In this document: piece after piece, positions 1 to 64,000 of the stretch | Position numbering within the stretch: position 1 is the first letter of the stretch | Layout of the letters: the number at the start of each line of letters is the position of its first letter | Assembly (NCBI RefSeq): GCF_056712565.1 | Contig: NZ_CM160072.1 | Direction: 5' to 3' (one strand) | DNA: 64,000 nt | Notes under the pieces: generated by a model | The model's input: only the letters and a program-made list of their open reading frames with translations | The model's database searches: none | What the model was told of the DNA's origin: nothing | Program-made: the position numbers and the translations under genes

Positions 1-181
1 CACGGTGCTGACTCTGTTTGTCATCGCGGGCGGGGCGACGGCCACCGTCAGCACGAGATTTTCCTGGACGCCCGCCCCCTTTCCCGGTACGCGGGTTGTG
101 GGTACGTTTATCAGAATCATCATCACTGCGGACATACATCACTTTGACCTTGCCGCTTTTACCTTTCATTTCATCGTTCAT
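1..181 (-). CDS. yfiF: tRNA/rRNA methyltransferase YfiF, 5' portion only (gene runs off window start)
   Basis: Reverse-complement translation from ATG at 179-181 gives [21 protein letters not shown]...; position upstream of trxC matches K-12 gene order. The listed 171..374 ORF is a different frame and judged spurious. Confidence 0.6.
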
Positions 182-387
182 GCTTTTCTCCACCAGCGCT
201 GCGCGAAGCGCGCAGATTACCCGAAGTCCGCGCGGTTCGCCATGATTTCGTTCCAAAGCCTGTGTCTATCATACCCATTGAATAAAACAGATTGTTGTCT
301 GGAACAATGTCCCCGATAATATGTAACATATTAGAAACATACCGGCGTCGTTGCCGATAAGTCTCCTTACTCATCCCGAGGTTAGTT

Positions 388-807
388 ATGAATACCGTTT
401 GTACCCATTGTCAGGCCATCAATCGCATTCCCGACGATCGGATCGAAGATGCGGCAAAATGCGGACGCTGCGGTCACGACTTGTTTGACGGAGAGGTGAT
501 TAATGCGACCGGTGAAACGCTCGACAAATTGCTGAAAGATGATCTACCTGTGGTGATCGACTTCTGGGCACCGTGGTGCGGCCCCTGCCGTAATTTCGCA
601 CCAATTTTTGAAGATGTCGCGCAAGAGCGTAGCGGTAAAGTGCGCTTTGTGAAAGTGAATACCGAAGCTGAACGTGAATTGAGCAGCCGCTTTGGTATTC
701 GCAGTATTCCGACGATCATGATTTTCAAAAATGGTCAGGTTGTCGACATGCTTAATGGCGCAGTGCCGAAAGCGCCGTTCGATAGCTGGCTGAATGAATC
801 TCTTTAA
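388..807 (+). CDS. trxC: thioredoxin 2
   Basis: 139 aa; N-terminal zinc-finger CxxC pairs (CTHC, CGRC) plus WCGPC thioredoxin active site. Confidence 0.95.
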
Positions 808-875
808 TCTTACCGGGGCGCATCTTGTGCCCCGTTTTCTCCTCTGCGACAATGGCGTTTTTTCGACGCTCCCTT

Positions 876-1574
876 ATGACCGAAAACGCTGTTCTCCAGT
901 TACGCGCCGAGCGTATTGCGCGTGCAACACGTCCTTTTCTTGCCCGCGGTAATCGCGTTCGTCGCTGCCAACGCTGTCTTTTGCCAGAGAAATTATGTCT
1001 CTGTTCGACAATTACCCCAGCACAAGCAAAAAGTCGCTTCTGTTTGCTGATGTTCGACACCGAGCCAATGAAGCCCAGTAATACCGGGCGTCTGATTGCT
1101 GATATTTTGCCTGATACCGTTGCGTTTCAATGGTCGCGTACCGAACCCTCGCAAGATTTGCTGGATCTGGTGCAAAACCCGGACTATCAGCCAATGGTGG
1201 TCTTTCCCGCTTCGTATGCTGATGAGCAACGGGAAGTGATCTTCACACCACCTGCCGGTAAGCCTCCGCTATTTATCATGCTCGATGGTACCTGGCCAGA
1301 AGCTCGCAAGATGTTTCGTAAAAGTCCGTATCTGGATAATCTTCCCGTCATTTCCGTCGATCTTTCTCGGCTTTCTGCCTATCGCCTGCGTGAAGCCCAG
1401 GCTGAAGGCCAATATTGTACTGCCGAGGTAGCCATCGCACTGTTAGATATGGCCGGCGATACCAGGGCGGCGACAGGGTTAGGCGAGCATTTTACCCGCT
1501 TTAAAACACGCTATCTGGCAGGAAAAACGCAACATCCGGGAAGCATCACAGCAGAACAGTTAGAAAGCGTTTAA
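876..1574 (+). CDS. tapT: DTW-domain tRNA-uridine aminocarboxypropyltransferase (YfiP/TapT)
   Basis: ORF 825..1574; start placed at internal Met (MTENAVLQ...) to give ~232 aa; DTW-like motif region (LDGTWPEARKM). Confidence 0.8.
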   Translation: MTENAVLQLRAERIARATRPFLARGNRVRRCQRCLLPEKLCLCSTITPAQAKSRFCLLMFDTEPMKPSNTGRLIADILPDTVAFQWSRTEPSQDLLDLVQNPDYQPMVVFPASYADEQREVIFTPPAGKPPLFIMLDGTWPEARKMFRKSPYLDNLPVISVDLSRLSAYRLREAQAEGQYCTAEVAIALLDMAGDTRAATGLGEHFTRFKTRYLAGKTQHPGSITAEQLESV

Positions 1575-1605
1575 AATCATTCGGTCACTTCTGCGGGAGA
1601 CCGGT

Positions 1606-4266
1606 ATGAGTCAGCGAGGACTGGAAGCACTACTGCGACCAAAATCGATTGCGGTAATTGGCGCATCGATGAAACCCAATCGCGCAGGTTACCTGATGAT
1701 GCGTAACCTGCTGGCGGGAGGCTTTAACGGACCGGTACTCCCGGTGACGCCAGCCTGGAAAGCGGTGTTGGGTGTGTTGGCCTGGCCGGATATTGCCCGC
1801 TTGCCCTTTACACCCGACCTTGCGGTTTTATGTACCAATGCCAGCCGTAATCTTGCTCTTCTGGAAGAGCTCGGCGAGAAAGGCTGTAAAACCTGCATTA
1901 TTCTTTCCGCCCCGGCATCGCAACACGAAGATCTCCGCGCCTGCGCCCTGCGCCATAACATGCGCCTGCTAGGACCAAACAGTCTGGGCTTACTGGCTCC
2001 CTGGCAAGGTCTGAATGCCAGCTTTTCACCTGTGCCGATTAAACGCGGCAAGCTGGCGTTTATTTCGCAATCGGCTGCTGTCTCCAACACCATCCTCGAC
2101 TGGGCGCAACAGCGTGAGATGGGCTTTTCCTACTTTATTGCGCTCGGCGACAGCCTGGATATCGACGTTGATGAATTGCTCGACTATTTGGCGCGCGACA
2201 GTAAAACCAGCGCCATCCTGCTCTATCTCGAACAATTAAGTGATGCGCGACGTTTTGTTTCGGCGGCCCGTAGCGCCTCACGTAATAAACCGATTCTGGT
2301 GATTAAAAGCGGACGTAGCCCGGCGGCTCAACGTCTGTTGAACACCACGGCAGGAATGGATCCGGCGTGGGATGCAGCTATTCAGCGTGCCGGTTTGTTG
2401 CGGGTACAGGACACCCACGAACTGTTTTCGGCGGTGGAAACCCTTAGCCATATGCGCCCGCTGCGTGGCGACCGGTTGATGATTATCAGCAACGGTGCTG
2501 CGCCTGCCGCGCTGGCGCTGGATGCCTTATGGTCACGCAATGGCAAGCTGGCAACGCTAAGCGAAGAAACCTGCCAGAAACTGCGCGATGCACTGCCAGG
2601 GCATGTGGCAATCTCTAACCCGCTCGATCTGCGCGATGACGCCAGCAGCGAGCATTATGTCAAAACGCTGGACATTCTGCTCCACAGCCAGGATTTTGAT
2701 GCGCTGATGGTTATTCATTCGCCCAGCGCCGCTGCTCCCGCAACAGAAAGCGCGCAAGTATTAATTGAAGCGGTAAAGCATCATCCCCGCAGCAAATATG
2801 TCTCTTTGCTGACGAACTGGTGCGGCGAGCACTCCTCGCAAGAGGCACGACGTTTATTCAGCGAAGCCGGGCTGCCGACCTACCGTACTCCGGAAGGAAC
2901 CATCACTGCTTTTATGCATATGGTCGAGTACCGGCGTAATCAGAAGCAACTACGCGAAACGCCGGCGTTGCCCAGCAATCTGACTTCCAATACCGCAGAA
3001 GCGCATCTTCTGTTGCAACATGCGATTGCCGAAGGGGCTACGTCGCTCGATACCCATGAAGTTCAGCCCATCCTGCAAGCGTATGGTATGAATACTCTCC
3101 CTACCTGGATTGCCAGTAATAGCACCGAAGCGGTACATATTGCCAAACAGATTGGCTATCCGGTGGCACTGAAATTGCGCTCGCCGGATATTCCACATAA
3201 ATCGGAAGTTCAGGGCGTCATGCTCTACCTACGTACAGCCAATGAAGTCCAGCAAGCGGCAAACGCTATTTTCGATCGCGTAAAAATGGCCTGGCCGCAG
3301 GCGCGGGTCCACGGCCTGTTGGTGCAAAGTATGGCTAACCGTGCTGGCGCTCAGGAGTTGCGGGTTGTGGTTGAGCACGATCCGGTTTTCGGGCCGTTAA
3401 TCATGCTGGGTGAAGGCGGTGTGGAGTGGCGTCCTGAAGATCAAGCCGTCGTCGCACTGCCGCCGCTGAACATGAACCTGGCCCGCTATCTGGTTATTCA
3501 GGGGATCAAAAGTAAAAAGATTCGTGCACGCAGTGCGCTACGCCCATTGGATGTTGCAGGCTTGAGCCAGCTTCTGGTGCAGGTTTCCAACTTGATTGTC
3601 GATTGCCCGGAAATTCAGCGTCTGGATATTCATCCTTTGCTGGCTTCTGGCAGTGAATTTACCGCGCTGGATGTCACGCTGGATATCGCGCCGTTTGAAG
3701 GTGATAACGAGAGCCGGCTGGCTGTGCGCCCTTATCCGCATCAGCTGGAAGAATGGGTAGAATTGAAAAACGGTGAACGCTGCTTGTTCCGCCCGATTTT
3801 GCCAGAAGATGAGCCACAGCTTCAGCAATTCATTTCGCGAGTCACCAAAGAAGATCTTTATTACCGCTACTTTAGCGAGATCAACGAATTTACCCATGAA
3901 GATTTAGCCAACATGACGCAGATCGACTACGATCGGGAAATGGCATTTGTAGCGGTACGACGAATTGATCAAACGGAAGAGATCCTCGGCGTCACACGTG
4001 CGATCTCCGACCCTGATAACATCGATGCCGAATTTGCCGTGCTGGTTCGCTCGGATCTCAAAGGGTTAGGCTTAGGTCGACGCTTAATGGAAAAGTTGAT
4101 TACCTATACGCGAGATCACGGACTACAACGTCTGAATGGTATTACGATGCCAAACAATCGTGGCATGGTGGCGCTGGCCCGCAAGCTCGGGTTTAACGTT
4201 GATATCCAGCTCGAAGAGGGGATCGTTGGGCTTACGCTAAATCTTGCCCAGCGCGAGGAATCATGA
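1606..4266 (+). CDS. patZ: protein lysine acetyltransferase (NDP-forming acyl-CoA synthetase-like + GNAT)
   Basis: 886 aa ORF; CoA-binding N-terminus, C-terminal GNAT-like region; synteny trxC-yfiP-yfiQ-pssA. Confidence 0.9.
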   Translation: MSQRGLEALLRPKSIAVIGASMKPNRAGYLMMRNLLAGGFNGPVLPVTPAWKAVLGVLAWPDIARLPFTPDLAVLCTNASRNLALLEELGEKGCKTCIILSAPASQHEDLRACALRHNMRLLGPNSLGLLAPWQGLNASFSPVPIKRGKLAFISQSAAVSNTILDWAQQREMGFSYFIALGDSLDIDVDELLDYLARDSKTSAILLYLEQLSDARRFVSAARSASRNKPILVIKSGRSPAAQRLLNTTAGMDPAWDAAIQRAGLLRVQDTHELFSAVETLSHMRPLRGDRLMIISNGAAPAALALDALWSRNGKLATLSEETCQKLRDALPGHVAISNPLDLRDDASSEHYVKTLDILLHSQDFDALMVIHSPSAAAPATESAQVLIEAVKHHPRSKYVSLLTNWCGEHSSQEARRLFSEAGLPTYRTPEGTITAFMHMVEYRRNQKQLRETPALPSNLTSNTAEAHLLLQHAIAEGATSLDTHEVQPILQAYGMNTLPTWIASNSTEAVHIAKQIGYPVALKLRSPDIPHKSEVQGVMLYLRTANEVQQAANAIFDRVKMAWPQARVHGLLVQSMANRAGAQELRVVVEHDPVFGPLIMLGEGGVEWRPEDQAVVALPPLNMNLARYLVIQGIKSKKIRARSALRPLDVAGLSQLLVQVSNLIVDCPEIQRLDIHPLLASGSEFTALDVTLDIAPFEGDNESRLAVRPYPHQLEEWVELKNGERCLFRPILPEDEPQLQQFISRVTKEDLYYRYFSEINEFTHEDLANMTQIDYDREMAFVAVRRIDQTEEILGVTRAISDPDNIDAEFAVLVRSDLKGLGLGRRLMEKLITYTRDHGLQRLNGITMPNNRGMVALARKLGFNVDIQLEEGIVGLTLNLAQREES

Positions 4267-4379
4267 GTAAGGTACTGGAAATGTTGACCACTTAATCGGG
4301 ACTGGTGTTATTATTGCCCGCTTATGTCGTCTGCATTGCACAGAGGACCCTTCAATGAACAGAGAAGAAATGCACTGTG

Positions 4380-5735
4380 ATGTTGTCAAAATTTAAGCGT
4401 AATAAACATCAACAACACCTTGCCCAACTACCCAAGATTTCTCAATCAGTTGATGATGTCGATTTCTTTTACGCTCCCGCCGACTTCCGGGAGACGCTGC
4501 TGGAAAAAATAGCCAGCGCGAAGCAGCGCATTTGCATTGTCGCCCTGTATCTCGAACAGGATGACGGTGGCAAAGGCATTCTGAACGCGTTGTATGAGGC
4601 TAAAAGGCAGCGTCCGGAACTGGATGTGCGGGTGCTGGTCGACTGGCATCGTGCACAACGTGGACGCATTGGCGCTGCGGCATCTAACACTAACGCTGAC
4701 TGGTACTGCCGCATGGCGCAGGAAAATCCGGGCGTAGATGTTCCGGTTTATGGCGTTCCAATCAATACCCGTGAAGCCCTTGGTGTTCTGCACTTTAAAG
4801 GCTTTATCATCGACGATAGCGTACTTTATAGCGGTGCCAGCCTGAACGATGTTTACCTGCATCAGCACGATAAATATCGCTACGACCGTTATCATCTGAT
4901 CCGTAACCGTAAGATGTCAGACATTATGTTTGAATGGGTTACACAGAATATTATGAATGGCCGCGGCGTTAATCGTCTGGATGATGTTAATCGGCCAAAA
5001 AGCCCGGAAATCAAGAACGATATTCGTCTGTTCCGCCAGGAGCTGCGTGATGCCGCTTATCATTTCCAGGGCGATGCCGACAACGATCAGCTTTCCGTAA
5101 CGCCGCTAGTGGGGCTGGGGAAATCGAGTCTGTTGAACAAGACCATTTTCCATCTTATGCCTTGTGCCGAGCAGAAACTAACCATCTGTACGCCATACTT
5201 CAACCTGCCAGCAATCCTTGTGCGCAATATTATCCAGTTGCTGCGCGAAGGGAAAAAGGTCGAAATTATTGTTGGTGATAAAACCGCGAATGACTTCTAC
5301 ATTCCGGAAGATGAACCTTTCAAGATAATTGGCGCATTGCCTTATCTCTATGAGATCAATCTGCGTCGTTTCCTGAGCCGTTTGCAGTATTACGTCAATA
5401 CTGACCAGCTAGTGGTTCGGTTATGGAAAGATGACGACAACACCTATCACCTGAAAGGGATGTGGGTTGATGATAAGTGGATGTTGATCACCGGTAATAA
5501 CCTGAACCCACGCGCCTGGCGTCTGGATCTGGAAAACGCCATTTTGATCCACGATCCACAACTGGAGCTTGCGCCGCAGCGAGAGAAAGAACTGGAGCTG
5601 ATCCGCGAGCATACCACCATCGTTAAGCACTATCGCGATCTGCAAAGTATTGCCGATTATCCGGTGAAGGTTCGTAAACTCATCCGCCGTTTGCGCCGTA
5701 TCCGCATCGACCGATTAATTAGCCGCATCCTGTAA
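4380..5735 (+). CDS. pssA: CDP-diacylglycerol--serine O-phosphatidyltransferase
   Basis: 451 aa from MLSKFKRNK...; two PLD-like HxK motifs (LHFKGFIIDD, YHLKGMWVDD). Confidence 0.95.
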   Translation: MLSKFKRNKHQQHLAQLPKISQSVDDVDFFYAPADFRETLLEKIASAKQRICIVALYLEQDDGGKGILNALYEAKRQRPELDVRVLVDWHRAQRGRIGAAASNTNADWYCRMAQENPGVDVPVYGVPINTREALGVLHFKGFIIDDSVLYSGASLNDVYLHQHDKYRYDRYHLIRNRKMSDIMFEWVTQNIMNGRGVNRLDDVNRPKSPEIKNDIRLFRQELRDAAYHFQGDADNDQLSVTPLVGLGKSSLLNKTIFHLMPCAEQKLTICTPYFNLPAILVRNIIQLLREGKKVEIIVGDKTANDFYIPEDEPFKIIGALPYLYEINLRRFLSRLQYYVNTDQLVVRLWKDDDNTYHLKGMWVDDKWMLITGNNLNPRAWRLDLENAILIHDPQLELAPQREKELELIREHTTIVKHYRDLQSIADYPVKVRKLIRRLRRIRIDRLISRIL

Positions 5736-5780
5736 TCACAACCCCGTCCTGTACGGGGTTTGTTTTTTGGAGGCCACGTT

Positions 5781-6104
5781 TTGCGTATTCTTTTTGTCTG
5801 TTCGCTATTGTTACTTTCTGGATGCAGCCATATGGCTAACGATAGCTGGAGCGGGCAGGATAAAGCTCAACACTTTATCGCCTCGGCGATGCTTTCCGCC
5901 GCCGGAAATGAATATTCACAGCATCAGGGGATGAGCCGGGATCGCAGTGCCATGTTTGGATTGATGTTCTCTGTCAGTCTGGGGGCGTCAAAAGAGCTTT
6001 GGGATAGCCGCCCTGAGGGGAGCGGCTGGAGCTGGAAGGATTTTGCCTGGGATATCGCCGGTGCAAGCACCGGCTATACCGTCTGGCAACTGACCCGTCA
6101 CTAA
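5781..6104 (+). CDS. yfiM: small lipoprotein YfiM
   Basis: Probable TTG start after GGAGG; lipobox LLLSGC; ~107 aa. Confidence 0.7.
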
Positions 6105-7399
6105 AGCCGCATCCCTTTTCCTTTACGGTGCAATGTTAGTGAAACCAGAAACGCCACCACGGCCATCAAGGTCACATACCAGAAGAAGGCTGTTTCCATT
6201 CCTATTGATTTCAGCGACAACGCTACGTACTCCGCCGAACCACCAAATATAGCATTGGCGACCGCATATGACAGACCAACGCCTAATGCGCGAACCTGTG
6301 CCGGGAACATCTCAGCCTTCAGTATTCCACTGATTGAAGTATAAAAACTCACTATCAGCAGGGCGCACATCACCAGACCAAAAGCGGCATAAGGCGAGGA
6401 AACGTTCTGCAATGCTGAGAGAATAGGAACGGTAAAAATGGTTGCCAGAGAACCGAAACATAACATTGAGGTACGGCGACCAATCTTATCCGACAGCGCG
6501 CCAATAAGTGGTTGAATAAGCATGAATACAAACAATGCGGCAGTCATAATGCCACTCGCCACGTTGGCATGCATTCCCGCAGTATTTACCAGATACTTCT
6601 GCATATAAGTGGTGAAGGTATAGAAACAAAGGGAGGCCGCAGCGGTAAAACCGAGAACCATGATGAATGCACGGCGATTGCGCCATAATCCTTTCAGAGA
6701 TCCAGCTTCTTTTAAAGCGCGTGTTTCTTGTTGTGAAGTTTCATCTAACTGACGACGTAACCACAACGCCACAACAGCTAACACAGCCCCTAACGCGAAA
6801 GGAATACGCCATCCCCACTCTCTGAGTACAGCGTCTTCCATGGTGTGTTGTAAAACCACGACAACCAGTAGAGCTAGCAGTTGCCCGCCGATCAACGTCA
6901 CATACTGAAATGATGCGTAAAAACCTTTGCGCCCTTCAACGGCAACTTCACTCATATAGGTGGCGCTGGTGCCATATTCTCCGCCAACGGATAATCCCTG
7001 GAATAAACGAGCAAGAAGCAATAATGCCGGAGCCCAGGTACCGATTGTTTCGTAGCCTGGCAAACAGGCGATAACCAGTGAGCCGAAACACATCATACAC
7101 ACCGATAATAGCATCGATTTTTTGCGACCATGTTTATCGGCTATGCGGCCAAATAGCCAACCGCCTATTGGGCGCATCAGAAATCCCGCAGCAAAAACAC
7201 CTGCTGTTTGCAGTAGTTGAGTCGTCGTGTTCCCGGAAGGGAAGAAGATGTGGGCGAAGTAGAGTGAACAGAACGAGTAGACATAGAAATCGAACCACTC
7301 GATCAGATTACCTGAAGAGGCCCCAACAATTGCCCAAATACGGCGACGAGTATCACTACTTGTCAGTTTGCTGTCTGCCGTTACAGTACTTTCAGCCAT
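6101..7399 (-). CDS. kgtP: alpha-ketoglutarate:H+ symporter (MFS)
   Basis: ORF 6101..7492; start trimmed to [11 protein letters not shown]... (432 aa); multi-TM MFS-type sequence. Confidence 0.9.
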
Positions 7400-7741
7400 G
7401 CCATTATGTCTCCTGCCGTAATCCGATGCTTTTGTCGGTCGCTTTTGTTTATTTTTTGGTAAGAAAAATGTTATACATTTGTTGCATATCATTATGCAAC
7501 CTTAACCATGAATTTAGTTAGCAGGAAAATGGTTATTAAGGAGCTTAAGGATAGATTTCTGGTAAGGAGGAAGTATGGAAGTGGGCAATTTGGGGAAGAC
7601 GTATTCGCTGTTGAATCTGGCTTATGTGGGAGCGTAGATACTGTTACGGCCAGCAAGTTTTTTCCTGGTCCAGTCTCCCGGATTGCAGGCATGCCAGACA
7701 CAGCGCCGTCAGGCGCTGTTGTTTCATCCCTTCCGCGATTT

Positions 7742-9674
<1,933 letters not shown>

Positions 9675-9778
9675 ATCAGCATACTTGTCCTTAGCCTTCT
9701 GCAGTGACAGCTGGTAGTACAGCGTGCTTCTGGCCAGCCCTGCGGCCTTTAACAGGTCAGACTGGCAGTGTCCGTACC

Positions 9779-10308
9779 TCAGGCTCTGGATGACTTTCGT
9801 TTTTTCTCCAGCTCCTGGCGCTTTTTTTCCAGAAGATGCTCCTGCATGGCTTTCAGATATGCATTTTCTGCGCGAAGATAACGCAGCTCATTCTTCATCT
9901 CTTCCGGCGTCATGTTTGCCTCGTTTTCATGGGTATCATCAGAACGGGTCATGCTTTTCTCCTTCCTGCGCCTGATAAAGGCCTCATTACCAGATTTGCG
10001 GTAGCCTTTTATCCAGTTTTTAACCGTGTTGTGGCTGGGAATGTTAAACCGGGCAGCTACCCGGGGTAGAGACTCAGAATGCCCGAGAGCATAAAGAACC
10101 ACGCAAAGTTTATCTTCAGGAGAATAGCTACGCTTGTGTCTGCAATCCAGTGCCGAGGACCGTGAAGAAGAAAAAGATTAATCCAGTGTGAGAGGCTGGT
10201 GTGAGAAAGTTGAAAGAGTTTTGCCGTAGAAATGATGCCTGCATGACCAGCCAGGTAATGATTTACAGCGGCAAGTTTTATTTCAAATGAATGTTTCATA
10301 AACTGCAC
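9779..10308 (-). pseudogene. IS3-family OrfA (two HTH modules) apparently frameshifted
   Basis: First HTH (MKHSFEIKLAAVNHYLAGHAGIISTAKLFQLSHTSLSHWINLF) in frame of 10057..10308; second part (VVLYALGHSESLPRVAARFNIPSHNTVKNWIKGYRKSG) in frame of 9779..10102. Confidence 0.5.
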
Positions 10309-10386
10309 CTTCAGATGTCAGATTATGTCCAACATTTGGGGTGCAGTTCAGCAGCGTCGCATCCGGCATTTATTCCGCACCAACGC

Positions 10387-10412
10387 AAAAAAGCCCAGTC
10401 TTCCGACTGGGC
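10387..10412 (-). terminator. rrn operon terminator hairpin
   Basis: GCCCAGTC-TTCC-GACTGGGC stem-loop followed (on minus strand) by a T-run, just downstream of 5S. Confidence 0.6.
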
Positions 10413-10427
10413 TCTTCGCTTAATTTG

Positions 10428-10547
10428 ATGCCTGGCAGTTCCCTACTCTCGCATGGGGAGACCCCACACTACCATCGGCGCTACGGCGTTTCACTTCTGA
10501 GTTCGGCATGGGGTCAGGTGGGACCACCGCGCTAAGGCCGCCAGGCA
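10428..10547 (-). rRNA. rrfG: 5S ribosomal RNA
   Basis: Reverse complement matches E. coli 5S (TGCCTGGCGGCC...CTGCCAGGCAT), 120 nt. Confidence 0.95.
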
Positions 10548-10640
10548 AATTCTGTTTCATTAACCCGCTTGTCGCCGGTTAATCTAATCTGTATCAGGCT
10601 GAAAATCTTCTCTCATCCGCCAAAACATCTTCGGCGTTGT

Positions 10641-13544
<2,904 letters not shown>

Positions 13545-13737
13545 TCACAACCCGAAGATGTTTCTTGCGATTCATCATCGTGTTGCGAAAATTTGAGAGA
13601 CTCACGAACAACTCTCGTTGTTCAGTGTTTCAATTTTCAGCTTGATCCAGATTTTTAAAGAGCAAATATCTCAAACATCACCCGAAGATGAGTTTTGAGA
13701 TATTAAGGCAGGTGACTTTCACTCACAAACCAGCAAG

Positions 13738-13813
13738 TGGCGTCCCCTAGGGGATTCGAACCCCTGTTACCGCCGTGAAAGGGCGGTGTCCTGGGCCTCT
13801 AGACGAAGGGGAC
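13738..13813 (-). tRNA. gltW: tRNA-Glu (spacer tRNA)
   Basis: Reverse complement GTCCCCTTCGTCTAGAGGCCCAGGACACCGCCCTTTCACGGCGGTAACAGGGGTTCGAATCCCCTAGGGGACGCCA. Confidence 0.95.
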
Positions 13814-13898
13814 GTATCAGTCTGCTTCGCAAGACGCCTTGCTTTTCACTTTCTATCAGACAATCTGTGTGAGCACTGCAAAGTACGCTTCTTTAAGG

Positions 13899-15440
<1,542 letters not shown>

Positions 15441-15599
15441 AAAAGTTTGATGCTCAAAGAATTAAACTTCGTAATGAATTACGTGTTCACTCTTGAGACT
15501 TGGTATTCATTTTTCGTCTTGCGACGTTAAGAATCCGTATCTTCGAGTGCCCACACAGATTGTCTGATAAATTGTTAAAGAGCAGTGCCGCTTCGCTTT

Positions 15600-15790
15600 T
15601 TCTCAGCGGCGCGGGGTGTGCATGATACGCTTTCCCGCTACAGAGTCAAGCATTTATTTTTGCTTTCTCTGCCGAAGTTCTCAGGAGAACCCCGCTGACC
15701 CGGCGGCGTGTTTGCCGTTGTTCCGTGTCAGTGGTGGCGCATTATAGGGAGTTATTCCGGCCTGACAAGCAAAAAATATAAAAACTTTAT
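15600..15790 (-). promoter_or_regulatory. rrn tandem promoters P1/P2 with upstream AT-rich region
   Basis: Minus-strand TTGTCAGGCCGGAATAACTCCCTATAATGCGCCACC (P1) and TTGACTCTGTAGCGGGAAAGCGTATCATGCACACC (P2). Confidence 0.8.
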
Positions 15791-15881
15791 TGTTCGCTCA
15801 TTTTTCAGGCAAAACATCTTTAATATAGTCTTTTCCGTCTAACTTATAGACAAAAACGAGCCCCGAAGGCTCGTTTTATCA

Positions 15882-18455
15882 TTACTGGACGGCGACGATC
15901 CGGTCTTCATTAACTTCCAGGCGAATAACTTTACCCGGAACCAATTCACCAGACAGTATTTGCTGTGCCAGCGGGTTTTCGATCTGCTGCTGGATAGCAC
16001 GCTTCAGAGGACGTGCACCATAGACCGGATCGTAACCGTTCTCGCTCAGCAGTTTCAGCACCTCGTCAGAAATGTGGATTTCATAACCACGTTCTTCCAG
16101 ACGTTTGTACAGACGTTTCAACTGAATCTGCGCAATCGACGCAATGTGTTGTTCACCCAGCGGATGGAAGACGACGACTTCATCGATACGGTTAATGAAT
16201 TCCGGACGGAAGTTATGGCTTACCACACCGAGCACCAGCTCTTTCATGTGCGCATAATCCAGTTCACCAAAACGTTCCTGAATCAGATCAGAACCGAGGT
16301 TAGAGGTCATAATGACGACCGTATTACGGAAGTCGACCGTTCTCCCCTGCCCGTCAGTCAGACGCCCATCATCCAGTACCTGCAACAGAATGTTGAAGAC
16401 ATCCGGATGCGCTTTTTCCACTTCATCCAGCAGGATGACGGAATACGGACGACGACGCACCGCTTCGGTCAGATAGCCACCTTCTTCATAACCAACATAT
16501 CCCGGAGGCGCACCAACCAGACGAGACACCGAGTGTTTCTCCATAAACTCGGACATATCAATACGGACCATCGCCTCGTCGCTATCAAACATAAAGTTCG
16601 CCAGCGCCTTACAAAGCTCTGTTTTCCCCACACCCGTTGGGCCGAGGAACAGGAATGAACCAATCGGGCGATTTGGATCCGCCAGCCCCGCACGGCTACG
16701 ACGAATAGCGTTAGATACCGCATCAACCGCTTCGTTCTGACCAATAACGCGATGATGCAGTTCTTGCTCCATACGCAGCAGTTTTTCGCGCTCGCTTTCC
16801 ATCATGCGAGAAACCGGAATTCCCGTCCAACGCGCCAGCACTTCAGCAATTTCGGCATCGGTCACTTTATTACGCAACAGACGCATAGTTTTGCCTTCGA
16901 GCTGCGTTGCGGCTTCCAGTTGCTTTTCCAGTTCCGGGATTTTGCCGTATTGCAGTTCAGACATCCGCGCCAGGTCACCCACACGGCGAGCCTGTTCAAT
17001 AGCGATTTTCGCCTGTTCCAGTTCCGCTTTAATGGTCTGCGTACCAGAAAGCGAGGCTTTCTCTGCTTTCCACTCTTCTTCTAACTCGGAGTACTGACGT
17101 TCTTTGTCGCTCAGTTCTTCGTTGAGCATATCCAGGCGTTTTTTACTGGCTTCATCAGACTCTTTCATTAACGCCTGTTGTTCCAGTTTGAGCTGGATGA
17201 TACGACGATCGAGTCGGTCGAGTTCTTCTGGTTTTGAGTCAATCTGCATACGAATGCTGGATGCTGCTTCATCGATCAGGTCGATGGCTTTATCCGGCAG
17301 CTGACGGTCAGCAATGTAGCGATGAGACAACGTCGCCGCTGCAACAATTGCCGGGTCAGTAATTTGCACATGGTGGTGCAGCTCGTAACGTTCTTTCAGG
17401 CCACGCAGAATCGCAATGGTATCTTCAACAGAAGGCTCGGCAACAAACACTTTCTGGAAACGACGTTCCAGCGCAGCATCTTTTTCGATGTACTGGCGAT
17501 ATTCGTCAAGCGTCGTGGCACCTACGCAGTGCAATTCACCACGCGCCAGCGCCGGTTTCAGCATGTTTCCGGCGTCCATTGCGCCATCGGCTTTACCCGC
17601 GCCGACCATGGTATGTAATTCGTCGATAAACAGGATGACGTTGCCTTCCTGTTTGGCAAGATCGTTAAGTACGCCTTTTAAACGTTCTTCAAACTCACCG
17701 CGATATTTCGCCCCAGCCACCAGCGCGCCCATATCCAGCGCCAGTACGCGGCGGCCTTTCAACCCTTCGGGCACTTCGCCGTTGATAATACGCTGCGCCA
17801 GACCTTCAACGATGGCAGTCTTACCGACGCCTGGTTCACCAATCAGTACCGGGTTATTTTTAGTACGACGTTGCAGCACCTGAATGGTACGGCGAATTTC
17901 TTCATCACGACCAATCACCGGATCGAGTTTACCCTGTTCGGCTCGTTCGGTAAGGTCGATGGTATATTTTTTCAAAGCCTGACGTTGGTCTTCAGCACCT
18001 TGATCGTTCACGCTTTCACCTCCACGCATTTGTTCAATCGCTTGAGTAATGTTGGCGGTGGTCGCCCCTGCTGCTTTCAGGATGTCGGCCAGCGTGCCGC
18101 GAGACTCAAGTGCCGCCAGAACGAACAGTTCTGACGAGATAAAGTTATCACCACGTTTTTGCGCCAGCTTGTCGCAAAGATTAAGAACGCGCACCAGATC
18201 CTGTGATGGCTGGACATCACCACCAGTACCTTCAACCTGCGGTAAACGATTTAATGCCTGATTGATATCTGTGCGCAACTGGCCAGCATTTATGCCAGCG
18301 GATGTTAATAAAGGACTAACCGAACCCCCTTCCTGATTCAGCAGGGCGCTCATTAAATGAAGTGGTTCGATGAATTGGTTGTCGTGCCCGAGTGCAAGTG
18401 ATTGGGCATCGGCAAGAGCAAGCTGGAATTTATTAGTAAGACGATCCAGACGCAT
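15882..18455 (-). CDS. clpB: ClpB disaggregase (AAA+ chaperone)
   Basis: ORF 15882..18467; start trimmed to [11 protein letters not shown]...; two Walker A motifs ([16 protein letters not shown]). Confidence 0.95.
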
Positions 18456-18489
18456 AACTCCTCCCATAACGGATCAAAGTTGCTACTGG

Positions 18490-18525
18490 AGATTAAATGA
18501 GGTCATCCCTCAATTATTCAAGGTT
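18490..18525 (-). promoter_or_regulatory. candidate sigma-32 heat-shock promoter of clpB
   Basis: Minus-strand CTTGAA ... CCTCATTTA upstream of clpB. Confidence 0.45.
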
Positions 18526-18584
18526 ATTGACCAGATTAATGTGAAAAGAAAATCACGCGTACCGGATCGTCTTGATTCTTTAGG

Positions 18585-19316
18585 TTATATCAGCCAAATG
18601 AAACTTGCCATACGACCGGTGGTCTTGTCGCGACGATAAGAGAAGAAAGTCTCATTTTCCGTATATGTACAACGGTCGCCGCCGAAAATTTGTTCAACAC
18701 CAACGCTCGCCAGACGCTGCCGGGCAAGCTGATAAATATCCGCCAGATACTTATCACCATGCTGAATGAAAGCTGTACTCGCTTCGGCGTCTACTGCCAT
18801 AAACGCCTCGCGAACCTCCGCCCCCACTTCAAACGCGCGTGGACCAATTGCCGGCCCTAACCAGGCGAGAATATTTTCTGGATTATCAGCAAAACAGGAA
18901 ACTGTCTCTTCCAGCACGCCTGCGCACAGTCCACGCCAGCCAGCATGAGCGGCGGCGACTTCCGTTCCCGCACGATTGCAAAACAGCACGGGCAGGCAGT
19001 CGGCAGTCATCACAGCGCAAACCGTGCCAGGCGTATTGCTATAAGAGGCATCTGCTCGTTTTGAGGCATAAGGTTCGCCAATAAGCTTAAGCACGTCTTT
19101 GCCGTGTACCTGCTCAAGCCAGACCGGTTTAGAAGGCAAATTGCCCGCAGCAAAAAGTCGCTTGCGATTCTCCTCAACGTGATCCGGGTTATCGCCACAA
19201 TGGGCACCGAGGTTGAGCGAGTCATACGGGGGTAAGCTCACGCCGCCGATACGGGTAGAGCTACAGGCCGCAACACCTTTTGGCAGCGGCCACTGCGGGA
19301 CAATCAGCTTACTCAT
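18585..19316 (-). CDS. pgeF: purine nucleoside phosphorylase / polyphenol oxidase family YfiH (PgeF)
   Basis: 243 aa; synteny between clpB and rluD. Confidence 0.85.
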   Translation of the reverse strand: MSKLIVPQWPLPKGVAACSSTRIGGVSLPPYDSLNLGAHCGDNPDHVEENRKRLFAAGNLPSKPVWLEQVHGKDVLKLIGEPYASKRADASYSNTPGTVCAVMTADCLPVLFCNRAGTEVAAAHAGWRGLCAGVLEETVSCFADNPENILAWLGPAIGPRAFEVGAEVREAFMAVDAEASTAFIQHGDKYLADIYQLARQRLASVGVEQIFGGDRCTYTENETFFSYRRDKTTGRMASFIWLI

Positions 19317-20293
19317 AACCAGTCCACTTCATCCTTATGCTCTTCGAAATCGGCGCGCATCACCTCAATCAGCTCCACCATATCTTGTGGAATAGGCGCA
19401 TGCCATTCCATTTCGATACCGGAGATCGGGTGATAAAGACGCAGCATGGTTGCATGAAGCGACTGGCGGTCAAACTTACGCAGCGTGGAGATAAACGCTT
19501 CCGAAGCACCTTTTGGCGGACGCGGACGGCCACCATAAACCGGATCGCCCACCAGCGGATGAGTGATATGGGCCATATGCACGCGGATCTGGTGCGTACG
19601 TCCAGTTTCCAGACGCAACCGCAGACGCGTGTGCACACGGAAGTGTTCCATGATGCGATAGTGAGTGACCGCCGGTTTACCCATCGGATGCACCGCCATG
19701 TGAGTACGTTTGGTCGGGTGGCGGCTGATTGGTTCATCTACTGTACCGCCAGCGGTCATATGACCAATTGCCACCGCTTCATACTCACGAGTAATTTCAC
19801 GCCGTTGCAAAGATTCGACTAAACGCGTCTGAGCCGGAACGGTTTTTGCCACAACCATCAGGCCGGTGGTGTCTTTATCCAGACGATGGACGATGCCCGC
19901 ACGCGGTACATCGGCAATGGGCGGATAGTAATGAAGCAACGCATTCAGTACCGTACCATCCGGGTTACCCGCGCCAGGATGTACCACCAGGTCGCGTGGT
20001 TTATTAATGACGATGATATCTTCATCTTCATAGACGATATCCAGCGGGATATCCTGCGGTTCAAAACGCGCTTCTTCTTCAATCTCAGCGTTGATGGCCA
20101 TCTGCTCGCCACCCAATACTTTTTCTTTCGGCTTATCACAAACTTTGCCGTTAACCAGCACGCGCTGGTCGAGGATCCATTCTTTTATTCGCGAACGTGA
20201 ATAATCCGGGAACATTTCGGCCAAAGCCTGATCTAAGCGTTGACCGAGTTGGTTTTCGGACACCGTTGCAGTGAGCTGTACTCGTTGTGCCAT
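19313..20293 (-). CDS. rluD: 23S rRNA pseudouridine synthase D
   Basis: 326 aa; S4-like N-terminus and RluA-family catalytic motif region (HRLDKDTTGL). Confidence 0.95.
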   Translation of the reverse strand: MAQRVQLTATVSENQLGQRLDQALAEMFPDYSRSRIKEWILDQRVLVNGKVCDKPKEKVLGGEQMAINAEIEEEARFEPQDIPLDIVYEDEDIIVINKPRDLVVHPGAGNPDGTVLNALLHYYPPIADVPRAGIVHRLDKDTTGLMVVAKTVPAQTRLVESLQRREITREYEAVAIGHMTAGGTVDEPISRHPTKRTHMAVHPMGKPAVTHYRIMEHFRVHTRLRLRLETGRTHQIRVHMAHITHPLVGDPVYGGRPRPPKGASEAFISTLRKFDRQSLHATMLRLYHPISGIEMEWHAPIPQDMVELIEVMRADFEEHKDEVDWL

Positions 20294-20427
20294 ATATACT
20301 GCTTCTTCGTTTATCGTTGGGGTTTTACGGCTTTGCCGTTTAATATAGTGTGCTATTGTAGCTGGTCTTAACCGGGAGCAGGAACAGAGAATCTCCCGTA
20401 TTACATTTTGAGGAAAGTCAAAACGTC

Positions 20428-21165
20428 ATGACGCGCATGAAATATCTGGTGGCAGCCGCCACACTAAGCCTGTTTTTGGCGGGTTGCTCGGGGTCAAAGG
20501 AAGAAGTACCTGATAATCCGCCAAATGAAATTTACGCGACTGCACAACAAAAGCTGCAGGACGGTAACTGGAGACAGGCAATAACGCAACTGGAAGCGTT
20601 AGATAATCGCTATCCGTTTGGTCCGTATTCGCAGCAGGTGCAGCTGGATCTCATCTACGCCTACTATAAAAACGCCGATTTGCCGTTAGCACAGGCTGCC
20701 ATCGATCGTTTTATTCGCCTTAACCCGACCCATCCGAATATCGATTATGTCATGTACATGCGTGGCCTGACCAATATGGCGCTGGATGACAGTGCGCTGC
20801 AAGGGTTCTTTGGCGTTGACCGTAGCGATCGCGATCCTCAACATGCACGAGCTGCGTTTAGTGACTTTTCCAAACTGGTGCGCGGCTATCCGAACAGTCA
20901 GTACACCACCGATGCCACCAAACGTCTGGTATTCCTGAAAGATCGTCTGGCGAAATATGAATACTCCGTTGCCGAGTATTATACAGAACGTGGTGCATGG
21001 GTTGCTGTCGTTAACCGCGTAGAAGGCATGTTGCGCGACTATCCGGATACCCAGGCTACGCGTGATGCGCTGCCGCTGATGGAAAATGCATACCGTCAGA
21101 TGCAGATGAATGCGCAAGCTGAAAAAGTAGCGAAAATCATCGCCGCAAACAGCAGCAATACATAA
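20428..21165 (+). CDS. bamD: outer-membrane assembly lipoprotein BamD
   Basis: 245 aa; lipobox LFLAGC; TPR-like repeats. Confidence 0.95.
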
Positions 21166-21201
21166 CAGAAACCTGAAACACAAAACGGCAGCCTTGAGCT
21201 G

Positions 21202-22627
21202 TAATGCCGATCAGTTAAGGATCAGTTGACCGATCCAGTGGCTGTGTAAGAATCCGGAAACGCTCACTTGTTTCCGGATTTTTTTATGCACATTGGACAG
21301 GCTCTTGATCTGGTATCCCGTTACGATTCTCTGCGTAACCCACTGACTTCTCTGGGGGATTACCTCGACCCCGAACTCATCTCTCGTTGCCTTGCCGAAT
21401 CAGGTACTGTAACGCTACGCAAGCGCCGTCTTCCCCTCGAAATGATGGTCTGGTGTATTGTTGGCATGGCGCTTGAGCGTAAAGAACCTCTTCACCAGAT
21501 TGTGAATCGCCTGGACATCATGCTGCCGGGCAATCGCCCCTTCGTTGCCCCCAGTGCCGTTATTCAGGCCCGCCAGCGCCTGGGAAGTGAGGCTGTCCGC
21601 CGCGTGTTCACGAAAACAGCGCAGCTCTGGCATAACGCCACGCCGCATCCGCACTGGTGCGGCCTGACCCTGCTGGCCATCGATGGTGTGTTCTGGCGCA
21701 CACCGGATACACCAGAGAACGATGCAGCCTTCCCCCGCCAGACACATGCCGGGAACCCGGCGCTCTACCCGCAGGTCAAAATGGTCTGCCAGATGGAACT
21801 GACCAGCCATCTGCTGACGGCTGCAGCCTTCGGCACGATGAAGAACAGCGAAAATGAGCTTGCTGAGCAACTTATAGAACAAACCGGCGATAACACTCTG
21901 ACGTTAATGGATAAAGGTTATTACTCACTGGGACTGTTAAATGCCTGGAGCCTGGCGGGAGAACACCGCCACTGGATGATACCTCTCAGAAAGGGAGCGC
22001 AATATGAAGAGATCAGAAAACTGGGTAAAGGCGATCATCTGGTGAAGCTGAAAACCAGCCCGCAGGCACGAAAAAAGTGGCCGGGACTGGGAAATGAAGT
22101 GACTGCCCGCCTGCTGACCGTGACGCGCAAAGGAAAAGTCTGCCATCTGCTGACGTCGATGACGGACGCCATGCGCTTCCCCGGAGGAGAAATGGGGGAT
22201 CTGTACAGTCATCGCTGGGAAATCGAACTGGGATACAGGGAGATAAAACAGACGATGCAACGGAGCAGGCTGACGCTGAGAAGTAAAAAGCCGGAGCTTG
22301 TGGAGCAAGAGCTGTGGGGTGTCTTACTGGCTTATAATCTGGTGAGATATCAGATGATTAAAATGGCGGAACATCTGAAAGGTTACTGGCCGAATCAACT
22401 GAGTTTCTCAGAATCATGCGGAATGGTGATGAGAATGCTGATAACATTGCAGGGCGCTTCACCGGGACGTATACCGGAGCTGATGCGCGATCTTGCAAGT
22501 ATGGGACAACTTGTGAAATTACCGACAAGAAGGGAAAGGGCCTTCCCGAGAGTGGTAAAGGAGAGGCCCTGGAAATACCCCACAGCCCCGAAAAAGAGCC
22601 AGTCAGTTGCTTAACTGACTGGCATTA
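21202..22627 (+). mobile_element. IS4 insertion sequence (1426 bp) with 13-bp target-site duplication
   Basis: Terminal inverted repeats TAATGCCGATCAGTTAAG / CTTAACTGACTGGCATTA; direct repeat CAGCCTTGAGCTG at 21189-21201 and 22628-22640; inserted inside the hairpin AAAACGGCAGC...GCTGCCGTTTT. Confidence 0.9.
21286..22614 (+). CDS. insG: IS4 transposase
   Basis: ORF 21268..22614; start placed at [16 protein letters not shown]... (442 aa). Confidence 0.85.
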
Positions 22628-22819
22628 CAGCCTTGAGCTGCCGTTTTTTTATTCTGTTAGTTGTGAAACTGAAGCGATTTAGTCACTATCGATCTCATCA
22701 AATATGGCTCGCTTTGAGATATTCCTCAAGTAAAAAAACACCTCTTCCTGCGATTTCTCACAAAAAAGATTCGTTGACAAAAAGTGACAAAATTATGAGA
22801 TTTCCATCACACATTTTGA

Positions 22820-23215
<396 letters not shown>

Positions 23216-23318
23216 TCCTTTATATTGAGTGTATCGCCAACGCGCCTTCGGGCGCGTTTTTTGTTGACAGCGTGAAAACAGTACGGGTACTGTACTAAAG
23301 TCACTTAAGGAAACAAAC

Positions 23319-23366
23319 ATGAAACACACACCGTTTTTCTTCGCATTCTTTTTTACCTTCCCCTGA
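23319..23366 (+). CDS. pheL: pheA leader peptide
   Basis: 15-codon ORF MKH(T)PFFFAFFFTFP with seven Phe codons immediately upstream of the attenuator. Confidence 0.9.
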   Translation: MKHTPFFFAFFFTFP

Positions 23367-23413
23367 ATGGGAGGCGTTTCGTCGTGTGAAACAGAATGCG
23401 AAGACGAACAATA

Positions 23414-23442
23414 AGGCCTCCCAAATCGGGGGGCCTTTTTTA
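23414..23442 (+). terminator. pheA attenuator terminator
   Basis: AGGCCTCCC-AAATC-GGGGGGCCT hairpin followed by TTTTTTATT. Confidence 0.85.
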
Positions 23443-23464
23443 TTGATAACAAAAAGGCAACACT

Positions 23465-24625
23465 ATGACATCGGAAAACCCGTTACTGGCGCTGCGAGAG
23501 AAAATCAGCGCGCTGGATGAAAAATTATTAGCATTACTGGCAGAGCGACGCGAACTGGCCGTCGAGGTGGGAAAAGCCAAACTGCTCTCGCATCGCCCGG
23601 TACGTGATATTGATCGTGAACGCGATTTGCTGGAAAGATTAATTACGCTCGGTAAAGCGCACCATCTGGACGCCCATTACATTACTCGCCTGTTCCAGCT
23701 CATCATTGAAGATTCCGTATTAACTCAGCAGGCTTTGCTCCAGCAACATCTCAATAAAATTAATCCGCACTCAGCACGCATCGCTTTTCTCGGCCCCAAA
23801 GGTTCTTATTCCCATCTTGCGGCGCGCCAGTATGCTGCCCGTCACTTTGAGCAATTCATTGAAAGTGGCTGCGCCAAATTTGCCGATATTTTTAATCAGG
23901 TGGAAACCGGCCAGGCCGACTATGCCGTCGTACCGATTGAAAATACCAGCTCCGGTGCCATAAACGACGTTTACGATCTGCTGCAACATACCAGTTTGTC
24001 GATTGTTGGCGAGATGACGTTAACTATCGATCATTGTTTGTTGGTCTCCGGCACTACTGATTTATCCGCCATCAATACGGTCTACAGCCATCCGCAGCCA
24101 TTCCAGCAATGCAGCAAATTCCTTAATCGTTATCCGCACTGGAAGATTGAATATACCGAAAGTACGTCTGCGGCAATGGAAAAGGTTGCACAGGCAAAAT
24201 CACCGCATGTTGCTGCGTTGGGAAGCGAAGCTGGCGGCACTTTGTACGGTTTGCAGGTACTGGAGCGTATTGAAGCGAATCAGCGACAAAACTTCACCCG
24301 ATTTGTGGTGTTGGCACGTAAAGCCATTAACGTTTCTGACCAGGTTCCGGCGAAAACGACGTTGTTAATGGCGACCGGACAACAAGCTGGTGCACTGGTT
24401 GAAGCGTTGCTGGTACTGCGCAATCACAGTCTGATTATGACCCGTCTGGAATCACGTCCGATTCACGGTAATCCGTGGGAAGAGATGTTTTATCTGGATA
24501 TTCAGGCCAATCTTGAATCAGCGGAAATGCAAAAAGCATTGAAAGAGTTAGGGGAAATCACCCGTTCGATGAAGGTATTGGGCTGTTACCCAAGTGAGAA
24601 CGTAGTGCCTGTTGATCCAACCTGA
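23465..24625 (+). CDS. pheA: chorismate mutase / prephenate dehydratase
   Basis: 386 aa; N-terminal chorismate mutase, C-terminal ACT-like region. Confidence 0.95.
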
Positions 24626-24667
24626 TGAAAAAGTGCCGGATGATGTGAATCATCCGGCACTGGATTA

Positions 24668-25789
24668 TTACTGGCGATTGTCATTCGCCTGACGCAATAA
24701 CACGCGGCTTTCACTCTGAAAACGCTGTGCGTAATCGCCGAACCAGTGCTCCACCTTGCGGAAACTGTCAATAAACGCCTGCTTATCGCCCTGCTCCAGC
24801 AGCTCAATCGCCTCGCCGAAACGCTTATAGTAACGTTTGATTAACGCCAGATTACGCTCTGACGACATAATAATGTCGGCATAAAGCTGCGGATCCTGAG
24901 CAAACAGTCGCCCGACCATCGCCAGCTCAAGGCGGTAAATCGGCGAAGAGAGCGCCAGTAGTTGCTCAAGCTGAACATTTTCTTCTGCCAGGTGCAGCCC
25001 ATAAGCAAAAGTAGCAAAGTGGCGCAGAGCCTGAATAAACGCCATATTCTGATCGTGCTCGACAGCGCTAATACGATGCAACCGAGCGCCCCAGACCTGA
25101 ATTTGCTCCAGAAACCATTGGTATGCTTCCGGCTTACGTCCATCACACCAGACCACAACTTGCTTTGCCAGGCTACCGCTGTCCGGGCCGAACATCGGGT
25201 GTAACCCCAGCACCGGGCCATCGTGCGCCGCCAGCATGGCCTGTAATGGTCCATTTTTCACCGATGCCAGATCAACCAGAATACAATCTTTCGGTAAAGG
25301 CGGTAATTTGCCGATAACTTGCTCAGTAACGTGGATGGGCACACTAACAATCACCATTCCGGCATCGGAAACAATATCAGCCGCTCGATCCCAGTCATGT
25401 TGCTCCAGAATCCGCACCTGATAACCCGAGAGTGTCAGCATCTTCTCGAACAGACGTCCCATCTGACCGCCACCACCGACGATAACCACCGGGCGCAGTG
25501 ACGGACAAAGCGTTTTAAATCCTTTGTCGTTTTCACTGGAGTAAGATTCACGCATCACCCGACGCAAAACATCCTCAATCAGATCTGGCGGTACACCCAG
25601 AGCTTCCGCCTCTGCACGACGCGAGGCCAACATAGATGCCTCGCGCTCCGGAACATAAATAGGCAGTCCAAAGCGGCTTTTCACCTCGCCCACTTCAGCA
25701 ACCAGTTCCAGACGCTTCGCTAATAAATTCAGCAGCGCTTTATCGACTTCATCAATTTGATCGCGTAATGCGGTCAATTCAGCAACCAT
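24668..25789 (-). CDS. tyrA: chorismate mutase / prephenate dehydrogenase
   Basis: 373 aa; [20 protein letters not shown]...; Rossmann GGGGQMG. Confidence 0.95.
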
Positions 25790-25799
25790 AATAAACCTC

Positions 25800-26870
25800 T
25801 TAAGCCACGCGAGCCGTCAGCTGCCCGTTCAGATCCTGATGAATTTCACGCAGCAAGGCATCGGTCATTTCCCAGCTAATGCAGGCATCGGTTACGGATA
25901 CACCGTATTTCATTTCACTGCGCGGTTGCTCGGAAGACTGATTGCCCTCGTGGATATTACTTTCGATCATCAGACCAATAATTGAGCGATTGCCATCTTT
26001 GATTTGAGCAACCACGGATTCTGCCACCGCAGGCTGACGGCGATAATCTTTATTGGAATTACCGTGGCTGCAATCTACCATCAGAGACGGGCGCAGTCCC
26101 GCCTGTTCCATCTCTTTTTCACATTGCGCAACATCCGCAGGGCTATAGTTTGGCGCTTTACCACCGCGCAGGATCACATGCCCGTCCGGATTCCCCTGAG
26201 TTTGTAGCAACGCAACCTGCCCTGCCTGGTTAATGCCAACAAAACGGTGCGGCTGGGCGGCGGCACGCATAGCGTTAATTGCCGTTGCCAGACTGCCATC
26301 GGTGCCGTTTTTAAAACCAACCGGCATGGAAAGCCCGGAGGCCATTTCACGGTGAGTTTGCGATTCCGTTGTACGAGCACCAATTGCTGACCAGCTAAAC
26401 AGATCGCCCAGGTATTGCGGGCTATTCGGATCTAACGCTTCCGTCGCCAGTGGCAGTCCCATATTCACCAGCTCAAGCAGCAATTTACGCGCGATCTGCA
26501 GCCCGGCTTCTACATCAAAAGAGCCATCCATATGGGGATCGTTAATTAACCCTTTCCAGCCGACAGTGGTACGGGGTTTTTCAAAATAGACGCGCATTAC
26601 CAGATAGAGGCTATCGCTGACCTCTGCGGCAAGGGCTTTAAATCGACGAGCATATTCCAGAGCAGTTTCCGGATCATGAATGGAACAAGGACCACATACT
26701 ACCAGCAGACGAGGATCGCGCCCGGCGATAATATCTGAAATGGTTTTACGCGAGTCAGCAATCTGGGCTTCTTGTTGCAGGCTTAATGGAAAAGCGGCCT
26801 TCAGTTGTTCCGGAGTCATTAAAACCTGTTCGGCGGTAATATGTACGTTATTCAGCGCGTCTTTCTGCAT
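25800..26870 (-). CDS. aroF: DAHP synthase, Tyr-sensitive
   Basis: ORF 25800..26939; start trimmed to [12 protein letters not shown]... (356 aa). Confidence 0.9.
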
Positions 26871-26989
26871 GATGGCGATCCTGTTTATGCTCGTTTGCGA
26901 TAGTTGATCCTCAGCGAGGATGACGTAACGATAACACATAAAGTAAAGTTTTCAATCCATATTTCGTACACATTTCTTTACATAAGCAA

Positions 26990-27040
26990 TTTATTCGCGC
27001 TTTTTCCCCTTATTTCTGTATAAATAAATTTACACCAGCT
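26990..27040 (-). promoter_or_regulatory. aroF promoter region with TyrR box
   Basis: Minus-strand TGTAAATTTATTTATACA matches the TyrR box pattern TGTAAA-N6-TTTACA. Confidence 0.55.
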
Positions 27041-27079
27041 TTAAAAACAATCCGCTATGCTTTGAAAAAGGAGAAAGAA

Positions 27080-27445
27080 ATGATGAAAAAATTTATCGCC
27101 CCCTTGTTGGCTTTACTGGTTAGCGGATGTCAGATTGATCCTTATACTCACGCGCCAACCTTGACCAGCACCGACTGGTATGATGTTGGTATGGAAGATG
27201 CGATATCGGGCAGCGCCATTAAAGATGACGATGCATTTAGCGATTCACAGGCGGATCGCGGTCTATACCTTAAAGGATATGCCGAAGGGCAAAAGAAAAC
27301 TTGCCAGACCGATTTTACTTATGCCCGGGGACTTTCTGGTAAAAGCTTTCCTGCCAGCTGCAATAATGTTGAAAATGCCAGCCAACTGCATGAAGTATGG
27401 CGAAAAGGGGCTGATGAAAATGCCAGCACAATACGATTAAATTAA
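27080..27445 (+). CDS. yfiL: lipoprotein YfiL
   Basis: Start at MMKKFIAPLLALLVSGC (lipobox). Confidence 0.7.
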   Translation: MMKKFIAPLLALLVSGCQIDPYTHAPTLTSTDWYDVGMEDAISGSAIKDDDAFSDSQADRGLYLKGYAEGQKKTCQTDFTYARGLSGKSFPASCNNVENASQLHEVWRKGADENASTIRLN

Positions 27446-27593
27446 TTACCCCCCCAAAATCAATTAAGCATGAGATTTTACTCATTATGTTTTATTTTTC
27501 ACATTGATGACGACCGCATGAAAGGATGATATTTTAATGAGCATTCTGAAAAAATATCGATGCATTTCGAGCGAAGATGGTGAGGATCCCTGA

Positions 27594-28112
27594 ATGCGTT
27601 TTTCTCACCGACTGTTCTTACTGCTGATTCTCCTGCTGACGGGAGCACCAATACTCGCTCAGGAACCTTCTGACGTTGCGAAAAACGTGCGTATGATGGT
27701 TTCCGGTATTGTCAGTTACACCCGCTGGCCTGGGCTATCAGGGCCACCAAAGTTATGTATCTTTTCATCTTCACGTTTTAGTACCGCCTTACAAGAAAAT
27801 GCTGCTACATCTTTGCCTTATCTGCCTGTCATCATTCATACTCAACAAGAGGCGATAATTTCAGGCTGCAATGGTTTTTATTTTGGCAACGAGTCACCGA
27901 CATTCCAGATGGAATTAACCGAACAATATCCGTCAAAGGCGTTATTATTAATTGCCGAACAAAATACCGAGTGCATTATTGGTAGCGCCTTTTGTCTGAT
28001 CATCCACAATAATGACGTCAGATTTGCCGTAAACCTGGATGCTTTATCTCGTAGCGGTGTAAAAGTCAACCCGGATGTCTTAATGCTCGCACGGAAGAAA
28101 AATGATGGATAA
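27594..28112 (+). CDS. yfiR: periplasmic repressor of DgcN, YfiR
   Basis: 172 aa with signal peptide; operon with yfiN-yfiB. Confidence 0.9.
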
Positions 28113-29328
28113 CGATAATTCTCTTAATAAGCGCCCCACGTTTAAAAGAGCATTACGCAACATCAGTATGACCAGCATATTTATCACTATGATGCTGATC
28201 TGGCTGCTGCTTTCCGTGACGTCAGTGCTGACCCTGAAACAGTACGCGCAAAAAAACCTGGCACTGACAGCAGCAACAATGACTTACAGTCTGGAAGCAG
28301 CTGTCGTTTTTGCCGATGGCCCTGCAGCAACTGAAACACTGGCAGCGCTGGGCCAGCAAGGCCAATTTTCAACTGCAGAAGTGCGTGATAAGCAGCAAAA
28401 TATTCTGGCATCCTGGCATTACACCCATAAGGAACCAGGCGATACTTTCAGCAATTTCATAAGCCACTGGCTCTTCCCTGCCCCCATCATTCAGCCGATT
28501 CGCCACAATGGTGAAACTATTGGCGAAGTACGCTTAACTGCTCGCGACAGTTCAATCAGCCATTTTATCTGGTTTTCGCTCGCTGTCCTGACCGGTTGTA
28601 TTCTGCTGGCATCAGGCATCGCAATTACCCTCACCCGCCATTTGCACAATGGCCTGGTGGAAGCGCTGAAAAATATCACCGATGTCGTACATGATGTGCG
28701 TTCTAACCGCAATTTTTCCCGACGAGTTTCGGAAGAACGTATCGCTGAGTTTCACCGCTTCGCTCTCGACTTCAACAGTCTGCTGGATGAAATGGAAGAG
28801 TGGCAGCTTCGTTTACAGGCCAAAAATGCGCAGCTTCTACGTACCGCGCTACATGACCCATTAACCGGGCTGGCTAACCGCGCAGCGTTTCGTAGCGGCA
28901 TCAACACGTTGATGAACAATTCCGATGCCCGAAAAACGTCGGCGTTACTATTTCTTGATGGCGATAATTTCAAATATATCAATGATACCTGGGGTCATGC
29001 GACGGGCGATAGAGTCTTGATTGAAATAGCAAAACGGTTAGCTGAATTTGGCGGGCTGCGACATAAAGCATACCGCCTGGGCGGCGATGAATTCGCTATG
29101 GTGCTCTATGATGTACAGTCGGAATCTGAAGTGCAGCAGATATGCTCAGCACTGACACAAATTTTTAATCTCCCGTTTGATCTTCATAATGGCCATCAAA
29201 CTACCATGACATTAAGCATTGGTTACGCGATGACTATTGAGCACGCCTCTGCGGAAAATTTACAAGAGCTTGCCGATCACAATATGTATCAGGCCAAACA
29301 CCAGCGTGCCGAAAAGCTGGTGAGATAA
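28102..29328 (+). CDS. dgcN: diguanylate cyclase DgcN (YfiN)
   Basis: 408 aa; TM-HAMP-GGDEF architecture (RLGGDEF present). Confidence 0.9.
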
Positions 29329-29343
29329 CAAGGATATATCGAT

Positions 29344-29826
29344 ATGATAAAGCACCTGCTAGCACCCCTGATTTTCACCTCGCTAATACTTACTGGCTGC
29401 CAGTCCCCTCAGGGAAAGTTTACTCCTGAGCAAGTCGCCGCTATGCAATCTTATGGATTTACTGAATCCGCCGGCGACTGGTCGCTGGGCTTATCAGATG
29501 CCATTCTGTTTGCAAAAAATGACTACAAATTGCTCCCGGAAAGCCAGCAACAGATCCAAACCATGGCAGCCAAATTGGCCTCGACAGGGCTAACACATGC
29601 CCGTATGGATGGACACACCGACAACTATGGTGAAGACAGTTACAACGAAGTCTTATCATTGAAACGGGCGAATGTCGTGGCCGATGCATGGGCTATGGGT
29701 GGACAAATTCCGCGCAGCAATCTCACCACACAGGGTTTAGGAAAAAAATATCCCATAGCCAGTAACAAGACCGCCCAGGGCCGCGCCGAGAACCGCCGCG
29801 TCGCAGTGGTGATTACAACCCCTTAA
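29344..29826 (+). CDS. yfiB: OmpA-family lipoprotein YfiB
   Basis: 160 aa; lipobox LTGC; OmpA-like C-terminus. Confidence 0.9.
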   Translation: MIKHLLAPLIFTSLILTGCQSPQGKFTPEQVAAMQSYGFTESAGDWSLGLSDAILFAKNDYKLLPESQQQIQTMAAKLASTGLTHARMDGHTDNYGEDSYNEVLSLKRANVVADAWAMGGQIPRSNLTTQGLGKKYPIASNKTAQGRAENRRVAVVITTP

Positions 29827-29850
29827 AACACGAGCAAACAGACAAAAAAA

Positions 29851-29872
29851 GGGCCAGCCAATTGGCCAGCCC
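29851..29872. terminator. hairpin downstream of yfiB
   Basis: GGGCCAGCC-AATT-GGCCAGCCC perfect palindrome with flanking A/T runs. Confidence 0.6.
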
Positions 29873-29904
29873 TTCTTAACAGGATGTCGCTTAAGCGAAA
29901 TCTT

Positions 29905-29917
29905 AGTTAAGACGCTC
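29905..29917. repeat. attL core
   Basis: Identical 13-mer at 61266-61278; flanking bases partially similar. Confidence 0.7.
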
Positions 29918-29998
29918 CTATTAACACCCCGCAACAAACAAACGCTTACCATATAAAACAATTAGTTAAAGTAATTTTTAATGCAATGAATTGCAGTG

Positions 29999-31048
29999 TT
30001 ATGCAACCTCTGCCGCCATATTGTCGCCAACATACAGCGATAACGGATTAAGGGTTACAGCTTGTTCAAGGTGGTCAGGAGCAAAGTGTGCATACTTCAT
30101 TGTTTCTCGAATATTGGCATGCCCGAGAATTTTCTGCAGTACCAGTATATTCCCGCCGTTCATCATAAAATGCGCACCAAAAGTATGACGCAAAACGTGC
30201 GTCTTCTGCCCTTCCGTCAATTCAATATTCGTTAGTTTGAGCATCTTCTTAAACTCCTGATAGCAGGGTTTAAACATTCTGCCTTGACGTACGGACAACT
30301 CGTCGTACAGCCATTTAGGAATAGGAACTGTGCGATTCTTCTTACCTTTGGTTTTGGTGAACGTCAGTTTATATGGAGAAAGTTGAGGGCGGGTCAATCT
30401 CTCCGCTTCCCCCCATCGAGCGCCGGTTGCAAGGCACACCTTAACAATCATGGTGAGGTCTTCTTTGCCGTATTGCTCGCAGGCTCGAAACAGCTCCGGG
30501 AGCTGAGACAAAGTTAGCCAGGACATTTCTTTCTCAGCCTCTTTGAATACTCGGATCCCATCAAGTGGATTGGGTAGGCTCCACTCCCCTAACCGGCGGA
30601 GCTCATTAAACACTGCTTCTAGGTATTGTTGTTCGCGATTGACGGTTATAGGTTTGGCGATCCATTTCGAGGGGTCTTTATGATAACCGTTGTCTATTTC
30701 ACCACGTAATCGACGGTCACGATAATGAGCCCAGTCTTTCGCGGTAAGGCGAGATGCAATCGGGTCACCAAGCCCATTACATACGATTTGAAGCTTTGCT
30801 AACCTCGACTTACTGGCGACTAACGCTTGACCGTGCAAATTGTGCCAAAGCTGAATAATCTCGCTTAAGCGTCGGCGGTCTTCTTTCTTGCCAAGCCACG
30901 GCTTATCTTCACTCTCGCTTTTGGTAAATGCTTCGAATGCCTCGGCCTCACCTTTGGTATTGAATTGCCGACGTATACGCCGCCCTTCTCGACCATTTGG
31001 ATAGAGCTCGCATAACCATTTGCCATTTTTTTGCTTACTTACAGTCAT
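29999..31048 (-). CDS. int: phage integrase (tyrosine recombinase, 186/P2 Int family)
   Basis: 349 aa; MTVSKQKNGKWLCELYPNG...; catalytic region HVLRHTF...LGHANIRETMKYAHF. Confidence 0.9.
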   Translation of the reverse strand: MTVSKQKNGKWLCELYPNGREGRRIRRQFNTKGEAEAFEAFTKSESEDKPWLGKKEDRRRLSEIIQLWHNLHGQALVASKSRLAKLQIVCNGLGDPIASRLTAKDWAHYRDRRLRGEIDNGYHKDPSKWIAKPITVNREQQYLEAVFNELRRLGEWSLPNPLDGIRVFKEAEKEMSWLTLSQLPELFRACEQYGKEDLTMIVKVCLATGARWGEAERLTRPQLSPYKLTFTKTKGKKNRTVPIPKWLYDELSVRQGRMFKPCYQEFKKMLKLTNIELTEGQKTHVLRHTFGAHFMMNGGNILVLQKILGHANIRETMKYAHFAPDHLEQAVTLNPLSLYVGDNMAAEVA

Positions 31049-31070
31049 AATGTCACCGAGGCAACTCTAA

Positions 31071-31409
31071 TTATTCGCAAAGTGCTGTTGCGGCATCCAT
31101 TACAGGATCCAAAGGAATTTTTACACCTGCATACTCTGGACTGTCTTTCCAAACAGCATCAATATTGCTCCCCTCAAGCTTTCCAGACTTTACTCCATCA
31201 ATAGCAAAACCATTTAATGGGTATCGGTCATCAGTTGCTTTGTCGTATACAAAGGCATACTTACCGTTAACGCAAGACACCGTAGCTTTTTCAAAAGTTA
31301 ACGGCCAATCCTCACCAAACTTAGCGCCATCTAAATCCTGTGTTTTTTCAGCGGCTAAGGAGCCAAAAGAAAAGGTAAGAAGCATAGCTAAAAAGAGTTT
31401 ACGTTTCAT
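31071..31409 (-). CDS. small secreted protein of unknown function (cargo gene between int and repressor)
   Basis: Start at MKRKLFLAMLLTFSFGSLAA (signal peptide); two Cys in mature part; overlaps the repressor gene's 3' end by ~10 bp. Confidence 0.6.
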   Translation of the reverse strand: MKRKLFLAMLLTFSFGSLAAEKTQDLDGAKFGEDWPLTFEKATVSCVNGKYAFVYDKATDDRYPLNGFAIDGVKSGKLEGSNIDAVWKDSPEYAGVKIPLDPVMDAATALCE

Positions 31410-31417
31410 AATTTCCC

Positions 31418-32278
31418 TTATACGTGTTTTTCCAATGTGAAAACTACAACCCCGGCAGGCGTAATGTCGGTAATGTTGCATTCAAACTCAGCAGACTTAT
31501 TTGACAACCTGACTTTTCCACCAGGTAAACGAATTACATCAAAAACATCAAGAGCGCCGTCGATATCAATTAACCAGCGACCATTACTTATATTCGAAGC
31601 AGAACAGTCGACAAGCCAAGAGGCAGCTACACCGTCAACAAAAATCAATTCCCCTGAGTTAGAAGGAATCATTGAGGGGTCAGGATGCCACGTTCCTGCA
31701 TCCTTAAGCTCACCAGATTCAAGACGAGATTTTTTAATAGAAAAACCAGATGTGACATCTTCCCTGTTAGCTCGCATTTGCCCCTTGCCTGTTGCTAACC
31801 ATTCCAGTGACGTATCGGTATCAAGAGCGCATGTAACAACAACATCACCAGGGAAAAAATCTCGCCTTACCCATGTGCTAATTGTGCCAGAGGAAATGCC
31901 GAGCAAATCACCGAGCTCCTTTTGCATGGTAAAGCCATACGCATCAAGAATCCTACGCAAAACGGTTTTACCACCATTCGTCATAATCTCGTCATAAAGC
32001 TCTTTGCCTTTTAACTTGCAACTGGCTCGCTCGTGATTTGCATTTGCAAGCTCTCCATTTACAAGCCAATTGATATCAGCTCCCGTGTCAAGACAACACC
32101 TAACTATGACATTGCCAGGTATTGCATCACGCTGAACCCAGCCGCTAACGCTGTGTTTAGCGATACCTAGCAGGTCAGCCAAATCCTTTTGCATCTTGAC
32201 CCCATAGGCTGACATTAAGCGTTCCAATACGCCGTTCGTTGCACTAACACGCCACTGTACATCAAGCTCAGAACTCAT
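31418..32278 (-). CDS. 186 CI-like immunity repressor with tandemly duplicated N-terminal DNA-binding domain
   Basis: 286 aa; two homologous ~60-aa segments (LERLMSAYGVKMQKDLADLLGIAKHSVSGWVQRD... and LRRILDAYGFTMQKELGDLLGISSGTISTWVRRD...); C-terminus resembles 186 CI (GRWLIDIDGA...LPGGKVRL...FEC). Confidence 0.8.
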   Translation of the reverse strand: MSSELDVQWRVSATNGVLERLMSAYGVKMQKDLADLLGIAKHSVSGWVQRDAIPGNVIVRCCLDTGADINWLVNGELANANHERASCKLKGKELYDEIMTNGGKTVLRRILDAYGFTMQKELGDLLGISSGTISTWVRRDFFPGDVVVTCALDTDTSLEWLATGKGQMRANREDVTSGFSIKKSRLESGELKDAGTWHPDPSMIPSNSGELIFVDGVAASWLVDCSASNISNGRWLIDIDGALDVFDVIRLPGGKVRLSNKSAEFECNITDITPAGVVVFTLEKHV

Positions 32279-32546
32279 AAAAACCCCTACAGATAATTTT
32301 ATGGGTGTTTACAGAAAACTTTTTACGATCTATAGTGGCATTCATCGACCAAGATGCACACCACTGCACTACATTTCAAACAACAGGAGATAATGCGATA
32401 TGTCAGATGCAAAATCAATCTCGACGCACGACTCGCAAAACTCACAAAATCAAACTGTGCTGCTAGATCCAACACAGTTTGATGCCATCGTTACCGCCAT
32501 GCTGCCAGCTCTACAGACAATGATTCGCTCCGCTATGTCAGACACG

Positions 32547-32771
32547 ATGACTGTGAAAGACTTCGCCGCTACTCGCGGTGTTAGCGAGCGTCTGGTCTGG
32601 CAATGGCTCGATGAGGGAGTTCTTCTCAAAGCTCCGACCAAAGACTTTTCCAACAAAGAGGAAGCTGCTAAACGAAGCCGAACCCTCGTAAACGTAAAAG
32701 CATGGCGCGATAAGCTGACTCAACAAGCGATTGATTGTCGCTACATCGACCAGCGCACCGCTCTTAACTGA
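32547..32771 (+). CDS. Apl/Cox-like excisionase / switch regulator
   Basis: Divergent from repressor; HTH segment MTVKDFAATRGVSERLVWQWLDEGVLLKAP; start uncertain (ORF opens at 32400). Confidence 0.6.
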   Translation: MTVKDFAATRGVSERLVWQWLDEGVLLKAPTKDFSNKEEAAKRSRTLVNVKAWRDKLTQQAIDCRYIDQRTALN

Positions 32772-32803
32772 ATTTGATTATGCAAGTTAGAGGGAATTTA
32801 ACC

Positions 32804-33313
32804 ATGTTTGATTTTCAGGTTTCCAAACATCCCCACTATGACGAAGCATGCCGCATTTTCGCACAGCGTCACAACATGGCGAAGCTGGCCGAGCGTGCAG
32901 GTATGAACGTTCAAACGTTACGTAACAAGCTCAACCCGGAACAGCCTCACCAGTTCACGCCGTCTGAATTGTGGCTGCTGACTGACCTGACCGAAGACTC
33001 AACCCTCATTGATGGTTTTTTAGCGCAGATTCACTGCCTACCATGCGTGCCGGTTAATGAGTTGGCTAAAGACAAATTGCAGTCTTATGTCATGCGCGCA
33101 ATGCGTGAACTCGGCGAACTGGCGAGCGGCGCGGTATCTGATGAACGTCTGACCATTGCCCGTAAGCACAACATGATTGAAAGCGTTAACTCCGGCATTC
33201 GCATGTTGTCATTGTCGGCTCTGGCGCTGCATGCACGTCTGCAGACTAATCCAGCTATGTCGAGCGTGGTCGATACCATGAGCGGTATTGGCGCATCGTT
33301 TGGTCTGATTTGA
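32804..33313 (+). CDS. CII-like lysogeny-establishment regulator
   Basis: ~169 aa from MFDFQVSKHPHYDEACRIFAQRHNMAKLAERAGMNVQTLRNKL (HTH); position after apl as in 186. Confidence 0.65.
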   Translation: MFDFQVSKHPHYDEACRIFAQRHNMAKLAERAGMNVQTLRNKLNPEQPHQFTPSELWLLTDLTEDSTLIDGFLAQIHCLPCVPVNELAKDKLQSYVMRAMRELGELASGAVSDERLTIARKHNMIESVNSGIRMLSLSALALHARLQTNPAMSSVVDTMSGIGASFGLI

Positions 33314-33314
33314 G

Positions 33315-33521
33315 GTGCGTATGCTGAAAAGTGAACCGTCATTCGCATCTCTGCTCGTTAAGCAAAGCCCCGGCATGCACTACGGCCACGGCTGGATCGC
33401 AGGTAAGGACGGCAAGCGCTGGCACCCGAGCCACTCGCAGGCTGATTTACTGGCTGGCCTCTCTACTCAAAAGCGGGGGGGATCATGGCTATCGAAGCTG
33501 TTTCCGCGACTGTTCCGCTAA
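33315..33521 (+). CDS. hypothetical early-region protein
   Basis: 68-aa ORF in early operon; no recognisable motif. Confidence 0.4.
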   Translation: MRMLKSEPSFASLLVKQSPGMHYGHGWIAGKDGKRWHPSHSQADLLAGLSTQKRGGSWLSKLFPRLFR

Positions 33522-33823
33522 AAGCGGGTGAACGTCTGGCCGGTCTCAATCATGTTGCCGAATTGCGCGCGAGATATTGGGGCGATAGCTGGAAAGAGGT
33601 TGAACGTTTTGTCGATGATATGCGCGATAAACGTGACCCACAATTTGAAGAAAATAATCGGGCGCTGGCCGCTATTTTCTTTCTGGCAAAAATACCGGCG
33701 GCTCGTCATGAACTCGAATTAAGTGAGCTGACTACTGACGAGAAAAAGGCGCTTATTACAGCGATGAATCATTTTCGTGCAGTAGTGAGCTTATTTCCCA
33801 AACGGCTAACCATGCCGAATTAA
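33485..33823 (+). CDS. hypothetical early-region protein
   Basis: 112-aa ORF; G-rich SD-like sequence before ATG. Confidence 0.45.
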   Translation: MAIEAVSATVPLKAGERLAGLNHVAELRARYWGDSWKEVERFVDDMRDKRDPQFEENNRALAAIFFLAKIPAARHELELSELTTDEKKALITAMNHFRAVVSLFPKRLTMPN

Positions 33824-33890
33824 TCCAAACAGAAATTTAATGGCGTAAACCCGCCGGGCATCTTATTGCCCGAAATCAGGAGAGTTAATT

Positions 33891-34118
33891 ATGCGTAATA
33901 CCGAAATCCGTAGTTTTAACACTGATAGCGATGCGCTGGCCGTATTGCTGACCGATGCAAAAAAAGAAGAGCGTAAAGACCGCGCGCTCGCTGTTTCCAT
34001 CCGCCTTGAGGCGCTGGCTATCCATATTACCAGAGAGGGAATGAGCGGCACCGAAGCTGCCGAACTGCTGCGCCGTGAAGCAACCCGCTTTGAGAATGAA
34101 TCACAGGAGCTGCACTAA
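33891..34118 (+). CDS. hypothetical early-region protein
   Basis: 75-aa ORF preceded by GGAGAG; stop overlaps the next start. Confidence 0.5.
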   Translation: MRNTEIRSFNTDSDALAVLLTDAKKEERKDRALAVSIRLEALAIHITREGMSGTEAAELLRREATRFENESQELH

Positions 34119-34339
34119 TGGCCGACGCAATGGATTTAGCACAACTGCGCGAGCAGGAAGACCGCGAACGCCACATCAGCAACGCACGCACCCGTATCGC
34201 TGCACCTTCCCGTTTTCTTTGCGAGGAATGTGACGCACCAATCCCGGAAGCTCGCCGCATTGCGATTCCGGGCGTGGCTTTTTGCGTAACCTGCCAGCAA
34301 ATCGCAGAGCTAAAAAACAAACACTATCGGGGGGTATAA
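34118..34339 (+). CDS. TraR/DksA-type C4 zinc-finger protein
   Basis: 73 aa; CEECDAPIPEARR...AFCVTCQ zinc-finger pattern. Confidence 0.7.
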   Translation: MADAMDLAQLREQEDRERHISNARTRIAAPSRFLCEECDAPIPEARRIAIPGVAFCVTCQQIAELKNKHYRGV

Positions 34340-34340
34340 A

Positions 34341-36563
34341 TTGGCTGTTCAATTCGCTTATCCGTGGAACGTCCCACGGTCGGCAATCTCCAGCCCATAC
34401 CTTACTTATGAGCAACAGCATCGCCGCGACCGTATGTTCGCGGCTTTGCTGCATGCAAAAAAGGTGCTTTCTCTCCAGCCCGACTGCGTGCGGTTAGATG
34501 TTTATCGCACTGCTGCGGTGCTGGAGCAAAATCAGGGTAGTCAACGAGCCAATGCATTTTTAATCAGCTTCTGCAAAAAGGCATTGCCGCGTCTTGAACT
34601 GGTCGCAAAAAAATACGAATGCGCTGGTATCAACAGCAAGGTATCAACCGCTGTTTTTGGAAGTCATTTTGATACTCAGCAAATGCAATATCTGTCGTCA
34701 CGCATGGTTAATATGGTCGCCCGATATAACCGTCTCCCGGACATGTCGCGCGCTGATGTTGACCTGTTGGCCGCTGATATTGCTAATTTCATTCGTGGTG
34801 AACTTGCCAACATTAATGACCACGGATTCGGCGAGCTTAAAACGCTGTACACCTGGTATATTCGTGCTGGCTTTATTTCCCTCCAATTCAACGTTATCCC
34901 ACCACATTGGGAGCGGGTTGAAAAAAAATATGTCGGTGCGGATGAAATCGCACCGGCTATCGCCAAAATGTTTAACGATGGGTGGTGGCGCGGTCGTTTG
35001 CGCCGTGTAGCAGCTACGTGGCGCGAACACCTGCAAATTGCAGTCGGCAACGTCAGTAAGAAAAAAAACACTTACGCGAGTAAAAACTGCGTGACTGACT
35101 GGCGTGAACAAAAGCGCCGCACTCGTGAATTTCTCAAAGGTCTGGATCTCGAAGACGAAGACGGCAACCGTATCAGCCTAATTGAAAAATATGATGGCTC
35201 AGTTGCTAACCCTGCGATTCGCCGCTGTGAGCTCATGACCCGCATTCGTGGGTTTGAAAACATCTGTAATGAGCTCGGTTATGTCGGTGAGTTTTACACT
35301 CTAACCGCGCCGTCAAAATATCACGCCACGACTAAAGCCGGTTACCGTAACAGCAAATGGAGCGGTGCCAGCCCGGCTGACACGCAAAACTATCTAACCG
35401 GTATCTGGGCGCGTATCCGTGCCAAACTACATCGGGAAGATGTCCGTATTTTCGGTATTCGTGTCGCCGAGCCCCATCACGACGGCACTCCACACTGGCA
35501 CATGCTGATGTTCATGCTGCCGGAAGATGTTGAATATGTTCGCTCCATCGTCCGTAAATACGCATGGAAAGAAGACCGCCACGAACTGAAAAGCGATAAA
35601 TCCAAAAAAGCACGTTTCCACGCGGAGTCCATTGACCCGGAGAAAGGCAGCGCAACCGGCTATGTTGCTAAATACATTTCAAAAAATATCGACGGTTATG
35701 CTCTCGATGGTGAAACCGATGATGAAAGCGGTGAGCTGCTGAAAGAGACAGCCCCCGCCGTTTCAGCATGGGCTGCGCGCTGGCACATCCGTCAGTTTCA
35801 GTTTATTGGTGGTGCGCCGGTGACGGTTTACCGTGAGTTGCGTCGCCTCGCTGATACCGAAACCGCGCACGGTCTGAGCGTTGAGTTTGCCGCCGTCCAT
35901 GATGCCGCCGACGCTGGTGACTGGGCTGGTTATGTTAATGCTCAGGGTGGGCCGTTTGTCCGTCGCGATGATTTACAGGTGCGCACACTGTATGAACCGC
36001 GTACCGAGCTTAATCAGTACGGTGAGGAAACGGTATGTATTAAGGGGGTCTACGATTCCTCCATAGGTGCAGGAAGCCCGATTTTAACCCGGCTCACTCA
36101 GTGGAAGATTGTTCCGAAGCGTGCTGTTGATTTGCCCGTTGACCTTCAGGACGGCAAAGCCGTCCCTCGGAGTTCTGTCAATAACTGTACGGGAAGCGAA
36201 AGCGATCCACCGATACTGGATTTAACAAAACCACTGAGTCGGCGTGAAAGACGAGAATTGACCAACCGACTCAGGAAGCAAAAGCCAGCAGCACGGCGAA
36301 AATTCATCCACGGAACGGATGAGCAAAACGCAGCTATAGCTAAAACTATCGATGAGATACATCTGACAACCGGCATTAATATCAGCCGGGGCGAAGCCCT
36401 GCACCTGATGGCCGGTGGTAAAAGTTGTTTTGATGGTAAATGGCTACGCGGAACGGCCAAAGGAGAAATATTTTCCGCAGCACCATCGCATGAGGCTAAA
36501 GCTCGGAAAATCCTTAATCGTGTTGCGGCGATGGCTGAAGCATTAAAACCAATACATGAGTAA
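34341..36563 (+). CDS. replication initiation endonuclease (P2 gpA / 186 RepA family)
   Basis: 740 aa; position and size; HUH-like region (TPHWHMLMFM) and tandem tyrosines (YVAKYISKNIDGYAL). Confidence 0.8.
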   Translation: MAVQFAYPWNVPRSAISSPYLTYEQQHRRDRMFAALLHAKKVLSLQPDCVRLDVYRTAAVLEQNQGSQRANAFLISFCKKALPRLELVAKKYECAGINSKVSTAVFGSHFDTQQMQYLSSRMVNMVARYNRLPDMSRADVDLLAADIANFIRGELANINDHGFGELKTLYTWYIRAGFISLQFNVIPPHWERVEKKYVGADEIAPAIAKMFNDGWWRGRLRRVAATWREHLQIAVGNVSKKKNTYASKNCVTDWREQKRRTREFLKGLDLEDEDGNRISLIEKYDGSVANPAIRRCELMTRIRGFENICNELGYVGEFYTLTAPSKYHATTKAGYRNSKWSGASPADTQNYLTGIWARIRAKLHREDVRIFGIRVAEPHHDGTPHWHMLMFMLPEDVEYVRSIVRKYAWKEDRHELKSDKSKKARFHAESIDPEKGSATGYVAKYISKNIDGYALDGETDDESGELLKETAPAVSAWAARWHIRQFQFIGGAPVTVYRELRRLADTETAHGLSVEFAAVHDAADAGDWAGYVNAQGGPFVRRDDLQVRTLYEPRTELNQYGEETVCIKGVYDSSIGAGSPILTRLTQWKIVPKRAVDLPVDLQDGKAVPRSSVNNCTGSESDPPILDLTKPLSRRERRELTNRLRKQKPAARRKFIHGTDEQNAAIAKTIDEIHLTTGINISRGEALHLMAGGKSCFDGKWLRGTAKGEIFSAAPSHEAKARKILNRVAAMAEALKPIHE

Positions 36564-36637
36564 TTCATATCCATATCATGCACATACAGCAATCGCTCTA
36601 TTCGTTTTTTTTCTTCCCATCTTTTGCCAATACGTGC

Positions 36638-36657
36638 TACTGTATAAATATACAGTA
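36638..36657. promoter_or_regulatory. LexA box (SOS operator)
   Basis: TACTGTATAAATATACAGTA = CTGT-N8-ACAG consensus, ~20 bp upstream of the 36677 ORF. Confidence 0.8.
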
Positions 36658-36676
36658 ACCCTATGGGAGGGATTTC

Positions 36677-36859
36677 ATGGTTGGCGAACATTTCAGCCGA
36701 ACGCAGCAAAAGTGGGCTTGTGTGCAATTTATTGCCGAGGTATCTCTGATTGCAAACTGCAAGCCATCAGACTTAAAGCTCGCGCTCACTCTCATTGCAG
36801 ACCTAGCAAACAGCGAAAATAACGAAACCGAAGATGATAATTTTTATAAGGCTGATTAG
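36677..36859 (+). CDS. small SOS-controlled protein, possible Tum-like antirepressor
   Basis: 60 aa; GGAGGG RBS; directly downstream of the LexA box; position equivalent to 186 tum. Confidence 0.4.
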   Translation: MVGEHFSRTQQKWACVQFIAEVSLIANCKPSDLKLALTLIADLANSENNETEDDNFYKAD

Positions 36860-36862
36860 ATT

Positions 36863-37093
36863 ATGAGAATCAATATCACGTTGGATAAAGAGCAAAAATT
36901 AGGGCAACAGATCATTGATGCTTTTCAGAATGAAATAACACATCGAGTACAATGCGTTTTTCCTGCAACAAAAGTTAACGTTAAGAAAGGGTCAATGACT
37001 GGTGTAGAGGCTATCGGATTCGATAAAGAGGCGGACAGAGAAACATTAGGCAGCATATTACAAGAGATTTGGGAAGACGATAGCTGGCGTTAA
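36863..37093 (+). CDS. DinI-family protein
   Basis: 76 aa; MRINITLDK...QEIWEDDSW resembles E. coli DinI (MRIEVTIAK...QETWESADDW). Confidence 0.8.
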   Translation: MRINITLDKEQKLGQQIIDAFQNEITHRVQCVFPATKVNVKKGSMTGVEAIGFDKEADRETLGSILQEIWEDDSWR

Positions 37094-37292
37094 ACATAAT
37101 AACCGTGCTGGCGCAAAAACTAGCTTTTTGCGTCGGCGGGGTTGAGTAACGAGCCCACGAGGCTTAAGTCCTGCCTTTCAAAATTTCTCAATGTGCTATT
37201 GATGACACGCCCATGATTAATGAGGCATGACCTGAGATGGTTTTATAGTGGCGTTTTGACGGCACTGATTAAAATTCATTGAGGGTGATAAT

Positions 37293-37502
37293 ATGCATCG
37301 ACTACCAGGTGAAATACCGCAGCACAAAACTAAAAGCATCAAACTGATGGCCATCGTTCATCGTTTGCAGCAGATAATGGTCAATGAGAATTTGACACCC
37401 GCAGAGCTGGTCGGGTGTGCCGAAATAGTCAGGGATAATTACGGCAAGCTGGATAGCATCAGCAGGTCGAAACAATACGCACCACCACCACGTCGACGAT
37501 AG
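37293..37502 (+). CDS. hypothetical protein
   Basis: 69 aa; GAGGG RBS; flanked by two copies of a ~30-bp repeat. Confidence 0.4.
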   Translation: MHRLPGEIPQHKTKSIKLMAIVHRLQQIMVNENLTPAELVGCAEIVRDNYGKLDSISRSKQYAPPPRRR

Positions 37503-37576
37503 CAAACGCCGCCGGTTCTGAAACTCGCTTTCAGTACTGGCGGGGGTTGAACAACGAGCACCGCGAGGCGTTAGCA

Positions 37577-38518
37577 TTAATTTATTTTTAATGAATGGTA
37601 ATCTCGTGAGTTGACCGAAGATTTGAGATAACTGCAATCATTAACCGACAGTATTGCCGCTAATAGGCGACATACCAGTGCCTGCATTTGCAGCAATATA
37701 TCGTTACCATATTGACTGTTGTTAACACTTGAGAAACCAAGCGGTTGACCAAAAAAAATAGCCTCATGAAAATTATCATTGCGGATGCCAGAAATGTTTT
37801 TTTTACCTGACACCCATGTGGGGATTGATAACCCATAAATTTTGCACATCCACTTTAATCGCTTGTAATGATTTGGCGGTTTTTTATCAGGAGCCTTGTC
37901 ATGCTCAGCCCACGACAAAGCAAAGCACCCATCAAGTGCCATGTAAAGATACTGGAATTTTTCAAAAGAAAGGTATTGTGGGTTTTGAGATAAGAATAGT
38001 GCATGCACCACTGCCGCAATTCTTTTGGGGGAGTGCGCATCCTTATGTTTGCCATTTATATAATTAAGAGCCAGTTCTATGACTTCTTTTTCAGAGCATC
38101 CAACGAGAATAAAGTCGGTTAACTTAGTGGGCTTGATAGTGGTTGCATCTAAAAAACCAGCGTCAGTGGTTGTCAATCTTATTCCCTTGAAAAAAGAAAG
38201 GCACCACACAATAAAGTTGAGAGTTTCTAACGAGGATGTATTTTTTAATTTTAGTGTGTGCGTTTTGGGCATACTGAATACTCGGTGACTATAAGGCATT
38301 GTGGATATGCCACCATTAAGGTTATATACATCTTGGTTTCCAGGGTATATCCAACCTTTCACAACGTTTTTATCATTATTAACACGCTCCACTTTCTCAT
38401 TGAGACCAGGTAAAGTAAGCAAAGAAAATTGTTCAGTCTCAATGTTAACTTCTACTGGATAGTATCCAAACTCCGACATAATCTCATTGGGTTGCTGTTC
38501 GTCAACTTCACCTTGCAT
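37577..38518 (-). CDS. hypothetical 313-aa protein at the cos-proximal old/tin position
   Basis: Long AT-rich ORF; GGAG RBS; 16-bp perfect palindrome CTCGATAATTATCGAG at 38541-38556 upstream; no motif recognised. Confidence 0.7.
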   Translation of the reverse strand: MQGEVDEQQPNEIMSEFGYYPVEVNIETEQFSLLTLPGLNEKVERVNNDKNVVKGWIYPGNQDVYNLNGGISTMPYSHRVFSMPKTHTLKLKNTSSLETLNFIVWCLSFFKGIRLTTTDAGFLDATTIKPTKLTDFILVGCSEKEVIELALNYINGKHKDAHSPKRIAAVVHALFLSQNPQYLSFEKFQYLYMALDGCFALSWAEHDKAPDKKPPNHYKRLKWMCKIYGLSIPTWVSGKKNISGIRNDNFHEAIFFGQPLGFSSVNNSQYGNDILLQMQALVCRLLAAILSVNDCSYLKSSVNSRDYHSLKIN

Positions 38519-38755
38519 ATCTTTCTCCGTTCAAAAATAGGCTCGATAATTATCGAGAGGCTATCATGTTTGGAAAGAACCAATGTCCGTAATTTTTGTA
38601 AATTTAAGGTGATTTATCAATAAATAAGCTGTGCATGCAACAGGTGCATGGTTCTGCATGCGCCGGGGTTACCCGTTTTGTACGTGCGCCGCAAGAGCTG
38701 GCGGGGATCCAGAGTGGTCATGCAACTGCATTAAAACCGCCCCATAAAGCGGGCA

Positions 38756-38774
38756 GGCGTGGCGGGGAAAGCAT
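38756..38774. other. cos (cohesive-end site), 186-type
   Basis: GGCGTGGCGGGGAAAGCAT, 17/19 identical to P2 cohesive end GGCGAGGCGGGGAAAGCAC as recalled; sits between replication/accessory region and portal gene. Confidence 0.65.
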
Positions 38775-38993
38775 TGCGCGTCAGCAGTGATGCGTAATAA
38801 TAAAAATTATCCTCTGAGCGCGTCGTGATGGCGCTGTCGTGGTCGCTGCTGGTTCGTTGGTGGTCGGGTGTGTTCGTGCGCGTGAGACGCATCTGATGCG
38901 TGATGGTGGTGTGCATGGAAAAGCCACCAGGAGCAGCGGCTTTACAGGAGTGGCAGGATTCAAACTGCTAATTATGTTTCTACTATGATTAAA

Positions 38994-39998
38994 CTAATTT
39001 ACATGTATGTAGAGTTCACCGTCGCCAGACCAATCGGGACACTCTAAAACAAGCCCAAACTGCTTGAATATTTCATCAATGATTATTGTTATCTCCCGAA
39101 AATCACCAAAACCTGTAATGTGCTGGTCATTAAACTTCCCATAAAGATTCTGAAAAGCAATGCCTAATTCTGATAATTGATATCTTATCTTTGAGTTGGA
39201 TAGTGTAAGGGATAGCTTTGGATCGTATTCTTTAATATTGATGTTTAGAGAATGGACATAACCCATCGCATAAGCATAAGAGTTGATGATTAGCCTGATA
39301 CGTTTTTTTACTTCGAGATACATGTCATTCAGAGAAATATTACCGTACTTATAACCCCAGATGAGTTTTTCAATCTCGTCAGATACTTCATTTACAACAG
39401 TGTCAAGATTCTCTAAAAATAAATCGATAGTTTCTTGAGGGGCAGACCCCGAAGACATGTAATTAGCGAGATATTCAGACCATGCACGCGTGGCTGAGAT
39501 AAGAAGCGCGCTACCATACTCGTTGACTGTAAAGTTTTGGGCTAAGCATGTTAGTAAGTTTTTTTCATGTACGTGCACTAATTCATGGTGAATGCGATGG
39601 ATGACTGCGAGGTATCCTTCTTCTTTCAGTTTTAAGAAGCTACCATCATTGAAAAGCTCAACAAAAAAATCAATCGATAGCACAAGGGTATATTCTTCAC
39701 ATAGCCCATCATTGCCAATTTTTGTTACTAACTGCCCGACGGCTGCGCCCTGTTTACTATTGGTAAATGAACTAGGGGATTTGTGTTGGTAAGAGGATGT
39801 TACCTTTTGAAGAGCTTCACTGAAGTTATAGGAAACAATCACGCATTTTAATTTGGAGATATCAAGATTGAGATTTTTTGTTAAAGCTCGGATAGCTTCT
39901 AGTGTGAAATTACCGATATTATTTGCTTCTTGCTCAGTAGCGAAACCTTCGAGGGTTATTTTAAAATCAGTTTCCAAAATATTAATCTCCGCGCCCAT
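38994..39998 (-). CDS. hypothetical 334-aa protein with HExxH zinc-metallopeptidase-like motif (cargo between cos and portal)
   Basis: AT-rich ORF; motif VIHRIHHELVHVHEKN; own sigma70-like promoter upstream. Confidence 0.7.
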   Translation of the reverse strand: MGAEINILETDFKITLEGFATEQEANNIGNFTLEAIRALTKNLNLDISKLKCVIVSYNFSEALQKVTSSYQHKSPSSFTNSKQGAAVGQLVTKIGNDGLCEEYTLVLSIDFFVELFNDGSFLKLKEEGYLAVIHRIHHELVHVHEKNLLTCLAQNFTVNEYGSALLISATRAWSEYLANYMSSGSAPQETIDLFLENLDTVVNEVSDEIEKLIWGYKYGNISLNDMYLEVKKRIRLIINSYAYAMGYVHSLNINIKEYDPKLSLTLSNSKIRYQLSELGIAFQNLYGKFNDQHITGFGDFREITIIIDEIFKQFGLVLECPDWSGDGELYIHVN

Positions 39999-40016
39999 TG
40001 TTTTGATATTCGATGC

Positions 40017-40045
40017 ACTATAGCTTTCGCAGATTGCATCTTCAA
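40017..40045 (-). promoter_or_regulatory. sigma70-like promoter for the 334-aa gene
   Basis: Minus-strand TTGAAG-17 bp-TATAGT, ~20-50 bp upstream of the ATG. Confidence 0.55.
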
Positions 40046-40075
40046 TAATGAGCGCAGAGATTGTGGCGGCCTAAG

Positions 40076-41122
40076 TTATTCTGGGTTGTCGAGGGTGTAC
40101 TCTTTGAATCTGATGACCTCCATGCCGAGCCAGTCATTTACCTCCCTGAACCTGTCCTGTAGCGGCGACAGCTCGTTGCGCACAAATACCTTTGCCACCT
40201 TCTCAACATCACCGAGTGAACCGATATTCTCGGGCTTGCCGCCCATGAGCTGGAACGGTACGCGGTGCGCGTCCATCAGATCGGCGGCACTGGCCTTCTT
40301 GATGTTGAAAAAGTCATCCTTTGTGGCGACCTCGCTCAGTGGCACGATTTTGATGCCGTCCGGTTTTCCGCCGGGAGCGTAGAAAAACAGGTTCTTAAAG
40401 TTGCCGAGCCCTTTTGAGTTGCGCATCGCCTCGCGCAGCGATTCGACGTCGGTCGCGCTCTGCGCCGGGTCAGTCACATACATGATGTAACCCGCGTGCG
40501 CGCCGTTCTGATAATACTTGCGGCGGAACAGCGTCGCGGATTCATTCAGCCAGGCGGAATTTAGCGCGCTGAGATATTCGGGCAGGCCGTAAATCTCCTG
40601 ATTAATGTCGGGCTCCAGCAGGTGAAACACGGTATCAGGCGCGAACTCGTGCGGCTGGGTGAAGTTTTCCACAAACCAGAAAATCGAATCGTCGACTCCG
40701 CGTCGGGTGTATTTGGCTGGCGAGGCCAGCAGTTTGATTAACTGGCCGGTGACGCTGTGGCGCTGCTCAAGAAAGGCGTTACCGAACACCAGATAATCGA
40801 GCGCAAAGCGGCTGAAATCCTGACGGGATAACAACGGGTGCGGAATGTAGGTGCTCGCGAGCACGTTACGCTTAACATAAATTGGCGAGCTGTGATGCAC
40901 GGCAGAGCGCAGGCTCTTTGCCAGCCCTGAGAAGCTGACCGGCGGCTCGTACCATTTGCCGTTACTGATGCACTCGACGTAATCCAGAATGTCGCGCTTA
41001 TCGAGTACCGGCACCGGCTCGCCGAAGGTGAACGCTGTCGTTTTTGGCGGTGCGCTGGCGGTCAGTTGTTGTGGTTTGCTGGCCTTTTGTGCGTTGGCTT
41101 TACGGGATTTTTGTTTACCCAT
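40076..41122 (-). CDS. portal protein (P2 gpQ family)
   Basis: 348 aa; size and position adjacent to terminase ATPase. Confidence 0.85.
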   Translation of the reverse strand: MGKQKSRKANAQKASKPQQLTASAPPKTTAFTFGEPVPVLDKRDILDYVECISNGKWYEPPVSFSGLAKSLRSAVHHSSPIYVKRNVLASTYIPHPLLSRQDFSRFALDYLVFGNAFLEQRHSVTGQLIKLLASPAKYTRRGVDDSIFWFVENFTQPHEFAPDTVFHLLEPDINQEIYGLPEYLSALNSAWLNESATLFRRKYYQNGAHAGYIMYVTDPAQSATDVESLREAMRNSKGLGNFKNLFFYAPGGKPDGIKIVPLSEVATKDDFFNIKKASAADLMDAHRVPFQLMGGKPENIGSLGDVEKVAKVFVRNELSPLQDRFREVNDWLGMEVIRFKEYTLDNPE

Positions 41123-41123
41123 T

Positions 41124-42893
41124 TTAGTTGAACTCCAGAATAGATTTAGGCTGCATGCCGCTACCGGCAGAAAGCGGTTCGTTTAACAGGGCGTGCATGG
41201 TCGCCCATGCGATATCGGCGTGGCTGGCTTCCTCGGTGCGGCTGGCCTCATAGGTGGCGCTGCGCCCGCTGCTGGTCATGGTTTTGCGGATGGACATAAA
41301 CGACTGCGTGACGTCGGTTGCTCCGGCGTCGTACTCCAGACAGCCACGGCGAATGGTGTCTTTCGCCTTGAGTACCATTGCGGTTTTCATTTCAGGTGTG
41401 TAACGGATGCCGCGTGCCGCCGGGTAAAATGAGCGCACCAGCTGGAACACGCCGAGACCGAGGCCGGTTGCGTCAATGCCGATGTATTCGACGTTGTATT
41501 TCTCGGTCAGCTTGCGGATGCCCTCTGCCTGTGCTGCAAAATCCATGCCCTTCCACTGGTGGCGCTCCAGCATGCGGAACTTGCCACCAGAGACCACCGG
41601 CGGCGCGAGCACGACGCACCCGGCACTGTCGCCGGTGTGTGACGGGTCGTAGCCAATCCAGACAGGACGAGAGCCGAACGGATGGTCGGCGAACGGGGCA
41701 AAGTCCTCCCATTCCTCCATCACATCGACCATGCAGCGCTGCAGCTCCTCGAACGGGAATACCGACGCTTTATCGTCGACAAACTCGCACATAAACAGGT
41801 TCTTAAAGTCCTCATCACTGTTTTCGCGTTTGAGCTGGTCGAGGTCGAACAGGGTGCAGCCACCCGCAAGGGCGTCCTCAATGGTGACAATCTGCCGCCA
41901 CTGGCCATCGTCGCAGAGCTGGCCACCGGCGAGCGCGCTGTGACTGATGTCGATTTCGATGCGGTCGGCAATCCGGCTGCGCCCCTTGTTGAACAGCTCG
42001 CCAGACCAGAAGGGGTAAGCGCCGTGCGCCAGCGTGGAAGGTGTCGAAAAATAGGTCGAGCGCAGGTGCTTTTGCGAGGCCATGCCCGAGGCGACTTTGC
42101 GCAGTTTCTGAAAATTCGGGATCCAGAATATTTCATCGACATACAGATCGCCGTTATGGCTCTGCGCGGTGTTGGAATTGGTACCGAGAAAAATCAGTTT
42201 TGCGCCGTTGTTACCGATGACAATCGGGTCGCCAGTCAGGTCAACGTCGACCAGTCGCGCAAACTGGATGATGTATTCGCGGAACACGTAAGCCTGCGTT
42301 TTACTGGCTGATAAAAATATCTGGTTATGGCCGGTTTTGAGTACGCGCAGCAGTGCCTCGCGGGAGAAATAGAATGTCGCGCCAATCTGGCGGGATTTGA
42401 GAATGTCACGAATACGGTGCTCCAGTCCTGCGCGGTACCACTGCAACTGGTACTCGAAAGACTGGTCGAAAAATAATTCCTCTAGTTTATCGATAGCCTC
42501 GTCGCTGAAAAAATTCTTTTTCGGCTTTTTGCGCTCCCCTTTGTTGCGGTTGGCGACGTTGGGGTTAAGGTCGGCTTCGTTGCCGGTCTGGCTGTAGCGG
42601 TTGACTCGCGCCAACCGTTCAATCTGCCGTCCGAGCAGGTCAATCTCTTTGAAATCACCCCCTGTCTTTTGCGGCTTGGCGATGAGCTGAATCAGCCTAG
42701 CCTCAAGGCTGCTTTCAACGCGGGAAATCGGCGCGATGCCGTCCCAGCCGTCGCGCTGCTTCCAGCTCTGCACGGTCGGGCGCTTGACCTGCAGCATTTC
42801 GGCAATCTGTGGCACGGAAAAACCCTGCCAGTAAAGCAGCGATGCCTGCCGTCGCGGGTCATGCAACAAGGTTGTATCGGTGGAAATGGTCAT
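41124..42893 (-). CDS. terminase large subunit / ATPase (P2 gpP family)
   Basis: 589 aa, divergent from scaffold/capsid operon. Confidence 0.85.
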   Translation of the reverse strand: MTISTDTTLLHDPRRQASLLYWQGFSVPQIAEMLQVKRPTVQSWKQRDGWDGIAPISRVESSLEARLIQLIAKPQKTGGDFKEIDLLGRQIERLARVNRYSQTGNEADLNPNVANRNKGERKKPKKNFFSDEAIDKLEELFFDQSFEYQLQWYRAGLEHRIRDILKSRQIGATFYFSREALLRVLKTGHNQIFLSASKTQAYVFREYIIQFARLVDVDLTGDPIVIGNNGAKLIFLGTNSNTAQSHNGDLYVDEIFWIPNFQKLRKVASGMASQKHLRSTYFSTPSTLAHGAYPFWSGELFNKGRSRIADRIEIDISHSALAGGQLCDDGQWRQIVTIEDALAGGCTLFDLDQLKRENSDEDFKNLFMCEFVDDKASVFPFEELQRCMVDVMEEWEDFAPFADHPFGSRPVWIGYDPSHTGDSAGCVVLAPPVVSGGKFRMLERHQWKGMDFAAQAEGIRKLTEKYNVEYIGIDATGLGLGVFQLVRSFYPAARGIRYTPEMKTAMVLKAKDTIRRGCLEYDAGATDVTQSFMSIRKTMTSSGRSATYEASRTEEASHADIAWATMHALLNEPLSAGSGMQPKSILEFN

Positions 42894-43058
42894 TGATGCC
42901 TCGCCGTAGTGGATTCAGGGCAAGGCTACTTAATGGCCGTCAGTGATTCGCTAAGGTGCTGTTGTGTGGGCGGTTGTCCAGTCGTCATTGGTGGTCTGGC
43001 GTGTCCTGAGTCTGGAAACTGGCGGTGACCAGTAACCTCAACCTCAGGACTCCTGACA

Positions 43059-43913
43059 ATGGCAAAAAAAGTCTCAAAATTCTTTCGCATCGGCGTCGAG
43101 GGTGACACCTGCGACGGCCGCATTATCAGCGGCAACGATATTCAGGAAATGGCCGAATCGTTTGACCCTCGCGTCTACGGTTGCCGCATTAACCTTGAGC
43201 ATATTCGCGGTCTCTTTCCTGATGGCGACTTCAAACGCTTAGGCGATGTGGTTGAACTGAAAGCTGAAATAATTGACGACGATTCTGCGCTTAACGGCAA
43301 ATGGGCGTTGTTCGCCAGAATCACCCCAACCGACGACCTGATTGCGATGAATAAAAAATTGCAGAAGGTCTACACCTCAATGGAAATTCAGCCGAATTTT
43401 GCCAATACCGGCAAATGCTACCTCGTCGGCCTTGCTGTCACCGATGACCCGGCGAGCCTCGGCACTGAATACCTCGAATTCTGCCGCAACGCGAAGCACA
43501 ACCCTCTGCAGCGCTTTAAGGCCAACCCTGAAAACGTCTTTTCCGCTGCCACGCTGGCCGAACTGGAATTTGAAGACGTTCCCGATACGGTGCTAAACAG
43601 CCTGGCAGATAAGGTTAAAGCCATTTTCAGCCGTAAGCAGGTCAGCGACGATGCGCGCCTGAATGATGTGCATGAAGCGGTGACCACCGTCAGCGAGCAT
43701 GTGCAGACCAACCTCACTGCGCAGGATAAGCGTCTTTCCGCTATGGAAGCCGCGCTTACCACCTTTAAACAGGAACTGACCGGCAAGATTGAAGAAACCA
43801 GCCAGGCATTTTCCGCCCTGAAAGCCACCCTCGACAAAACCGAAAGTTTCAGCCAGCCGCGACGCACGAAAGCCAGCGGCGGTGGTGGCGATGAGCTGCT
43901 GACCGACTGCTGA
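43059..43913 (+). CDS. capsid scaffolding protein (gpO family)
   Basis: 284 aa; position before major capsid. Confidence 0.8.
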   Translation: MAKKVSKFFRIGVEGDTCDGRIISGNDIQEMAESFDPRVYGCRINLEHIRGLFPDGDFKRLGDVVELKAEIIDDDSALNGKWALFARITPTDDLIAMNKKLQKVYTSMEIQPNFANTGKCYLVGLAVTDDPASLGTEYLEFCRNAKHNPLQRFKANPENVFSAATLAELEFEDVPDTVLNSLADKVKAIFSRKQVSDDARLNDVHEAVTTVSEHVQTNLTAQDKRLSAMEAALTTFKQELTGKIEETSQAFSALKATLDKTESFSQPRRTKASGGGGDELLTDC

Positions 43914-43989
43914 TAAACCGCAGACCAGAAACCGGGCGGTAACTCCGCCCGATGCAGTGACTAACCGATAAATTCAAACAGGAAATACT

Positions 43990-45057
43990 ATGCGCCCGGA
44001 AACCCGTTTTAAGTTCAATGCCTATCTGACCCGCGTCGCTGAGCTGAACGGCATCAGCACTGATGACGTCAGTAAAAAATTCACCGTCGAGCCGTCCGTC
44101 ACGCAAACGCTGATGAACAAAGTGCAGGAGTCATCCGCGTTTCTGCAGACGATTAACATTCTGCCGGTCGCAGAAATGAAGGGTGAGAAAATCGGCGTCG
44201 CTGTGACCGGTACTATCGCCAGCACGACCGACACCTCGGGCGATGATGAGCGTAAGACCGCAGACTTCACCGCGCTTGAGTCCAACAAGTACGAGTGCGA
44301 CCAGATTAACTTTGACTTCCATCTGAAATATAAAACCCTCGACCTGTGGGCGCGTTTTCAGGACTTTCAGCGCCGCATCCGTGACGCCATTGTTAAGCGT
44401 CAGGCGCTCGATTTCATCATGGCCGGTTTTAACGGTACCACCCGCGCCGCCACCTCTGACCGCACCAAAAATCCGATGCTGCAGGATGTAGCCGTCGGCT
44501 GGCTGCAGAAATACCGCAACGAAGCCCCGACGCGTGTGATGAGCAATATCACCGATGCTGACGGTAAGGTCGTTTCGGCAGTGATTCGCGTCGGTAAAAA
44601 CGGCGACTATGAGAACCTCGACGCGCTGGTGATGGATGCTACCAACAACCTGATTGACGAGGTTTATCAGGATGACCCGAAACTCGTTGCCATCGTTGGC
44701 CGTAAGCTGCTGGCCGACAAATATTTCCCGCTGGTGAACAAGCCGCAAGAAAACAGCGAAGCGCTCGCGGCAGATATCATCATCAGCCAGAAGCGAATCG
44801 GCAACCTGCCTGCTGTGCGTGTGCCGTACTTCCCGGCGAATGCCGTGTTAGTGACAACGCTGGAAAACCTCTCTATCTATTTCATGGATGAGAGCCACCG
44901 CCGCAGCATTGATGAAAACCCGAAAAAAGACCGCGTGGAAAACTACGAGTCAATGAATATCGACTATGTGGTCGAGGCGTATGCCGCCGGGTGTCTGCTG
45001 GAAAACATCACCCTAGGCGATTTCACCGCACCTGCAGCACCGGAAAGCGGAGAGTAA
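43990..45057 (+). CDS. major capsid protein (gpN family)
   Basis: 355 aa; position/size. Confidence 0.85.
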   Translation: MRPETRFKFNAYLTRVAELNGISTDDVSKKFTVEPSVTQTLMNKVQESSAFLQTINILPVAEMKGEKIGVAVTGTIASTTDTSGDDERKTADFTALESNKYECDQINFDFHLKYKTLDLWARFQDFQRRIRDAIVKRQALDFIMAGFNGTTRAATSDRTKNPMLQDVAVGWLQKYRNEAPTRVMSNITDADGKVVSAVIRVGKNGDYENLDALVMDATNNLIDEVYQDDPKLVAIVGRKLLADKYFPLVNKPQENSEALAADIIISQKRIGNLPAVRVPYFPANAVLVTTLENLSIYFMDESHRRSIDENPKKDRVENYESMNIDYVVEAYAAGCLLENITLGDFTAPAAPESGE

Positions 45058-45061
45058 GCCC

Positions 45062-45811
45062 ATGACGAGCCCCGCACAGCGTCACATGATGCGGGTCTCG
45101 GCCTCTCAAGCCGCGCAGCGGGAACAAGCCCCGCTGCGCCATGCAACCGCCTACGAGCAGATGCTGGTAAAGCTGGCCGATGACCGCCGCACGTTGAAAA
45201 CCATCCGTTCAAACGAACTGAAAGCCGCGAAAAAGCGTGAGCTGCTGCCGTTCTATGCGCCGTGGGTCGCCGGTGTGCTGGCTGATGGCCGTGGTGCGCA
45301 GGATGACATTCTGATGACAGTCATGCTGTGGCGTCTCGATGCCGGTGATATCGCTGGCGCGCTGGAAATTGCGCCATACGCGCTGAAGTACGGCCTCACC
45401 TCTGACTATCGCCGCACGACACCTTACATGCTGGTTGAGGAGGTGGCGCTTGCCGCGCTGCGCCTGCGCGATGCCGGTGAGCCTGTCGACCTCGCATTAC
45501 TGCTGACCACCCTTAGCCTGACCGACGGCGCAGACGTTCCCGATATGGTGCGCGCTCGACTGCATAAGGTGACCGGTCTAACCCTGCGCGATGCCGGTCA
45601 GAGCGCCGAAGCACTGGCACAGTTTCAGCGCGCGATGCAGCTCGACCGCAATGCCGGTGTGCGCAAAGAGATTGAGCGACTGGAGCGGGCATTGAAGCCT
45701 AAGCCCGATGCCGCGCCCCGTAAAACGACTAAACCGCGCACGCGCAAACCTGCCACCAAACCGGCGGCAAAGCGCGGGCGTCCACCAAAGGCGGTAAAAA
45801 CCGCCGGTTAA
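45062..45811 (+). CDS. terminase small/endonuclease subunit (gpM family)
   Basis: 249 aa; basic C-terminus. Confidence 0.8.
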   Translation: MTSPAQRHMMRVSASQAAQREQAPLRHATAYEQMLVKLADDRRTLKTIRSNELKAAKKRELLPFYAPWVAGVLADGRGAQDDILMTVMLWRLDAGDIAGALEIAPYALKYGLTSDYRRTTPYMLVEEVALAALRLRDAGEPVDLALLLTTLSLTDGADVPDMVRARLHKVTGLTLRDAGQSAEALAQFQRAMQLDRNAGVRKEIERLERALKPKPDAAPRKTTKPRTRKPATKPAAKRGRPPKAVKTAG

Positions 45812-45904
45812 CTGAACGCTCCCCGAGCCGGGCGGCACGCCGGTCAAAGCGGGTTTTGACCCTGACGGCGACCGGCGTCCACCGCCCAACCTAATGAGGT
45901 TGTC

Positions 45905-46414
45905 ATGACGACAGTAATACTGAATCAGCCCGACGAACCGCAGGACGTACCGGGCGTGGTGATTCCCGCACCGGAGACGGGCGACGCAGTGATTAAAAAC
46001 ACGTTCTTTTTCCCTGATGTGGATCCGAAGCGGGTGCGCGAGCTGATGCGCCTTGAGCAGACGGTTTCCGATGCGCGCCTGCGCAACGCCATCAAGACCG
46101 GCATGGCGGAAACCAATGCGGAGCTTTACGACTACCGGCTGCGCCAGATTGCCGCAGGGTTTAAGACACTGGCCGACGTGCCTGACGCCGAGGAAATCGA
46201 CGGCGAGAATGTGCGCATTTTCCACTACCTCAGCGCCGTGACGGCGATGGCGACCGCCACCCTGTATGAGCGTTATCGCGGGGTTGAGGCCACCGGCAAG
46301 GGTGACAAAAAAGCCGACAGCGTCGAAACCACCATTGATGACCTGTGGCGGGATATGCGCTGGTCGGTCTCGCGCCTGCAGGATAAGCCGCGCTGCATCG
46401 TGGGTCAGCTCTGA
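45905..46414 (+). CDS. head completion protein (gpL family)
   Basis: 169 aa; position. Confidence 0.75.
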   Translation: MTTVILNQPDEPQDVPGVVIPAPETGDAVIKNTFFFPDVDPKRVRELMRLEQTVSDARLRNAIKTGMAETNAELYDYRLRQIAAGFKTLADVPDAEEIDGENVRIFHYLSAVTAMATATLYERYRGVEATGKGDKKADSVETTIDDLWRDMRWSVSRLQDKPRCIVGQL

Positions 46415-46617
46415 TGAAAGTCTACGCGATGCAGGGCGACACCATCGACGCGCTTTGCGCCCGGTATTACGGGCGCACTGAGGGCGTGGTCGAGGCGGTG
46501 CTGCAGGCTAATCCCGGTCTGTCTGAGCTGGGCGTCATTCTGCCGCATGGCACGGCAATTGACCTGCCCGACATGGCATCGTCACCCGTAACAGAAACTA
46601 TCAACCTTTGGGAGTAA
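46414..46617 (+). CDS. tail protein X (gpX family)
   Basis: 67 aa; position. Confidence 0.7.
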   Translation: MKVYAMQGDTIDALCARYYGRTEGVVEAVLQANPGLSELGVILPHGTAIDLPDMASSPVTETINLWE

Positions 46618-46620
46618 ACC

Positions 46621-46917
46621 ATGACAGAAGGGGAAAAAGGCGTCCTGTCACTGTTTGTGATTGGCGTGATGATTGTTGTCGGAAAAGTGCTGGCGGGTGG
46701 TGAGCCCATTACCCCGCGCCTGTTTATCGGCCGCATGCTGCTCGGCGGTTTTGTTTCAATGGTCGCCGGTGTTGTTCTGGTGCAGTTTCCAGATATGTCA
46801 CTGCCTGCCGTTTGTGGGATTGGATCCATGCTCGGCATTGCAGGTTATCAGGTGGTGGAAATCGCCATTCAGCGCCGCTTTAAGTCACAACAGGGGGATA
46901 GCGATGCCGGTCATTAA
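46621..46917 (+). CDS. holin (gpY-like)
   Basis: 98 aa with hydrophobic helices, directly before endolysin. Confidence 0.75.
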   Translation: MTEGEKGVLSLFVIGVMIVVGKVLAGGEPITPRLFIGRMLLGGFVSMVAGVVLVQFPDMSLPAVCGIGSMLGIAGYQVVEIAIQRRFKSQQGDSDAGH

Positions 46918-47401
46918 TACTCACCAGAATATCGCCGCGTTTCTGGACATGCTGGCCTATTCCGAAGGGACGGCGATGCATCCGCTGACGAAAAATCGTG
47001 GTTACGACGTCATTGTCACTGGCATTGATGGCAAGCCGGAAATTTTCACCGACTACACCGACCACCCTTTCGCACATGGCAGACCAGCGAAAGTGTTTAA
47101 TCAACGCGGCGAAAAATCCACGGCATCAGGGCGTTACCAGCAGCTTTATCTCTACTGGCCGCACTATCAGAAACAGCTCGCATTGCCTGATTTCAGCCCG
47201 TTGTCGCAGGACAAACTTGCGATTCAGTTAATCCGGGAGCGCGGTGCCATTGAGGATATTAAAGCGGGGCGTATTGAGCGAGCAATTTCACGTTGCCGCA
47301 ATATATGGGCGTCGCTGCCGGGTGCAGGTTACGGCCAGCGTGAGCACAGCCTCGACAAACTGGTCACTGTGTGGCGCACGGCTGGCGGGGTGATGGCATG
47401 A
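46904..47401 (+). CDS. endolysin, lambda R-like lytic transglycosylase (gpK)
   Basis: MPVINTHQNIAAFLDMLAYSEGT...GYDVIV...FTDY...NIWASLPGAGYGQ(R)EH aligns with lambda R motifs. Confidence 0.85.
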   Translation: MPVINTHQNIAAFLDMLAYSEGTAMHPLTKNRGYDVIVTGIDGKPEIFTDYTDHPFAHGRPAKVFNQRGEKSTASGRYQQLYLYWPHYQKQLALPDFSPLSQDKLAIQLIRERGAIEDIKAGRIERAISRCRNIWASLPGAGYGQREHSLDKLVTVWRTAGGVMA

Positions 47402-47811
47402 AAATCCTGATAACGCTGCTGGTGCTGGCCGTGCTCGGGCTGCTGTGGTTGCGCCATGAGAACGGCAATTTATCCCGCTCCTTTGAGACGGCAAACCGCG
47501 TCGCAAGCGAACAAAAGACGACGATTGGCATGCTGAAAAATCAGCTCAGTGTTGCCGGTCAGCTTGCCCGACGTAATGAATCCGCGCAGGTGGAACTGCG
47601 CGAACAGCTCGCAAAGGCCAGCGCAGAGGCCAGCCGCCGTGAGCAGACGATAACGAGGTTACTTAATGAAAATGAAGCCTTTCGCCGCTGGTATAACGCT
47701 GCTTTGCCTGATGTTGTGCGTCGGCTGCACACCCGCACCGCCTGCGCCAGTGCCGGTGATTGTGGTCAGCGGATGCCCGAGGGTGAGCCTTTGTCCGATG
47801 CCGGGAAGTGA
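47398..47811 (+). CDS. i-spanin (Rz/LysB-like)
   Basis: MKILITLLVLAVLGLLW TM anchor then coiled-coil-like region; start overlaps endolysin stop (ATGA). Confidence 0.65.
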   Translation: MKILITLLVLAVLGLLWLRHENGNLSRSFETANRVASEQKTTIGMLKNQLSVAGQLARRNESAQVELREQLAKASAEASRREQTITRLLNENEAFRRWYNAALPDVVRRLHTRTACASAGDCGQRMPEGEPLSDAGK

Positions 47812-47956
47812 CCCGAAAACCAATGGTGACCTGAGCGCAGATATCCGCCGTCTTGAGGGCGCGCTGACCGCCTGCGCGCTGCAGGTTAAAACCGTCAAAC
47901 ACTGTCAGGATGAACTCGATGCAGAAGCACAAAAGCCTGCGCAAAGCGCTGATTAA
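47666..47956 (+). CDS. o-spanin lipoprotein (Rz1/LysC-like), partly embedded in i-spanin gene
   Basis: LCLMLCVGC lipobox, Pro-rich mature part; +1 frame overlap with preceding gene. Confidence 0.6.
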   Translation: MKMKPFAAGITLLCLMLCVGCTPAPPAPVPVIVVSGCPRVSLCPMPGSDPKTNGDLSADIRRLEGALTACALQVKTVKHCQDELDAEAQKPAQSAD

Positions 47957-48386
47957 CGCCGTGCCGCAGCTCCGAAATAATCCCGATATGCTGCGCCTTT
48001 TTGCCGACAACGGCCATACCGATTCCCGACTGGCGAGCTCGCTGTCGTTTGAAAAGGTGTACGTGCTTAACGTGGTGGTGACTGACTTCACCGGTGACCT
48101 TGATTTGATATTCGTGCCGGTGCAGGCGTGGCTGCGTGAACATCAGCCGGACATTATGACCACCGACGACGGGCGGGAAAAAGGATTCACCTGGATTATT
48201 GATATCAATAACGACGATTCGCTCGATATCAGTATCAGCCTGAGGCTCACCGAGCGCACACTCGTCAAAGAGGTCGACGGCGCGCTGCACGTCAGCTATG
48301 CCCCTGAGCCGCCACTGCCTGAGCCGGTGACGCGCCCGGTCGAGCTGTACGTTAACGGCGAACTGGTGAGTAAGTGGGATGAGTGA
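47910..48386 (+). CDS. tail completion protein (gpR family)
   Basis: 158 aa; position. Confidence 0.75.
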   Translation: MNSMQKHKSLRKALINAVPQLRNNPDMLRLFADNGHTDSRLASSLSFEKVYVLNVVVTDFTGDLDLIFVPVQAWLREHQPDIMTTDDGREKGFTWIIDINNDDSLDISISLRLTERTLVKEVDGALHVSYAPEPPLPEPVTRPVELYVNGELVSKWDE

Positions 48387-48825
48387 ATTAACCGCGCTGC
48401 AGGAACGCCTTGCCGGTCTGATTGCCAGCCTGTCACCGGCGGCACGTCGGCAAATGGCGGCTGAGATTGCGAAAAAGCTGCGTACCAGTCAGCAACAGCG
48501 TATCAAGCGCCAGCAGGCACCCGACGGCACCCCGTATGCGGCACGAAAGCGCCAGCCGGTGCGGAGCAAGAAAGGTCGGATTAAACGTGAAATGTTCGCC
48601 AAACTGCGCACCAGTCGCTTTATGAAAGCCAAAGGCAGCGACAGTGCGGCGGTGGTGGAGTTTACCGGCAAGGTGCAGCGCATGGCGCGGGTTCATCAGT
48701 ACGGCCTCAAAGACCGGCCAAACCGTAACAGCCGGGATGTGCAGTACGAGGCGCGCCCGTTGCTCGGTTTCAATAGTATAGATATGAGAATTATTGAGCG
48801 GTTAATAATTGGGGCTTTGGATTAA
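48379..48825 (+). CDS. tail completion protein (gpS family); 3' end runs into AT-rich cargo
   Basis: 148 aa; last ~15 codons (NSIDMRIIERLIIGALD) are AT-rich unlike the rest. Confidence 0.75.
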   Translation: MSELTALQERLAGLIASLSPAARRQMAAEIAKKLRTSQQQRIKRQQAPDGTPYAARKRQPVRSKKGRIKREMFAKLRTSRFMKAKGSDSAAVVEFTGKVQRMARVHQYGLKDRPNRNSRDVQYEARPLLGFNSIDMRIIERLIIGALD

Positions 48826-48854
48826 TTATGATCTAATATATTATTTTGTGATGA

Positions 48855-48875
48855 GGCTGGATAAACACCAGCCTT
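48855..48875. terminator. hairpin at the S / cargo boundary
   Basis: AGGCTGG-ATAAACA-CCAGCCT followed by TTGATTTT. Confidence 0.5.
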
Positions 48876-48879
48876 GATT

Positions 48880-49524
48880 TTATAGTTTGAAATCTGCGTA
48901 ATTATCAATAACCTCTAGAACACCGCTGATGTTGTTATCTCTGCGCCAATTCCAATTGCCATGTATCAAATTTGCATTAGAATAAAGATATCTAAGGAAC
49001 TGAGATGGTAAGAGTGGTTTGTTGCATAAAAATTCATCATAACTATTACTCATATACCACACATATCCATTTTTAATGTCAAAACTTAAATTCTCACCTT
49101 CAATTTTCTTAAAGTTAATTTCTTTATTTAGAGCATTTTCAAACTCTTGTGTATAATAAACACAGTGTATATGAGCGTGAGAAATGCACCCTCCTGAACG
49201 ATCTATATTTTCACCTGCTCCGCTTTCAAAGAAAATTAGAGATCTACCAGATTGGTGGATTATAAATTCATTAAGTTCTCGCAGAATCTCCTTGCCATTA
49301 CTCCGGGTATCTCGATCAAGAGCAGCAAAGGAGTTGATATGCCGCTTAGGAATCAGCATCACATGCGAATTATTTAGCGGGCCAATACTAGGTACAATTA
49401 GAAAATCATTTGTTTCTGCAATGATATTTTTCTTGTCATTTACGATTTCATCGTATCCTTTGATAAGGCTAATGCCATTTATTTCATCGCATATTCCACA
49501 GAACGAATTACAAGAATTATTCAC
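48880..49524 (-). CDS. HIT (histidine triad)-motif protein, cargo gene
   Basis: 214 aa; HIT signature SHAHIHCVY and upstream HVMLIPKRHI; N-terminal CxxC (CNSFCGIC); AT-rich. Confidence 0.75.
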   Translation of the reverse strand: MNNSCNSFCGICDEINGISLIKGYDEIVNDKKNIIAETNDFLIVPSIGPLNNSHVMLIPKRHINSFAALDRDTRSNGKEILRELNEFIIHQSGRSLIFFESGAGENIDRSGGCISHAHIHCVYYTQEFENALNKEINFKKIEGENLSFDIKNGYVWYMSNSYDEFLCNKPLLPSQFLRYLYSNANLIHGNWNWRRDNNISGVLEVIDNYADFKL

Positions 49525-50089
49525 GTTTATTGTCTCCTGGTTTTTTAGGGAGCAATTTTTCAGCCCAAGATGCGAGTCGGCTTAGAACTAAGTCTGAAAA
49601 ATATCCTAATATAAAACAAATCGAGAATGCAATTTTGGTCTTACCATGCCCTTTAATGGAGGATACAAACGTATCCGGAGATAATATCGTATAAGAACAA
49701 AAAGCCACTAAAGCAGCTAAGAACGGAATAAAAATCCTCCAGTAGAACTTATGGGATTCCCAAGGGAAATTATACTGATTGTTTTTCCCTCTAGCAGTTA
49801 CTCTATAAAACCATTTTGCATTATACACCCACCCTCCAAAAAAACCACCAAGAATAGAAAACAAAGATATTTTATTATTATATGACAGCTCAAAAACAAA
49901 TTGAAAAAGAAAGGCGAGAATGCAACCTATTACAAAAAGAACTATTAAATAAGCAAATTCGAATTTTATTTGTTCACAATCGTTATTAAAATAAGGCACA
50001 ACCTCATCATCGCCTAAGGTTTTTTTTCTTTCAGTCATTTGCCAAACACCTTCATTTTTTACTGTGAGCCAGGGTAATTGCATATTCAA
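49517..50089 (-). CDS. small membrane protein (~4 TM helices), cargo gene upstream of HIT gene
   Basis: 190 aa; hydrophobic segments AYLIVLFVIGCILAFLFQFVF, ISLFSILGGFFGGWVY, FYWRIFIPFLAALVAFCSY, IAFSICFILGYF; 8-bp overlap with HIT gene; start codon uncertain. Confidence 0.65.
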   Translation of the reverse strand: MNMQLPWLTVKNEGVWQMTERKKTLGDDEVVPYFNNDCEQIKFEFAYLIVLFVIGCILAFLFQFVFELSYNNKISLFSILGGFFGGWVYNAKWFYRVTARGKNNQYNFPWESHKFYWRIFIPFLAALVAFCSYTILSPDTFVSSIKGHGKTKIAFSICFILGYFSDLVLSRLASWAEKLLPKKPGDNKRE

Positions 50090-50214
50090 CTTGGCTATTC
50101 TAATTAATTCTCACAAGATTTCATAGATGTTGAGTAGACCTCTCAGAAGTTGTTTCATTCCTCACAGAATCCATCTCGATTGCCACTAATCTTGCCGGGC
50201 GTCATCCTTCCCAT

Positions 50215-50850
50215 ATGAAAAATCTAAATTCTTTGCAAGAAATCGCACGCGCGATCCGAAATCTCATCCGTACCGGCATCGTTAGCGACGTAGACCTCAA
50301 GGAGGGGCTATGTCGTATCCAGACCGGGGGGATGCAAACCACTTGGCTGAACTGGCTGACCACCCGAGCCGGTCGTTCGCGGACGTGGTGGGCTCCCTCG
50401 GTCGGTGAGCAGGTTCTGCTGCTGGCAATCGGTGGCGAGCTTGATACCGCTTTCGTGCTGCCGGGTATTTTCTCCGACGATAACCCCGCCCCGTCTGCCT
50501 CGGCGGATGCGTGGCATGTGGCTTTCCCTGATGGTGCGGTCATTGAGTACGAGCCCGAAACCGGCGCGCTGACGGTCAGCGGCATAAAAACGGCCGACGT
50601 GACGGCATCGGAGTCCATCACCGCAACCGTACCGCTGGTACTGGTGAAAGCCTCGACCAGTATCACCCTCGACACCCCGGAGGTGATTTGCACCAATAAG
50701 CTAACGACGGCGACGCTTGAGGTGCAGAAAGGCGGCAAGATGAGCGGCAATCTCGAACATACCGGCGGGTCACTGTCGTCTAATGGCAAGGTACTCCACA
50801 CCCATAAACACCCGGGCGACAGCGGCGGGCAAACGGGGGCACCGTTATGA
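50215..50850 (+). CDS. baseplate spike (gpV family)
   Basis: 211 aa; position. Confidence 0.8.
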   Translation: MKNLNSLQEIARAIRNLIRTGIVSDVDLKEGLCRIQTGGMQTTWLNWLTTRAGRSRTWWAPSVGEQVLLLAIGGELDTAFVLPGIFSDDNPAPSASADAWHVAFPDGAVIEYEPETGALTVSGIKTADVTASESITATVPLVLVKASTSITLDTPEVICTNKLTTATLEVQKGGKMSGNLEHTGGSLSSNGKVLHTHKHPGDSGGQTGAPL

Positions 50851-51194
50851 CGGCGCGCTATCAGGGGATGAACCGAAATACCGGCCTTGGCATCAGCGAT
50901 ACCGAGCATATCAGCCAGAGCATGCGCGATATTCTGCTGACGCCGGTCGGCTCGCGGGTGATGCGTCGTGAATATGGCTCGCTTCTGTCGGCGCTGATTG
51001 ATATGCCGCAAAACCCGGCGCTCAGGCTGCAAATTATGGTGGCGTGCTATTCGGCTATCCAGAAGTGGGAGCCGCGCATCAGGCTTACATCCATCAGCTT
51101 TGAGGCCGGCGACGCTGGCGAGATGTATGTCGATATTACCGGGATGCGTACCGATACCGGTGCGTCAGTTTCAACCACTGTTTCACTGAGTTAA
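50847..51194 (+). CDS. baseplate wedge protein (gpW family)
   Basis: 115 aa; overlapping start. Confidence 0.8.
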   Translation: MTARYQGMNRNTGLGISDTEHISQSMRDILLTPVGSRVMRREYGSLLSALIDMPQNPALRLQIMVACYSAIQKWEPRIRLTSISFEAGDAGEMYVDITGMRTDTGASVSTTVSLS

Positions 51195-51200
51195 ATAACT

Positions 51201-52109
51201 ATGGCAACCGTTGACCTGAGTCAGTTACCCGTTCCCGATGTGGTTGAGGAACTGGACTATGAAACCATCCTTGCGGAACGCAAAGCGACGCTGATATCGC
51301 TCTATCCAGAAGACCAGCAGGAGGCCATTGCCCGGACGCTCACACTTGAGTCAGAGCCGGTTGTTAAGCTGCTGCAGGAAAACGCCTACCGTGAAGTTAT
51401 CTGGCGTCAGCGGGTGAACGAAGCCGCGCAGGCGGTGACGCTGGCCTACTCCGCCGGTAACGACCTCGACGTCGTAGCCGGGAACAATAATACCGAACGC
51501 CTGACCATCACCCCGGCGGATGATACCACCATCCCGCCGACACCTGCCGTTATGGAATCTGATACCGACCTGCGACTGCGCACGCAACAGGCGTTTGAGG
51601 GATTGAGCGTGGCGGGTCCGGTCGGTGCATATGAGTATCACGGTCGCAGCGCCGACGGGCGGGTCGCTGACGTTTCGGTCGCCAGCCCGTCGCCAGCCTG
51701 CGTGACGATTACCGTGCTATCGCGTGAGGGTGACGGCACTGCCAGCCCTGAGCTACTGGCGATTGTTGATAAAGCGCTGAACGCCGAAGATGTGCGCCCG
51801 GTGGCTGACCGGGTGACCGTCCAGTCAGCCGAGATTGTACCGTACCAGATTGACGCGACGATCTACGTTTACCCCGGCCCCGAATCTGAACCCATCAGGC
51901 AGGCGTCAGAGCAGAAGCTGCAGAGCTACATCAGCGCGCAGCACCGCCTCGGGCGTGATATCCGTCTGTCAGCCATTTATGCGGCGCTGCATGTTGAGGG
52001 GGTGCAGCGTGTCGAGCTGACATCACCGCAGGCCGACATAGTGCTGAGTAAGTCGCAGGCGTCGAACTGTACCGAGTACCAGATAACTATCGGGGGCTCG
52101 GATGAATGA
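51201..52109 (+). CDS. baseplate protein (gpJ family)
   Basis: 302 aa. Confidence 0.8.
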   Translation: MATVDLSQLPVPDVVEELDYETILAERKATLISLYPEDQQEAIARTLTLESEPVVKLLQENAYREVIWRQRVNEAAQAVTLAYSAGNDLDVVAGNNNTERLTITPADDTTIPPTPAVMESDTDLRLRTQQAFEGLSVAGPVGAYEYHGRSADGRVADVSVASPSPACVTITVLSREGDGTASPELLAIVDKALNAEDVRPVADRVTVQSAEIVPYQIDATIYVYPGPESEPIRQASEQKLQSYISAQHRLGRDIRLSAIYAALHVEGVQRVELTSPQADIVLSKSQASNCTEYQITIGGSDE

Positions 52110-52710
52110 CCGGCTATTACCCGTTGGCTCGTCGCCGCTGGAGGTCGCCGCCGCCGCTGCGTTCTCTGAGATTCAGCGCGTGCCGGTACCGCTGCGCACC
52201 CTGTGGAACTGGCGCACCTGCCCGGTAAAGCTGCTGCCGTATCTGGCGTGGGCGCTGTCGGTCGACAGGTGGGATGAGAAATGGCCGGAGGCGACAAAGC
52301 GCAGCGTCTGCGCGTCCTCGTTTTTCGTCCATCAGCACAAAGGCACCATCAGCGCATTGCGTCGGGTCGTCGAGCCGCTCGGCTTTCTGATTGAGGTGCG
52401 CGAGTGGTGGCAACTCGACGAGGAGCCAGGCACATTCCGCCTCGTTGTTGGCGTCCTCGACAGCGGCATCACTGACGAAATGTATCAGGAGCTTGAGCGC
52501 CTGATTGAAGACGCCAAACCGGCAAGTCGCCACCTGACGGGGCTGGCTATCAGCCTGAGTGCAACCGGCGAGCTGTATGTCGGCGCGGGATGCTACGCCG
52601 GCGACGCGCTGACCGTTTACCCCTACACCCCCGAGGAAATTGTCGTCGGCGGTGAATATTACCCGGCCTCGGCCATCCATTTGATTGATAACCTGAGAGT
52701 GAACGCATGA
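52102..52710 (+). CDS. baseplate protein (gpI family)
   Basis: 202 aa; overlapping start. Confidence 0.75.
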   Translation: MNDRLLPVGSSPLEVAAAAAFSEIQRVPVPLRTLWNWRTCPVKLLPYLAWALSVDRWDEKWPEATKRSVCASSFFVHQHKGTISALRRVVEPLGFLIEVREWWQLDEEPGTFRLVVGVLDSGITDEMYQELERLIEDAKPASRHLTGLAISLSATGELYVGAGCYAGDALTVYPYTPEEIVVGGEYYPASAIHLIDNLRVNA

Positions 52711-53732
52711 CCGCAAAATATTTTGCCATTCTGACCAATCAGGGCGCGGCGCGGCTGGCGAACGCGGCGACACTCGGTACCAAGCTCAACCTGACGCAGA
52801 TGGCGGTCGGTGATGCGAATGGTACGCTGCCGACCCCTGACCCGACGCAGACGAAGCTCATTAACCAGAAGCGCATCGCGCCGCTGAACCTGCTGACCGT
52901 TGACCCGGCCAATACCAGCCAGATTATCGCGGAACAGATTATTCCCGAGAATGAGGGCGGTTTCTGGATCCGTGAGATTGGTCTCTATGATGATGCCGGT
53001 GTGCTTATTGCCGTGGCGAACTGCCCGGAAACCTACAAACCACAACTGCAGGAGGGAAGCGGCCGCACGCAGACCATTCGCATGATTCTGATTGTGTCGA
53101 GCACGTCGGCTATTACTCTGAAAATCGACCCGTCGGTCGTGCTGGCAACGCGCCAGTATGTCGACGATAAGGTTATTGAGGTGAAAGCCTATGCCGATAA
53201 TCTGCTGGCCGCACACCTCGCCGCCGCGAATCCTCATCCGCAGTACCTGCAAGTCGCCGACATAGCGAAATATACGCCAGTAGGTGTGCCACTTCCTTTC
53301 CCGTCAGCAACGCCGCCGACAGGCTGGCTGAAATGCAACGGCGCGGCATTTGATAAGGCGAAATATCCGGGGCTGGCTGCAGTTTTTCCGTCTGGTTATT
53401 TGCCTGATTTACGCGGTGAGTTTATTCGCTGCTGGGATGATGGGCGCGGTATTGATTCAGGCCGCATGTTACTGAGCGCGCAGACGGGAATGCTGGAAAG
53501 GCACCGACACTTCATCGTCGCGAATACTGCATATGAGGAAACCGATGAATGGGATATTGGTGTCATTTATCGTTCTACATACGTGCAGGGACGCGGGCTT
53601 GATGCATCTTCGACTGGAGGTAGCTTGATTCCTACCCCGACCCTTCACTCTAAAGGTCGTGTAGGTAATACCGGCGGAGCTGAAACACGACCGCGTAACA
53701 TCGCATTTAATTACATCGTGAGGGCGGCATAA
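52707..53732 (+). CDS. tail fibre protein (gpH-like, short, with C-terminal tail-collar-like domain)
   Basis: 341 aa; conserved N-terminus MTAKYFAILTNQGAARLANA; C-terminal GWLKCNGAAFDKAKYPGLAAVFP...LPDLRGEF. Confidence 0.8.
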   Translation: MTAKYFAILTNQGAARLANAATLGTKLNLTQMAVGDANGTLPTPDPTQTKLINQKRIAPLNLLTVDPANTSQIIAEQIIPENEGGFWIREIGLYDDAGVLIAVANCPETYKPQLQEGSGRTQTIRMILIVSSTSAITLKIDPSVVLATRQYVDDKVIEVKAYADNLLAAHLAAANPHPQYLQVADIAKYTPVGVPLPFPSATPPTGWLKCNGAAFDKAKYPGLAAVFPSGYLPDLRGEFIRCWDDGRGIDSGRMLLSAQTGMLERHRHFIVANTAYEETDEWDIGVIYRSTYVQGRGLDASSTGGSLIPTPTLHSKGRVGNTGGAETRPRNIAFNYIVRAA

Positions 53733-54328
53733 TGGCGAAAGCAACATTGAATAAAATCGGTATTGCCACAAAAGCCGGTGATATGACTGTTTATAACTAC
53801 GACGGGGAAACGCGCGAGTTTCTGTCGACTTCCACCGAGTTTCTAGCGGTGGGCGTGGGGATTCCAGCCAACTCGTGTACTGATGCGCCGGTCGATGAGA
53901 AAGAAGGTTTTGCCATTTGCCGCACGGCCAGCCTTGATGGGTGGGATTATGTTGTCGACCACCGGGGCGAGACCGTGTATGACACCGAAACCGGTCAGCC
54001 TGTCGAGATTACCGGGCTTGGTGATTATCCTGATAATGTGACCACCATCGAACCGATGACGCCTTACGACCGCTGGAACGGTAGCGAATGGATTATGGAT
54101 GCGGATGCACAGAAAGGCGGTCAGGTTGCGACAGCAGAACAGAATAAAGCCTCATTGCTGGCCGAAGCGCAAAGCACAATCAGCCTGTGGCAGACTGAGC
54201 TGCAGCTCGACATCATCAGCGACGATGACAAAGCCAACCTGATTGCATGGATGAAATACATTCAGGCACTGAACGCGGTCGACACCTCAACAGCACCGGA
54301 TATCGAGTGGCCGGTAAAACCGGAATAA
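53732..54328 (+). CDS. tail fibre assembly chaperone (gpG/Tfa family)
   Basis: 198 aa; C-terminal Tfa-like region (YDRWNGSEWIMDADAQKGGQVA...). Confidence 0.75.
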   Translation: MAKATLNKIGIATKAGDMTVYNYDGETREFLSTSTEFLAVGVGIPANSCTDAPVDEKEGFAICRTASLDGWDYVVDHRGETVYDTETGQPVEITGLGDYPDNVTTIEPMTPYDRWNGSEWIMDADAQKGGQVATAEQNKASLLAEAQSTISLWQTELQLDIISDDDKANLIAWMKYIQALNAVDTSTAPDIEWPVKPE

Positions 54329-54459
54329 CGCAAGGCGGGCTGATGCCCGTCTTTTTTATGATTTGTTTATGTGCCATCCCCTACCCATCGCCGATAAATA
54401 GCCCCTCAACAGACCAGCCAGGACAATAACACTTGCCCACTAACCACGGAGTTAACCGG

Positions 54460-55638
54460 ATGAGTGATTTTCACCACGGCGTGCAGGTGCTTGAGATTAA
54501 CGACGGCACCCGCGTCATTTCCACTGTTGCAACCGCAATCGTCGGCATGGTCTGTACAGCCAGCGATGCGGATGCGGCAACCTTTCCCCTCAACGAGCCG
54601 GTACTGATTACCAATGTGCAAAGCGCCATTGCGAAAGCCGGTAAAAAAGGCACTCTGGCCGCGTCCCTGCAGGCCATCGCCGACCAGTCAAAACCTGTCA
54701 CAGTTGTCGTGCGTGTTGCCGAAGGTACCGGAGAAGACGCCGAAGCGCAGACCATTTCCAATATCATCGGCGGCACGGATGAGAACGGTAAATATACCGG
54801 CATCAAGGCGCTATTGACTGCCGAAGCAGTCACCGGCGTTAAGCCGCGCATTCTCGGCGTGCCGGGTCTCGATACCAAAGAGGTCGCAGTCGCACTTGCT
54901 TCGGTCTGTATCAGCCTGCGCGCGTTTGGTTATGTCAGCGCATGGGGTTGTAAAACCATTTCCGAGTCGATGGCCTATCGCGAGAATTTCAGCCAGCGCG
55001 AGCTGATGGTCATCTGGCCTGATTTCCTTGCATGGGATACCACCACAAACGCCACCGCACCGGCATACGCAACTGCGCGCGCACTCGGCCTGCGTGCCTA
55101 TATCGACCAGACCGTCGGCTGGCACAAAACCCTGTCTAACGTCGGCGTGCAGGGTGTTACCGGCATCAGTGCGTCAGTGTTTTGGGATTTGCAGGCATCC
55201 GGCACCGATGCTGATCTGCTCAACGAGGCCGGGGTCACGACACTGGTGCGTAAGGATGGCTTCCGCTTTTGGGGTAACCGCACCTGCTCTGATGACCCGC
55301 TTTTCCTGTTTGAGAACTACACCCGCACCGCGCAGGTGCTGGCCGACACGATGGCCGAGGCGCACATGTGGGCGGTCGATAAGCCCATCACCGCATCACT
55401 TATCCGTGACATTGTCGACGGCATTAACGCCAAATTCCGCGAGCTGAAATCAAACGGCTACATCGTGGACGGTGAATGCTGGTTCGACGAGGAATCGAAC
55501 GATAAGGAAACCCTCAAGGCCGGGAAACTGTATATCGACTACGACTATACACCGGTTCCACCACTGGAAAGCCTAACCCTGCGCCAGCGTATCACCGATA
55601 AATATCTGGTGGATCTGGCCGAATCGGTCAACAGCTAA
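54460..55638 (+). CDS. tail sheath protein (gpFI family)
   Basis: Start taken at MSDFHHGVQVLEINDG (ORF opens at 54433). Confidence 0.85.
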   Translation: MSDFHHGVQVLEINDGTRVISTVATAIVGMVCTASDADAATFPLNEPVLITNVQSAIAKAGKKGTLAASLQAIADQSKPVTVVVRVAEGTGEDAEAQTISNIIGGTDENGKYTGIKALLTAEAVTGVKPRILGVPGLDTKEVAVALASVCISLRAFGYVSAWGCKTISESMAYRENFSQRELMVIWPDFLAWDTTTNATAPAYATARALGLRAYIDQTVGWHKTLSNVGVQGVTGISASVFWDLQASGTDADLLNEAGVTTLVRKDGFRFWGNRTCSDDPLFLFENYTRTAQVLADTMAEAHMWAVDKPITASLIRDIVDGINAKFRELKSNGYIVDGECWFDEESNDKETLKAGKLYIDYDYTPVPPLESLTLRQRITDKYLVDLAESVNS

Positions 55639-55653
55639 GGAGCCTGAAACAAC

Positions 55654-56172
55654 ATGGCACTACCCCGCAAACTTAAATATCTGAACATGTTCAATGACGG
55701 CCTTAGCTACATGGGCGTTGTGGAATCCGTGACGCTGCCGAAGCTGACCCGCAAGCTCGAAAACTATCGCGGCGGCGGCATGAATGGCGCGGCGGCGATT
55801 GACCTTGGTCTCGACGATGATGCGCTCACCGTCGAATGGTCTGTCGGTGGCCTGCCTGATGTGGCGCTGTGGGCGCAGTACGCCGCGCCGGGTGCTGACG
55901 CTGTGCCGTTGCGTTTTGCTGGCTCTTACCAACGTGACGACACTGGCGAAATCGTGGCGGTCGAGGTGGTCATGCGTGGCCGTCATAAAGAAATCGACGG
56001 CGGCGAGAATAAGCAGGGTGAAAACACCTCGACCAAACTGTCGACCGTATGCACCTATTACCGCCTCACGATTGATGGTAGCGACGTCATCGAAATCGAC
56101 ACCGTCAACATGGTTGAGAAGGTGAACGGCGTCGACCGTCTGGAACAGCACCGCCGCGCAATCGGGCTGTAA
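55654..56172 (+). CDS. tail tube protein (gpFII family)
   Basis: 172 aa. Confidence 0.85.
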   Translation: MALPRKLKYLNMFNDGLSYMGVVESVTLPKLTRKLENYRGGGMNGAAAIDLGLDDDALTVEWSVGGLPDVALWAQYAAPGADAVPLRFAGSYQRDDTGEIVAVEVVMRGRHKEIDGGENKQGENTSTKLSTVCTYYRLTIDGSDVIEIDTVNMVEKVNGVDRLEQHRRAIGL

Positions 56173-56235
56173 TTCCCTGACCGGTCAGCACTGCTGGCCG
56201 GTTATTAATCCCCATTCAGAGCAGAGAAAAACATC

Positions 56236-56571
56236 ATGGCAAAAGCACCACGTAAAACCGCTGAATTTGTTGATATGGCTGGCAATGAAATTGACACCGT
56301 AAACCCGAACGTCGTGACCCTCGACAAGCCGATTAAGCGCGCCGGTCAGACGATTGATAAAGTCACACTGATTGAGCCGAACGCCGGTACCCTGCGCGGT
56401 GTCAGTCTGGCAGCGGTGGCGCAGTCCGAAGTCGATGCGCTGATTAAGGTATTGCCACGCATGACCTACCCCGCGCTTACGGCGCAGGAGCTTACCGCAA
56501 TGAACCTGCCCGATATGCTGTCGCTGGCCGCTAAGGTGATTGGTTTTTTGTCACCGGCTTCGGCGGAGTAG
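56236..56571 (+). CDS. tail assembly chaperone E (0-frame product)
   Basis: 111 aa; precedes tape measure; contains slippery heptamer. Confidence 0.75.
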   Translation: MAKAPRKTAEFVDMAGNEIDTVNPNVVTLDKPIKRAGQTIDKVTLIEPNAGTLRGVSLAAVAQSEVDALIKVLPRMTYPALTAQELTAMNLPDMLSLAAKVIGFLSPASAE

Positions 56572-56723
56572 ATTTCCCGCCCGACCTGTCGACCGATGAC
56601 CTGATGGCGGATATCGCGGTGATATTCCACTGGCCGCTATCAGATCTCTATTCCCTGAGCCTGACCGAGCTCATCACATGGCGCGAAAAGGCGCTGCAGC
56701 GTAGCGGACACCACAATGAGTAA
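56236..56723 (+). CDS. tail assembly chaperone E+E' (predicted -1 programmed frameshift product)
   Basis: Slippery T-TTT-TTG at 56544-56550; -1 frame stays open to TAA at 56721-56723 and overlaps tape-measure start. Confidence 0.6.
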
Positions 56724-59160
56724 TAACCTGAGACTTGAGGTTTTGCTGAAAGCGGTCGACCAGGCGACCCGACCGCTTAAATCCATCCAGACCGCGAGTA
56801 AAACCCTGTCGGGCGATATTCGCGACACACAAAAAGGGCTGCGTGACCTGAACGGGCAGGCCGCGAAAATCGACGGCTTTCGCAAAACCAGCGCTCAACT
56901 GGCCGTAACCGGCCAGTCGCTGGAGAAGGCAAAGCGCGAGGCTGAAGCGCTTGCCACGCAATTCAAAAATACTGAGCGCCCGACGCGAGCGCAGGCACAG
57001 GTGCTCGAATCCGCAAAACGTGCCGCCGAGGGGCTGCAGGTTAAATACAACAGCCTCACCGAGTCGGTTAAACGCCAGCAACGCGAGCTGGGTGCCGCCG
57101 GTATCAATACCCGCAATCTGGCAAACGATGAGCGGGGGCTTAAAACACGTATCAGCGAGACGACGGCGCAGCTCAACCGGCAGCGTGAAGCATTGGCGAA
57201 GGTCAGCGCACAGCAGGCGCACCTAAACCGAGTGAAAGAGCGATATAAATCGGGTAAGGAGCTTGCCGGTAACATGGCCGCTGCAGGTGCTGCCGGGGTC
57301 GGTATTGCGACAGCGGGAACGATGGCCGGGGTTAAATTGCTGATGCCCGGTTATGACTTTGCGCAAAAAAACTCCGAGCTGCAGGCTGTGCTCGGGGTCG
57401 ATAAGCAGTCGCCAGAAATGCAGGCGTTACGCAAACAGGCGCGCCAGCTCGGTGACAATACAGCCGCTTCTGCTGATGATGCAGCCAGTGCGCAGATTAT
57501 CATTGCAAAAGGTGGTGGTGATGCGGCGGCTATAGCGGCCATGACACCTGTGACTCTCAACCTGTCGCTTGCAAACAAAAAAACAATGGAGGAAAACGCG
57601 CAACTGTTGATGGGGACAAAAGCCGCCTTTCAACTTTCTAATGACGCGGCTGCGCATATCGGTGATGTTCTTTCAACCACGATGAACAAAACCACCGCTG
57701 ATTTTCAGGGACTAAGTGACTCATTAAGTTACCTTGCCCCTGTTGCGAAAAATGCTGGGGTGAGTCTTGAACAGGCGGCGGCGATTACCGGCACACTTCA
57801 TGATAATAACATCAGGGGGTCAATGGCTGGGACTGGCGGCGCTGCTGTTATAACGAGACTACAGGCACCCACAGGCAAAGCATACGATGCTCTCAAAGAG
57901 CTGGGAGTTAAAACCTCAGACAGCAAAGGCAATACGCGCCCGCTATTTACCATCCTGAAAGAAATGCAGGCCAGTTTTAAGCGCAACAATCTTGGTACCT
58001 CACAAAAGGCCGAGTACGTGAAAACGATATTCGGCGAGGAGGCTATGAAGTCTGCAAGTGTCCTTATGGCGGCAGCGGCAAGCGGAAAACTCGATAAGCT
58101 AACTGCCACGATAAAGGATTCAGACGGTAAAACAGAGGAGCTGGTCAAGGTTATGCAGGATAACCTCGGCGGCGACTTCAAGGAGTTCCAGTCAGCATAT
58201 GAGGCGGTCGGCACTGACCTCTATGACCAGCAAGATAGCTCATTGCGTCAGCTAACTCAGACAGCAACACGGTATGTGCTAAAGCTTGATGACTGGATCA
58301 AAGACAACAAGGAGTTAGCGGAAACTATCGGCATCATCGCCGGTGGTGCGCTGGCGCTGATTGGTATCATCGGCGGCATTGGTCTCGTTGCGTGGCCGGT
58401 TGTCATGGGGATTAATGCAATTATCGCCGCTGCTGGCGTGCTGGGTACGGTCTTTACTGTCGTCGGTAGTGCCATTGCGACAGCGCTCGGTGCGATTACC
58501 TGGCCGATAGTGGCCGTCGGTGCGGCGATTGTGGCGGGGGCGCTACTCATCCGTAAATATTGGGAGCCCATCAGCGCATTTTTCTCGGGAGTGATTGAAG
58601 GCATCATGAGTGCCTTTGCCCCAGTCGGGGAAATGTTAGCTCCACTGGCTCCCATTTTTGATGGTCTCGGCGAGAAACTGCGCGGCGTCTGGCAGTGGTT
58701 TAAAGACCTGATAGCACCGGTTAAGGCCACGCAGGAAACGCTTGATAGCTGCAAAAATGTCGGCGTCATATTTGGTCAGGCACTGGCCTCTGCCTTGATG
58801 GCTCCGCTCAATGTTTTTAACAAGCTGCGCAGCGGTGTCGACTGGCTTCTCGAAAAGCTCGGCATCATCAACAAAGAGTCGGACAGCCTCGACCAGACCG
58901 CCGCCAAAACCAATGCCGCCACACAGGGTAATTCCTACATCCCGGCAACCAGCACATATGGCGGCTATCAGGCTTATCAGCCAGTTACCGCACCGGCGGG
59001 GCGCTCTTACATTGACCAGAGCAAAAGCGAATACAACATCAATCTGCCGGGAGGTGTTGCGCCGGGGCATCAGCTTGACAGACAACTACGCGACACGCTC
59101 GAACAGATTGAGCGCGATAAACGCGCCCGCCAGCGTGCCAACATGACCCACGACTATTGA
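56716..59160 (+). CDS. tail tape measure protein (gpT family)
   Basis: 814 aa; coiled-coil/Ala-Gly-rich. Confidence 0.85.
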   Translation: MSNNLRLEVLLKAVDQATRPLKSIQTASKTLSGDIRDTQKGLRDLNGQAAKIDGFRKTSAQLAVTGQSLEKAKREAEALATQFKNTERPTRAQAQVLESAKRAAEGLQVKYNSLTESVKRQQRELGAAGINTRNLANDERGLKTRISETTAQLNRQREALAKVSAQQAHLNRVKERYKSGKELAGNMAAAGAAGVGIATAGTMAGVKLLMPGYDFAQKNSELQAVLGVDKQSPEMQALRKQARQLGDNTAASADDAASAQIIIAKGGGDAAAIAAMTPVTLNLSLANKKTMEENAQLLMGTKAAFQLSNDAAAHIGDVLSTTMNKTTADFQGLSDSLSYLAPVAKNAGVSLEQAAAITGTLHDNNIRGSMAGTGGAAVITRLQAPTGKAYDALKELGVKTSDSKGNTRPLFTILKEMQASFKRNNLGTSQKAEYVKTIFGEEAMKSASVLMAAAASGKLDKLTATIKDSDGKTEELVKVMQDNLGGDFKEFQSAYEAVGTDLYDQQDSSLRQLTQTATRYVLKLDDWIKDNKELAETIGIIAGGALALIGIIGGIGLVAWPVVMGINAIIAAAGVLGTVFTVVGSAIATALGAITWPIVAVGAAIVAGALLIRKYWEPISAFFSGVIEGIMSAFAPVGEMLAPLAPIFDGLGEKLRGVWQWFKDLIAPVKATQETLDSCKNVGVIFGQALASALMAPLNVFNKLRSGVDWLLEKLGIINKESDSLDQTAAKTNAATQGNSYIPATSTYGGYQAYQPVTAPAGRSYIDQSKSEYNINLPGGVAPGHQLDRQLRDTLEQIERDKRARQRANMTHDY

Positions 59161-59173
59161 GGGGGATTAAACG

Positions 59174-59659
59174 ATGATGCTTGCTCTCGGAATGTTTGTG
59201 TTTGAACTTCGCACCCTGCCTTACCAGTCGATGCAGCATTCGAAAGATTATCGCTGGGTGTCCAATGACCGGGTGGGTAAACCACCTGCCTATCAGTTTC
59301 TTGGCGAGGGGGAAACCTCTATACAGCTTGCTGGTACGCTATACCCCGCTATCACTGGCGGTTGGATCTCACTAAAGGCTGTAGAGGTGATGGCCAATGA
59401 AGGCAGAGCGTGGCCGTTGATAGAGGGAACCGGAAATATCCTCGGGATGTATATCGTCGATAAAGTATCGACTACACGCACCGAGTTTTTCAGTGATGGT
59501 GCGGCCAGAAAGATTGATTTCACGCTTTCGCTAAAACGGGTTGATGAATCGCTGACAGAGATGTTTGGTGACCTGAATAAACAGGCCAGTGAGCTTCTCG
59601 GCTCTGCCGGTAATTTGACAGATAAACTGCAGGGTATGCCCGGAGGTTTCACTGCATGA
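59174..59659 (+). CDS. tail protein (gpU family)
   Basis: 161 aa. Confidence 0.8.
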   Translation: MMLALGMFVFELRTLPYQSMQHSKDYRWVSNDRVGKPPAYQFLGEGETSIQLAGTLYPAITGGWISLKAVEVMANEGRAWPLIEGTGNILGMYIVDKVSTTRTEFFSDGAARKIDFTLSLKRVDESLTEMFGDLNKQASELLGSAGNLTDKLQGMPGGFTA

Positions 59660-60825
59660 TAACGGGGATGGCAATTGACGCCGGTGCCAGCCTTGCACCG
59701 GCATTTATGTTGACGCTGAACAGCCAGGACATTACCAGCAATTTTAGTGACCGATTGATTTCTCTCACCATGACCGATAACCGGGGTTTTGAGGCTGACC
59801 AGCTCGATATTGAGCTTGATGATACCGACGGGAAAGTTGAGTTACCCCTGCGCGGGGCAGTGCTGACGCTGTGGCTTGGCTGGCAGGGCTCGGCGTTGCT
59901 GAATAAGGGGGATTTTACGGTCGATGAGATTGAGCACCGGGGAGCGCCTGACACCCTGACCATCCGGGCGCGCAGCGCGGACTTTCGCGGCACGCTAAAT
60001 TCCAGGCGTGAAGAGTCATGGCATGACACCACCATCGGAGAACTGGTCAGCACCATCGCAAAACGCAATAAACTGACGGCCAGTGTCGCTGATTCACTGA
60101 AAAAAATCCCGGTACCGCATATCGACCAGTCGCAGGAGTCCGACGCGGTGTTTCTGACCCGGCTAGCTGACCGAAACGGAGCTGCGGTGTCAGTGAAAGC
60201 GGGGAAATTGCTGTTTCTGAAAGCCGGTAGTGCGATGACGGCCAGCGGCAGACCCATCCCGCAAATGACGCTGACCCGTAGCAATGGTGACCGTCATCAA
60301 TTTGCTATTGCCGACCGTGGGGCTTATACCGGCGTAACGGCAAAATGGTTGCACACCAAAGACCCGAAGCCGCAAAAGCAAAAAGTGACGCTGAAACGCC
60401 AGCCAAAAGAGAAACACCTACGCGCACTGGAGCACCCGAAAGCAAAGCCTGTCAGCAAAAAGACAAAGGCCAAAAAAGAGCAGGAGGCTCGCGAGGGTGA
60501 GTATATGGCCGGTGAAGCCGATAACGTGCTGGCGCTGACAACGGTCTACGCATCAAAGGCGCAGGCGATGCGTGCCGCTCAGGCTAAGTGGGATAAACTG
60601 CAGCGAGGCGTTGCGGAGTTTTCAATCACACTGGCGCTAGGGCGAGCGGATTTATTTCCTGAGACGCCTGTACGTGTGTCGGGCTTTAAGCGCGTAATAG
60701 ACGAACAGGTATGGTTAATCAGTAAAGTAACTCACATTCTGAATAATAGTGGCTTCACGACGGGGTTAGAGCTTGAGGTTAAGCTATCTGATATAGAGTA
60801 CAGCTCAGAGGAAAGCGAAATATAA
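59656..60825 (+). CDS. late control / tail protein D (gpD family)
   Basis: 389 aa; overlapping start with U. Confidence 0.8.
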   Translation: MITGMAIDAGASLAPAFMLTLNSQDITSNFSDRLISLTMTDNRGFEADQLDIELDDTDGKVELPLRGAVLTLWLGWQGSALLNKGDFTVDEIEHRGAPDTLTIRARSADFRGTLNSRREESWHDTTIGELVSTIAKRNKLTASVADSLKKIPVPHIDQSQESDAVFLTRLADRNGAAVSVKAGKLLFLKAGSAMTASGRPIPQMTLTRSNGDRHQFAIADRGAYTGVTAKWLHTKDPKPQKQKVTLKRQPKEKHLRALEHPKAKPVSKKTKAKKEQEAREGEYMAGEADNVLALTTVYASKAQAMRAAQAKWDKLQRGVAEFSITLALGRADLFPETPVRVSGFKRVIDEQVWLISKVTHILNNSGFTTGLELEVKLSDIEYSSEESEI

Positions 60826-60900
60826 AAAAGCAAATCATAACTTGCAAATGCAATTTTAGAGTTTATTATTCCCTCAAACGCGCCAGCAGGGGGAAAAATT

Positions 60901-61119
60901 ATGATGCACTGCCCGTTATGCCAAAACGCCGCACATGCTCGTACTAGCCGGTACCTTAGCACCGAAACGAAAGAACGTTATCACCAATGCCAGAACATAA
61001 ATTGCGGATGTACATTTATCACTTTTGAGACGCTATCAAGATTCATTGTGAAACCGGGCACTGTTGATCCTGCTCCGCCACATCCCATCAGAAACCAACA
61101 ACAGCAACTTTGGCTTTGA
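60901..61119 (+). CDS. ogr: Ogr/Delta-type zinc-finger late transcription activator
   Basis: 72 aa; CPLCQ...-22 aa-...CQNINC zinc finger; terminator hairpin CCTGCTTCGGCAGG+T-run follows. Confidence 0.85.
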   Translation: MMHCPLCQNAAHARTSRYLSTETKERYHQCQNINCGCTFITFETLSRFIVKPGTVDPAPPHPIRNQQQQLWL

Positions 61120-61263
61120 ACCTGCTTCGGCAGGTTTTTTTATATCTGTCGCCATCGCGCCAATCTCTGCCGCCAATTTGCCGCCACCACCAATGAAAAA
61201 GGGGTTAGCAATTCGCTAACCCCTTGTTTCATAACACGCTTTGGATGTAGCGCGAAGACGTTA

Positions 61264-61614
<351 letters not shown>

Positions 61615-61652
61615 TTAATCTCTTATCCTGGGTAAACTGATATCTCGGGGGC

Positions 61653-62420
61653 TTACGCCATCCCATCATGTTTATGTTGCTGTTGTGCGTGTTCCGTTTT
61701 GAACTCCGCCAGCAACCTTGCTTGCTCTTCAGTCAGAGCCAGGTTTTCCAGAAGTTCAGGTCTTCTAAGCCAGGTACGGCCCAGCGACTGTTTCAAACGC
61801 CAGCGACGTATCTCGGCATGGTTACCCGACAGTAACACTGGCGGAACTTCCATCCCTTCTAACACCTCAGGCCGCGTATAGTGCGGGCAATCCAGCAATC
61901 CTTCAGCAAAGGAATCTTCCGTTGCCGAGGCTTCATGTCCCAGTACTCCCGGAATAAACCGGGAAACGGAGTCAATCAGCGTCATTGCTGGTAACTCACC
62001 ACCACTGAGAACGTAATCGCCGATTGACCATTCTTCGTCAATTTCGGTTTGGATCACGCGCTCATCTATACCTTCGTAGCGACCACACACCAGAATCAAT
62101 TTTTGATTCGTTGCCAGTTCGCTGACGCCCGCTTGATCAAGCTTGCGTCCCTGTGGTGACAGATAAATCACCTTTGCGCCTTCACCCGCCGCGGCTTTTG
62201 CTGCATGAATGGCGTCCCGCAAGGGTTGCACCATCATTAACATCCCCGGTCCGCCGCCGTAAGGACGATCGTCCACGGTACGGTGCCGGTCATGCGTGAA
62301 GTCGCGAGGACTCCAGCTCTGGATGCTCAGCAGGCCATTTTTAACTGCCCGGCCAGTTACCCCGTAATCGGTAATTGCGCGGAACATTTCAGGAAACAGG
62401 CTAATTATGCCAATCCACAT
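61653..62420 (-). CDS. trmD: tRNA (m1G37) methyltransferase
   Basis: 255 aa; [13 protein letters not shown]... Confidence 0.95.
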
Positions 62421-62450
62421 AGCGCCGTCTTTTACCGTTTATCCGGTGGT

Positions 62451-62999
62451 TTAAAAACCAGGATCCCAATCTACTTCGATTGAACGTGTAGTGAGATCGA
62501 CTTTCTTGATAACCTGCCCATCGAGGAACGGTACGAGACGTTCCTTGATACCAAACGCATCTTTCAGGTTTGCCTTAATGACGAGAACGTCATTAGATCC
62601 GGTTTCCATCATATCTACGACTTTACCGAGATCGTAGCCTTCAGTGGTTACTACCTGGCAGCCCATCAGGTCTTTCCAGTAGTAGTCCCCCTCTTCAAGC
62701 TGAGGCAACTGCGATGAATCCACGACAATTTCACAATTCGTCAGCAGGTTCGCCGCATCACGATCGTCAACGCCTTTCAGCTTGATGATCATGTCCTGAT
62801 TGTGGTGCTTCCAGCTTTCCAGCTGGACTTGCTGCCACTGACCCGCCTTCTGGATAAACCAGGGCTGATAGTCAAAAATGCTTTCGGCGTCTTCGGTGGA
62901 AGAAAACACTCTGAGCCACCCACGAATACCGTAAGACGACCCCATTTTTCCCAAAACGATGGGATCAACAGGTGCTTGCGCGGTGAGTTGTTTGCTCAT
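62451..62999 (-). CDS. rimM: 16S rRNA processing protein RimM
   Basis: Start trimmed to [20 protein letters not shown]... Confidence 0.9.
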
Positions 63000-63017
63000 C
63001 ATGACCACCGTGACAGA

Positions 63018-63344
<327 letters not shown>

Positions 63345-63402
63345 TTACTGATTTCTGGAGAAAATGCAATCAGCAGTTAATAACTCTATCGCATAAGGTC
63401 AT

Positions 63403-64000
63403 TTAGCGACCAGGAAATCCCGGCGGCATCATCCCTTTCATGCTTCTCATCATCTTCGCCATCCCGCCCTTTTTCATTTTCTTCATCATGCGCTGCATGT
63501 CGTCGAACTGTTTCAGAAGACGGTTAACGTCCTGCACCTGCATACCGCAACCGGCAGCGATACGACGCTTACGCGAACCTTTGATGATTTCTGGCTTAGC
63601 GCGCTCTTTCATCGTCATCGAGTTGATGATGGCTTCCATACGCACCAGCACTTTATCGTCCATCTGTGACTTGACGTTATCCGGGATCTGCCCCATGCCC
63701 GGCAGCTTGCCCATCAGGCTAGCCATGCCGCCCATATTTTTCATCTGGCGCAGCTGCTCAAGAAAGTCGTTGAGATCGAAGCCGTCGCCTTTTTTCAGCT
63801 TGCTGGCTAATTTCTCTGCCTGCGCGCGGTCAACCTTGCTTTCGATATCTTCGATCAGTGACAGTACGTCGCCCATGCCGAGAATACGGGAGGCAATACG
63901 GTCCGGATGGAATGGCTCCAGCGCCTCGGTTTTCTCGCCAACACCGAGGAACTTGATCGGTTTGCCAGTGATGTGACGAATAGAGAGCGCCGCACCGCCG
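63403..64000 (-). CDS. ffh: signal recognition particle protein Ffh, 3' portion (gene runs off window end)
   Basis: Met-rich M-domain (MGGMASLMGKLPGMG..., MKKMKKGGMAKMMRSMKGMMPPGFPGR); reading frame open to window edge. Confidence 0.9.
   Translation of the reverse strand, partial: GGAALSIRHITGKPIKFLGVGEKTEALEPFHPDRIASRILGMGDVLSLIEDIESKVDRAQAEKLASKLKKGDGFDLNDFLEQLRQMKNMGGMASLMGKLPGMGQIPDNVKSQMDDKVLVRMEAIINSMTMKERAKPEIIKGSRKRRIAAGCGMQVQDVNRLLKQFDDMQRMMKKMKKGGMAKMMRSMKGMMPPGFPGR

What the first reader, a model, noticed from the sequence alone, without database searches (positions are those of the whole stretch)
37577..38755. Unknown 313-aa protein at the old/tin-equivalent position next to cos, with a perfect 16-bp palindrome upstream
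This AT-rich gene is transcribed toward the replication region at the right genome end, the position P2 uses for its exclusion genes old and tin. It has no similarity I can recognise to Old (no ATPase motifs) or any other family. A perfect palindrome CTCGATAATTATCGAG lies between the putative promoter and the RBS, which suggests operator control.
Basis: partly seen in the sequence, partly recalled or inferred. Interest (0 to 1): 0.7.

Follow-up and report, generated by a model that had tools for sequence, protein, structure and literature searches.

The report
Compact ApeA-like HEPN nuclease in P2 hotspot
The "unknown" 313-aa gene next to the cos site of this P2-like E. coli prophage is a small HEPN-type ribonuclease distantly resembling the ApeA anti-phage protein, so it is most likely an untested single-gene phage-exclusion gene, and the palindrome upstream of it is real but not good evidence for an operator.

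Summary
The ORF (37577-38518, minus strand, 313 aa, 38.5% GC) and the palindrome CTCGATAATTATCGAG (38542-38557) are both there. The gene lies in the known gpA-cos-gpQ hotspot of a P2-like prophage, 239 bp from cos.

In every context examined the gene has no conserved partner and sits on a mobile element. Several copies lie beside known defence genes: Gabija, AbiH plus TIR, type I R-M plus GmrSD, and AbiP2.

Best reading: a compact, sensor-fused HEPN RNase acting as single-gene abortive or exclusion defence. This is untested.

The perfect palindrome occurs in two of five leader alleles (5-6 of 8 pairs elsewhere). About one such palindrome is expected per window. It also scores as a terminator-like hairpin and overlaps a candidate -10, so operator control is unproven.

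The parts
37577..38518 (-). ORF313 coding sequence (313 aa). It has two domains: an N-terminal mixed beta/alpha domain (about aa 10-158) and a C-terminal HEPN domain (about aa 160-300).
   Evidence: ORF list and sequence. 398 homologues. 656 clusters at 50% identity. Model with pLDDT 93.8, pTM 0.91. dN/dS 0.18-0.33.
37766..37783 (-). Codons for R246-N-D-N-F-H251, the Rx4H catalytic motif of the HEPN domain.
   Evidence: Read directly from the sequence. R246 and H251 are invariant, and N247 and E252 are at least 90% conserved, in 115 sequences down to 24% identity.
38525..38528 (-). Ribosome-binding site GGAG, 6 nt upstream of the ATG.
   Evidence: Sequence. Conserved in four of the five leader alleles (GAGAGG in the Klebsiella allele). 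Annotated as the RBS of ORF313 in P2-EC67.
38542..38557 (.). Perfect 16-bp palindrome CTCGATAATTATCGAG. It contains a candidate -10 hexamer GATAAT (38549-38554, minus strand).
   Evidence: -10 candidate. Allele comparison.
38532..38565 (-). Extended imperfect inverted repeat (GATAGCC..CCTAT around the palindrome) followed by TTTTT. It is a terminator-like or leader hairpin immediately upstream of the RBS.
   Evidence: Terminator-like scan hit. RNAfold of three leader alleles and then of the Enterobacter and Klebsiella leaders. 87-90% of cells paired across the five alleles against 31-38% in slid controls, but covariation is not significant.
38592..38620 (-). Candidate sigma-70 promoter (TTGATA, 17 nt spacer, AAAAAT) inside the cassette-specific upstream DNA. 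This is a consensus match only.
   Evidence: The block CTTAAATTTACAAAA is invariant in the five upstream sequences aligned.
37503..38626 (.). Approximate extent of the mobile cassette (gene plus 108 bp of its own upstream DNA). It lies between the backbone ORF69 and the backbone cos-flanking DNA.
   Evidence: ORF69 occurs in 34 P2-like phage records, most of which lack ORF313. Phages and E. coli genomes without ORF313 match the window only from about 38627 onwards.
38757..38775 (.). cos cohesive-end sequence of the P2-like prophage. It marks the hotspot and is not part of the cassette.
   Evidence: Aligns with the first bases of the linear genome record of Salmonella phage MET_P1_103_31. The P2 cos sequence itself is recalled from knowledge.

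Best explanation
ORF313 is a compact, single-polypeptide HEPN ribonuclease. It has an N-terminal domain of about 150 aa with many conserved aromatic and charged residues, which I infer to be a sensor or regulatory domain. This is fused to a C-terminal HEPN domain carrying the catalytic RNxxxH motif.

The gene is a self-contained cassette of about 1.1 kb with its own upstream region. It is carried as cargo in the cos-proximal defence hotspot of P2-like prophages and on other mobile elements.

The most likely mode of action is as follows. The protein is made in the lysogen and kept inactive. A cue produced by an infecting competitor phage acts through the N-terminal domain, or through the pocket between the N-terminal and HEPN domains. 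Two HEPN domains then form a composite active site that cuts RNA (tRNA anticodon loops or mRNA), stopping translation and aborting the infection. This is how the larger ApeA, HepS and DARNA proteins work.

Shown here:
- the HEPN fold and the invariant motif;
- the two-domain architecture;
- solo gene organisation;
- the hotspot position;
- mobile-element and defence-island neighbourhoods.

Inferred:
- RNase activity;
- dimerisation;
- the trigger and the RNA target;
- expression in the lysogen;
- the anti-phage phenotype.

The palindrome belongs to the cassette's leader or promoter region and probably tunes expression of a potentially toxic protein. Whether it acts as a DNA operator or as an RNA hairpin or attenuator is not resolved.
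For: Motif: R246 and H251 are invariant, and N247 and E252 are at least 90% conserved, in 115 sequences down to 24% identity. They are invariant again in a separate alignment of the 19 most divergent members.

Fold:
- The model has pLDDT 93.8 and pTM 0.91.
- A first, poorer model already gave mostly HEPN hits.

Relation to ApeA:
- Foldseek against AFDB50 finds full-length neighbours of about 300 aa (TM 0.8-0.98). UniProt names them 'Apea-like HEPN domain-containing' or 'ApeA N-terminal domain-containing' proteins.
- Foldseek also gives weaker full-length matches (E 1e-4 to 1e-5, TMq about 0.5) to 440-480 aa ApeA-NTD proteins.
- Family member P0115 carries the same UniProt name.

Genomic context:
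- The gpA-cos-gpQ interval is an established defence hotspot, and this exact locus (WP_001622301 + WP_001622299 + ...) is listed there as 'hypothetical' (PMC9122126).
- Canonical HEPN_Apea genes are also listed as P2 and P4 hotspot cargo in that paper's tables.
- There is no conserved neighbour in any of the contexts examined, and the gene is always on a mobile element or island (details in the full report).
- Defence genes lie next to it in P. aeruginosa (Gabija GajA/GajB), in Providencia (DUF3800, AbiH, TIR_2; and type I R-M plus GmrSD), in an Acinetobacter prophage (CHAT and AbiEi nearby), and in a P2-type contig (AbiP2 reverse transcriptase directly upstream).

Gene quality: low GC and dN/dS 0.18-0.33 show a horizontally acquired gene under selection.

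Precedent: ApeA is a single-protein HEPN tRNA anticodon nuclease activated through a pocket formed by the N-terminal and HEPN domains (10.64898/2026.01.26.701840).
Against: - No experiment exists for any member of this family that I could find.
- No sequence profile detects it. There is no hit to any Pfam family, HEPN_Apea and ApeA_NTD1 included, for the query at E <= 10 or for any of 115 members at E <= 0.001.
- The query and ten divergent members have no PADLOC ApeA hit, and the query has no NCBIfam hit.
- The ApeA link rests on Foldseek and on automatic UniProt names.
- The protein is half the size of validated ApeA (about 580-600 aa) and lacks the Mid domain.
- The function of the N-terminal domain is entirely inferred.
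- One context (Aeromonas, downstream of an AlkZ-like gene among housekeeping genes) shows no defence neighbours.
- A constitutively made HEPN toxin with no antitoxin needs an auto-inhibition mechanism, which is not demonstrated.
Confidence: 0.6

Rival explanations
1. The protein is the toxin of an addiction or toxin-antitoxin-type module that stabilises the prophage. It would be neutralised by a non-protein antitoxin, for example the short leader RNA that would end at the hairpin plus T-run (a type III-like arrangement, as for AbiF or ToxIN), rather than acting as an infection-triggered defence.
Against: There is no tandem repeat array upstream, no Rfam match, and no adjacent MNT or other conserved partner gene in any context. 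Homologues outside P2 have unrelated upstream regions without this element. The hairpin is weak (-5.1 kcal/mol for the 16-mer).
Confidence: 0.1
2. The nuclease serves the phage itself rather than the lysogen. It might process RNA during P2 lytic growth, take over the host, or interfere with the P4 satellite.
For: The gene lies next to cos and downstream of the late Q-P genes on the same strand. P2 and P4 share the cos-adjacent hotspot (PMC9122126).
Against: - It is present in only about 44 of 5426 complete E. coli genomes and 7 phage records, and is replaced by unrelated cargo in most P2-like phages, so it is dispensable for the phage.
- The same gene occurs in integrative elements, integrase islands and an unrelated prophage.
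- A conserved terminator-like hairpin just past cos (38737-38756) would insulate it from late transcription (inference).
Confidence: 0.08
3. The HEPN domain is a non-catalytic ligand- or nucleic-acid-binding module, and the protein is a regulator or scaffold rather than a nuclease.
Against: R and H of the Rx4H motif are invariant across 115 diverse members, together with N247 and E252. This is the pattern of catalytic HEPN families (PMC3710099). The deeper model is confident across this segment.
Confidence: 0.05
4. Sub-claim on the palindrome: it is a DNA operator bound by a dimeric phage or host repressor that controls ORF313.
For: - The dyad is perfect over 16 bp and lies between the candidate -35/-10 and the RBS. 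Alternatively it overlaps the candidate -10 GATAAT.
- The core CGAnAATTATCG is kept in four of the five alleles (TGAAAATTATCG in the Klebsiella allele).
- All four differences between the window allele and the common allele restore or keep symmetry, including one compensatory pair (positions 2 and 15).
Against: - The dyad is perfect in only two of five alleles (5-6 of 8 pairs otherwise).
- It is no better conserved than the flanking leader.
- About one such palindrome is expected per window.
- The only other match in the window needs 3 mismatches and is within chance.
- It is not a Fur box (8 mismatches to the 19-mer).
- Homologues outside P2 lack it.
- The cassette encodes no DNA-binding protein.
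Confidence: 0.2

Closest known systems
ApeA (single-gene HEPN defence system of Gao et al. 2020; Ec1ApeA and Ec2ApeA characterised in 10.64898/2026.01.26.701840 and 10.64898/2026.03.20.713152)
   Same: - A single protein with no partner gene.
- A non-HEPN N-terminal region plus a C-terminal HEPN domain with an R-N-x3-H type motif (RNKITH in Ec1ApeA, RNDNFH here).
- Extra elements between the motif helix (H3) and the last HEPN helix (H4), as described for HEPN_ApeA (one search compared).
- Found as cargo of P2 and P4 hotspots.
- AFDB neighbours of ORF313 carry ApeA-derived names, and 440-480 aa ApeA-NTD proteins are weak full-length Foldseek hits.
   Different: - 313 aa against about 580-600 aa (467 aa for the 'minimal' homologue).
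- No Mid domain.
- No match to any Pfam family or to the PADLOC ApeA model.
- None of its AFDB neighbours appears in the part read (part 1 of 2) of the published ApeA homologue list.
- Oligomeric state, ligand and RNA target are unknown.
HepS (Gifsy-1 prophage HEPN protein) and DARNA/PD-T7-3 (single-protein HEPN tRNases)
   Different: No sequence relationship was detected. DARNA has its HEPN domain at the N-terminus (R117-x4-H122), whereas ORF313 has it at the C-terminus. Triggers there are the lambda J tail tip and ssDNA presented by phage SSB; the trigger here is unknown.
P2 Old and Tin (the exclusion genes at this slot in P2 itself)
   Same: The same genomic slot, between the replication gene A side and cos. 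Cargo that is not needed by the phage.
   Different: Old is an ABC-ATPase plus TOPRIM nuclease (10.64898/2026.07.10.737580, abstract). ORF313 has neither domain, shares no similarity with it, and uses a HEPN fold.
HepT/MntA HEPN toxin-antitoxin pairs
   Different: There is no MNT antitoxin gene next to it in any context. ORF313 carries an additional N-terminal domain of about 150 aa in the same polypeptide.

Membership tests
HEPN superfamily | Conserved Rx4-6H motif | tested here: met
   R246-NDNF-H251. R and H are invariant in 27, 115 and 19-sequence alignments.
HEPN superfamily | Alpha-helical HEPN bundle fold similar to solved HEPN domains | tested here: met
HEPN superfamily | Dimeric composite active site and RNase activity | not testable with these tools
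   No multimer prediction or biochemistry is available. Inferred from the family's known behaviour.
ApeA defence system / Pfam HEPN_Apea + ApeA_NTD1 | Significant match to the Pfam HEPN_Apea or ApeA_NTD1 profile | tested here: not met
   No Pfam hit at E <= 10 for the query. No Pfam hit at E <= 0.001 for any of 115 family members scanned singly, and the four weak hits (E 0.01-0.1) are to unrelated families.
ApeA defence system / Pfam HEPN_Apea + ApeA_NTD1 | Match to the PADLOC ApeA model | tested here: not met
   No PADLOC family at E <= 1 for the query. No ApeA hit at E <= 10 for ten divergent members.
ApeA defence system / Pfam HEPN_Apea + ApeA_NTD1 | Three-domain protein (N, Mid, HEPN_ApeA) of about 470-600 aa | tested here: not met
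   313 aa, with two domains in the model.
ApeA defence system / Pfam HEPN_Apea + ApeA_NTD1 | Structural similarity to ApeA-type proteins over both domains | tested here: inconclusive
ApeA defence system / Pfam HEPN_Apea + ApeA_NTD1 | Stand-alone gene with no conserved partner | tested here: met
   The contexts examined share no neighbour.
ApeA defence system / Pfam HEPN_Apea + ApeA_NTD1 | Anti-phage phenotype, doughnut oligomer, ligand-activated tRNA anticodon cleavage | not testable with these tools
   Needs phage challenge, SEC-MALS or cryo-EM, and RNA assays.
P2-like cos-proximal defence hotspot cargo (Rousset et al. 2022) | Variable gene(s) between gpA and gpQ, adjacent to cos | tested here: met
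   Gene order. The locus is listed in Table S5 of PMC9122126. The slot is variable among phages and E. coli genomes.
OLD family (P2 Old) | ABC-type ATPase plus TOPRIM nuclease domains | tested here: not met
   No Pfam or PADLOC hit. The fold is HEPN.
HepT/MntA-type HEPN toxin-antitoxin | Adjacent MNT (nucleotidyltransferase) antitoxin gene | tested here: not met
   There is no such neighbour in any locus. The convergent small ORF69 is a P2 backbone gene.
Type III toxin-antitoxin (ToxIN/AbiF-like) | Tandem repeat RNA antitoxin array upstream of the toxin gene, ended by a terminator | tested here: not met
   No tandem repeats at 37400-39100. Only the terminator-like hairpin is present.

The most novel reading that the evidence does not exclude
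ORF313 is the founding example of an unrecognised, widespread single-gene defence system: a 'mini-ApeA' of about 310 aa. Its family comprises 656 clusters at 50% identity and is invisible to Pfam and PADLOC (NCBIfam was tried on the query only). Its small N-terminal domain would sense an infection cue different from ApeA's deoxydinucleotides and switch on a minimal HEPN RNase. In P2-like phages, its expression would be gated by a leader hairpin or dyad element.
Probability: 0.3. Interest if true: 0.6.

Novelty: new variant of a known kind. Interest (0 to 1): 0.45.

Why it matters
If the phenotype is confirmed, it adds a very compact sensor-plus-HEPN nuclease to the known single-protein abortive-infection systems. 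It would show that the ApeA architecture can be reduced to about half its size.

It would also expose a blind spot in current defence-finder libraries. The family is common in Enterobacterales, Pseudomonas, Acinetobacter and Aeromonas mobile elements, yet it is annotated everywhere as 'hypothetical'.

Its small size would make it a tractable model for how a HEPN nuclease is held inactive and then triggered within one polypeptide. If no phenotype is found, it remains one more hypothetical cargo gene of an already well-described hotspot.

Tried and rejected
Protein family searches:
- Pfam on the query and on 27 and 115 family members: nothing.
- NCBIfam (on the query): nothing.
- PADLOC (on the query and ten divergent members): nothing relevant.
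- PHROGs: only the unknown-function family phrog_5937.

PDB sequence searches:
- Profile A1 gave a short hit to ribonucleotide reductase R2 (E 0.007, 40 residues). I reject it as chance.
- Profile A2 gave a weak N-terminal resemblance to bacterial RyR-domain proteins (E 0.004 for a two-copy chimera, per-domain i-E 0.2-2.6). This is not significant and is kept only as a lead.

Other searches:
- A third homologue search with the most divergent members, meant to bridge to long ApeA proteins, found only 8 family members.
- No Rfam family matches 37400-39100.
- No tandem repeats.

Candidate partner genes:
- ORF69 (37293-37502) was rejected as a partner or antitoxin. It is a P2 backbone gene present in 34 phage records, most without ORF313.
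- ORF334 was rejected as a partner. The two genes assort independently in E. coli, and ORF334 is absent from the other phages that carry ORF313.

Literature:
- 'Putative HEPN' pFR103 of Rousset et al., from the P2 hotspot of E. coli S88, is a different protein.
- DS-40 (WP_097419291, 311 aa) of DefensePredictor is also a different protein, and no ORF313 peptide string occurs in the supplements held for that paper.
- No paper mentions the protein accessions.
- The Odegrip et al. 2006 paper, which I recall as the source of the P2-EC67 ORF313 record, is not held.

The Fur-box idea for GATAAT..ATTATC was rejected: 8 mismatches to the 19-mer and 5 to the 7-1-7 motif.
Full report
**What is in the sequence**

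The window carries a P2-like prophage. The gene order is:
- replication endonuclease A (34341-36563, +);
- a small ORF (36677-36859);
- a DinI-like gene (36863-37093);
- a 69-aa ORF (37293-37502, +);
- the 313-aa ORF on the minus strand (37577-38518);
- cos;
- a 334-aa ORF (38994-39998, -);
- portal Q (40076-41122, -);
- terminase P (41124-42893, -).

The DNA is 100% identical to chromosomes of E. coli SF-468, MS15052 and APEC E18055. There all four ORFs in the interval are annotated 'hypothetical protein'.

cos (GGCGTGGCGGGGAAAGCAT, 38757-38775) was placed by alignment with the physical end of the linear record of Salmonella phage MET_P1_103_31. The ORF starts with ATG and has GGAG 6 nt upstream. 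It is 38.5% GC against 51.2% for the window. Alleles differ with dN/dS 0.18-0.33. It is therefore a real, horizontally acquired gene under selection.

The palindrome CTCGATAATTATCGAG lies at 38542-38557.

**The slot**

The interval between gpA and gpQ around cos is the P2 'old/tin' region. It has been described as a hotspot of anti-phage systems, with 1,650 gene arrangements in 18,150 E. coli loci (PMC9122126). Table S5 of that paper lists exactly this locus as 'hypothetical + hypothetical + hypothetical + DinI + ...': WP_001622301 + WP_001622299 + WP_001622297 + WP_001622296 + .... It was not among the systems tested. The same gene is ORF313 of P2-EC67 (AM157369, 90% identical).

About 44 of 5426 complete E. 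coli genomes carry the gene with its flanks, as do 7 phage records.

I mapped the limits of the mobile unit as follows:
- The convergent 69-aa ORF is a backbone gene, present in 34 P2-like phage records, most without ORF313.
- Phages and genomes lacking ORF313 match the window only from about 38627 towards cos.
- The cassette is therefore about 37503-38626: the gene plus 108 bp of its own upstream DNA, which contains the palindrome.

The AT-rich ORF334 on the other side of cos assorts independently. Sixteen genomes have both genes and others have one or the other. The other phages that carry ORF313 have Q directly beyond cos.

**What the protein is**

Standard profile libraries see nothing:
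- Pfam, NCBIfam and PADLOC give no hit.
- PHROGs gives only the unknown-function family phrog_5937.

The protein nevertheless has 398 homologues in the 90%-clustered database. They are spread over Enterobacterales, Providencia, Aeromonas, Pseudomonas, Acinetobacter and Stenotrophomonas at 45-50% identity. It also has 656 representative clusters at 50% identity, and the listed full-length hits are about 300 aa.

In an alignment of 115 members reaching 24% identity, six positions are invariant: G112, E186, R246, H251, G261 and R284. N247 and E252 are at least 90% conserved. R246-N-D-N-F-H251 is the Rx4-6H signature of catalytic HEPN ribonucleases (PMC3710099).

A first AlphaFold model from 27 sequences was mediocre (pLDDT 80, low around the motif). 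The model from 115 sequences is confident (pLDDT 93.8, pTM 0.91). It shows two domains:
- an N-terminal mixed beta/alpha domain (about 10-158);
- a C-terminal helical domain (about 160-300), in which the motif sits in helix 242-252. A small beta-hairpin and a short helix follow before the last long helix (274-289).

Foldseek against AFDB50 finds full-length neighbours of about 300 aa at TM 0.8-0.98. [quoted passage not shown] It also finds weaker full-length matches (E 1e-4 to 1e-5, TMq about 0.5) to 440-480 aa ApeA-NTD proteins. One sequence homologue (P0115, A0A3A8EY04) carries the same name.

**How far the ApeA link goes**

ApeA is a validated single-gene defence. It is a protein of about 580-600 aa with N-terminal, Mid and split HEPN_ApeA domains. 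It forms decamers or dodecamers and cleaves tRNA anticodon loops. In Ec2ApeA it is switched on when 5'-phosphorylated deoxydinucleotides bind a pocket between the N-terminal and HEPN domains (10.64898/2026.01.26.701840). Ec1ApeA also cleaves ssRNA phage genomes (10.64898/2026.03.20.713152).

ORF313 shares the following with ApeA:
- the logic of an N-terminal non-HEPN region fused to a C-terminal RNxxxH HEPN domain with insertions;
- the solo-gene organisation;
- the habitat, since HEPN_Apea genes are listed in both the P2 and P4 hotspot tables.

It fails every sequence-profile test of membership that I could run:
- no Pfam hit for any of 115 members;
- no PADLOC ApeA hit;
- a further search seeded with the most divergent members did not bridge to long ApeA proteins.

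It is also half the size, with no Mid domain. None of its AFDB neighbours is in the part I read (part 1 of 2) of the published ApeA homologue list. I therefore file it as a compact ApeA-like variant within the HEPN superfamily, not as a member of the ApeA family proper.

**Genomic company**

Besides the P2 slot in E. coli, Yersinia, Salmonella, Klebsiella and Enterobacter phages or prophages, the gene occurs in these contexts:
- alone in a P. aeruginosa ICE-like island, two genes from a Gabija pair (GajA-type OLD/TOPRIM ATPase plus UvrD helicase);
- in a Providencia integrase island at smpB, between a DUF3800 gene and AbiH plus a TIR_2 protein;
- in another Providencia strain, right after a type I R-M operon and a GmrSD gene;
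- in Pseudomonas integrase and T4SS elements;
- as an opposite-strand moron inside the head-gene block of an Acinetobacter prophage, with CHAT and AbiEi genes nearby;
- near Tn7-like TniB in Stenotrophomonas;
- next to a Peptidase_M78 gene and a Cytotoxic-domain gene in Acinetobacter;
- directly downstream of an AbiP2 reverse transcriptase (PADLOC E 4e-160) on a P2-type contig.

Only the Aeromonas context looks unremarkable. No neighbour is shared between contexts, so the protein acts alone. The association with mobile elements and with known defence genes is the usual signature of defence cargo.

**Most likely mechanism**

A protein made in the lysogen is held inactive. An infection cue acts through the N-terminal domain or the inter-domain pocket. 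HEPN domains pair to form the composite R/H site. RNA, most likely tRNA or mRNA, is cut, translation stops and the infection aborts.

The fold, motif, architecture, solo status and neighbourhoods are shown. The enzymology, trigger, target, expression and phenotype are inferred by analogy with ApeA, HepS and DARNA. I put 0.6 on this overall. I put about 0.9 on 'catalytic-type HEPN protein' and about 0.7 on 'related to ApeA-like proteins'.

**The palindrome**

Statistically it is unremarkable at window scale: 2 perfect 16-mers are observed and 1.05 are expected.

Five distinct leader alleles were collected from P2-borne copies:

| Allele | 16-mer | Symmetric pairs |
|---|---|---|
| Window | CTCGATAATTATCGAG | 8 of 8 |
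| Enterobacter prophage (its protein is only 73% identical) | CTCGATAATTATCGAG | 8 of 8 |
| Commonest (P2-EC67, Yersinia phages, several E. coli) | TACGAGAATTATCGTG | 6 of 8 |
| Salmonella type | TACGAGAATTATCGAG | 5 of 8 |
| Klebsiella type | CATGAAAATTATCGAG | 5 of 8 |

The four differences between the window allele and the common allele all keep or create symmetry, and one pair is compensatory. That is suggestive. However, the element is no better conserved than its flanks.

In every allele the dyad is embedded in a longer imperfect inverted repeat (GATAGsC...GsCTAT) followed by TTTTT, just before the RBS. The consensus scan scores this as terminator-like on the coding strand. As RNA it stays 87-90% paired across alleles, against 31-38% in slid controls. 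Covariation is not significant with five sequences, and the hairpin is weak (-5.1 kcal/mol for the 16-mer).

Two candidate promoters exist:
- TTGATA, 17 nt, AAAAAT at 38620-38592, which would put the dyad in the 5' leader;
- TTTCCA, 16 nt, GATAAT at 38576-38549, whose -10 lies inside the dyad.

Further points against a specific regulator:
- The only other match in the window (55756-55771) needs three mismatches and is within chance.
- The element is not a Fur box.
- There is no Rfam match and no repeat array.
- Homologues outside P2 have unrelated upstream regions.

The element is therefore a real, cassette-specific feature that probably affects expression. Operator, attenuator or stability hairpin, and no function all remain open. 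I give the operator reading about 0.2.

**Novelty and verdict**

The hotspot, and the idea that its cargo is defensive, are established. HEPN single-protein defences are established. ApeA-type genes are known cargo of this very hotspot.

What is new is the recognition that this 'hypothetical' gene, and a family of several hundred clusters, is a half-size ApeA-like HEPN nuclease. Pfam and PADLOC miss the family, NCBIfam misses the query, and as far as I could find no member has been tested.

That makes it a reasonable candidate for experiment rather than a surprise: a new variant of a known kind, interest 0.45.

Noticed in passing
window 38994-39998 (- strand): ORF334 is a second AT-rich cargo gene, on the other side of cos between cos and portal Q. 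It has 78 homologues, all 'hypothetical' (Enterobacterales, Shewanella, Psychromonas), and is very common in Salmonella. It has no Pfam, PADLOC or NCBIfam hit. Invariant H137 H138 E139 H142 E145 (HHELVHVHE) form an HExxH zincin-like motif, so it may be a metallopeptidase. It assorts independently of ORF313.
   Followed up: partly
L026:246-2854: On a metagenome contig, an AbiP2 defence reverse transcriptase (PADLOC E 4e-160) lies 99 bp upstream of a 62%-identical ORF313 homologue on the same strand. This is either stacked hotspot cargo or a possible functional pairing.
   Followed up: partly
ORF313 aa ~14-67 (window ~38318-38479); L029:4017-4898: The family profile's N-terminus weakly resembles bacterial RyR-domain proteins (6uhi E 0.004; per-domain i-E 0.2-2.6, so not significant). 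Separately, a RyR-domain gene lies about 3 kb from the homologue in the Acinetobacter prophage. This is probably coincidence.
   Followed up: partly
window 38634-38662 and 38737-38756: The backbone DNA next to cos has two features. One is an inverted repeat GCATGCA..N15..TGCATGC that is conserved in P2-like phages. The other is a GC-rich terminator-like hairpin with a T-run just past cos on the Q-P strand. They may be packaging signals, or a terminator that insulates the hotspot from late transcription.
   Followed up: no
window 37293-37502 (+) and 38635-38790 (+): ORF69 is a conserved P2 backbone gene of unknown function (phrog_11386). A 156-nt ORF at the equivalent position in two other E. 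coli records is named 'meiotically up-regulated 80 protein' in RefSeq, which looks like a misnomer. The 51-aa ORF annotated across cos (WP_164966458.1) is probably spurious.
   Followed up: partly
window 55756-55771: This is the only other match to the palindrome in the window, and it needs 3 mismatches (CTCGAAAACTATCGCG). It is within chance expectation, and its gene context was not examined.
   Followed up: no
window 48196-48211: A second perfect 16-bp palindrome, TTATTGATATCAATAA, lies elsewhere in the window. It was not examined.
   Followed up: no

What the first reader, a model, noticed from the sequence alone, without database searches (positions are those of the whole stretch)
38756..38774. 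cos sequence is the 186 variant rather than the P2 variant
GGCGTGGCGGGGAAAGCAT differs from the P2 cohesive end (as I recall it) at two positions. Together with the CI/Apl/CII-type switch and the LexA-controlled module, this places the prophage closer to 186 than to P2. That matters when transferring P2 hotspot annotations to it.
Basis: established knowledge. Interest (0 to 1): 0.25.

Follow-up and report, generated by a model that had tools for sequence, protein, structure and literature searches.

The report
186-type cos site of a prophage
The 19 bases are an exact copy of the DNA-packaging cut site (cos) of phage 186, in its normal place in an intact 186-like prophage of E. coli, so the feature is real but already known.

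Summary
Observation confirmed. GGCGTGGCGGGGAAAGCAT occurs once, at 38756-38774 (+). It is identical to the annotated cohesive end of phage 186 (and PSP3). It differs from P2/Wphi/P4 (GGCGAGGCGGGGAAAGCAC) at positions 5 and 19. The termini of the 186, PSP3, EtG and SEN1 genome records map exactly to 38755/38756.

The site sits in a roughly 325-bp GC-rich conserved island. Its 61-bp core matches 186 at 59/61 positions and P2 at 52/61. The island lies between the replication/SOS region and the portal-terminase genes of a roughly 31.4-kb prophage integrated at the 3' end of rplS.

Of 34 prophage proteins, 30 are closer to 186 than to P2, with mean identity 88.7% against 70.1%. CII is 97% identical, and a consensus LexA box precedes a tum/DinI-like module.

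There are caveats. In a sample of 120 viral contigs the cos variant tracked the portal/terminase type without exception, but not the replication gene type. It therefore marks the packaging module only. This prophage also has a divergent CI, no recognisable Apl and a different attachment site.

The cos island is flanked by two AT-rich cargo genes, a HEPN-fold protein and a gluzincin-like protein, inside the published cos-proximal hotspot. The finding is already known and of low interest.

The parts
38756..38774 (+). cos cohesive-end sequence (19 nt), 186 variant. By homology, the top strand is nicked 5' of 38756 and the bottom strand after 38774.
   Evidence: Unique exact match. Identical to the annotated cos of 186 and PSP3. 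Phage record termini map to 38755/38756.
38720..38780 (+). Conserved cos core, about -36 to +25 relative to the top-strand nick. It is presumably the terminase recognition and cleavage region shared by P2, 186 and P4.
   Evidence: Column conservation across 116 contigs plus 186 and P2. The window matches 186 at 59/61 positions, P2 at 52/61 and P4 at 54/61. The literature describes a conserved 55-bp cos shared by P2 and P4 (PMC9594776).
38627..38755 (+). Left flank of the cos island, homologous to the right end of the 186 genome.
   Evidence: Megablast to 186 30496-30624 at 86.8%. Global alignment gives 86.8% to 186 and 62.4% to P2. GC is 0.58 against 0.36-0.40 in the neighbouring cargo.
38775..38940 (+). 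Right flank of the cos island, ending in the tW-like terminator of the portal/terminase operon (minus strand, 38937..38923).
   Evidence: 81.5% identical to 186 bases 20-185, against 65.5% for P2. A terminator-like site lies at 38937-38923 on the minus strand, at the same offset as 186 tW at 164-187.
41124..42893 (-). Terminase ATPase (large) subunit, homologue of 186 Orf12 and P2 gpP.
   Evidence: 589 aa, 98.6% identical to 186 and 88.8% to P2. RefSeq annotation of the identical prophage.
45062..45811 (+). Terminase endonuclease/small subunit, homologue of 186 R and P2 gpM.
   Evidence: 249 aa, 92.4% identical to 186 R and 71.1% to P2 M. RefSeq names it 'terminase endonuclease subunit'.
40076..41122 (-). 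Portal protein, homologue of 186 W and P2 Q.
   Evidence: 348 aa, 94.0% identical to 186 W and 77.1% to P2 Q.
38994..39998 (-). Cargo gene to the right of cos, inserted between the portal stop codon and the tW-like terminator. It encodes a predicted gluzincin-like zinc metallopeptidase fold of unknown function.
37577..38518 (-). Cargo gene to the left of cos. It encodes a HEPN-fold protein with an Rx4H motif and is a candidate RNase or abortive-infection effector.
36638..36657 (+). LexA operator in the p95-like promoter of the SOS (tum) module.
   Evidence: CTGT-N8-ACAG match. The sequence is TACTGTATAAATATACAGTA. The region aligns with the 186 p95 promoter and LexA site.
36677..37093 (+). tum-like reading frame split by an in-frame TAG. 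It consists of a 60-aa N-terminal ORF (36677-36859) and a 76-aa DinI-like ORF (36863-37093).
   Evidence: Pfam DinI at E=1.7e-17. The DinI-like part is 70% identical to the Tum C-terminus. Alignment through the stop codon. The 60-aa ORF matches phrog_1993.
29905..29917 (+). attL core (AGTTAAGACGCTC).
   Evidence: 13-bp direct repeat with 61266-61278. It lies next to the integrase gene at 29999-31048.
61266..61278 (+). attR core, overlapping the 3' end of rplS.
   Evidence: Direct repeat. The ORF at 61264-61611 is on the minus strand.

Best explanation
Window 38756-38774 is the cos site of an apparently intact 186-like (P2-family) prophage. The prophage is about 31.4 kb, spans attL 29905 to attR 61278, and is inserted at the 3' end of rplS.

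After induction and replication, the phage terminase (ATPase subunit 41124-42893, endonuclease/small subunit 45062-45811) would recognise the conserved core of about 61 bp (38720-38780). It would make staggered nicks 19 nt apart, giving virion DNA with 5'-protruding ends of sequence GGCGTGGCGGGGAAAGCAT. Packaging would proceed through the adjacent portal protein.

The T at position 5 and T at position 19, together with a linked A at -1, are the 186/PSP3 allele of this site. This allele is inherited with the head/packaging module, so it is a good marker of that module and a weaker marker of the early/immunity module.

What is shown: sequence identity, position, synteny, intact cognate genes, and the linkage pattern. 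What is inferred by homology: cleavage, the end structure, and the ability of this prophage to produce virions.
For: The 19-mer matches 186 exactly and uniquely and matches PSP3.

Genome-record termini of 186, PSP3, EtG and SEN1 map to 38755/38756.

The core is conserved from -36 to +25 in 116 contigs plus 186 and P2. It is 59/61 identical to 186.

Synteny is A - tum-like - cos - tW-like terminator - portal - terminase, as in 186.

The terminase and portal genes are full length and 92-99% identical to 186.

All late genes are present as open reading frames.

Identical prophage DNA occurs in 16 complete E. coli genomes and in a phage record at 99.8%.

Linkage: 46 of 46 P2-type portals carry A..C and 19 of 19 186-type portals carry T..T. 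Terminase large subunit gives 36 of 36 and 14 of 14. Gene A type is mixed.
Against: There is no experimental evidence here that this prophage is induced, cleaved at this site or packaged.

The contig census is a capped, non-random sample of 120 loci with redundancy among metagenomes.

A 1-kb cargo gene separates the cos island from the portal gene, unlike in 186. The conserved right flank and terminator are nevertheless retained.

The tum homologue is split by a stop codon, so SOS inducibility is not certain.
Confidence: 0.9

Rival explanations
1. The substitutions at +5 and +19 (and at -1) are not neutral linked markers. They are specificity determinants that co-evolved with the terminase. 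On this view 186-type terminases prefer T..T sites and P2-type terminases prefer A..C sites, which would restrict which P4-like satellites this prophage can package.
For: The cos allele and the portal/terminase type are associated without exception wherever the type is clear: 65 of 65 for portal and 50 of 50 for terminase large subunit. A third linked position lies at -1, next to the nick. The P4-like satellites in the sample carry A..C in 12 of 13 cases.
Against: cos lies within 0.2-3 kb of the portal and terminase genes, so physical linkage alone predicts the association. Mixed alleles exist: 4 loci with T..C and 1 with A..T. Loci with an 'intermediate' portal carry either allele. From memory, not verified in the held library, 186 can act as helper for P4, which has the A..C site, and viable P2-186 hybrids exist.
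Confidence: 0.1
2. The site is a relic in a defective prophage and no longer serves packaging.
For: The tum-like antirepressor frame is interrupted by a TAG codon. Cargo insertions lie on both sides of cos. The only matching phage record is labelled 'partial genome', and no paper describing it was found.
Against: Every head, tail, lysis, replication and terminase gene is an intact ORF of the expected length, mostly 80-99% identical to its 186 counterpart; the exceptions are the tail-fibre genes (I, H, G) and the ogr/B-type activator. The cos core differs from 186 at only 2 of 61 positions. The split hyp60 + DinI architecture recurs at 98-100% identity in many independent loci, so it looks like a normal variant rather than decay. 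Both att cores are intact.
Confidence: 0.08
3. The match is coincidental or misplaced, and the real cos lies elsewhere in the prophage.
For: None found.
Against: Shuffles give a mean of 0.02 matches even with 3 mismatches allowed, and only one match is observed. The flanks are homologous to both ends of the 186 genome. No second site exists in the window.
Confidence: 0.01

Closest known systems
cos of coliphage 186 (NC_001317, bases 1-19), genus Eganvirus
   Same: The 19-nt cohesive-end sequence is identical. The 61-bp core matches at 59 of 61 positions. The flanks are 81-87% identical, with the same tW terminator offset, and the neighbours are the same: the tum/SOS operon on the left and the portal/terminase genes on the right.
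   Different: In the window a 1-kb cargo gene (38994-39998) lies between the terminator and the portal gene. A HEPN-fold gene replaces 186 orf97 to the left of cos.
cos of Salmonella phage PSP3 (NC_005340)
   Same: The 19-mer is identical, and the record itself notes 'identical to 186 cos'. The late region is about 90% identical to the window.
   Different: The host genus differs, and the record shows no cargo between cos and the portal gene, which starts at base 198.
cos of P2, Wphi and satellite P4 (GGCGAGGCGGGGAAAGCAC)
   Same: The length and layout are the same. 17 of 19 cohesive-end bases are identical, and a conserved core is shared: 52-54 of 61 positions. The literature describes a conserved 55-bp cos shared by P2 and P4 (PMC9594776; PMC9122126).
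   Different: These sites have A at position 5, C at 19 and usually G at -1. The flanks are only 47-69% identical.
Cos-proximal defence hotspot of P2-like phages (Rousset et al. 2022, PMC9122126)
   Same: The region between gene A and the portal gene, adjacent to cos, holds variable AT-rich accessory genes.
   Different: The cargo here (a HEPN-fold protein and a gluzincin-like protein) matches no PADLOC model. It lies on both sides of cos, whereas P2's old and tin lie only on the left.

Membership tests
P2/186-family cos site | 19-nt sequence equal or nearly equal to an experimentally defined cohesive end | tested here: met
   Identical to the annotated cos of 186 and PSP3, and 17 of 19 bases match P2, Wphi and P4.
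P2/186-family cos site | Embedded in the conserved core of about 55 bp shared by P2, 186 and P4 | tested here: met
   Columns -36..+25 are conserved in 116 contigs plus 186 and P2. The window matches 186 at 59/61, P2 at 52/61 and P4 at 54/61.
P2/186-family cos site | Position between the right end of the early region and the portal gene, with phage record termini at the same base | tested here: met
   The gene order is A - tum-like - cos - portal. The 186, PSP3 and EtG records end at 38755 and the SEN1 record starts at 38756.
P2/186-family cos site | Cognate two-subunit terminase (gpP/gpM type) and portal encoded by the same element | tested here: met
   Terminase large subunit is 98.6%, the M/R-type subunit 92.4% and the portal 94.0% identical to 186, all as full-length ORFs.
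P2/186-family cos site | Cleavage in vivo to give 5' protruding 19-nt ends | not testable with these tools
   This needs virion DNA end sequencing or a packaging assay.
186-like phage (Eganvirus-type) as opposed to P2-like (Peduovirus-type) | Structural and replication proteins closer to 186 than to P2 | tested here: met
   30 of 34 proteins score higher against 186. Mean identity is 88.7% against 70.1% over 24 shared proteins. A is 82% vs 39%.
186-like phage (Eganvirus-type) as opposed to P2-like (Peduovirus-type) | 186-type lysis-lysogeny switch: CI family repressor, CII, and Apl | tested here: inconclusive
   CII is 97% identical to 186 CII. CI carries the Pfam Phage_CI_repr (two copies) and Phage_CI_C domains but is only 32% identical to 186 CI. 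The gene in the apl position has no 186 or P2 match, only phrog_575 'Cox-like' at E=8e-5.
186-like phage (Eganvirus-type) as opposed to P2-like (Peduovirus-type) | LexA-repressed tum (antirepressor/DinI-like) operon to the left of cos | tested here: met
   A consensus LexA box lies at 36638-36657 in a p95-like promoter. The DinI-like ORF is 70% identical to the Tum C-terminus. The frame is split by a TAG codon.
186-like phage (Eganvirus-type) as opposed to P2-like (Peduovirus-type) | 186 integration specificity (attB in ileY) | tested here: not met
   The 13-bp att core lies at the 3' end of rplS, between yfiB and rplS. Int is only 51% identical to 186 Int.
186-like phage (Eganvirus-type) as opposed to P2-like (Peduovirus-type) | Genus-level nucleotide similarity over the whole genome (about 70% by the ICTV convention, recalled from memory) | tested here: inconclusive
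   blastn aligns 21,950 of 31,600 bases to 186 at 87.5%, which gives roughly 61% overall. P2 aligns 17,372 bases at 75.2%, roughly 41%. This is a rough proxy, not a VIRIDIC calculation.

The most novel reading that the evidence does not exclude
The linked three-base polymorphism around the nick sites (-1 A/G, +5 T/A, +19 T/C) may be a functional recognition code matched to the terminase type. If so, this 186-type prophage would package T..T genomes preferentially and would be partly protected from parasitism by the common A..C-type P4-like satellites. The association with portal/terminase type (65 of 65 and 50 of 50) does not exclude this, but physical linkage explains it equally well.
Probability: 0.08. 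Interest if true: 0.4.

Novelty: already known. Interest (0 to 1): 0.1.

Why it matters
The value is practical rather than conceptual. Fixing cos at 38756-38774 sets the ends of the virion genome. It also shows that the head/packaging module is 186-type. It splits the published 'cos-proximal hotspot' (between gene A and the portal gene) into a left and a right cargo slot around a conserved island of about 325 bp.

Annotations keyed to P2 map positions transfer only partly. The old/tin slot is occupied by a HEPN-fold gene. A second slot between the terminator and the portal gene holds a gluzincin-like gene. The Z/fun slot is empty. The orf30 slot holds a HIT-family pair.

The census adds a caution. 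The cos allele predicts the packaging module but not the replication/immunity module, because P2-family genomes are mosaic.

Tried and rejected
(1) Hairpin next to the nick. The inverted repeat immediately left of the nick (38737-38756) was flagged as terminator-like on the minus strand. I tested it as a structural element. Across 100 distinct sequences the right arm (AAGCGGGC) is essentially invariant, while the left arm varies without compensation: pair -16/-3 is Watson-Crick in 56% and pair -18/-1 in 51%. I rejected it as a conserved hairpin; it is more likely read as sequence.

(2) Frame error in the first gene table. The first per-gene table used coordinates transferred from a RefSeq genome. 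A 1-bp offset beyond about 50,000 put genes V to D out of frame. I redid them with window ORF coordinates. The ogr/B frame was fixed.

(4) Co-occurrence of the cargo genes. I tested whether the two cargo genes form one system. In other loci each occurs without the other, so I treat them as independent.

(5) Literature on the matching phage. A search for phage vB_EcoM-613R3, to learn whether it was isolated as a virion, found nothing relevant.

(6) 186 as a helper for P4. A search for a citable statement that 186 helps P4 found none in the held library. That point rests on memory.

(7) One paper search failed on a term that was too short.

Full report
**Observation.** The string GGCGTGGCGGGGAAAGCAT is at window 38756-38774 on the + strand. 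It is the only match in the 64-kb window even when three mismatches are allowed, and dinucleotide-preserving shuffles give a mean of 0.02 such matches.

**Reference comparison.** Bases 1-19 of the phage 186 record (NC_001317) are annotated 'cos; cohesive end; top strand cut at 5' end and bottom strand cut at 3' end'. They read GGCGTGGCGGGGAAAGCAT, identical to the window.
- Bases 1-19 of the P2 record (NC_001895, 'cosL') read GGCGAGGCGGGGAAAGCAC.
- PSP3 has the 186 form, and its record says 'identical to 186 cos'. Wphi and the satellite P4 have the P2 form.
- The position is fixed independently of the 19-mer. In a megablast of window 38300-39300, the last bases of the linear 186, PSP3 and EtG records align to window 38755, and base 1 of the SEN1 record aligns to window 38756.

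**Anatomy of the site.** The 19-mer lies in a GC-rich island (GC 0.58) between two AT-rich stretches (GC 0.34-0.40).
- Ungapped comparison of 116 viral contigs plus 186 and P2 shows a strongly conserved core from about -36 to +25 relative to the top-strand nick (window 38720-38780). This agrees with the conserved cos of about 55 bp that the literature describes as the only homology between P2 and P4 (PMC9594776; PMC9122126).
- Within this core the window matches 186 at 59 of 61 positions, P2 at 52 of 61 and P4 at 54 of 61. Over -129..+185 it is 84.8% identical to 186, 65.6% to P2 and 58.6% to P4.
- The right flank ends in a terminator-like hairpin on the minus strand (38937-38923), at the same offset from cos as 186 tW at 164-187.
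- A third polymorphic position is linked to the two in the overhang. Position -1 is A in most T..T sequences and G in most A..C sequences.
- An inverted repeat abutting the nick is not supported as a structure. Its right arm is invariant and its left arm varies without compensation.

**Context.** The window matches 16 complete E. coli genomes at 99.6% identity or better (100% in four) over 36500-40100, and a phage record (vB_EcoM-613R3, 'partial genome') at 99.8%.
- RefSeq annotation of one of these genomes gives the order yfiB | int, DUF2511, CI | hypothetical, CII, Fil, DUF5347, DUF2732, TraR, A, hyp60, DinI-like, hyp69, hyp313(-), [cos], hyp334(-), portal(-), terminase ATPase(-), scaffold, capsid, terminase endonuclease subunit, the lysis and tail genes, and D.
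- An ogr/B-type gene lies at 60901-61119.
- A 13-bp direct repeat, AGTTAAGACGCTC, at 29905-29917 and 61266-61278 marks attL and attR. The latter overlaps the 3' end of rplS. The prophage is about 31.4 kb.

**Lineage.** I ran tblastn of 34 prophage proteins against the complete 186 and P2 genomes. Thirty score higher against 186 and three (V, J, I) score marginally higher against P2. The gene in the apl position matches neither.
- Over the 24 proteins that align over more than 80% of their length with both phages, mean identity is 88.7% to 186 and 70.1% to P2.

| Protein | Identity to 186 (%) | Identity to P2 (%) |
|---|---|---|
| Terminase ATPase subunit | 98.6 | 88.8 |
| M/R-type terminase subunit | 92.4 | 71.1 |
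| Portal | 94.0 | 77.1 |

- Among early functions, A is 82% identical to 186 and 39% to P2. CII is 97% identical to 186 and has no P2 counterpart. Fil and the DinI-like protein also match only 186.
- At the DNA level, 21,950 of 31,600 bases align to 186 at 87.5%, against 17,372 bases to P2 at 75.2%.
- The best matches of the late region among isolated phages are Eganvirus-type phages such as PSP3, SEN1, SW9, EtG and Midge.
- An early version of the gene table was out of frame for genes V to D because of a 1-bp coordinate offset. I corrected it.

**Switch and SOS module.** A consensus LexA box, TACTGTATAAATATACAGTA, lies at 36638-36657.
- It sits within a stretch that aligns with the 186 p95 promoter and LexA site.
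- It precedes a reading frame that aligns with 186 Tum along its length but is split by an in-frame TAG into a 60-aa ORF and a 76-aa DinI-like ORF. The DinI-like ORF hits Pfam DinI at E=1.7e-17 and is 70% identical to the Tum C-terminus.
- The split form recurs at 98-100% identity in many other loci. I therefore read it as a normal variant, not as decay.
- The repressor belongs to the 186 CI family (Phage_CI_repr and Phage_CI_C). It is 286 aa with two HTH domains and only 32% identical to 186 CI.
- The gene in the apl position has no 186 or P2 match and only a weak Cox-like profile hit.
- The integrase is 51% identical to 186 Int, and the attachment site is not ileY.
- The element is therefore a heteroimmune 186 relative with a different integration specificity.

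| cos allele (positions 5..19) | Loci |
|---|---|
| A..C | 82 |
| T..T | 31 |
| T..C | 4 |
| A..T | 1 |
| G at position 5 | 2 |

I classified each locus by which reference protein it matches better.

| Marker gene | A..C loci | T..T loci |
|---|---|---|
| Portal | 46 P2-type, 0 186-type, 15 intermediate | 19 186-type, 0 P2-type, 7 intermediate |
| Terminase large subunit | 36 P2-type, 0 186-type, 12 intermediate | 14 186-type, 0 P2-type, 5 intermediate |
| Replication gene A | 33 P2-type, 7 186-type, 2 intermediate | 16 186-type, 5 P2-type |

- For the portal and the terminase large subunit there are no exceptions. A further 15 and 7 portal loci are equidistant from both references.
- For replication gene A the association is looser. 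Thirteen loci are P4-like satellites, 12 with A..C and one with A..T.
- The allele is therefore a reliable marker of the adjacent packaging module and only a probabilistic marker of the early region. This is expected for mosaic genomes in which cos lies within 3 kb of the portal and terminase genes.
- For this prophage the inference 'closer to 186' is correct, but it rests on the gene-by-gene comparison rather than on cos alone.

**Mechanism.** By homology with 186 and P2, the two-subunit terminase encoded at 41124-42893 and 45062-45811 binds the conserved core. It nicks the top strand 5' of 38756 and the bottom strand after 38774, giving 19-nt 5' cohesive ends, and DNA is translocated through the portal encoded at 40076-41122.
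- Sequence identity, position, synteny and gene integrity are shown here. Cleavage and virion production are inferred.
- Whether the polymorphic bases affect recognition is open. Mixed alleles exist. From memory, 186 can help P4, which argues for neutrality. I could not find a citable statement of this in the held library.

**Hotspot.** Rousset et al. define the P2 hotspot as the cos-proximal region between gpA and gpQ (PMC9122126). In the window this interval (36564-40075) is bipartite around the conserved cos island.
- **Left of cos.** After the SOS module and a 69-aa gene comes a 313-aa protein on the minus strand.
  - It has no Pfam or PADLOC match but has an invariant Rx4H motif.
  - Its family has about 400 clusters across Gammaproteobacteria, one of which UniRef names 'Apea-like HEPN'.
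- **Right of cos.** Between the tW-like terminator and the portal stop codon lies a 334-aa protein from a small family of 78 clusters.
  - It has invariant HHExxHxxE and WSEY motifs.
- The two genes occur independently in other loci. The HEPN gene appears at the same offset (-237) next to a P2-type cos in L022.
- In about 17 of roughly 90 contigs with a portal hit, the portal gene lies more than 250 bp from cos. A right-hand slot is therefore common.

**Verdict.** The cos sequence is an exact copy of a site known since the 1970s, and the prophage is an ordinary mosaic member of the 186 branch of the P2 family. Interest is low. The useful by-products are the exact virion ends, the bipartite layout of the cos-proximal hotspot, and two uncharacterised cargo genes with HEPN and zincin folds.

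Noticed in passing
[not shown]
   Followed up: partly
[not shown]
   Followed up: partly
window 36677-37093 (+): The tum homologue downstream of the LexA box is split by an in-frame TAG into a 60-aa ORF and a 76-aa DinI-like ORF with its own ATG. The same split architecture recurs at 98-100% identity in other contigs (for example L036, L062, L074), there paired with a different DinI-like partner (45-47% identical to the window's).
   Followed up: partly
window 31418-32278 (-): The immunity repressor is a 186-CI-family protein of 286 aa with two tandem Phage_CI_repr HTH domains plus the CI C-terminal domain. 186 CI is 192 aa with one HTH domain, and identity to it is only 32%.
   Followed up: no
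window 32400-32771 (+): The gene in the apl/cox position is 123 aa with no tblastn match to 186 Apl or P2 Cox. It has only a weak hit to the 'Cox-like excisionase and repressor' PHROG (E=8e-5, residues 48-110). Its N-terminal 45 residues are unexplained.
   Followed up: no
window 48880-49999 (-): A two-gene minus-strand cargo lies between the S and V homologues, the position of P2 orf30. It consists of a HIT-family protein (214 aa) and a 160-aa protein of unknown function. Neither matches a PADLOC model.
   Followed up: no
window 38635-38790 (+): RefSeq annotates a 51-aa 'hypothetical protein' (WP_164966458.1) that runs across the cos cleavage site. It is probably a spurious gene call on conserved non-coding cos DNA, since it would be severed in virion DNA.
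   Followed up: no
window 31071-31409 (-): A DUF2511 gene sits between int and CI, inside the lysogenic operon. It has no counterpart in 186 or P2 and may be a lysogenic-conversion gene.
   Followed up: no
window 29905-29917 and 61266-61278: The attachment core AGTTAAGACGCTC overlaps the 3' end of rplS, and the prophage lies between yfiB and rplS. This differs from the 186 site (ileY). Repeats resembling Int arm-type sites (CTCTGCCGCCA...) lie inside both ends of the prophage.
   Followed up: partly
IMG/VR loci L056, L077, L081, L088 (T..C) and L029 (A..T): Recombinant cos alleles exist. The four T..C loci belong to a lineage whose portal is equidistant (about 81%) from 186 and P2 and which has a 186-type A gene. 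The A..T locus is a P4-like satellite. Position -1 (A/G) is a third polymorphism, mostly linked to the other two.
   Followed up: partly

Follow-up and report, generated by a model that had tools for sequence, protein, structure and literature searches.

Exclusion of phages by a protease encoded by a lone prophage gene is, to our knowledge, known mainly from Lit. This zinc metalloprotease of the E. coli e14 cryptic prophage (Peptidase_U49) cleaves EF-Tu when the T4 Gol peptide appears, resulting in abortive infection. The IetAS, gasdermin-linked and CHAT-linked protease defence systems require partner proteins. ImmA-type peptidases are proteins of about 160 aa that are paired with their substrate, a HTH repressor. 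At the level of expression, IS10 provides an example of fold-back inhibition: when transcription enters the element from outside, the transcript folds so that the ribosome-binding site of the element's gene becomes inaccessible. The interval from gpA to the portal gene of P2-like phages is documented as their main defence hotspot (PMC9122126; bioRxiv 10.64898/2026.02.27.708500), and Rst_DUF4238, a single-protein anti-T7 system, belongs to this same gpA-gpQ interval (Rousset et al. 2022, PMC9122126). Here we analyse a cargo gene located in the hotspot of a 186/P2-like E. coli prophage, within a window of 64,000 nucleotides (contig NZ_CM160072.1 of assembly GCF_056712565.1) to which all positions refer (Table 1).

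The cargo gene is located in the interval separating cos from the portal gene gpQ. It is transcribed in the same direction as gpQ, which ends the gpP-gpQ late operon, and a gap of 77 nt separates it from gpQ. The 19-nt cohesive-end core of the 186 type, GGCGTGGCGGGGAAAGCAT, has one exact occurrence, with 0 expected by chance; the P2/P4 version of cos, GGCGAGGCGGGGAAAGCAC, is visible in cloned inserts (PMC9122126, supplement 3). The respective positions of cos and gpQ therefore place the gene between the phage chromosome end and the portal gene, in agreement with the original prediction of a 334-codon ORF with a HExxH motif at this location. With gpA at 34341-36563, the gene occupies the cos-proximal part of the gpA-gpQ interval, which is the accessory hotspot position of P2-like phages that had been proposed for it. 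It is also AT-rich, as had been noticed: the GC content is 0.375 for the ORF, compared with 0.557 for gpQ and 0.569 for gpP, and is thus 18 points under that of the head genes. Megablast homology to P2-like prophages devoid of the gene ends on the cos side at position 306 of the query (window 38905) and, where gpQ ends, resumes from position 1488 (window 40087), delimiting a variable cassette. The weak terminator-like hairpin found after the stop codon forms a 9-bp stem in the RNA fold, yet the region overall is no more stable than shuffled sequences.

Table 1. Features of the cargo cassette and of its flanks (window coordinates).
Feature	Position	Strand	Basis or remark
186-type cos core (cohesive-end sequence; phage chromosome end)	38756..38774	+	single exact match
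Approximate extent of variable cassette	38906..40086	.	megablast against P2-like prophages without the gene
Weak terminator-like hairpin	38923..38937	-	pattern scan; 57-71 nt after cargo stop codon
Cargo ORF as annotated	38994..39998	-	334 codons, ATG to TAA
E175 codon, WSEY motif, putative third zinc ligand (gluzincin 'Glu helix')	39474..39476	-	invariant in A2
HExxH codons, H138-E139-L-V-H142 (predicted zinc-binding/catalytic motif)	39573..39587	-	invariant in A1 and A2
Probable true start TTG, codon 8 of annotated ORF	39975..39977	-	homologue starts, alignment A3, model
3' arm of 16-bp inverted repeat, AATGGGCGCGGAGATT, followed by AAUAUUUU	39984..39999	-	covers annotated ATG and GGAG
GGAG Shine-Dalgarno, 9 nt upstream of TTG start	39987..39990	-	read from sequence; GAG core invariant in A3
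Sigma-70-like promoter TTGAAG-17-TATAGT	40017..40045	-	consensus scan; -35 at 40045-40040, -10 at 40022-40017
5' arm of 16-bp inverted repeat, AATCTCTGCGCTCATT	40047..40062	-	upstream of -35; 14 nt past gpQ stop
gpQ portal gene, conserved left flank	40076..41122	-	annotation of identical E. coli and phage records

The cargo protein probably comprises 327 aa, starting at a TTG, and not the 334 aa annotated, because homologues from Yersinia, Enterobacter and Kosakonia begin at a TTG matching codon 8 (window 39977), the GGAG motif is suitably located upstream of this codon, no Shine-Dalgarno sequence is present for the annotated ATG, and the AF2 model leaves residues 1-7 disordered (pLDDT <50). 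The sequence TTGGAA at the TTG start is invariant in alignment A3.

The product, of about 38 kDa, is soluble and acidic, and AF2 models it in a gluzincin-type fold with a pLDDT of 90.7 and a pTM of 0.90. Its HExxH motif is contained in HRIHHELVHVHE (residues 134-145) and falls within modelled helix 126-148, as in the active-site helix of zincins, whereas E175 is on the next helix (160-185). The catalytic domain adopts a thermolysin-like fold, matching M1/thermolysin-like gluzincins at only 9-12% sequence identity. The zincin-like character attributed to the motif in the original prediction, for which a metalloprotease fold was to be looked for, is therefore supported by a confident model in which an invariant Glu follows on the adjacent helix. 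Conservation was evaluated with alignments of 33 sequences (A1) and of 50 sequences at about 20-25% identity (A2); the family as a whole comprises about 130 clusters at 50% identity. H138, E139, H142 and E175 are invariant in A2. Judging from conservation among homologues, a chance occurrence of HExxH is excluded, because the motif is retained in 110 of the 112 full-length family representatives. A WxE[YFHW] motif is found in 103 of these 112 sequences, 31-40 residues past the second His. This spacing is of 32 residues in the cargo protein, compared with 18-19 between the second His and the Glu in M1 and M4. An analogy between an 'ExxxN' motif and the ExxxD that thermolysin and neprilysin share was not retained, since no more than 41 of 103 representatives have N at Glu+4. 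About residues 1-185 would form a catalytic half of thermolysin/M1 type and about residues 186-313 a helical half, and the protein would act as a cytoplasmic, single-chain, zinc-dependent gluzincin peptidase with H138, H142 and E175 as putative zinc ligands and E139 as putative catalytic base. Both zinc binding and proteolysis are predictions from these features.

The thermolysin-like catalytic fold is shared with M1 aminopeptidases and other gluzincins of clan MA(E) (M1, M4, M9, M30). In contrast to M1 enzymes, however, the cargo protein has neither the GxMEN exopeptidase motif nor a match to Pfam Peptidase_M1, and lacks the N-terminal beta domain and the C-terminal ARM domain. It resembles Lit in being the cytoplasmic product, of about 300 aa, of a single prophage gene without partner gene, and in its motif of the HHExxHV type (ILHHEISHV in Lit, RIHHELVHV in the cargo protein). 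Lit is the best functional analogy for an exclusion mechanism based on a protease. Homology between the two was nevertheless rejected: hhalign of A2 against Lit aligned 15 columns around the motif with a probability of 16.7%, and no match to Pfam Peptidase_U49 or PADLOC was obtained. ImmA/IrrE (M78) proteins belong, like the cargo protein, to the HExxH zincins and are encoded in prophages as well as in defence loci, and one AFDB structural neighbour of the cargo model is automatically labelled ImmA/IrrE. By contrast, the cargo gene has no HTH repressor neighbour (none is conserved in 18 loci) and its product does not match Pfam Peptidase_M78. The 'Peptidase + TM' candidate of Rousset et al. 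(pFR104) is not the cargo gene, but a 160-aa ImmA/M78 peptidase of different sequence. Rst_DUF4238 shares both the slot and the single-gene architecture, although the cargo protein lacks DUF4238. The validated DUF4238 protein (WP_001515549, 309 aa) does not contain the cargo domain either; it consists of DUF4238 only, without a zincin-like domain.

No match to the cargo protein was found among Pfam, NCBIfam and PADLOC models, consistent with the initial view that it could not be assigned to a named defence family. Likewise, none of 50 family members matched Pfam at E<=0.001, and PADLOC-DB v2.0.0 returned 0 families at E<=1 for the cargo protein and 0 families for three distant stand-alone homologues. 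The PHROGs entry is of unknown function. When PDB sequences were searched with the A1 and A2 profiles, the only matches were coiled coils attributable to chance. No structure of the BFVD viral collection matched the fold at E<=0.001; the viral proteins included in BFVD thus provided no example of it. Within the searchable literature library, neither the accession nor queries on defence systems with zincins or metalloproteases led to a description of the family. The A2 profile added almost no sequence from a set of 5.8 billion proteins, by a word-index search that is of limited power for such profiles, and the locus search based on A1 yielded only 8 species-level genomes and 12 viral contigs.

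The cargo gene is present in 25 of 1322 E. coli genomes that have the matching portal/cos region (about 2%). E. coli with the gene include isolates from blood and from poultry. It is thus, as originally proposed, an accessory, variable cargo, and not a conserved morphogenesis gene. It appears as WP_001622301 among the gene arrangements of P2 hotspots compiled by Rousset et al. 2022 (PMC9122126, supplementary file 6), where it is catalogued as 'hypothetical', and is absent from the systems that were cloned and tested in that study. Hotspots hold non-defence cargo too. The gene is common in Salmonella, where the same slot of P2-like prophages is occupied by two clusters defined at 90% identity, each with at least 1000 contigs. 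The Yersinia homologue comes after a portal gene and an Ogr/Delta late-activator gene, and related copies are located in an integrase/resolvase island of Enterobacter and in the cargo cluster of a lambdoid prophage. Across 18 loci, no neighbour is common to the copies except P2 core genes, indicating a solitary organisation. A two-gene system formed with a 313-aa ORF located across cos was discarded: just past cos, the sequence diverges in 9 of the 25 E. coli copies, Salmonella copies have other genes at this place, and no partner is conserved in the 18 loci.

The neighbourhoods of relatives of the cargo gene were scored with PADLOC. In a Tn7-like cargo, IetA/IetS, a CBASS cyclase and a 2TM effector are located directly upstream of a relative, and type I restriction-modification genes annotated with Pfam are located downstream. 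A further relative adjoins IetAS, and another one is found near Wadjet JetD and Mks genes. A DRT-associated DUF1848 protein is encoded directly upstream of one relative, one is flanked by a TIR protein upstream and by PD-T4-7 downstream, and AbiO/Nhi is located 3 kb from another. Of 13 non-P2 contexts, about 6 thus show a strong association with defence genes, a qualitative count that is not scaled to background; three contexts (L028, L005 and L013) have no defence gene nearby. Outside phages, homologues lie beside defence systems in Tn7-like cargo, chromosomal islands and large plasmids. Furthermore, AFDB structure searches detected proteins of about 700 aa, such as A6X728 and A0A923AIT8, joining DUF4238 with a domain that matches the cargo model (TM about 0.8). 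A fusion of the cargo domain with DUF2971/PDC-S31 (P0155) also exists. In P0155, the only fusion examined at the sequence level, RELGH replaces HELxH and WDAY replaces WSEY, so that the first His and the Glu are lost; the domain can therefore persist without catalysis. By guilt by association, the cargo gene is a plausible and reasonable candidate for an anti-phage role.

The original prediction also described a near-consensus promoter acting independently of the late operon. A TTGAAG-17-TATAGT sequence is indeed present, but it scores only 9/12, which makes 'near-consensus' an overstatement, and 12 such sites occur in 6.2 kb versus 7.6 expected in shuffled sequences, so the match by itself is not significant. 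Nevertheless, TTGA.G and TATAGT are invariant, with the 17-nt spacing, in an Enterobacter cassette carried by a different mobile element; the spacer sequence differs. Independence from the late operon is partly called into question: the interval from gpQ to the cargo ORF, which follows directly on the same strand, yielded no terminator, so that late lytic expression is possible. On the other hand, a predicted fold-back could block translation of read-through transcripts. The RNA fold of 39960-40100 (minus strand) has an energy of -40.3 kcal/mol (z -4.26), and 0 of 200 shuffled sequences were as stable. The inverted repeat is kept in 7 distinct, near-identical variants with 93.8% of cells paired, and a covariation test on these variants revealed no compensatory (double-sided) changes. 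The fold-back is absent from the Yersinia and Enterobacter versions and from those of loci L041 and L043. The predicted stem can form only on read-through transcripts, its 5' arm being upstream of the cassette's own promoter. As in IS10, the 3' arm extends over the Shine-Dalgarno sequence and the start codon, and the repeat could mask the ribosome-binding site on transcripts coming from the late operon. Unlike that of IS10, this fold-back is a prediction without covariation, and the stem could alternatively be a terminator for gpP-gpQ read-through.

The explanation that we favour, with a probability of roughly 50%, is that of a self-contained mobile cassette encoding a zinc-dependent gluzincin peptidase, by which the prophage protects its lysogen against other phages. 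We infer the anti-phage activity, its target, its trigger and its regulation as follows. The cassette, in which a single ORF is preceded by its own predicted promoter and a ribosome-binding site, is inserted at the cos-proximal gpA-gpQ hotspot of a 186/P2-like prophage, and the lysogen would produce the peptidase from this promoter. Upon infection, the peptidase would cut a protein, either of the phage or an essential one of the host, in a Lit-like manner, though unrelated to e14 Lit, and the 16-bp fold-back may block translation from late-operon read-through. More tentatively, the cargo protein may be the founding member of a new family of single-protein anti-phage systems, possible in our view though a bolder claim. 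This family would be defined by a small gluzincin with a helical cap, combining sensor and effector in one chain, and would be distributed, in Proteobacteria and Firmicutes, among hotspots of prophages, defence islands and Tn7-like cargo. In P2/186-like phages, an IS10-like fold-back would shield its translation from late-operon read-through, so that the protein is made only in the lysogen.

Other roles were considered. Although the gene adjoins the portal gene, the terminase and cos, its distribution effectively refutes a morphogenesis or packaging protease of the head-gene cluster: about 98% of the E. coli genomes in which the P2-like portal/cos region matches lack it, and it has homologues outside phages. 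Its GC content also departs from that of the head genes, and gpO is already the scaffold in P2-type heads. Alternatively, a peptidase made late with gpP-gpQ could serve the lytic cycle, degrading a host protein (a defence protein or a host factor) for the phage's benefit. The proximity to gpQ on the same strand with no terminator detected between them is consistent with such a helper or counter-defence function, as are the location of the Yersinia homologue behind a late-activator gene and the occasional presence of anti-defence genes in P2-like elements (bioRxiv 10.64898/2026.02.27.708500). We nevertheless regard this function as unlikely, given that homologues sit beside defence systems in non-phage settings, that BFVD gave no match at E<=0.001, that the cassette has its own conserved promoter hexamers, that the predicted fold-back would silence read-through translation, and that only about 2% of the E. 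coli genomes with this region carry the gene.

The peptidase could also modify the physiology of the lysogen in a way unrelated to phages, through stress tolerance, turnover of an antitoxin or regulator, or peptide scavenging. A stand-alone soluble enzyme without partner would suit such a lysogenic conversion, M1-like catalytic cores are typically those of oligopeptidases or aminopeptidases, and a physiological role has been documented for a cryptic-prophage protease (PMC10846083). The prophage protease LfgB, which reportedly cleaves the antitoxin MqsA, offers a comparable case. The three contexts devoid of nearby defence genes are in line with this possibility, to which we give a low probability in view of its recurrence, in taxa far apart, within hotspots and islands of defence genes, the fusion of the cargo fold to defence-linked domains, and a rapid horizontal turnover typical of conflict genes. 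Finally, the P0155 fusion, which retains the fold without the ligands, raises the question of a non-catalytic zincin-like module, functioning as a peptide- or protein-binding sensor or decoy, with HExxH kept for a metal-dependent structure. This seems improbable, more so than the two preceding roles, since nearly all representatives keep HExxH, 103 also have WxE, and E139 is invariant beside the metal ligands, a pattern expected for an active enzyme.

Even if its role is not in defence, the cargo protein belongs to a so far uncatalogued zincin family, without Pfam or NCBIfam model or solved structure, for which a high-confidence model now exists. The predicted fold-back suggests how a toxic cargo gene lying downstream of a strong late operon can be silenced. 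If the role in defence is correct, the cassette would represent a distinct single-gene metallopeptidase immunity module, offering clean catalytic-residue mutants to test, and would give a name to a 'hypothetical' entry in the published catalogue of P2 hotspots.

The protein encoded by the cargo gene, a 334-codon ORF in an E. coli prophage, carries the predicted HExxH motif as H138-E139-L-V-H142 within HRIHHELVHVHE (residues 134-145). Its pI is 5.0, and it has neither a transmembrane segment nor a signal-like N-terminus (maximum 19-residue hydropathy 1.19). No model matched it in Pfam, NCBIfam or PADLOC (a defence-system profile set), and the original reading of the sequence alone had likewise assigned it to no named defence family; in PHROGs it belongs to phrog_11743, of 'unknown function'. 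The AlphaFold2 model built from a 33-sequence alignment (pLDDT 90.7, pTM 0.90) consists of an N-terminal alpha/beta subdomain, the helix bearing HExxH (126-148) followed directly by helix 160-185, and five long helices that form a bundle, with a beta-hairpin closing it. The motif thus sits in a helix, a point that had been singled out for checking.

Searched exhaustively with HMMER, 1.84 billion cluster representatives yielded 130 relatives, mostly of 305-345 aa. In an alignment of 50 relatives (about 20-25% identity), only H138, E139, H142, E175 and G246 were invariant, with W173, Y176, A178 and S182 nearly so. HExxH is kept in 110 of 112 full-length representatives, and 103 also have WxE[YFHW] 31-40 residues downstream of the second His. 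Gluzincins are recognized by a helix that bears two His together with the catalytic Glu, followed by a helix that supplies a Glu ligand. The cargo family shows this signature, E175 being the putative Glu ligand, and the protein is very probably a zincin-fold protein whose active site is under selection. Assignment to the M1 enzymes was rejected, as their GxMEN motif and flanking domains are missing and the motif spacing differs. Profile searches of the PDB gave no sequence-level relative among solved structures; Foldseek against AFDB50 found proteins of many phyla that match over the full length of the structure (TM about 0.8), nearly all labelled 'uncharacterized'.

The surrounding genes identify the prophage as 186/P2-like (Peduoviridae). 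Since the cos core occurs only once, the cargo gene is flanked by cos and the portal gene, where it had been placed. Its GC content is 0.375; gpQ has 0.557, gpP 0.569 and the window as a whole 0.512. The identical protein is known from E. coli SF-468 (WP_001622301.1) and is also encoded, by an unannotated gene, in phage vB_EcoM-613R3. Because of the Tum-like and DinI-like genes, of the cII and fil genes upstream in the matching E. coli record, and of the 186-type cos, the prophage looks 186-like (SOS-inducible) and not P2 in the strict sense; the label 'Ogr-driven' for the late operon may therefore be imprecise. For gpA, the mechanical ORF starts at a TTG and encodes 740 aa, 30 codons more than RefSeq calls on the identical sequence (710 aa); phage record ON470592 has the long form. 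The 51-aa RefSeq ORF overlapping the cos core lies in the GC-rich packaging region and is probably a false prediction.

Coordinates of features around the cargo gene in the window
Feature	Position	Strand	Remark
gpA replication endonuclease	34341-36563	+	
Tum-like ('UV induction of prophage') and DinI-like genes	36677-37093		after gpA
313-aa ORF	37577-38518	-	unknown function
cos region			GC-rich; between 313-aa ORF and cargo ORF
51-aa RefSeq 'hypothetical protein'	38635-38790	+	
186-type cohesive-end core GGCGTGGCGGGGAAAGCAT	38756-38774		19 nt; single occurrence
Cargo ORF	39998 to 38994	-	334 codons, ATG to TAA
TTG, codon 8 of cargo ORF	39975-39977		
GGAG	39990-39987		9 nt upstream of TTG (39977)
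Inverted-repeat 3' arm AAUGGGCGCGGAGAUU	39999-39984	-	covers annotated ATG and GGAG of TTG start
Promoter -10 TATAGT	40022-40017	-	17-nt spacer from TTGAAG
Promoter -35 TTGAAG	40045-40040	-	sequence match
Inverted-repeat 5' arm AAUCUCUGCGCUCAUU	40062-40047	-	upstream of -35
gpQ portal	40076-41122	-	
gpP terminase	41124-42893	-	
gpO and gpN		+	beyond gpP

The cargo ORF was found in 25 of 1322 complete E. coli genomes matching the portal/cos query, a distribution that contradicts the possibility, raised at the outset, of a conserved morphogenesis or packaging gene. Homology to prophages devoid of it ends at about 38905 and about 40087, thus delimiting a 1.2-kb cassette. In Salmonella, the corresponding slot behind the portal gene is filled by genes of 90% identity (two clusters, each of at least 1000 contigs), with different genes across cos. 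A Yersinia homologue follows the portal and Ogr genes, and one in Kosakonia lies at the prophage end beside a YafO toxin gene. A 23%-identical relative is part of the cargo cluster that a lambdoid prophage carries between its tape-measure gene and gpJ, and a few distant relatives are on large plasmids. When ORFs called within +/-5 kb of the gene at 18 loci were clustered, only the target and P2 core genes were common, with the sole exception of IetA (two loci), which argues from gene content that the cargo gene acts alone. It is almost certainly mobile accessory cargo and not a structural or packaging gene.

The 313-aa ORF is a second AT-rich cargo ORF (GC 0.385) on the opposite side of cos, listed as WP_001622299 in the hotspot table of Rousset et al.; it matched nothing in Pfam, NCBIfam or PADLOC and falls in phrog_5937, unknown function. 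Its linkage to the cargo gene is not constant, and it was rejected as an obligate partner.

The predicted location in a P2-like defence hotspot holds: the gpA-gpQ interval is the principal one in these phages (PMC9122126; 10.64898/2026.02.27.708500). Rousset et al. tabulate WP_001622301 with WP_001622299 and DinI, among others, as 'hypothetical', and it is not among their cloned systems (PMC9122126). Neighbours of non-P2 homologues were scored with PADLOC. Locus L007, a Tn7-like cargo region, has IetA/IetS, a CBASS cyclase and a 2TM effector immediately upstream and type I restriction-modification (Pfam) downstream. Other loci carry IetAS (L003), Wadjet JetD alongside Pfam-annotated Mks genes (L004), or AbiO/Nhi at 3 kb (L030). 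At L025 the gene just upstream encodes a DRT-associated DUF1848 protein, and at L029 the homologue is preceded by a TIR protein and followed by PD-T4-7; matches at L026 and L027 (PD-T7-4-like and PbeA-like) were weak, and scoring of the L028 neighbours gave nothing. Defence islands thus make up about half of the informative non-P2 contexts, and the remainder are mostly prophage or integrative-element cargo regions. In L007 (6515-9026), P0087, a distant homologue of 341 aa, begins 37 nt beyond the CBASS cyclase and 2TM effector pair, on the same strand. IetA/IetS (AAA ATPase and S8 protease) is the only non-P2 neighbour common to two unrelated loci, L003 and L007.

Fusions point the same way as the neighbourhoods. 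AFDB contains proteins of about 700 aa joining DUF4238 to the cargo-protein fold, and a protein with DUF4238 alone, from this P2 slot, has been validated as anti-T7 (PMC9122126). In the metagenomic 597-aa protein P0155 (L021, 129-1922), a DUF2971/PDC-S31 candidate-defence domain is fused to a cargo-type zincin-like domain.

The annotated ATG is probably wrong and the true product 327 aa long, because the Yersinia, Enterobacter and Kosakonia homologues start at the TTG preceded by GGAG, the ATG lacks a Shine-Dalgarno sequence, and the model shows disorder over residues 1-7. Of the promoter originally proposed upstream, both hexamers and their spacing are present as sequence; 'near-consensus' is too strong, as only 9/12 positions match, and promoter-like sites are not significantly enriched in the AT-rich stretch (12 versus 7.6 +/- 2.7 expected). 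Better evidence than the consensus score comes from an Enterobacter cassette copy (63% protein identity) in an integrase/resolvase island: spacer and leader differ there, but TTGA.G, TATAGT, their 17-nt distance, GAG and TTGGAA are unchanged, which suggests that gene and promoter move together.

This promoter is bracketed by a 16-bp inverted repeat, which would form the core stem of a predicted fold-back. RNA from 40100 to 39960 folds at -40.3 kcal/mol (z -4.26; 0/200 shuffles equally stable). The stem is conserved in seven distinct variants from E. coli, Salmonella and Citrobacter, with 93.8% of cells paired; three changes within it keep pairing and none is compensatory, so covariation proof is lacking. 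Versions preceded by an Ogr gene or by some other element lack it. A pattern scan between gpQ and the cargo ORF found no terminator, and the late gpP-gpQ operon may thus read through into the gene. Transcripts from the cassette promoter would lack the 5' arm and form no stem; read-through transcripts would carry it, and their ribosome-binding site would be sequestered or transcription would end at the following AAUAUUUU. The predicted stem resembles the IS10-type protection against outside transcription, and may act as such a translation block or as a terminator for read-through. We hypothesize that it favours expression in the lysogen.

We put the probability of an anti-phage function at about 0.5. 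The closest working model would be Lit of prophage e14, a solitary HExxH protease that stays silent until a phage product triggers its cleavage of a key protein. The likeness is an analogy, as profile comparison aligns 15 columns at HHExxHV with a probability of 17%. Speculatively, the helical C-terminal half could be a cap or sensor restraining the peptidase.

A late-expressed counter-defence or host-takeover enzyme is unlikely, and a lysogenic-conversion peptidase with no link to phages equally so. The zincin-like domain of P0155, in which the first His (RELGH) and the Glu (WDAY) are gone, suggests that the fold can serve a non-catalytic role; that the cargo protein is itself such a binding module is improbable. 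A morphogenetic protease, contradicted by the distribution of the gene, is the least credible reading.

The zincin fold is known, as is hypothetical cargo in this established hotspot. For this probable zincin family, Pfam, NCBIfam and PADLOC offer no model, none of its members has a solved structure, and the searchable literature does not mention it. Such a gene is no surprise to a specialist, and there are many comparable hotspot candidates; this one merits experimental testing as a sound candidate for which clear point mutants suggest themselves.

What the first reader, a model, noticed from the sequence alone, without database searches (positions are those of the whole stretch)
48775..50214. 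AT-rich two-gene cargo (4-TM membrane protein + HIT-motif protein) inserted between tail genes S and V
The late region is otherwise tightly packed and GC-rich, but a ~1.4-kb AT-rich block sits between S and V. It carries two overlapping minus-strand genes, opposite to the surrounding late operon. The upstream one is a ~190-aa protein with four hydrophobic helices. The downstream one is a 214-aa protein with a clear histidine-triad signature (HVMLIPKRHI ... SHAHIHCVY) and an N-terminal CxxC. The last codons of S are themselves AT-rich, suggesting the insert replaced the native S 3' end. I do not know of a described anti-phage or lysogenic-conversion system with this composition. A nucleotide hydrolase/transferase paired with a membrane protein would fit an abortive-infection or nucleotide-signal module.
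Basis: partly seen in the sequence, partly recalled or inferred. Interest (0 to 1): 0.85.

Follow-up and report, generated by a model that had tools for sequence, protein, structure and literature searches.

The report
Prophage cargo: membrane protein plus HIT enzyme
A 186-like prophage of E. coli carries, at a known variable spot between two tail-gene operons, a mobile two-gene cassette (a small four-helix membrane protein and an intact HIT-type nucleotide enzyme) that recurs in the accessory-gene hotspots of several prophage types and is most likely an undescribed anti-phage system, although no function has been tested.

Summary
Window 48773-~50150 is 34% GC between flanks of 56-57% GC. It carries two translationally coupled minus-strand genes: a 173-aa four-helix membrane protein (49517-50038) and a 214-aa HIT protein (48880-49524). 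The last 17 codons of S belong to the AT-rich block.

The membrane gene sits directly upstream of the HIT gene in every locus where upstream DNA was available. These loci include four different prophage accessory positions, a site next to a filamentous prophage and a site next to Wadjet-like genes. A remote branch has the order HIT, membrane protein, ~830-aa MazG-like protein.

The S-V junction is the known P2 "orf30" site. In 77 related phage contigs, 40 junctions are empty and 37 hold at least 25 unrelated AT-rich cargo families, some matching defence models.

Neither protein matches PADLOC 2.0, and I found no paper describing the pair.

Best reading (confidence 0.5): an undescribed prophage defence or exclusion cassette. 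The mechanism is inferred.

The parts
48379..48825 (+). Tail completion gene S (186 gene O homologue). Codons from 48773 to the stop are part of the AT-rich cassette.
   Evidence: RefSeq calls it a phage virion morphogenesis protein. DNA identity to 186 gene O ends at 48772. The last 54 nt are 31% GC, against 46-56% in phages with an empty junction.
48852..48876 (+). GC-rich hairpin followed by ATTTTAT, lying between the convergent S and HIT genes. It is terminator-like for the S operon and possibly bidirectional.
   Evidence: Terminator scan: 9-pair stem with 5 G-C pairs. This is a pattern match only.
48880..49524 (-). CwfJ/CWF19-type HIT protein, 214 aa. It has C9/C12, H54, H62 and the triad H116-A-H118-I-H120, plus a C-terminal extension (GYVWY...PLLPSQFLRYLY...WNWRR).
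49533..49538 (-). AGGAGA ribosome-binding site 8 nt upstream of the HIT GTG start, inside the end of the membrane-protein gene. It suggests translational coupling.
   Evidence: Read from the sequence. The 8-nt gene overlap recurs in Pseudomonas, Halomonas, Enterobacter and Pantoea loci.
49517..50038 (-). Four-helix inner-membrane protein, 173 aa, of an uncharacterised family. Motifs are GGWVYxAKWFYRVTARGK, HKFYWR and LGYFSDLVLSRLAxWAE. The most conserved segment is the basic loop 79-101, predicted to be cytoplasmic.
   Evidence: Homologue alignments. AF2 model with 4 helices. Loop charge and conservation. No Pfam family. Fold searches return only generic or uncharacterised matches.
50097..50124 (-). 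Weak sigma-70-like promoter (ATGAAA, 16 nt, TAGAAT) upstream of the membrane-protein gene. The -10 region is conserved in the Enterobacter copy.
   Evidence: Promoter scan, 9 of 12 matches, no better than shuffled sequence gives. Conservation of GGCTATTCTAATTAATT in L008. Function not shown.
50151..50166 (+). TGT-N10-ACA element upstream of V. It aligns without gaps to the stretch upstream of 186 orf32 and is a candidate late-promoter activator site, marking the right edge of the cargo.
   Evidence: Alignment with the 186 O-orf32 intergenic region. The late-promoter identity comes from my own knowledge of P2/186 late promoters and was not tested.
50215..50850 (+). Baseplate assembly gene V, the first gene of the next late operon.
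   Evidence: RefSeq annotation. 80.6% amino-acid identity to 186 orf32.

Best explanation
The block is a mobile two-gene accessory cassette sitting in the S-V ('orf30') variable spot of a 186-like prophage. I think it is probably expressed from its own promoter in the lysogen, and that it most likely protects the lysogen against other phages.

Proposed mechanism (inferred, not shown). The cytoplasmic CwfJ-type HIT enzyme has an intact triad, with H118 as the likely nucleophile. It binds or turns over a nucleotide-linked molecule whose level changes on infection. Candidates are a dinucleoside polyphosphate, an adenylylated or capped nucleic-acid end, or a branched or ADP-ribose-derived signal. 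The enzyme is coupled to the 4-helix inner-membrane protein through that protein's conserved basic cytoplasmic loop. When triggered, the membrane protein compromises the membrane or blocks entry, which stops phage growth.

Shown: the anatomy, the fold, conservation of the catalytic residues, strict gene pairing, mobility, and location in hotspots. Inferred: expression, physical coupling of the two proteins, the trigger, the membrane effect, and any anti-phage phenotype.
For: (1) Strict pairing. The membrane gene lies directly upstream of the HIT gene in every locus with upstream DNA, from E. coli to Burkholderia, often with an 8-nt overlap. In a remote branch the order is reversed (HIT then membrane protein) but the linkage is kept.

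(2) Mobility into accessory hotspots. The pair is found at S-V in E. coli and Enterobacter. It lies between gpA/DinI and the portal gene in Pantoea P2-like phages, which is the validated P2 defence hotspot of PMC9122126. It lies next to the S24 repressor in Pseudomonas-type prophages. It lies just beyond the tail-fibre genes of a Proteus lambdoid prophage. It lies beside a filamentous prophage in Vibrio and beside Wadjet-like genes in Halomonas. In the five other viral contigs measured it is 40-42% GC in 54-58% GC contigs.

(3) The S-V site behaves like a defence hotspot. Of 77 related contigs, 37 carry cargo from at least 25 unrelated families. These include RT_UG17+SLATT (DRT), PDC-S31 and PDC-S59 matches.

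(4) The enzyme looks active. H54, H62, H116, H118 and H120 are invariant in 49 homologues.

(5) The most conserved part of the membrane protein is a basic loop predicted to face the cytoplasm.

(6) The remote three-gene branch adds a protein that JGI names MazG-superfamily NTP pyrophosphatase, which points to nucleotide chemistry.

(7) The cassette is rare and patchy: 7 of 5426 E. coli genomes.
Against: There is no experimental phenotype. No PADLOC 2.0 model matches either protein. The PHROG families that match are of unknown function. Two of the roughly nine contexts (Pseudomonas sp. 9AZ and Burkholderia contaminans) show no obvious phage or defence neighbours. The membrane protein has no recognisable pore, channel or ligand-binding domain. 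The promoter match is weak and no better than shuffled sequence. From my own knowledge, such AT-rich DNA may be silenced by H-NS in E. coli. Guilt by association in prophage hotspots also fits toxin-antitoxin modules, exclusion proteins or other morons. I could not run newer DefenseFinder models, so the pair may already have a name.
Confidence: 0.5

Rival explanations
1. Toxin-antitoxin or addiction module. The 4-helix membrane protein is a membrane-damaging toxin, and the HIT protein neutralises it or keeps it inactive. The cassette mainly stabilises the mobile elements that carry it. Any anti-phage effect would be secondary.
For: The operon is tight and translationally coupled. The pair always travels together on mobile elements. 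It is small and AT-rich. In L115 it lies next to a PIN/RHH toxin-antitoxin pair.
Against: The full catalytic HIT triad plus a 90-residue extension are invariant. That is more than a simple binding antitoxin would need. One Pseudomonas contig has an intact membrane gene with a 1-nt indel in the HIT gene, which would be lethal if HIT were an essential antitoxin; this could be an assembly error. Gene order differs between branches.
Confidence: 0.15
2. Non-suicidal superinfection exclusion at the membrane. The 4-helix protein anchors or positions the HIT enzyme at the inner membrane. There it acts directly on entering phage DNA ends or on an entry factor, for example by removing or transferring a nucleotidyl group, or the membrane protein simply blocks DNA injection. 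The host cell is not killed.
For: The cassette is encoded by prophages in several phage types. The conserved cytoplasmic loop could serve as a docking site. The closest structural relatives, CWF19 proteins, are components of intron-lariat spliceosome structures, which are nucleic-acid complexes (PDB titles). Aprataxin, a HIT enzyme bound to RNA-DNA and AMP in its structure, is also among the matches.
Against: Chromosomal copies outside prophages and next to Wadjet-like genes fit a general defence module as well. There is no evidence of nucleic-acid binding. The remote branch with a MazG-like partner suggests small-nucleotide chemistry rather than action on DNA ends.
Confidence: 0.15
3. Counter-defence or a function that benefits the phage. 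The HIT enzyme degrades a host immune nucleotide signal or alarmone so that the prophage or its relatives can replicate. The membrane protein plays an accessory role.
For: From my own knowledge, HIT enzymes hydrolyse nucleotide conjugates and phages use other hydrolases to destroy immune signals. The cassette is carried by phages.
Against: The cassette is transcribed opposite to the late operons and has its own promoter-like sequence. An obligate membrane partner is atypical for known signal-degrading enzymes. The pair also occurs on chromosomes away from prophages. No related protein was found in 50,697 deposited phage records by tblastn at E up to 1e-3.
Confidence: 0.07
4. Accessory metabolic or envelope function with no role in conflict. 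An example would be a membrane-associated HIT-type pyrophosphatase or transferase acting on a lipid- or sugar-linked nucleotide.
Confidence: 0.08

Closest known systems
Eukaryotic CWF19/CwfJ C-terminal module (CWF19L1, CWF19L2, S. pombe Cwf19)
   Different: In C. elegans CWF19L2 the triad is degenerate (PHVFIECV, against SHAHIHCV here). The eukaryotic proteins are 300-900 aa spliceosome components with extra N-terminal regions. The bacterial protein is a stand-alone 214 aa, is paired with a membrane protein, and is carried by prophages. Pfam CwfJ_C_2 was not detected by sequence.
Canonical HIT hydrolases and transferases (Hint, Fhit, Ap4A phosphorylase, aprataxin, DcpS, GalT)
   Different: Similarity is much lower than to CWF19. 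There is an extra conserved 90-residue C-terminal extension. The motifs FFESGAG and HSGGC are distinctive. No NCBIfam equivalog comes near its cut-off. The substrate is unknown.
P2 'orf30' region and the other P2 variable regions (tin/old, Z/fun)
   Same: The position between S and V is the same. It is listed as one of three loci of P2-like phages where foreign genes are found (PMC3091744). The cargo is AT-rich and varies between relatives. The same cassette also occurs in the gpA-portal hotspot studied in PMC9122126.
   Different: The cargo is unrelated to the known P2 exclusion genes old, tin and fun. It has two genes, not one. This cargo has not been described at the site in the papers I could search.
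Defence systems that pair a nucleotide enzyme with a small membrane effector (Panoptes; CBASS or Pycsar with membrane effectors; RT_UG17 + SLATT)
   Same: The architecture is two genes, a soluble nucleotide-handling enzyme plus a small multi-pass membrane protein, carried on mobile elements. An RT_UG17+SLATT pair occupies the same S-V junction in a sister phage. Panoptes (PMC12657218, PMC12657230) shows that an enzyme product can hold a membrane effector in check.
   Different: The enzyme here is a HIT fold, not a cyclase, CD-NTase, mCpol or reverse transcriptase. The membrane protein matches no SLATT, S_4TM or other Pfam family. No PADLOC model matches. Signalling is hypothetical.
Thoeris with an extra HIT gene (ThsC, 'Thoeris type II' in the PADLOC 2021 paper)
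   Same: It is the only association between a HIT domain and a defence system that I found in the searchable literature (PMC8565338).
   Different: The window protein hits no PADLOC model, even at E up to 1. No TIR or ThsA/ThsB genes lie nearby.

Membership tests
HIT superfamily | HIT alpha+beta fold | tested here: met
HIT superfamily | Histidine triad H-x-H-x-H-x-x with hydrophobic x positions | tested here: met
   H116-A-H118-I-H120-C-V. All three His are invariant in 49 homologues.
HIT superfamily | Nucleotide hydrolase or transferase activity through a covalent His-NMP intermediate | not testable with these tools
   This needs purified protein and a substrate panel.
CwfJ / CWF19-like C-terminal module | Match to Pfam CwfJ_C_1 (PF04677) | tested here: met
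   E 2.3e-6, 27.9 bits, covering model positions 24-115 of 122. It is the best Pfam family. Many homologues carry PF04677 in precomputed annotation.
CwfJ / CWF19-like C-terminal module | Second C-terminal domain (Pfam CwfJ_C_2) following the HIT-like core | tested here: inconclusive
CwfJ / CWF19-like C-terminal module | Eukaryotic spliceosome-associated protein with N-terminal extension | tested here: not met
   This is a bacterial or phage stand-alone 214-aa protein. It resembles the fold but is not an orthologue.
Known or candidate defence systems in PADLOC-DB 2.0.0 | Match of either protein to a system model | tested here: not met
   Zero families at E up to 1 for both proteins. The same holds for the remote-branch proteins. 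Newer DefenseFinder or PADLOC releases could not be run.
P2-like S-V ('orf30') variable-region cargo | Lies between S and V, is absent from close relatives, and has foreign composition | tested here: met
   Phage 186 has 69 bp at this junction. Of 77 related contigs, 40 are empty and 37 carry diverse AT-rich cargo. The cassette is 34% GC against 56-57% in the flanks.
Anti-phage defence system (functional class) | Reduces phage infection when expressed | not testable with these tools
   The evidence is context only: hotspots, a Wadjet-like neighbour, and defence cargo at the same site.
Nucleotide-signalling systems with membrane effectors (CBASS, Pycsar, Panoptes) | Cyclase, CD-NTase or mCpol signal synthase | tested here: not met
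   No such domain appears in either protein or in the flanking genes.
Type II-like toxin-antitoxin module | One product is toxic and the adjacent product neutralises it | not testable with these tools
   Only the tight two-gene arrangement is seen.

The most novel reading that the evidence does not exclude
The 4-helix membrane protein plus CwfJ-type HIT enzyme is the core of a previously undescribed, widely transferred family of bacterial anti-phage systems. It would exist in at least two architectures: the two-gene prophage form seen here, and a three-gene form with a ~830-aa MazG-like protein. In this reading a catalytically intact prokaryotic relative of the eukaryotic CWF19 fold senses or processes a nucleotide-linked molecule and controls a new kind of membrane effector. 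That would add the HIT fold to the enzymology of bacterial immunity, and it would suggest a prokaryotic conflict-system origin for the CWF19 module of the spliceosome.
Probability: 0.35. Interest if true: 0.8.

Novelty: new variant of a known kind. Interest (0 to 1): 0.62.

Why it matters
If the cassette protects against phages, it would be a defence system built on a HIT-fold enzyme. That fold has so far been linked to bacterial immunity only as an occasional extra Thoeris gene. It would also involve an uncharacterised membrane-protein family with about 350 clusters among 1.84 billion representative proteins.

The cassette is small (1.2 kb) and self-contained. It is easy to clone and to mutate at three obvious histidines, so the hypothesis can be tested directly.

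The work also shows that the S-V junction of P2/186-like phages carries many unannotated cargo families, so it is a practical place to look for further systems.

The structural link to CWF19 proteins raises an evolutionary question about the origin of that eukaryotic module.

Tried and rejected
- PADLOC scans of both proteins, of the remote-branch proteins and of the other hotspot genes in this prophage found nothing.
- NCBIfam gave only far-sub-threshold hits.
- PHROGs matched only unknown-function families, phrog_23000 and phrog_22917.
- megablast and tblastn against 50,697 deposited phage records found only the S flank and no relative of the HIT protein.
- An apparent HIT-membrane fusion protein (P0323, 412 aa) looked at first like evidence that the two proteins interact. 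Its contig, L025, carries HIT fragments in three reading frames. I therefore rejected the fusion as a frameshift or assembly artefact and kept only the gene adjacency.
- Thoeris ThsC membership is rejected because no PADLOC model matches.
- I thought the ~830-aa protein of the remote branch resembled the PPDK_N/ATP-grasp N-terminus by eye. Pfam does not support this. Only a weak MazG-like hit and JGI's MazG name remain.
- Literature searches found no description of the pair. Terms used were histidine triad, CwfJ and HIT-like together with defence terms, plus the two RefSeq accessions. I also searched the text of DefensePredictor and Millman 2022 and the supplements of PMC9122126 and the 2026 P2/P4 survey.
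- The 1-nt indel in HIT in L112 cannot be told apart from an assembly error.
Full report
**1. What is in the sequence**

Between the tail-completion gene S (48379-48825, +) and the baseplate gene V (50215-50850, +) lies a block whose GC content drops to 30-37% in 300-nt windows. Both flanks are 55-63% GC. Over 48773-50150 the block is 33.7% GC, and the flanking late regions are 56.7% and 56.2%.

The block holds two minus-strand ORFs. The first is a 214-aa protein (48880-49524) with CGIC at residues 9-12, HVMLIPKRH and SHAHIHCVY. The second is listed from a TTG at 50089 (190 aa). Its homologues and RefSeq start it at the ATG at 50038, giving 173 aa.

The genes overlap by 8 nt, and an AGGAGA lies 8 nt before the HIT start codon. 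The same 8-nt overlap recurs in Pseudomonas, Halomonas, Enterobacter and Pantoea copies. This suggests translational coupling.

A GC-rich hairpin (48852-48876) sits between the convergent S and HIT genes. A weak sigma-70-like promoter (50124-50097, minus strand) lies upstream of the membrane gene. Its -10 region is conserved in the Enterobacter copy. Both features are pattern matches only.

The window is identical in the pieces tested to E. coli O2:K1:H7 APEC E18055. There the region is a 186-like prophage next to rplS, trmD and ffh. Only 7 of 5426 complete E. coli genomes carry the cargo.

**2. The junctions**

DNA identity to phage 186 gene O stops at window 48772. The last 17 codons of S are AT-rich but encode a related tail: NSIDMRIIERLIIGALD here, against TRDDEQMIEDVIIxHLGK in the 186 type.

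On the right, the sequence upstream of V aligns without gaps to the 69-bp O-orf32 spacer of 186. The aligned stretch includes a TGT-N10-ACA element at 50151-50166.

From my own knowledge of P2 and 186, S ends one late operon and V starts the next (promoter P_V in P2, p32 in 186). The cargo therefore sits between transcription units, not inside one.

**3. The site is a known variable spot, and it is richly used**

The position corresponds to orf30 of P2. It is listed with the tin/old and Z/fun regions as a place where P2-like phages carry foreign genes (PMC3091744). A 2026 survey reports a P2 defence hotspot downstream of GpL, holding 16% of P2 defence systems, and mentions hotspots within the late genes.

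I fetched 80 IMG/VR contigs that encode relatives of V. Of the 77 that have both S and V, 40 have an empty junction of 69-71 bp. The other 37 carry 0.8-3.0 kb of 32-41% GC cargo, from at least 25 unrelated gene families. Only one contig has the HIT pair.

PADLOC recognises some of this cargo. One contig has RT_UG17 plus SLATT (a DRT system), one matches PDC-S31, one matches PDC-S59, and one has a weak match to an Argonaute-associated nuclease domain.

Most cargo-bearing phages also have an AT-rich, cargo-specific S tail (24-44% GC in the last 54 nt). Phages with empty junctions have 46-56% GC there.

**4. The HIT protein**

Pfam gives CwfJ_C_1 (2e-6), DcpS_C (5e-6) and HIT (2.5e-4). A profile built from 49 homologues hits solved HIT proteins at 1e-5. 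The AlphaFold model is confident, with pLDDT 91 and pTM 0.89.

In C. elegans CWF19L2 the triad is degenerate: PHVFIECV aligns to SHAHIHCV. In the bacterial family H54, H62, H116, H118 and H120 are invariant. So are C113, part of the FFESGAG motif (F99, E100, G102, G104), P170, P173, Q175, F176, R178, Y181 and W191-N192-W193-R194. C9 and C12 are nearly invariant. I infer that this is an active nucleotide hydrolase or transferase. Its substrate is unknown.

**5. The membrane protein**

It matches no Pfam, NCBIfam or PADLOC family. The model (pLDDT 81) has four long helices. Fold searches return only generic helix bundles or uncharacterised proteins.

It is more conserved than its partner: 53-55% identity from E. 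coli to Burkholderia, against 42-46% for HIT. The most conserved segment is loop 79-101 (RVTARGKxNQYxFxWxxHKFYWR). Its mean column identity is 0.82, and it averages 5.4 Lys+Arg against 1.1 Asp+Glu. By the positive-inside rule this loop and both termini face the cytoplasm, where the HIT enzyme is.

A profile search of 1.84 billion representative proteins found 352 related clusters, of which 21 score below 1e-30. Remote members keep the motifs GGxxFxxKWLYHxVAKG, WR, P and GYFSD.

**6. The pair is a unit, and it is mobile**

In every fetched locus where upstream DNA was available, the membrane gene lies directly upstream of the HIT gene. The contexts are:

- **S-V junction, E. coli and Enterobacter sp. 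FB.** The Enterobacter copy sits in a degraded P2-like prophage that also has an AAA_21/AAA_15 ATPase and a faint HNH_5 match nearby.
- **gpA/DinI to portal interval, Pantoea P2-like phages.** This is the experimentally explored P2 defence hotspot of PMC9122126.
- **Pseudomonas-type prophages.** The pair lies between the integrase/excisionase side and the S24 repressor.
- **Proteus mirabilis lambdoid prophage.** The pair lies just beyond the tail-fibre genes.
- **Vibrio.** The pair lies beside a filamentous prophage and an ADP-ribosyltransferase-like gene.
- **Halomonas.** The pair lies beside Wadjet-like genes: DUF3584, MksE and DUF7281.
- **Pseudomonas sp. 9AZ and Burkholderia contaminans.** These are chromosomal sites with no obvious mobile or defence neighbours.

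In the five other viral contigs measured, the pair is 40-42% GC in 54-58% GC contigs.

A remote branch keeps the linkage with reversed order and adds a third gene: HIT (about 225 aa), membrane protein (about 195-212 aa), then a protein of about 815-841 aa. JGI names that third protein MazG-superfamily NTP pyrophosphatase. This branch was seen in three independent loci, one of them at 67-68% GC.

**7. Comparison with what is known**

Neither protein hits any PADLOC 2.0 model. The matching PHROG families are of unknown function. No relative of the HIT protein was found in 50,697 deposited phage records.

I found no paper that describes the pair. The only HIT-defence link in the searchable library is the extra ThsC gene of some Thoeris loci (PMC8565338). 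The protein does not match those models.

In architecture the cassette resembles defence systems that pair a nucleotide enzyme with a small membrane effector. Examples are Panoptes (PMC12657218, PMC12657230), CBASS or Pycsar with membrane effectors, and RT_UG17+SLATT. It is not a member of any of them, because their defining enzymes are absent.

**8. Interpretation**

Best reading (confidence 0.5): a prophage-borne defence or exclusion cassette. In it an active CwfJ-type HIT enzyme is coupled to a 4-helix inner-membrane effector through the effector's conserved cytoplasmic loop.

The anatomy, fold, conservation, pairing, mobility and hotspot location are shown by the analyses above. Expression, physical coupling, the trigger and the phenotype are inferred.

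The rivals are:

- a toxin-antitoxin or addiction module (0.15);
- non-suicidal exclusion at the membrane (0.15);
- counter-defence (0.07);
- a metabolic or envelope function with no role in conflict (0.08).

**9. Verdict**

The site itself is already known as a variable region.

The cassette appears undescribed in the resources I could search. I rate it a new variant of a known kind (prophage hotspot cargo with an enzyme plus membrane-effector layout), with interest 0.62.

Noticed in passing
S genes of L029-L108 (for example L072, L078, L086, L107); window 48773-48825: In most cargo-bearing P2/186-like contigs the last ~17-20 codons of S are AT-rich (24-44% GC) and specific to the cargo, while still keeping the LLGF...IE..II..L pattern. 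Phages with an empty junction have 46-56% GC there. Each cassette seems to bring its own S C-terminus.
   Followed up: partly
window 37577-38518 (-) and 38994-39998 (-): The same prophage carries two further AT-rich genes (38% GC; 313 and 334 aa) in the canonical gpA-to-portal P2 defence hotspot. They have no PADLOC hit and no Pfam hit at E<=0.001. This looks like a second unannotated candidate cargo.
   Followed up: partly
L026 5317-9107; L115 8663-12448; L025 582-3133: A remote branch of the family has three genes in the order HIT, 4-helix membrane protein, ~815-841-aa protein. Two homologues of the third protein are named MazG-superfamily NTP pyrophosphatase by JGI. In L115 the trio is followed by a PIN/RHH toxin-antitoxin pair, and in L026 it lies near an IS110 transposase and an SNF2 helicase.
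   Followed up: partly
S-V junction cargo: L104 3548-4870, L098 1050-2162, L095 3580-4923, L085 4186-4923, L030 4027-4908: Many cargo genes at this junction have no PADLOC match but look defence-like by eye; I did not test this. L104 has a repeat-rich protein ending in a TTLGFGD potassium-channel-like motif. L098 has a P-loop GTPase with a hydrophobic tail. L095 has a 447-aa protein with an N-terminal YQVFVSSTYTDL motif. L085 has an HNH-like CxxC...H protein. L030 has a membrane protein with a repeat-rich C-terminal half and a weak SLATT match.
   Followed up: partly
L112 4594-5215: One Pseudomonas prophage contig (a Logan assembly) has a single-base indel that splits the HIT gene while the membrane gene stays intact. 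It is 99.9% identical to an intact copy. If real, this argues against HIT being an essential antitoxin. It may be an assembly error.
   Followed up: partly
L003 751-8633: In Halomonas meridiana the pair lies directly after a four-gene Wadjet-like cluster (DUF3584, MksE/JetB, an unannotated gene, DUF7281). About 1 kb downstream there is a metallo-beta-lactamase-fold gene that carries the Anti-Pycsar_Apyc1 Pfam label.
   Followed up: no
window 31071-31409 (-): A DUF2511 gene sits between the prophage integrase and the CI repressor gene. This is another accessory position in the prophage. It has no PADLOC hit.
   Followed up: no

What the first reader, a model, noticed from the sequence alone, without database searches (positions are those of the whole stretch)
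52707..54328. Short tail-fibre gene with tail-collar-type C-terminus
The H-like fibre is 341 aa, about half the size of P2 H as I recall it. It keeps the conserved N-terminal baseplate-attachment region but carries a different C-terminal receptor-binding module with a collar-like domain, followed by a matching Tfa chaperone. This suggests host-range module exchange.
Basis: partly seen in the sequence, partly recalled or inferred. Interest (0 to 1): 0.25.

Follow-up and report, generated by a model that had tools for sequence, protein, structure and literature searches.

The report
Short collar-tipped prophage tail fibre, chaperone
These two genes are the ordinary, already-annotated tail fibre and fibre-assembly chaperone of a complete 186/P2-type prophage in E. 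coli; the fibre is short because a small T4-gp37-like "collar" tip is joined almost directly to the baseplate-binding domain, with clear signs of module swapping.

Summary
ORF 52707..53732 encodes a 341-aa fibre and ORF 53732..54328 a 198-aa Tfa chaperone. They sit in the order V-W-J-I-H-G of a complete ~31-kb 186-like prophage lying between yfiB and rplS.

- **Domains:** The fibre has the P2-H-type N-terminal domain (PF12571, aa 1-150) and a Collar domain (PF07484).
- **Size:** P2 H is 669 aa and 186 K is 462 aa. Only aa 1-158 align to them.
- **Tip:** The C-terminus resembles the split collar (D10) of the T4 gp37 tip. It is a conserved scaffold (aa 186-262 and 322-341) around a hypervariable ~60-aa insert carrying one HxH motif.
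- **Chaperone:** The Tfa N-domain is homologous to T4 gp38, the gp37 chaperone. It lies directly downstream of collar-type fibre ends in 37 of 41 phage records present in both hit lists.
- **Mosaicism:** Nucleotide identity to relatives is 92-99% up to about 53216, collapses, then recovers near 54292. dS rises from 0.07-0.24 to 1.0-1.6 across the left junction while dN/dS stays low.

So module exchange is supported. However, 324-362-aa fibres are normal for this lineage (infectious phages EtG and Midge), the collar module has more than 12,000 cluster representatives, and identical genes are already annotated in RefSeq. Ordinary; low interest.

The parts
52707..53732 (+). Tail-fibre gene (P2 H / 186 K equivalent), 341 aa plus stop
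   Evidence: ORF. PF12571 plus PF07484. 100% identical to RefSeq 'phage tail protein' WP_001622316.1.
52707..53201 (+). Fibre aa 1-165: conserved N-terminal (baseplate-attachment type) domain
   Evidence: PF12571 at aa 1-150, E 8.6e-62. 53-56% identical to P2 H and 186 K over aa 1-158. 92-99% nt identity to EtG, Midge and E. coli prophages. dN/dS 0.08.
53202..53261 (+). Fibre aa 166-185: short helical linker. Contains the left recombination junction (about 53216) and the site where longer homologues carry shaft insertions.
   Evidence: There is one mismatch in 53050-53215 and dense mismatches from 53216 against E. coli 401651. The 362-, 435- and 509-aa homologues differ by insertions here. The weak AF2 model predicts a helix.
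53262..53492 (+). Fibre aa 186-262: collar scaffold, first half (T4 gp37 D10-like)
   Evidence: PF07484. Aligns to 2XGF chain residues 23-121. Highly conserved in 67 diverse relatives. AF2 pLDDT is 88-97 over roughly aa 186-235 only, falling to 51-59 by aa 236-262.
53493..53669 (+). Fibre aa 263-321: hypervariable insert, equivalent in position to the gp37 D11 needle/tip; the putative receptor-binding tip
   Evidence: No conserved column across relatives. 10-22% identity in homologues whose scaffold is 83-90% identical. Lowest nt identity to relatives. Unrelated sequence in EtG.
53502..53510 (+). Codons for H266-R-H268, an HxH motif
   Evidence: Aligns with the HSH of T4 gp37 in 2XGF. HxH is present at this position in 83 of 145 family representatives. 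Iron-binding histidines of gp37 are described in PMC6957217.
53670..53729 (+). Fibre aa 322-341: collar scaffold, second half (ETRPRNIAFNYIVRAA)
   Evidence: Aligns to 2XGF chain residues 219-242. Nearly invariant in relatives. In 139 of 145 representatives it is the extreme C-terminus.
53732..54328 (+). Tail-fibre assembly protein gene (Tfa; P2 G equivalent), 198 aa plus stop
   Evidence: ORF. PF02413 E 1.2e-38. phrog_105 'tail fiber assembly' E 2.3e-89. RefSeq WP_001029791.1.
53732..54121 (+). Tfa aa 1-130: fibre-specific N-domain (T4 gp38 / HK97 Tfa type)
   Evidence: 33% identical to the T4 gp38 N-terminus, E 2e-14. No similarity to P2 G or Midge Tfa here. Adjacent to collar-type fibre ends in 37 of 41 records.
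54122..54325 (+). Tfa aa 131-198: conserved C-terminal helical domain, with the right recombination junction near 54292
   Evidence: Matches Mu U 5YVQ_B (E 2e-7), P2 G (32%) and Midge Tfa (45%). Mismatches to Midge become sparse after 54292.
54332..54353 (+). Intrinsic terminator-like hairpin plus T-run, ending the V-W-J-I-H-G operon
   Evidence: Nine-pair stem with 6 GC pairs followed by TTTTTAT. Same position as 186 t45 and the P2 V-operon terminator.
52102..52710 (+). Upstream gene I (baseplate protein), translationally coupled to the fibre gene
   Evidence: PF09684 Tail_P2_I E 4.6e-51. ATGA overlap with the fibre start.

Best explanation
The two genes encode the receptor-binding tail fibre and its assembly chaperone in a complete 186-like (Peduoviridae, Eganvirus-like) prophage of E. 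coli.

Shown by the data:
- The fibre has four parts. First, a P2-H-type N-terminal domain (aa 1-165). Second, a ~20-aa linker with essentially no shaft. Third, a collar scaffold of the T4 gp37 D10 / gp12 type, split into aa 186-262 and aa 322-341. Fourth, a ~60-aa hypervariable insert between the two scaffold halves, carrying one HxH motif.
- The Tfa has a gp38/HK97-Tfa-type N-domain and the conserved C-terminal domain shared with Mu U and P2 G.
- The segment from about 53216 to about 54292 (fibre C-terminal half plus nearly all of Tfa) has a different evolutionary history from the flanking tail genes.
- The insert assorts independently of the scaffold.

Inferred, not shown:
- The fibre is a homotrimer docked on the baseplate by its N-terminal domain.
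- The Tfa N-domain binds the collar tip and nucleates trimer folding from the C-terminal end, with the Tfa C-domain trimerising.
- The six histidines of the three HxH motifs hold one metal ion on the three-fold axis.
- The insert forms the distal surface that contacts the cell-surface receptor and so sets host range.

The receptor itself is unknown.
For: - Gene order and annotation.
- Complete prophage, from integrase to ogr.
- Domain hits.
- Match to the gp37 tip with both halves of the split collar, and HxH aligned. The domain boundaries D10 = 811-881 plus 1010-1026, with D11 as an insertion, come from PMC6957217.
- Fold: the collar core (about aa 186-235 and 332-341) is predicted at pLDDT 88-97. 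The top Foldseek hits are gp37 2XGF (E 5.4e-8) and gp12 (5iv5_AI, 1OCY).
- Family survey: 12,012 representatives at E<=1e-3, a conserved scaffold, no conserved column in the insert, and a median insert span of 67 aa against 71 aa here.
- Tfa: 5YVQ match, gp38 homology, and adjacency in 37 of 41 records, including siphoviruses HK97 and HK106 and many P2-like myoviruses. The modular Tfa model (variable N-domain binds the fibre, conserved C-domain trimerises) is from PMC9608196.
- Mosaicism.
- Functionality of this architecture: EtG has a 327-aa fibre (73% identical) and a Tfa 81% identical, and infects 8 of 30 E. tracheiphila isolates (PMC5824000).
Against: - No experiment bears on this exact protein.
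- The full-length monomer model was unusable (pLDDT 43.6). In the C-terminal model the insert was below pLDDT 50. Foldseek TM-scores were low (0.36). The tip geometry, the trimer and the metal site are therefore not modelled.
- The fibre carries Cys at position 242, where 142 of 145 family representatives have Gly. This could impair folding.
- Tfa proteins of Mu and Ur-lambda stay on the virion (PMC9608196), so the chaperone may also take part in binding.
Confidence: 0.85

Rival explanations
1. The fibre is a decayed, shaft-deleted remnant in a defective prophage and no longer works.
For: It is half the length of P2 H. It carries the rare G242C change in the otherwise near-invariant IRGWDDGRG motif, where 142 of 145 representatives have G.
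Against: The same length class (330-362 aa) recurs in many clusters from Escherichia, Enterobacter, Citrobacter and Lelliottia. Phages recovered as free particles have it too: EtG at 327 aa and Midge at 324 aa. dN/dS is 0.08-0.25. The ORFs are intact and translationally coupled. The prophage has a full gene set.
Confidence: 0.06
2. The collar tip is mainly a docking platform. The Tfa stays bound to the mature fibre and supplies, or shares, receptor recognition, as gp38 adhesins do in T2/S16-type phages and as retained Tfa may do in Mu.
For: Tfa proteins of Mu and Ur-lambda are present in virions (PMC9608196). The Tfa N-domain is itself part of the exchanged cassette.
Against: The most variable element is the fibre insert, not the Tfa. 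EtG (Erwinia host) and this E. coli prophage have Tfa proteins 81% identical along their whole length, but unrelated inserts. Homologues with 83-90% identical scaffolds carry unrelated inserts. The homologous T4 gp38 is a chaperone absent from virions (PMC9608196; T4 annotation).
Confidence: 0.12
3. The locus is a switchable (Gin/Cin-type invertible) host-range region with alternative fibre ends.
For: Some homologues are named 'alternative C-terminus' or 'variable tail fiber'. Many relatives carry the LGLGEGSALP junction typical of such fibres. 186 K has an annotated Mu-like crossover site.
Against: Only 131 nt, holding a terminator, separate the Tfa stop from the sheath gene. There is no second inverted fibre end or Tfa ORF. 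Only weak inverted repeats of 71-82% are found. A gix-like sequence recalled from memory has no match. The junction here reads YLQVADIAKYTPVG, not LGLGEGSALP.
Confidence: 0.01

Closest known systems
Erwinia phage EtG (Eganvirus EtG), fibre EtG_21 (327 aa) and Tfa EtG_22 (197 aa)
   Same: Same operon and same architecture. The fibre is 73% identical and the Tfa 81% identical. Flanking tail genes are 92-99% identical at nt level. EtG is an infectious phage (PMC5824000).
   Different: The insert (aa 263-321 here) is unrelated and lacks HxH. EtG has a two-gene insertion between Tfa and the sheath gene that is absent here.
P2 gpH (669 aa) / gpG, and 186 K (462 aa) / Tfa
   Same: Same position in the V-W-J-I-H-G operon. 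The N-terminal ~158 aa are 53-56% identical. The Tfa C-terminal 68 aa are 32% identical to P2 G.
   Different: Nothing aligns beyond aa 158. P2 and 186 have long shafts and a different tip. The Tfa N-domain is unrelated.
T4 gp37 receptor-binding tip (PDB 2XGF; domains D10 collar and D11 needle) with chaperone gp38
   Same: Split collar scaffold with an insertion, and an aligned HxH (PMC6957217). Top structural match. The Tfa N-domain is homologous to gp38.
   Different: The gp37 insertion D11 is 128 aa, with iron-binding histidines (PMC6957217); here it is about 60 aa with one HxH. gp37 is the 1026-aa distal half of a four-protein long fibre, whereas here the collar sits almost directly on the baseplate-binding domain.
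HK97 / HK106 (lambda-like siphovirus) side tail fibre Stf C-terminus plus Tfa
   Same: The same cassette: fibre end 47-52% identical over about 150 aa, followed directly by a Tfa whose N-domain is 64% identical.
   Different: The N-terminal part of the fibre and the virion context differ entirely (non-contractile tail, side fibres).
435-aa 'phage tail-collar fiber domain-containing protein' of E. coli P2-like prophages
   Same: Same N-terminal domain (86-87% identical) and the same HRH-type insert (56-63% identical). It makes up 87 of the top 120 clusters.
   Different: It carries a ~95-aa shaft insertion and the LGLGEGSALP junction between the N-terminal domain and the collar.
T4 gp12 short tail fibre receptor-binding domain (1OCY, 5iv5)
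   Same: Collar-type fold. It is the second and third structural match, and its C-terminal ETRPxNI..NYI motif aligns.
   Different: Sequence similarity is very weak (E 0.51). gp12 needs gp57A, not a Tfa (statement from my own knowledge, not tested here).

Membership tests
P2 gpH-type tail fibre (Peduoviridae) | N-terminal PF12571 domain | tested here: met
   E 8.6e-62, 208 bits against a cut-off of 23, full profile 1-150. 53-56% identity to P2 H and 186 K.
P2 gpH-type tail fibre (Peduoviridae) | Position after V, W, J, I and before the Tfa, sheath and tube genes in a P2-like late operon | tested here: met
   ORF map and Pfam hit for gene I. RefSeq annotation of the identical locus. Collinear with P2, 186, EtG and Midge.
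P2 gpH-type tail fibre (Peduoviridae) | Trimeric fibre attached to the baseplate that mediates adsorption | not testable with these tools
   Needs particles, EM or adsorption assays.
Phage tail collar domain (PF07484; T4 gp37 D10 / gp12 collar) | Pfam match above the gathering score | tested here: met
   48.7 bits against a cut-off of 24, aa 193-240.
Phage tail collar domain (PF07484; T4 gp37 D10 / gp12 collar) | Split topology: two scaffold segments flanking an inserted tip domain, ending at the protein's C-terminus | tested here: met
   aa 184-285 and aa 318-341 align to 2XGF chain residues 23-121 and 219-242. D10/D11 definition is from PMC6957217. In 139 of 145 relatives the scaffold ends at the C-terminus.
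Phage tail collar domain (PF07484; T4 gp37 D10 / gp12 collar) | Collar fold | tested here: inconclusive
   The collar core is at pLDDT 88-97, but the insert is below 50. Foldseek ranks 2XGF, 5iv5_AI and 1OCY first (E 5e-8 to 1e-4), but TM is only 0.34-0.36.
Phage tail collar domain (PF07484; T4 gp37 D10 / gp12 collar) | Axial metal ion held by HxH motifs of three chains | not testable with these tools
   The motif H266-x-H268 is present and aligned. Metal binding needs a structure or ICP-MS.
Tail fibre assembly protein (Tfa; PF02413 Caudo_TAP) | Pfam match, and the conserved C-terminal domain shared with Mu U and P2 G | tested here: met
   132.6 bits against a cut-off of 22.1. 5YVQ_B E 2e-7 over aa 131-198. 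P2 G 32% identical.
Tail fibre assembly protein (Tfa; PF02413 Caudo_TAP) | Encoded immediately downstream of its cognate fibre, with an N-domain that co-varies with the fibre tip type | tested here: met
   One-nt overlap with the fibre stop. 37 of 41 shared records are adjacent. Midge has a different tip and a different Tfa N-domain. Homology to gp38.
Tail fibre assembly protein (Tfa; PF02413 Caudo_TAP) | Required for fibre trimerisation | not testable with these tools
   Needs co-expression experiments.
Invertible host-range switch (Mu Gin / P1 Cin type) | Invertase gene, crossover sites and a second inverted fibre end with its Tfa | tested here: not met
   No room and no ORFs for these. No strong inverted repeats. 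No gix-like site, though that pattern came from memory.

The most novel reading that the evidence does not exclude
The ~60-aa insert inside a conserved collar scaffold is the sole host-range determinant. It is swapped independently of both the scaffold and the Tfa, so one chaperone type serves many tips. On that reading this shaft-less 341-aa fibre would be a natural minimal 'plug-in' receptor-binding platform for retargeting P2-like phages or tailocins. A side possibility is that the lineage-specific G242C change in the near-invariant IRGWDDGRG motif alters the fibre's assembly or stability.
Probability: 0.35. Interest if true: 0.3.

Novelty: already known. Interest (0 to 1): 0.1.

Why it matters
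It matters little for discovery. The genes are correctly annotated in RefSeq, the domain families are curated, and horizontal exchange of fibre tips with their chaperones among P2-, lambda-, Mu- and T4-type phages is classical knowledge.

The modest value is descriptive. The locus shows three nested levels of modularity:
- the N-terminal domain;
- a shaft of variable length, which is absent here;
- a collar scaffold with an independently exchangeable ~60-aa insert, served by a conserved gp38-type chaperone.

This could guide fibre engineering. Chimeric P2 gpH(N-terminal)–S16 gp37(C-terminal) fibres have already been designed in the laboratory (PMC9594776).

Tried and rejected
- **Full-length AF2 monomer model:** using a 22-sequence alignment gave pLDDT 43.6, unusable, and it was not searched.
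- **C-terminal AF2 model:** using 67 diverse relatives gave a confident collar core (about aa 186-235 and 332-341) but not the insert. I used it only for family-level fold matching.
- **Invertible-switch idea:** rejected.
- **Truncation or pseudogene idea:** rejected on the length class, the selection signal and the infectious relatives.
- **PDB sequence search:** found no solved homologue for the N-terminal domain.
- **PADLOC scans of neighbouring cargo genes:** found nothing.
- **Co-occurrence count caveat:** the count uses only the top 60 rows of each search, so records that appear in only one list are uninformative.
Full report
**Observation.** The first start codon overlaps the stop of the upstream gene (ATGA). 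The second overlaps the stop of the first (TAATG). This is typical translational coupling. A hairpin plus T-run at 54332-54353 follows the second gene.

**Genomic context.** The segment is 100% identical to chromosomes of E. coli SF-468, MS15052 (a CSF isolate), APEC O2:K1:H7 E18055 and 10035004-3. There the genes are annotated 'phage tail protein' and 'tail fiber assembly protein'.
- The genes lie in the order S, [cargo], V, W, J, I, fibre, Tfa, sheath, tube, E/E', tape measure, U, D, ogr.
- The prophage is about 31 kb and also has integrase, CI, CII, Fil, replication endonuclease, portal, terminase, capsid and lysis genes.
- It sits between yfiB and rplS.
- Flanking tail genes are 92-99% identical at nt level to Eganvirus EtG and phage Midge. 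So this is a 186-like member of the P2 family.

**Domains and size.**
- Pfam places PF12571 at fibre aa 1-150 (E 8.6e-62) and the Collar domain PF07484 at aa 193-240 (E 7.3e-13).
- The second protein is a Caudo_TAP Tfa (E 1.2e-38). PHROGs agrees.
- Only aa 1-158 align to P2 H and 186 K (56% and 53% identity). Nothing downstream does.
- The fibre is not unusually short for its own lineage. EtG has 327 aa and Midge 324 aa. The protein database holds many homologues of 330-362 aa from several enterobacterial genera, plus 435-aa and 509-aa versions.
- Alignment shows that these length classes differ by insertions between the motif HPQYLQ and the collar. The window's protein is therefore the shaft-less form.

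**Anatomy of the C-terminal module.**
- A sequence search of the PDB matches the T4 gp37 receptor-binding tip (2XGF, E 2.3e-18) in two pieces. Fibre aa 184-285 align to chain residues 23-121, and aa 318-341 align to residues 219-242.
- In gp37 the collar domain D10 is made of residues 811-881 and 1010-1026. The needle/tip domain D11 (882-1009) is an insertion into it (PMC6957217). The fibre here has the same split topology but an insert of only about 60 aa.
- H266 and H268 align with an HSH of gp37. Iron-binding histidines in the gp37 needle are essential (PMC6957217).
- An exhaustive HMMER search with the C-terminal 183 aa found 12,012 cluster representatives at E<=1e-3 and 207 at E<=1e-30.
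- In an alignment of 67 of them the scaffold is strongly conserved: PVGxPxPWPxATPPxGWLKCNGA...LPDLRGEFIRGWDDGRG...ETRPRNIAFNYIVRAA. The insert has no conserved column.
- Among the best 150 representatives, 145 aligned over both scaffold halves. Of those 145, the span between the residues aligned to L256 and R328 is 47-170 aa, with a median of 67 against 71 here. HxH is present in 83, and the scaffold ends at the protein's C-terminus in 139. The compact form seen here is therefore the norm, and the long gp37 needle is the exception.

**Structure prediction.**
- The full-length monomer model failed (pLDDT 43.6).
- The C-terminal fragment modelled with the diverse alignment gave pLDDT 88-97 for the collar core (about aa 186-235 and 332-341). 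It gave below 50 for most of the insert.
- Foldseek then ranked gp37 2XGF first (E 5.4e-8) and T4 gp12 next (5iv5_AI, 1OCY), with low TM-scores.
- I treat the fold as supported at family level only.

**The chaperone matches the tip.**
- The Tfa C-terminal 68 aa resemble Mu U (5YVQ_B, E 2e-7), P2 G (32% identity) and Midge Tfa (45% identity). The N-terminal ~130 aa do not.
- The N-domain is instead homologous to the N-terminus of T4 gp38, the chaperone of the gp37 tip (33% identity, E 2e-14).
- I ran tblastn of the collar module and of the Tfa N-domain against 50,697 phage records. Of 41 records present in both top-60 lists, 37 have the Tfa N-domain on the same strand within 32 nt downstream of the fibre end. 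These include siphoviruses HK97 and HK106, P2-like phages of Escherichia, Yersinia, Klebsiella and Salmonella, and EtG.
- This fits the published modular model in which a variable Tfa N-domain binds the fibre and a conserved helical C-domain trimerises (PMC9608196).

**Module exchange.**
- Identity in 100-nt windows to four relatives is 92-99% from V through the first ~500 nt of the fibre gene. It falls abruptly at about 53215, is lowest at 53515-53615 (the insert), and recovers at the end of the Tfa gene.
- Against E. coli 401651 there is one mismatch in 53050-53215 and dense mismatches from 53216 (codon ~170). Against Midge the mismatches become sparse after 54292 (Tfa codon ~187).
- Synonymous divergence jumps from 0.07-0.24 in the N-terminal domain to 1.0-1.6 in the first collar segment. 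dN/dS stays at 0.08-0.25 in all alignable parts. That pattern indicates different histories under purifying selection, not decay.
- Midge shares the N-terminal 185 aa (91% identity) but has an unrelated tip and an unrelated Tfa N-domain.
- At a finer scale, homologues with 96-98% identical N-terminal domains and 83-90% identical scaffolds carry inserts only 10-22% identical. Others with 70-75% identical N-terminal domains carry inserts 75-85% identical. The insert is therefore an exchangeable unit of its own.
- EtG and this prophage have Tfa proteins 81% identical but unrelated inserts. This suggests that the chaperone recognises the scaffold rather than the insert.

**Mechanism.**
- Shown: the domain homologies, gene order, mosaic boundaries, selection signal and co-occurrence.
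- Inferred: a homotrimeric fibre docked on the baseplate through aa 1-165. Folding nucleated at the collar tip by the Tfa. One metal ion held by the three HxH motifs. The insert serving as the receptor-contacting surface.
- The receptor is unknown.
- The architecture works in nature, because EtG is infectious on 8 of 30 host isolates (PMC5824000).

**Rivals.**
- A decayed fibre is unlikely (about 0.06). The only hint is Cys242, at a position where 142 of 145 relatives have Gly.
- A role for retained Tfa in binding cannot be excluded (about 0.12).
- An invertible switch is excluded.

**Verdict.** What is there is an ordinary, already-annotated fibre and chaperone pair from very large, well-described families. 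Interest is low.

Noticed in passing
window 48880-50089 (minus strand): A low-GC (0.34) two-gene insertion sits between tail genes S (48379..48825) and V (50215..50850). It encodes a 214-aa HIT-family protein (weak HIT/DcpS_C/CwfJ_C_1 hits; phrog_23000) and an overlapping 190-aa protein of unknown function with no Pfam hit (phrog_22917). This is the position of orf30 in P2. Related prophages carry different cargo there (a pentapeptide-repeat protein, a 287-aa hypothetical protein), while 186 and Midge carry no gene there and EtG only a 135-nt hypothetical ORF. PADLOC finds nothing. It is possibly a moron or an undescribed defence cargo.
   Followed up: partly
window 37577-38518 and 38994-39998 (minus strand): Two low-GC (0.38-0.44) ORFs of 313 and 334 aa lie next to the portal gene. 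This is the cos-adjacent hotspot where P2-like phages carry anti-phage systems (PMC9122126). Neither has a Pfam or PADLOC match.
   Followed up: partly
window 53430-53432 (fibre codon 242): The fibre has Cys in the motif IRCWDDGRG, where 142 of 145 family representatives have Gly. The change is shared by the near-identical clusters P0001 and P0008 but not by the 91%-identical homologue P0002. Its effect is unknown.
   Followed up: partly
L002 7620-8380 (Erwinia phage EtG): EtG carries a two-gene minus-strand insertion (a hypothetical protein and a putative membrane protein) between the Tfa and sheath genes. This is the position of Z/fun in P2. The window has only a terminator and promoter region there.
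   Followed up: no
window 50215-50314: The first ~100 nt of gene V are only 63-65% identical to all four relatives, while the rest of V is 85-100% identical. This suggests that the recombination which delivered the upstream cargo reached into the start of V.
   Followed up: no
protein P0008 (380 aa, from the protein database): One database protein is 100% identical to this fibre from about aa 66 onward. Its N-terminus is unrelated, with a precomputed PF06892 hit. It is probably an assembly or gene-calling chimera.
   Followed up: no
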